Shown here: in pieces, positions 1-20,530 of the stretch
Layout of the letters: each line of letters starts with the position of its first letter
Numbering within the stretch: the stretch's first letter is position 1
NCBI GenBank assembly: GCA_045805065.1
Contig: JBJMMA010000172.1
Location: 1-20,530, forward strand
Source: Bdellovibrionia bacterium
Lineage (GTDB): Bacteria > Bdellovibrionota > UBA1018
Direction of reading: 5' to 3'
Length of the DNA stretch: 20,530 nt
Position numbers and translations under genes: made by a program
The notes under the pieces: generated by a model
What the model was told of the DNA's origin: nothing
The model's database searches: none
Seen by the model: only the letters and a program-made list of their open reading frames with translations

Positions 1-1
1 A

Positions 2-660
2 CCTACTGGAGGAGCGACTGGATGCAGTAGCGCTGCCGTAGGCACATTTACTCCAGGATGGTGCACGGGCGGAAGCTCGACTTCCGGAAATGGGGACGGA
101 CTTTTGAAAAACCCCTACGGAATCGCGATCGATTCATCAGGCAACATTTATGTGACGGACTCAGGAAATCACCGCATCAATAAGTACAGCTCCTCTGGAG
201 CGTTCCTGGGCTGGACTGGACTTGTCGCGACGACTCCTACCGGTGGCGCCGCTGGGTGCAGTAGCGCATCTGCCGGAACGCTCACTCCGGGATGGTGCAC
301 AGGCGGCACAGGAGCAGCCGCTGGCAGTACCTTTCTCAATACCCCTACGGGCATTGCTCTCGACAGCAATGGAAGTTTCTACATTTCCGACAAGCTCAAT
401 CACCGCGTAGTGAAATACAACTCGCTTGGCGCCCAGCAAGGCTGGTTTGGGAATATCGCCTCATCCCCAACCGGTGGCGCTACCGGTTGCAAAGGTGCCG
501 CCGCTGGCTCAGTTACGCCGGGTTGGTGCACAGGTGGCACCTCAAGCTCTGGAACCAGCGACGGAATGATGAACAAGCCGATGGGATTATTCATAGATTC
601 CTCCGGCAATCTCTACATTGCGGACCAGAGCAACCATCGGATCATTCGCGTTTCCACAGC
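2..660 (+). repeat. Three 77-78 aa coding repeats (PTGGxxGCxxAxxGxxTPGWCTGG insert plus NHL blade)
   Basis: The PTGG motif starts at nt 2, 236 and 467 (periods 234 and 231 nt). Each unit carries two Cys. Confidence 0.9.
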
Positions 661-670
661 AGGAAAATAA
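2..670 (+). CDS. NHL-repeat (beta-propeller) protein with Cys-containing inserts, 5'-truncated by the window edge
   Basis: The frame is open from nt 2 (PTGGATGCSSAAVGTFTPGWCTGG...), so the ORF-track start at 104 is not the real start. Three NHL-type blades are visible: NPYGIAIDSSGNIYVTDSGNHRINKY, TPTGIALDSNGSFYISDKLNHRVVKY and KPMGLFIDSSGNLYIADQSNHRIIRV. Stop TAA at 668-670. Confidence 0.85.
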   Translation, partial: PTGGATGCSSAAVGTFTPGWCTGGSSTSGNGDGLLKNPYGIAIDSSGNIYVTDSGNHRINKYSSSGAFLGWTGLVATTPTGGAAGCSSASAGTLTPGWCTGGTGAAAGSTFLNTPTGIALDSNGSFYISDKLNHRVVKYNSLGAQQGWFGNIASSPTGGATGCKGAAAGSVTPGWCTGGTSSSGTSDGMMNKPMGLFIDSSGNLYIADQSNHRIIRVSTAGK

Positions 671-683
671 TCCGTTGTGACCC

Positions 684-2636
684 TCAGTCCTTTGGTATCC
701 GAACCACGAACGAAGTGTTCTTGGAGCTTTGATCGAGCTCAAGCATTCCTCCGTGCGCCTCAACGATGCTTCGAGAAATGCTCAAACCCAGGCCTGTTCC
801 CTTGCCAACTTGCTTTAATGTAAAGAATGGCTGAAAGATCTTTTCGCGGTATTGCACGGGCACTCCCGGACCGCTGTCGGTGACCCGGATTTCCACATTT
901 TGGTTCGCGACCCTGGCTTCAACTTTGATCCACTTTTCTTGAGCGTGCTCCACGGCATCAAAAGCGTTGTTCAATAAATTGAGAATGACTTGAGAAATCT
1001 GTACCGAGCGACAATTCAGAGTCAAGTCGGCCGAGTCACACGAGACAATCAACTCAATCTGGTGGTGGATGAATTTTTGATGACAAAGACCCAATGTGCT
1101 ATCGAGCAGGCTCTTGAGCTCGACGCTCTCAATCGGGTCATTCCCCCCGTCACGAGAAAAGCTTCTAAGGCCCTGGATGATTTTCACGATTCTTTGGGTC
1201 GTGTCAGAAATCGTCTTAAATGCCGCTTCAGTGCGAGACTGCTCGATCATCCCTTGCTTGAACATTGCTTGCTGCTGCTCAGCCACTGCTGAAATAATAC
1301 TCAACGGATTATTAATCTCATGAGCTATTCCTCCTGCCATCTCCCCTAAAGAGGCAAGACGCGCCGATTCGGTAGCGCGTTCGCGCTGAATATCCAGCTC
1401 CCGAGTTCTCTGCTGTACAAGCATTTCCAGATTGACGGTGTACTCGTGGAGCCGCTTTGCCATAGCAACTAATGCGCGCCAGGCCCCATGAATTTCCTTG
1501 AAGCCAAAGCTTTCCTGCTCGGACATCTGGGCCCAGTGTTCATAATGGCCTTGCTTGATCATTTCCATCCCTTTGATCAAACGGATGATGGGCTTTGAGA
1601 TCAGATAGGAAATCAAACTGGCTAGAACGAAACTGACAGCAAGCGCACATATGATGATCAAAACCATGTGATGCCAGGCGGCGCGCTCGTCGCGGAGGAG
1701 CTCACTATTTTTTTCGCTTACAATGACGGTCCACTGCGCGGTTCGCAAACTCAACTTTTGAGCAGCAGCGAAGATCCCTTCGCCTTTCTCATCATCTCCC
1801 TGACGAATCTCAGGCCCTGCCCCCACTACTGGCGAATAAATCTTCGCCACAGCAGGTTTCAAAGCTCCTGAATCATTTGTCCCTTCTGATCCTGCGACCA
1901 GTACTCCTGCCTGGTCCACAATGTGATATTGGAGCAAGGGGGAATTGGACATCACGTTGTCAGAAATTCTTTGAATTTCAGCAGGAGCGACCGTTCCACC
2001 GATAGCAGCCACGATGTACTTCTTATCGTACGACCAGACTGGAACGCCGACAAAGACGAGGTTCCTCGTGCGCCCTCTCTTCAGTGAAGTTACTTCCGAC
2101 ATGCGAGACTTCAGAATCAGGTCTGTCAGGCCGACTTGTGGCATGCTGCTTCCAATGAATTGGGCGCGCATTCCTGGCGTGGCATTATAGTACTCGAGGA
2201 TCTTCCCCTGCATGTTCGATAGCCCAACGCTAATCAACCCAAACTTCTCAGCGTAGAACTGCATGAGTGGATAGAGCCTGGAGCCTAAAAGAGGCTCTTT
2301 GCGCGACTGAATTCGAATTTGCTCGGCCAGCATTTCAAATGCCGACAAACGATAATCAAAGATTCTTTGAATCTCGTTTTGCAGGGCCTCGGATTGAGTC
2401 AGGACCCGCTCCTTTGCTACCTCAGTCGACACTGCCCGCCATCGAAAAGCCTCGTGGAACCCGAAACCTAAAATAGGCAACGAACTCGCCAGCATCAACG
2501 CAAGCACAAGAATGAATTGGACCCGGAAATTTCTCAAGGCGGGCTGAAGTATGTCCGAGGCAAGCCTAATTTGCAAGCTTACCCGATATTGCCCGTCCTG
2601 CTTGTTTTCCCTAGAATATAGGGAATATTGGAGCAC
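684..2636 (-). CDS. Membrane sensor histidine kinase (periplasmic Cache-like domain, HAMP, HisKA, HATPase_c)
   Basis: Two hydrophobic TM segments (FILVLALMLASSLPILGFGF; MVLIIICALAVSFVLASLISYLI) are followed by a HAMP region (SKPIIRLIKGM). Kinase motifs: H-box EMAGGIAHEINNPL, N-box QVILNLLNNAFDA, G1 DSGPG, F-box FQPFFT, G2 GTGLGL. The start codon is uncertain (TTG at 2636 or a downstream TTG). Confidence 0.92.
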   Translation of the reverse strand: MLQYSLYSRENKQDGQYRVSLQIRLASDILQPALRNFRVQFILVLALMLASSLPILGFGFHEAFRWRAVSTEVAKERVLTQSEALQNEIQRIFDYRLSAFEMLAEQIRIQSRKEPLLGSRLYPLMQFYAEKFGLISVGLSNMQGKILEYYNATPGMRAQFIGSSMPQVGLTDLILKSRMSEVTSLKRGRTRNLVFVGVPVWSYDKKYIVAAIGGTVAPAEIQRISDNVMSNSPLLQYHIVDQAGVLVAGSEGTNDSGALKPAVAKIYSPVVGAGPEIRQGDDEKGEGIFAAAQKLSLRTAQWTVIVSEKNSELLRDERAAWHHMVLIIICALAVSFVLASLISYLISKPIIRLIKGMEMIKQGHYEHWAQMSEQESFGFKEIHGAWRALVAMAKRLHEYTVNLEMLVQQRTRELDIQRERATESARLASLGEMAGGIAHEINNPLSIISAVAEQQQAMFKQGMIEQSRTEAAFKTISDTTQRIVKIIQGLRSFSRDGGNDPIESVELKSLLDSTLGLCHQKFIHHQIELIVSCDSADLTLNCRSVQISQVILNLLNNAFDAVEHAQEKWIKVEARVANQNVEIRVTDSGPGVPVQYREKIFQPFFTLKQVGKGTGLGLSISRSIVEAHGGMLELDQSSKNTSFVVRIPKD

Positions 2637-2644
2637 AACTCGGA

Positions 2645-4987
2645 CTATTTTACGCAGGCAAAGAACGCCAGATCATTACCAATTTCCAGCAAGCCATATC
2701 CGCTGACATAGCCACTTGCCCTACAGCGTCTGTGGATCGCAGCCTTACACACATCTTGGGCCGCGGTCGTGGCGTCGCAATAAGGCATGTAATCCTTCAG
2801 ATGAGTAAAGCTATCGGAGACCAGGTCTGCTTGTAGAGGCTTCACGCAGCCTACAGCCGTGGAATCGCCGGAAAACTCGAGGGGGCCATACCCTCCTGAG
2901 GCAAAACCCTGAATCGAGCAGAAACGATTGATCGCGGAACCACAGGCAACACTCAAAGGGTCCATTGGGTCACAAAGGGGTTGAGTCTTCCTCATTGCCG
3001 TAAAAGTTGTCGCAATAATGCTTGCTTGCGCAGATGGAAGACAGGTGACAATCGCGACATCTCCTGCGTGCTCAACCGGGCCAAAGCCTCCGGCTCCGTA
3101 GCCTTGAGTTACGCAGAAACGATTAATAGCGGCGTTGCACGTCGCACTGAGAGCCGCTGAGCCATCGCATCCTGGCACAAATGTCTTGAGGACCGAGTAA
3201 GAGGTATTAAATACAGCGGCAGCATTCACAGACGCGGAAGGTAACTTTGCGCCATTCATGACCGCATTCCCCCAGCCTTGAAGCTCAGAAGGAGATGGAG
3301 CGCGTCCCAGGCTCTGTATTAAAACACTGCGGAATCTTGCTTGCCCTTCTGGACTCAAGATGAAGGCAGCTCTCATTTGCCGCAAATTATGCCCATCGCT
3401 CAGAAAGCTCTGCCAGCCGGCAATTTCAGACGATGAAGCAACCCGTCCGAGAATGGTTTGATAGGTCGCACTGATCAGTGAAGCCGCTTCGGCGCTCTTT
3501 GCGATAGAAACCCAAGCCTTACTGACCGACATTCCTTTACTGATTGCAGTACTGAAAGAGGAGAGCCCAGAGCTATCGACGGGCCGCCCCAGTAGCTCCT
3601 GATACATCTGACTGACCACCTGAGCGGCCAGCGCAGGGTGAAGATACTCGCTGGAGTTTGCGATGCAGCCCTTCCAATCCACATGCTGATATGATGATGC
3701 CCCGACGCCGTCACCCGAAAAGTCGACGATCGAATTCGGGCTCACGTCATAAGACTCCGTTCCGCGGAAGCCACATCCACCTGTGTTTGTTCCGCCTCCA
3801 GCGTTTTGGACACTGTTGTTTCGCACTCGAATCGAGGCTGTCGTATGATCGATGATTAATCCTTCTTGGGCGTTGCTCACGACATTATCGTGATAATCGC
3901 CACCGCCATAATACTTGGCCTGGTACCAAGGATCCGCGCCCAGCATCATTCCAAAGCCGCAGCCACGAGCGGCTCCGCAGTCGATCTGATTTCCCGAGAT
4001 GTCACTTCCTGCATAATCACCGCTGGTTGCTCCATTGGGCCACGCATGAGTCATGAAGGCTGCAAAGCTTCCGTAGCGGTAATGCGTCGAGTGCTTGATG
4101 ACGTTGTTCTGGATCACGCAGTTTTTGCATCCACCGAAAATGAAATCCACGTCAGAGTTTGAGATAAAGATATTTCCGATGAACTTTGAATTCGAAGCAT
4201 CACCTACCGTCAATCCGTCCGACCAGACGCCGCGATGATCGCCGTTCTCCACAAAAGCGCTATTTTGCACGGTGAGGCGATCGCCACTCGGTCCCATTCC
4301 GGTGCCGCAAATCGCGTGCTTTGAGACGCTATTGATAAAAGAAAAACCTGCGCCCGAGGATACGGCGTTGTATCCCGGGGTATTATCTTTAGAGCAATTC
4401 TGAGCAATTGCCGCTCCGGTCGACGTCCCGATGCGCGCCTCACGGTTTCCGTCCAATACAATATGATCAATCGTTACGTTGGGCTGAGTGTTGTTCATCA
4501 GACCGAACTGAACATTGAGGTTTGGATCGGCAATGAGAACCGCGCAATCCAGGCCAAGCTCATAGTCACAGATTTTCGAATCCGTTCGCCCCTGAGTCCG
4601 AAGCGTGATGGAGCGATCGAAAGTAATCTGATTCGCAATCGTATAGAGTCCGGCAGGCAATTCCAGAATTCCACCTGCGGGAGTCTGGTGAATGCAGGCT
4701 AAGATCACGTCAGCGGCGTTTCTTCCGGTTCCACCATAGGCAGCAAGTTCGTTGCAGGTGAAAAGTCCTGCGCCGCTCGGCGAGCTCGCGGCAGTCACTG
4801 TTCCCGAATTTCCCGAAGTGCCTGAGTTGCCTGCGGCGGAGGCCGCGGATTGATCGGCCTGGACTGAGCCTACCGAGATGGATGAGCTTGTAAAGCGCGC
4901 GCTCTTTGTTGAAGTGCACCCTACCGCCACTGCGGTGATCAGGCAGAGATTTAAAGTTCTGAGCACGTTATTTGAAAACCTTTTCAT
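2645..4987 (-). CDS. Putative lipoprotein: right-handed beta-helix (pectate-lyase-like) domain, DUF4214/S-layer-like helical repeats, and a C-terminal triple Cys-rich repeat
   Basis: The N-terminus MKRFSNNVLRTLNLCLITAVAVGC is lipobox-like and is followed by a Ser/Gly/Ala linker. The beta-helix signature includes GGILELPAGLYTI and NVTIDHIVLDGNR, with Asn/Ile ladders. Helical repeats read MYQELLGRPVDSSGL, TYQTILGRVASSSEIAGW and LIQSLGRAPSPSELQGW. Confidence 0.8.
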   Translation of the reverse strand: MKRFSNNVLRTLNLCLITAVAVGCTSTKSARFTSSSISVGSVQADQSAASAAGNSGTSGNSGTVTAASSPSGAGLFTCNELAAYGGTGRNAADVILACIHQTPAGGILELPAGLYTIANQITFDRSITLRTQGRTDSKICDYELGLDCAVLIADPNLNVQFGLMNNTQPNVTIDHIVLDGNREARIGTSTGAAIAQNCSKDNTPGYNAVSSGAGFSFINSVSKHAICGTGMGPSGDRLTVQNSAFVENGDHRGVWSDGLTVGDASNSKFIGNIFISNSDVDFIFGGCKNCVIQNNVIKHSTHYRYGSFAAFMTHAWPNGATSGDYAGSDISGNQIDCGAARGCGFGMMLGADPWYQAKYYGGGDYHDNVVSNAQEGLIIDHTTASIRVRNNSVQNAGGGTNTGGCGFRGTESYDVSPNSIVDFSGDGVGASSYQHVDWKGCIANSSEYLHPALAAQVVSQMYQELLGRPVDSSGLSSFSTAISKGMSVSKAWVSIAKSAEAASLISATYQTILGRVASSSEIAGWQSFLSDGHNLRQMRAAFILSPEGQARFRSVLIQSLGRAPSPSELQGWGNAVMNGAKLPSASVNAAAVFNTSYSVLKTFVPGCDGSAALSATCNAAINRFCVTQGYGAGGFGPVEHAGDVAIVTCLPSAQASIIATTFTAMRKTQPLCDPMDPLSVACGSAINRFCSIQGFASGGYGPLEFSGDSTAVGCVKPLQADLVSDSFTHLKDYMPYCDATTAAQDVCKAAIHRRCRASGYVSGYGLLEIGNDLAFFACVK
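2648..3211 (-). repeat. Three 65-aa coding repeats, each with four Cys (PxC-x9-CxxAIxRxC-xxxG[YF]xxG...E...C)
   Basis: Equivalent residues start at nt 3211, 3016 and 2821, an exact 195-nt period. Core motifs are CNAAINRFC, CGSAINRFC and CKAAIHRRC. Confidence 0.9.
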
Positions 4988-5212
4988 AGAAAACTACTCC
5001 ACTGAAATGATCGATGCTCATGCGAAAACACAGCTGCAACTGGTTGTGCCACAAACACTGCAAACCCTACTCCAATGGGCCTCTGCGCGCCGAAACACCC
5101 ATAAGCTCGCCCAGAGCCTGAGAAAGGCGCATGGACTTGTTCGTCCTGTGCTTAACTGGCCAAAGTCTCGACAGCTCTCAGCGCAAGTTATTTAAACTCT
5201 TGCGATTTAAAT

Positions 5213-7141
5213 TCAAAGCTTCCTGACTTCGCCGCTCTCGGAGATCTCAAGAGTCACGTTTTCAAGAACGGGCACTCCCTTAACGTGAGGCACGAGATTT
5301 GGGTGCCTCTTGAGATATGCCGAAAGATCAAAACCGCCCGTACCTTTGTTGTGAATCCGAACATCACCGCGAAGAATCACGCCCGTCAGCATCACCTGTC
5401 CGTCCACATTCAGGCTTTTGAGATCAAGAAGACTGGTTCCCTGAAACGAGTGCGTCACGTGCTGCACATCGGCGTAGTACTTGTCCTCAGTCAGTCGATC
5501 CTTGAGTGACACGGCCGGGAGAGAGCCTGGGCGCTGATGCGACAATCGCATGCTTTTCGGATCGAGCTTGAAGAGATCGCTATGAAACTGCATGAAGTAA
5601 TCAAAAGCGGATTTGATCGGAGAGAAGAACTCGGTTCGGGCATCTTTCTCCACGTTGATGAAATGAACCAATGGCTCTTTGTAATGCTGGCGCCAATAGC
5701 GATCCAGATTCAGAAGGCTTGAGCCCATCGCACCCTCAAGCTGCAGGTATTTTCGAACGACGCCGTCAGGATCCTTCTGCTTTTTCACGTTGGAAATGAG
5801 ATCGGGCGCCACGATTTTCATGAACTCATGCTCGCCGATTTCACTGACAAGTTTTTTGATTTTGGGCGTCAGCACGTCATAATTGAAGAGCGCCATATTG
5901 GTATTGAAGAAAGCGACTTGATCGCCGCGGCGGACATCGAGACCCAGCTTTTCAAAGAGTGCCTGCTGTCCCGCCTCTTTGGCCTGCGCCTGCTCAATGA
6001 TTGTGGCATACGTGGAGCCGTCAGAACGTTTGACGAGCGCGATTTGTCCGCCCTTCAAGTCGTTCATGGTCTTTTCGGTCGTGACCATTGCGATCGGGAC
6101 CTGCTTCTTGATCATCCATCCAACCATCGCAGCATCGGGCGTGCTGCTCAGATCCTCGCCATTTCCCACGGCTGAAACCAGCGACTTGCCGGTCTTGGGA
6201 CGCATTTCATCGCGATAAGCCGCGCGAAGTGCATCGACTCCAAAGTATCCGTGTCCACCTGGAGCCTGACGCCCGAAGCTGAACTTGCCCGCCTCATCGA
6301 TCGTAGGCATATAAGATTGAAAACTGCTTCGAGATGATCTTTGAACAATCTTGAGGTCTTTCAAGACCTGCTCGTAAGTTTTGGTCGGATCAATCAGCGA
6401 TTTCTTGCTCCAGAGGTTCGCGATCGATTCCTCGGTCTCAGGACCGATCAAGTCGTGGAGCACAACTCCGCTGAACTTTCCGCTTTGCGCATCATGAATG
6501 GCTTGAAGGATCTGGGCTTCGGCCAGTGACACTGAGACCGTCTTGGATGGAGCGCGTGGATCCGGAACATCCACGTACAAATCGGTCCCTTTCGCGCCAA
6601 TGCGAACTTCCTTGGGATCGATTTTCTTGATGCGTCCAAGATAGGTCTGGCGAGTCAGTGAGGAGCCCGTACCTGCCTGCATTTTTTTGATCCAAACAAC
6701 GGAAGAGCTGGCTGCGTCCGTGTATTCCTTGCTGCTTTTGAGTGATCCGTACTGAACATAAGGGATTTGCGACAACAACTCAGCAGGGGCGATCGCAGTC
6801 GGGTAAGCGGTCAATTTCCCTTCGGCTGATTTGCCTGCCTCAAAGATCTGAAGTTCCTCTTTATGCCCGGCCAGTTTCTTTTCATAAAGCGAAAGAAAGT
6901 AAGATAGGTTCTGCTCATCGAACTTCAAAAGCTCTCGAAGCTTTTGGCGTGCTTGAGCATTACCGGGATTTGCAACGAGTTCAGTGACAAGCTCATTCAC
7001 CGCAGCTTCTTTGGAGGCGACCGAAGCCAGACTATGGGCTTCGAATTGGTGCACTACACAGTCTTTGAAACTCGCACTCGCGGATGTGCTGAATAGAAGA
7101 ATGAAAACAGCAAAAAGAGACAATCTTCCTGAAAGTTTCAC
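5213..7141 (-). CDS. UTP--glucose-1-phosphate uridylyltransferase of the eukaryote-type UDPGP family, with a predicted Sec signal peptide
   Basis: Motifs match eukaryotic UGPase in order: KKMQAGTGSSL (cf. KLNGGLGTSM), GAKG, APGGHG (cf. PPGHG), NGEDL (cf. NxDNL), KGG, IEQAQ (cf. LEIAQ), FNTN, QLEGAMG (cf. QLETAMG) and FSPIK (cf. FLPVK). The C-terminus resembles a left-handed beta-helix (SLNVDGQVMLTGVILRGDVRI). The start is placed at GTG 7141 because GAGGGG lies 5 nt upstream. The N-terminus then reads MKLSGRLSLFAVFILLFSTSASA. Confidence 0.85.
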   Translation of the reverse strand: MKLSGRLSLFAVFILLFSTSASASFKDCVVHQFEAHSLASVASKEAAVNELVTELVANPGNAQARQKLRELLKFDEQNLSYFLSLYEKKLAGHKEELQIFEAGKSAEGKLTAYPTAIAPAELLSQIPYVQYGSLKSSKEYTDAASSSVVWIKKMQAGTGSSLTRQTYLGRIKKIDPKEVRIGAKGTDLYVDVPDPRAPSKTVSVSLAEAQILQAIHDAQSGKFSGVVLHDLIGPETEESIANLWSKKSLIDPTKTYEQVLKDLKIVQRSSRSSFQSYMPTIDEAGKFSFGRQAPGGHGYFGVDALRAAYRDEMRPKTGKSLVSAVGNGEDLSSTPDAAMVGWMIKKQVPIAMVTTEKTMNDLKGGQIALVKRSDGSTYATIIEQAQAKEAGQQALFEKLGLDVRRGDQVAFFNTNMALFNYDVLTPKIKKLVSEIGEHEFMKIVAPDLISNVKKQKDPDGVVRKYLQLEGAMGSSLLNLDRYWRQHYKEPLVHFINVEKDARTEFFSPIKSAFDYFMQFHSDLFKLDPKSMRLSHQRPGSLPAVSLKDRLTEDKYYADVQHVTHSFQGTSLLDLKSLNVDGQVMLTGVILRGDVRIHNKGTGGFDLSAYLKRHPNLVPHVKGVPVLENVTLEISESGEVRKL

Positions 7142-7315
7142 GCGTTCCCCTCGCGGCCAGATCAATCCATTGATCTCAACGTACCTATTCAGTGTAGCAA
7201 CGATTGTCCTTTTAGTGAAATCGTCCTCTGTGGCTCGATCACTCGTTCCAACTTAATCACTTTATTTTAATTCAGACCTAAATTGAGTCGGCGAAAGTCC
7301 CTAAATTTTTTCGCT

Positions 7316-7346
7316 TAAATATTCCGATCAGTCATCCGATCAATCA
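7316..7346 (+). promoter_or_regulatory. Possible sigma-28 (FliA)-type promoter overlapping a 12-bp tandem repeat
   Basis: TAAA (7316-7319), then 15 nt, then TCCGATCA (7335-7342), versus the consensus TAAA-N15-GCCGATAA. TCCGATCAGTCA and TCCGATCAATCA lie in tandem at 7323-7346. Confidence 0.4.
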
Positions 7347-7350
7347 ATAG

Positions 7351-20530: not shown

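Follow-up and report, generated by a model that had tools for sequence, protein, structure and literature searches.

A portable lone-cysteine terminal module on exported, cytoplasm-type proteins of a Bdellovibrionia bacterium: a candidate tag for delivery into prey

How Bdellovibrio-like predators move proteins from their own periplasm into prey is largely unexplored, and a 2025 toolbox paper describes secretion in B. bacteriovorus as a subject that “is largely unexplored” (PMC12622784). A mechanistic parallel lies in mitochondria, where the MISS/ITS signal is an amphipathic helix of roughly 9 residues that may stand upstream of a docking Cys or downstream of it, with the hydrophobic residues on the Cys side; the signal is portable, and membrane passage occurs via a mixed disulfide (PMC2806287). 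In C-terminal signals of the MYXO-CTERM type, many signal-peptide proteins of one genome share a short C-terminal signal with an invariant Cys, so that many cargo proteins correspond to one machinery (bioRxiv 10.1101/2023.06.07.544157). CaaX and other effector Cys lipidation motifs place a Cys near the protein end, followed by aliphatic residues. The SitA proteins of Myxococcus, which travel by outer membrane exchange, are Sec-exported toxins that depend on one N-terminal Cys and act in the cytoplasm of another cell (PMC5562445 and PMC8546572). Finally, most attack-phase genes of B. bacteriovorus have the FliA consensus TTAAG-N16-CCGATA upstream (PMC3627812), and no link between this regulon and a protein tag was found reported in the literature examined.

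The window considered here, i.e., the whole 20,530-nucleotide stretch of DNA that was analysed (contig JBJMMA010000172.1 of a Bdellovibrionia bacterium, a Bdellovibrio-like soil organism, assembly GCA_045805065.1), contains two divergently transcribed genes, A and B (Table 1). The sequencing runs listed for it are of soil-metagenome DNA, with shares of 0.30 or less. Consistent with a preliminary description of this DNA, both proteins begin with a signal-peptide-like segment and each contains exactly one Cys, in the context SASA/SFKD-CVVHQF in A and as C919 (codon 10105-10107; QIS-CVSQQLHQALK-stop) in B. The evidence strongly supports the view that each single Cys belongs to a portable terminal module, located about 5-16 residues past the signal peptide in some proteins and about 10 residues short of the C-terminus in others, and that in this genus an amphipathic helix of the form C-[VIL]-x3-L-x3-[LF]-[KRH] adjoins the module Cys. 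It also strongly supports the view that the module marks proteins with Sec signals that are nearly free of other cysteines and rich in domains needing cytoplasmic substrates. B is a typical member of the tagged set; A belongs to a broader class, in which a lone Cys follows the signal peptide, and its membership of the helix motif is not clear. No earlier description of such a tag was found in the openly accessible literature, including one review (PMC13689555), and the tag is apparently undescribed so far.

The module resembles each of these systems in part. Like MISS/ITS, it combines a lone Cys with an amphipathic helix of roughly 10 residues at either end of unrelated cargo, the helix beside the Cys being found in B and in the proteins that score on a B-derived matrix, and not in A (muH 0.13 vs 0.53 for B). 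MISS/ITS, however, are eukaryotic and organellar and serve small substrates that form internal disulfides, whereas the cargo here is large and Cys-free, and the analogy is one of mechanism only. In contrast to MYXO-CTERM-type signals, the tag has neither a transmembrane helix nor an Arg-rich end, matches none of the corresponding models, exists in an N-terminal version and is carried by cytoplasm-type enzymes rather than surface proteins, and the profile of the CPBP genes does not discriminate. The CaaX Cys is fourth from the end, whereas the tag Cys is typically the 11th, on proteins with Sec signal peptides. SitA proteins possess a canonical lipobox, which is absent here, and the tag also occurs in a C-terminal version. 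As for the FliA regulon, candidate sites of the same type stand ahead of B and of one in three tagged genes, but the -10 box here stops about 5-9 nt short of the start codon, implying near-leaderless mRNAs.

A lipobox has the form [LVI][ASTVI][GAS]-C and stands directly past the hydrophobic core. The earlier statement that neither Cys context is a lipobox was borne out: in A, 10 residues, including K and D, separate the core from the Cys (...LLFSTSASASFKD-C), and in members of the N-terminal class the residues at -3 to -1 are ones such as RSS, YAN, TTR or FAQ, past the A-x-A site. The type IX secretion (T9SS) C-terminal domain is a folded beta-sandwich of about 80-100 residues, and it was ruled out for B, whose modelled C-terminal part consists of helical repeats, then a linker of 9 residues (pLDDT <50 at residues 914-918) and a single 14-residue helix.

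Table 1. Features of genes A and B, with positions in the window
Feature	Position	Strand	Detail or basis
Gene A, exported, UGPase-like	5213..7141	-	642 aa, start GTG 7141
UDPGP (PF01704) match of A	5387..6310	-	profile positions 139-406 of 413
Sole Cys of A and next 10 residues (CVVHQFEAHSL)	7028..7060	-	Cys codon 7060-7058
Signal-peptide-like segment of A, VKLSGRLSLFAVFILLFSTSASA	7073..7141	-	predicted A-S-A cleavage site; heuristic and by eye
FliA/sigma-28-like candidate promoter of B, TTAAA (7315-7319), N16, CCGATC (7336-7341)	7315..7341	+	two mismatches to B. bacteriovorus consensus
Gene B, from a large family of exported paralogues	7351..10140	+	929 aa, start ATG 7351
Signal-peptide-like segment of B, residues 1-30 (...PHTFA/SD)	7351..7440	+	by eye and heuristic
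Predicted nucleotidyltransferase domain of B, ~residues 50-340	7498..8370	+	resembles CCA-adding enzyme head and neck
Predicted ADP-ribosyltransferase-like domain of B, ~residues 350-470	8398..8760	+	predicted-structure comparison
Helical repeat region of B (“HPEW” repeats), residues 484-905	8800..10065	+	predicted model
C-terminal tag of B, helix residues 915-928 with CVSQQLHQALK	10093..10137	+	predicted model, muH 0.53

By profile score, A is a member of the UDPGP family (PF01704; 61.8 bits against a cut-off of 22, over a partial profile) and a predicted enzyme that distantly resembles the eukaryote-type UGPases (PDB 3gue_A, E 2.5e-6). Its N-terminus runs from a basic n-region through a hydrophobic core free of charged residues to a site of the A-x-A type (...STSASA/SFKD), and the same arrangement is seen in B, in which residues 19-38 have a pLDDT <50. 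The Sec-like signal peptides claimed earlier thus look canonical at the level of visual inspection and a hydrophobicity heuristic. The Cys of A was classed as a post-signal-peptide lone Cys, and its fit to the amphipathic motif is poor, the flank scoring -6 on the family-B matrix (rank 2531 of 13468). A Cys lies 5-16 residues past the hydrophobic core in all 12 of the 12 signal-peptide-bearing homologues of A, with flanks that score like background (-1.4 to -18; null median -10.6), and non-exported members of the family contain 0.5% Cys.

The whole sequence of B gave no match to Pfam or to NCBIfam (the latter at E up to 0.01), and Foldseek with the whole protein returned helical-repeat look-alikes only, such as transportins; the search was informative once the head was folded alone. 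Class II nucleotidyltransferases are marked by a Pol-beta-type head with G-[GS] and D-x-D motifs. The modelled head of B reaches a VIA Z of 11.7 to 4wby_A (rmsd 3.6, 205 aligned) and 11.3 to 3h37_A and matches 1vfg_A in Foldseek (E 7e-5), and the corresponding G82, G83, D123 and D125 are invariant among 65 aligned sequences; at fold level only, this predicted domain is a class II nucleotidyltransferase (CCA-adding enzyme/poly(A) polymerase). The H-Y-E ADP-ribosyltransferases combine the ART fold with a triad of His, Tyr and Glu. In B, the domain that follows the head resembles diphtheria toxin (7k7b_A, Z 6.0) as well as PARPs and Tpt1 (Z 5-5.5), values below 8 that may mean a common arrangement only, and H368, Y408 and E459, which are invariant in the family alignment, may form such a triad in the model. 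The proposal that B uses NTPs and NAD+ therefore holds at the level of predicted fold, for NTPs with a Z of 11.7 and for NAD+ more tentatively with a Z of 5-6, and not at that of a Pfam sequence match. The repeats beyond resemble designed ankyrin-type repeat proteins (E 6e-8), and the terminal helix, modelled at low confidence (pLDDT about 55-61), is amphipathic, with a muH of 0.53 and a mean hydrophobicity of -0.05.

The tail of B is well conserved. Among the matches listed, 112 of 120 B homologues have a Cys within the last 20 residues, and contig ends cut at least 2 of the 8 in which the tail is absent; in this genome, the tail is present in 17 of the 18 strong paralogues (E under 1e-200) with a complete C-terminus. 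C919 is >90% conserved in the alignment of the family, and the general shape is [small]-C-[VIL]-x3-L-x3-[LF]-[KRH], with leucines at i, i+4 and i+8 and usually one K, R or H at the end. In the 112 tails, the stretch beyond the Cys is most often 10 residues long (50 tails) and at most 17; it measures 8-12 residues in 83 tails and 3 in just one. As after the signal peptide in the homologues of A, a Cys is kept in two further cargo families, L022 (27 homologues, of which 5 are N-terminally truncated, with 3 exceptions) and exported RelA/SpoT-toxin-like proteins, which, together with the homologues of A and B, fits the expectation that the Cys would be conserved. Its flank varies by lineage, e.g., C-A-[RK]-x-L-[RK] in genome G036 and V-Y-C-P-L-L in distant relatives of L022. 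For the galactokinase among the tagged proteins, the sole clear match in five related genomes was an N-terminally cut ORF of 41% identity in G011, which is without the tail.

The sequence that the preliminary description proposed as a tag, C-V-x-x-Q-[FL], did not survive this comparison: as read from the alignments, it is not the conserved unit, the Q is variable, and A departs from the family pattern in both score and amphipathicity. In random pairs of Cys contexts from this proteome, at least 3 of the 5 next positions agree in 0.8% of draws, and the literal match between A and B is by itself weak, post-hoc evidence. By contrast with the letters of that motif, the idea of a portable and position-independent tag gained ground from a genome-wide count, in which a matrix covering positions +1 to +9 after the Cys was trained on family B alone and scored on non-family cysteines, and in which signal peptides were called by a permissive heuristic of our own (1416 of 3671 ORFs). 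Scores of at least 7 bits occurred at 7 of 465 cysteines in the C-terminal 20 residues of signal-peptide proteins vs 8 of 11032 elsewhere (OR 21, p 8e-7), at 4 of 500 in the zone just after the signal peptide (OR 11, p 1.3e-3), and at 1 of 464 C-terminal cysteines where the protein has no signal peptide. With an HMM of the tail, 23 matches of 8 bits or more were obtained at C-termini, 6 of them non-family, and no internal match in 10 times more sequence. The expected proteome-wide enrichment is thus seen at both protein ends with the family-derived matrix, and not at C-termini with a loose regular expression, C-phi-x3-phi-x3-phi (15/929 vs 231/11032), which the matrix replaced for that reason. 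Counted regardless of motif, lone cysteines among the final 20 residues of signal-peptide proteins numbered only 16 vs 11.8 expected. That the tagged set of this genome comprises roughly 45-60 proteins is strongly supported.

Other cysteines are 4-11 times fewer than expected in the tagged proteins. Besides the tag Cys, there are 13 vs 141 expected in family B, 8 vs 45 in the non-family C-terminal members (P 1e-11) and 7 vs 24.7 in the non-family N-terminal members (P 3e-5). The cargo domains, in a list partly picked by eye, include Pkinase (four), NIF (two), DnaJ (two), a triple AAA, galactokinase, cp-ATP-grasp, PLD, Peptidase_C26, GNAT, RelA_SpoT, Macro and mTERF; the RelA_SpoT domain matches the C-terminal domains of very long proteins.

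The tagged genes also share a type of promoter. The candidate site ahead of B, TTAAA-N16-CCGATC, has two mismatches to the B. bacteriovorus consensus, and its end lies 9 nt before the ATG, with no Shine-Dalgarno sequence, so the leader of B is predicted to be very short or absent. CCGAT[AC] was found 9-20 nt ahead of the start codon in 11 of 33 tagged genes vs 63 of 3633 others (OR 28, p 1.4e-11), and in 6 of 16 when the non-family tagged genes were taken alone; the full T[TA]AA-N16-18-CCGAT[AC] preceded 8 of 33 vs 21 of 3633. A sigma-28 form, TAAA-N13-17-CCGATAA, occurred in none of 63 tagged genes, the Bdellovibrio spacing and last base being needed. There is thus strong support for a tagged set whose genes often appear, from their upstream sequence, to stand under FliA-type attack-phase promoters right at the start codon. 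With its domain content, these promoters and homologues of A and B from sources named as Bdellovibrionales, the set agrees with the earlier picture of exported cytoplasm-type enzymes of a predator; it looks like the pre-made effector arsenal of a Bdellovibrio-like predator, and the tag may mark proteins delivered into prey.

The reading that we favour, to which as a whole we would give somewhat less than an even chance, is that of a portable lone-Cys module on exported cargo that works by thiol docking to a partner. The thiol is our best guess for the working part of the tag. In the oxidising periplasm, the helix would dock into the partner, with the lone Cys in a reversible mixed disulfide; the partner would hold the cargo and hand it to a second step, i.e., outer-membrane export or delivery, and reduction in the target cytoplasm would then release the cargo, much as the mitochondrial MISS/ITS docks onto Mia40 and as AB toxins are held by a reducible tether. 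It is tempting to go further and to read the lone-Cys helix as an address by which Bdellovibrio-like predators would direct attack-phase effectors, once exported by Sec, to a dedicated receptor, with capture through a mixed disulfide as a bacterial counterpart of the Mia40 relay; in this new, thiol-driven second step the effectors would cross the outer membrane of the predator into prey, where reduction in the cytoplasm would set them free. We regard this extension as tentative and rather doubtful. Around the 63 tagged genes, only generic families are common among the neighbours, with no dedicated partner family, and the DSBA and Thioredoxin_4 profiles do not track family B over 41 relatives; the DsbA-type genes comprise two conserved ones and cytoplasmic paralogues, and the extra copies of the genus are without signal peptides. 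This genome, 94% complete, yielded neither VipB (T6SS) nor VirB4 (T4SS), a result consistent with a Sec-first route.

An alternative that we consider unlikely is that the Cys is lipidated as an anchor, that the C-terminal tail is cut by a CPBP/Rce1-like intramembrane protease, as proposed for MYXO-CTERM-type signals and CaaX boxes, and that the cargo, seated on a membrane or in vesicles, reaches its target by membrane fusion. Such processing agrees with an invariant Cys close to the C-terminal end and the short, often basic tail behind it, and there are precedents in the four C-terminal Cys sorting signals that are paired with Rce1-like proteases and for which a lipid on the Cys has been proposed (bioRxiv 10.1101/2023.06.07.544157), and in the SitA toxins, which are Sec-exported, Cys-lipidated and active in the recipient cytoplasm (PMC5562445 and PMC8546572). 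The genome has one PF02517 (CPBP/Rce1-like) gene, at C247:19689-20537, with five tagged genes in a row about 6 kb away. However, housekeeping genes lie in between, and PF02517 is found in 37 of 41 relatives regardless of family B and is not linked to the B genes in G001 or G036. The tails, moreover, contain neither a transmembrane segment nor an Arg cluster, with at most 17 amphipathic residues after the Cys; for six C-terminal tails, the NCBIfam sorting-signal models gave no match even at E up to 10, and the N-terminal variant, with no lipobox, could not be processed in the same way.

The depletion of cysteines could also be explained by disulfide-stapled dimerisation, in which exported enzymes lose their internal cysteines and gain a terminal Cys helix that zips two copies together, stabilising the protein with no sorting role. 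This explanation, which seems to us distinctly unlikely, would account for position independence and for the i, i+4, i+8 leucine pattern as well, and oligomers are common among the enzyme types of the cargo. The helix, however, is just about 3 turns long, the flank is poorly conserved in the N-terminal class, and dimerisation leaves unexplained both the export of ATP- and NTP-dependent enzymes and their common attack-phase promoters. With B residues 878-929 paired as two copies, complex prediction reached a score of 0.02, which speaks neither way.

We think it quite improbable that the tag acts only after delivery, as a helix for membrane targeting, with its Cys S-acylated or put to some other use in the target cell, possibly that of a eukaryotic host, much like the terminal Cys lipidation motifs on effectors that intracellular pathogens inject. 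A basic amphipathic helix beside a Cys at either protein end would suit such a role, as would the eukaryote-like cargo domains (Pkinase, NIF, DnaJ, mTERF and the eukaryote-type UGPase) and the precomputed RasGEF or ankyrin matches on some B homologues of other metagenomes. In this genome, however, there are just 3 Ank_2 matches and no RasGEF or F-box-like match, the RasGEF and F-box tests being weak in that their controls matched nowhere either, and the Cys is not at the CaaX position. The logic of FliA attack-phase promoters is that of a bacterial predator, and for the RelA/SpoT-type cargo, the matches are C-terminal domains in very long proteins with the look of polymorphic toxins, which are typically antibacterial.

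That there is no common function, the tail being a trait of family B and both the UGPase Cys and the remaining matches coincidental, is already disfavoured and very improbable indeed: the post-hoc nature of the A/B match, with its chance probability of about 0.8%, the poor matrix score of A and the loose expression without C-terminal enrichment speak for it, but four independent associations, none of them used for selecting hits, all speak against it: the dependence on a signal peptide (7/465 vs 1/464), the Cys depletion, the promoter enrichment in the non-family tagged genes (6/16 vs 63/3633) and the conservation of the Cys across three unrelated cargo families.

A short tag that singles out a co-regulated, exported and cysteine-free set of toxin domains, kinases, ATPases and nucleotidyl- and ADP-ribosyltransferases would yield, from sequence alone, a catalogue of candidate predatory effectors; it would open the question of delivery to direct tests with mutants of the Cys or the helix, and would be small and portable enough for engineering. 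Should the thiol-driven relay into prey be true, the tag would define the repertoire of predatory effectors and provide a handle for sending chosen cargo into prey.

The locus also illustrates an annotation pitfall, in that gene callers may start such genes past the signal peptide and the Cys. The ORF of A spans 5213..7165 on the minus strand and encodes 650 aa when read from a TTG, or 642 aa from GTG 7141, which has GAGGGGAA 5 nt upstream as its start-codon context. The database gene call (P0122, 613 aa) begins instead at GTG 7054, which has no such upstream site, and loses both the signal peptide and the Cys; this call is probably too short. The long form is preferred since orthologues at 77% and 70% identity both retain the upstream signal peptide and Cys.

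Genes A and B lie on a complete 20.5-kb contig (C172) of a 4.22-Mb genome assembled in 262 contigs (G000; 94% complete), diverging from a 209-bp spacer among genes for a histidine kinase, a Cys-rich lipoprotein-like protein, rpoD, dnaG, a DNA glycosylase, and a mevalonate-pathway cluster. The MAGs behind the homologues are named Bdellovibrionales, Oligoflexia, and Bacteriovoracaceae. Read from the ORFs, each protein contains exactly one cysteine, at the codon named in the preliminary description, and the N-terminus of each resembles a Sec signal peptide, by eye and by our own heuristic. The Cys-rich protein adjoining the histidine kinase (780 aa, 26 cysteines, lipobox-like N-terminus …AVGC, DUF4214, weak beta-helix match) stands in sharp contrast to its otherwise Cys-free neighbours A and B. 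A strong hairpin lies between gene B and the gene for the 645-aa RpoD homologue, which has a long Ser/Lys-rich N-terminal extension and a single Cys. The mevalonate cluster contains a gene for a 663-aa protein in which diphosphomevalonate decarboxylase domains are fused to a GHMP-kinase domain, together with an HMG-CoA reductase gene and, where the contig ends, a gene of the FMN-dependent dehydrogenase type.

Coordinates of the features discussed, by contig of G000 (C172 is the window)
Feature	Contig	Position	Strand
Cys-rich lipoprotein-like protein	C172	2645-4987	minus
Gene A	C172	5213-7141	minus
FliA-type site of gene B	C172	7315-7341	
Promoter-to-start segment of gene B	C172	7315-7350	
Gene B	C172	7351-10140	plus
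Hairpin	C172	10161-10194	
RpoD homologue	C172	10218-12155	minus
Decarboxylase/GHMP-kinase fusion	C172	15635-17626	minus
Tagged galactokinase (L013)	C143	20542-21909	
Tagged mTERF-type protein (L060)	C202	8226-10526	
DsbA-like gene	C5	22193-22750	
DsbA-like gene	C46	809-1375	
DsbA-like gene	C46	23857-24507	
Rce1-like gene	C247	19689-20537	
Five-gene tagged run	C247	26861-39213	

In the public annotation, A (P0122, 613 aa) begins at GTG 7054, directly after the Cys, and so loses both signal peptide and tag. The 642-aa form was accepted as the correct one because a GAGGGGAA site occurs 5 nt upstream of its start codon, GTG 7141, and because both signal peptide and Cys are retained in the nearest orthologues (77% and 70% identity); mis-calls of this kind could hide such tagged proteins in annotations. 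A belongs, as a divergent member, to the UGPase-type family PF01704; a paralogue in G000 has neither signal peptide nor Cys, and a signal peptide is absent from most of the 119 homologues listed. All 12 homologues with a true signal peptide (16 were flagged by the heuristic, of which five were false by eye, and one real case was missed) carry a Cys 5-16 residues past the hydrophobic core, amid very different local sequences; judged from these homologues, the Cys of A is no accident.

B has no Pfam or NCBIfam match. An AlphaFold model (pLDDT 89.5) and a separate model of residues 40-480 (pLDDT 92) give it a head resembling the nucleotidyltransferase of CCA-adding enzymes (VIA Z 11.7; Foldseek E 7e-5), a second domain whose ADP-ribosyltransferase-like fold is suggestive only (Z 5-6), ~420 residues of helical repeats, and a 9-residue linker, falling below pLDDT 50 at its end, before a Cys-bearing final helix. 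Residues G82, G83, D123, D125, H368, Y408, and E459 are unchanged across 65 sequences. To call the pair exported enzymes of cytoplasmic type, as originally proposed, is therefore fair.

What is conserved is not the literal motif first proposed, C-V-x-x-Q-[FL]. When pairs of Cys contexts are drawn at random from the G000 proteome, 0.8% of draws agree as well as A and B do; the flank of A (CVVHQFEAHSL) is not amphipathic and scores -6 bits on a matrix built from family B tails, where the conserved pattern is [small]-C-[VIL]-x-x-x-L-x-x-x-[LF]-[KRH]-COOH. Among the 120 B homologues listed, 112 have a Cys within the last 20 residues, followed in 50 of these by exactly 10 residues, and at least two of the eight tail-less homologues are truncated at contig ends. 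Within G000, 27 B-related ORFs were found, 20 of them strong matches; 18 of these 20 have a complete C-terminus, and the tail is present in 17.

Portability was assessed with a matrix (positions +1 to +9) trained on family B tails alone and scored on every Cys of ~3,650 other likely genes. At ≥7 bits, matches occurred in the last 20 residues of signal-peptide proteins (7/465, versus 8/11032 elsewhere; OR 21, p 8e-7) and 4-30 residues after the signal-peptide core (4/500; OR 11, p 1.3e-3); the single match among C-termini scored as lacking a signal peptide (1/464) has one by eye. A tail HMM at ≥8 bits gave 23 C-terminal and no internal matches, its best internal ones falling directly after signal peptides. 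The idea of a tag portable to either end of unrelated proteins is thus upheld by matrix and HMM, and the expected enrichment is seen with the family-derived matrix at both locations. Three results weigh against a strong signal: a loose hydrophobic regex shows no C-terminal enrichment, a motif-free count of lone C-terminal cysteines gave only 16 versus 11.8 expected, and a lenient-threshold census of 50 proteins includes visible noise. We estimate ~45-60 tagged proteins in G000, the upper part of the range being judged by eye.

Several properties that played no part in selecting these proteins set them apart. Non-tag cysteines are depleted in family B (13 versus 141 expected) and in non-family C-terminal (8 versus 45) and N-terminal cases (7 versus 24.7). 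A Pfam match was obtained for 22 of 49 non-family candidates, mostly to families requiring ATP, NTPs, or other cytoplasmic substrates, though a few are hydrolases of the ordinary secreted type; since the candidates came from matrix, regex, and our own inspection, this fraction is indicative only. The matches include protein kinases (four), NIF phosphatases (two), DnaJ (two), a 1594-aa triple-AAA protein, galactokinase, circularly permuted ATP-grasp, PLD, Peptidase_C26, GNAT, RelA/SpoT (matching C-terminal domains of very long proteins), Macro, mTERF, and methyltransferase. The galactokinase carries a lone-Cys tail at its C-terminus besides a signal peptide, so that, with A, two Leloir-pathway-type enzymes are exported by one organism. 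The mTERF-type protein (766 aa) combines a strong mTERF match (143 bits) with an N-terminus resembling a signal peptide and a tail of the lone-Cys type; the mTERF family is known mostly from organelles.

A k-mer scan upstream of the tagged genes extracted CCGATAAG, sited 11-17 nt before the start codon. CCGAT[AC] at 9-20 nt precedes 11/33 tagged genes versus 63/3633 others (OR 28), and 6/16 non-family tagged genes alone; the full T[TA]AA-N16-18-CCGAT[AC] precedes 8/33 versus 21/3633. Several background genes with the site proved to be further tagged proteins. By its sequence it matches the FliA-type site TTAAG-N16-CCGATA, which occurs in 92 of 140 B. bacteriovorus attack-phase promoters (PMC3627812). 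For gene B, TTAAA-N16-CCGATC lies 9 nt ahead of the ATG and a Shine-Dalgarno sequence is lacking; no such site precedes gene A. In gene B and ~19 tagged genes elsewhere in G000, the CCGATAAG -10 box ends ~5-9 nt before ATG/GTG, and since it lies so near the start, without a Shine-Dalgarno sequence, these attack-phase-type genes may yield leaderless or near-leaderless mRNAs.

Beyond G000, the B head domain is patchy, with local expansions (7/41 relatives; 19/301 genomes sampled across the phylum). Tails persist, altered by lineage; in G036, from another family of the order, they (L033-L037) read as basic C-A-[RK]-x-L-[RK]. The L022 family and exported RelA/SpoT-like proteins have a lone Cys just past the signal peptide across many metagenomes, their flanks resembling the genus motif only in close relatives. 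A kinase orthologue in the sister genome keeps its lone-Cys tail; for the galactokinase, the sole clear match in the five related genomes searched is an N-terminally cut ORF in G011 without the tail. The flank seems to change with lineage while the Cys stays. There are two layers: a broad one, in which an exported protein has no cysteine but a single one close to a free end, and a lineage-specific helix motif. A belongs to the broad layer only and B to both.

The scarcity of cysteines elsewhere in these proteins indicates that it is the thiol itself that counts in the oxidising periplasm, and a helix that always follows the Cys, at whichever end the tag lies, suits side-chain chemistry plus helix docking. 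We favour a model in which a mixed disulfide, reversible in nature, would join the tag Cys to a carrier or receptor, much as the MISS/ITS signal acts on Mia40 (PMC2806287). Lipid anchoring with tail processing is a live rival, for which Haft's Cys-containing CTERM signals offer a comparison, and so are a dimer staple and a membrane tag acting after delivery. The tag fits the definition of neither a lipobox, a CaaX box, a tripartite CTERM signal, nor a T9SS domain, and its tails match no NCBIfam model. No earlier description of the tag was found in the literature searched, including a recent review; it can be placed with the known short terminal sorting or anchoring tags built on an invariant Cys, and could prove a new delivery principle.

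Neither a T6SS sheath gene nor VirB4 was found in the 94%-complete genome, which fits a Sec-first route. Bacterial prey would be suggested by the FliA-type promoters and by the RelA/SpoT domain, which resembles those of polymorphic toxins. Some of the cargo has a eukaryote-like look, but in G000 ankyrin is scarce and RasGEF and F-box were not found, although the profile controls for these two gave no match either.

The partner search drew no discriminating signal from neighbour genes, DsbA-type genes, or the single Rce1-like gene. The genus has three extra small DsbA-like genes with CP[FY]C motifs that lack a signal peptide, on top of two conserved envelope forms present in all relatives. On C247, four B paralogues and an unrelated 697-aa protein form a run of five tagged genes, head to tail on one strand with some stop/start overlaps; the sole Rce1-like (PF02517) gene lies ~6 kb away, with housekeeping genes between.
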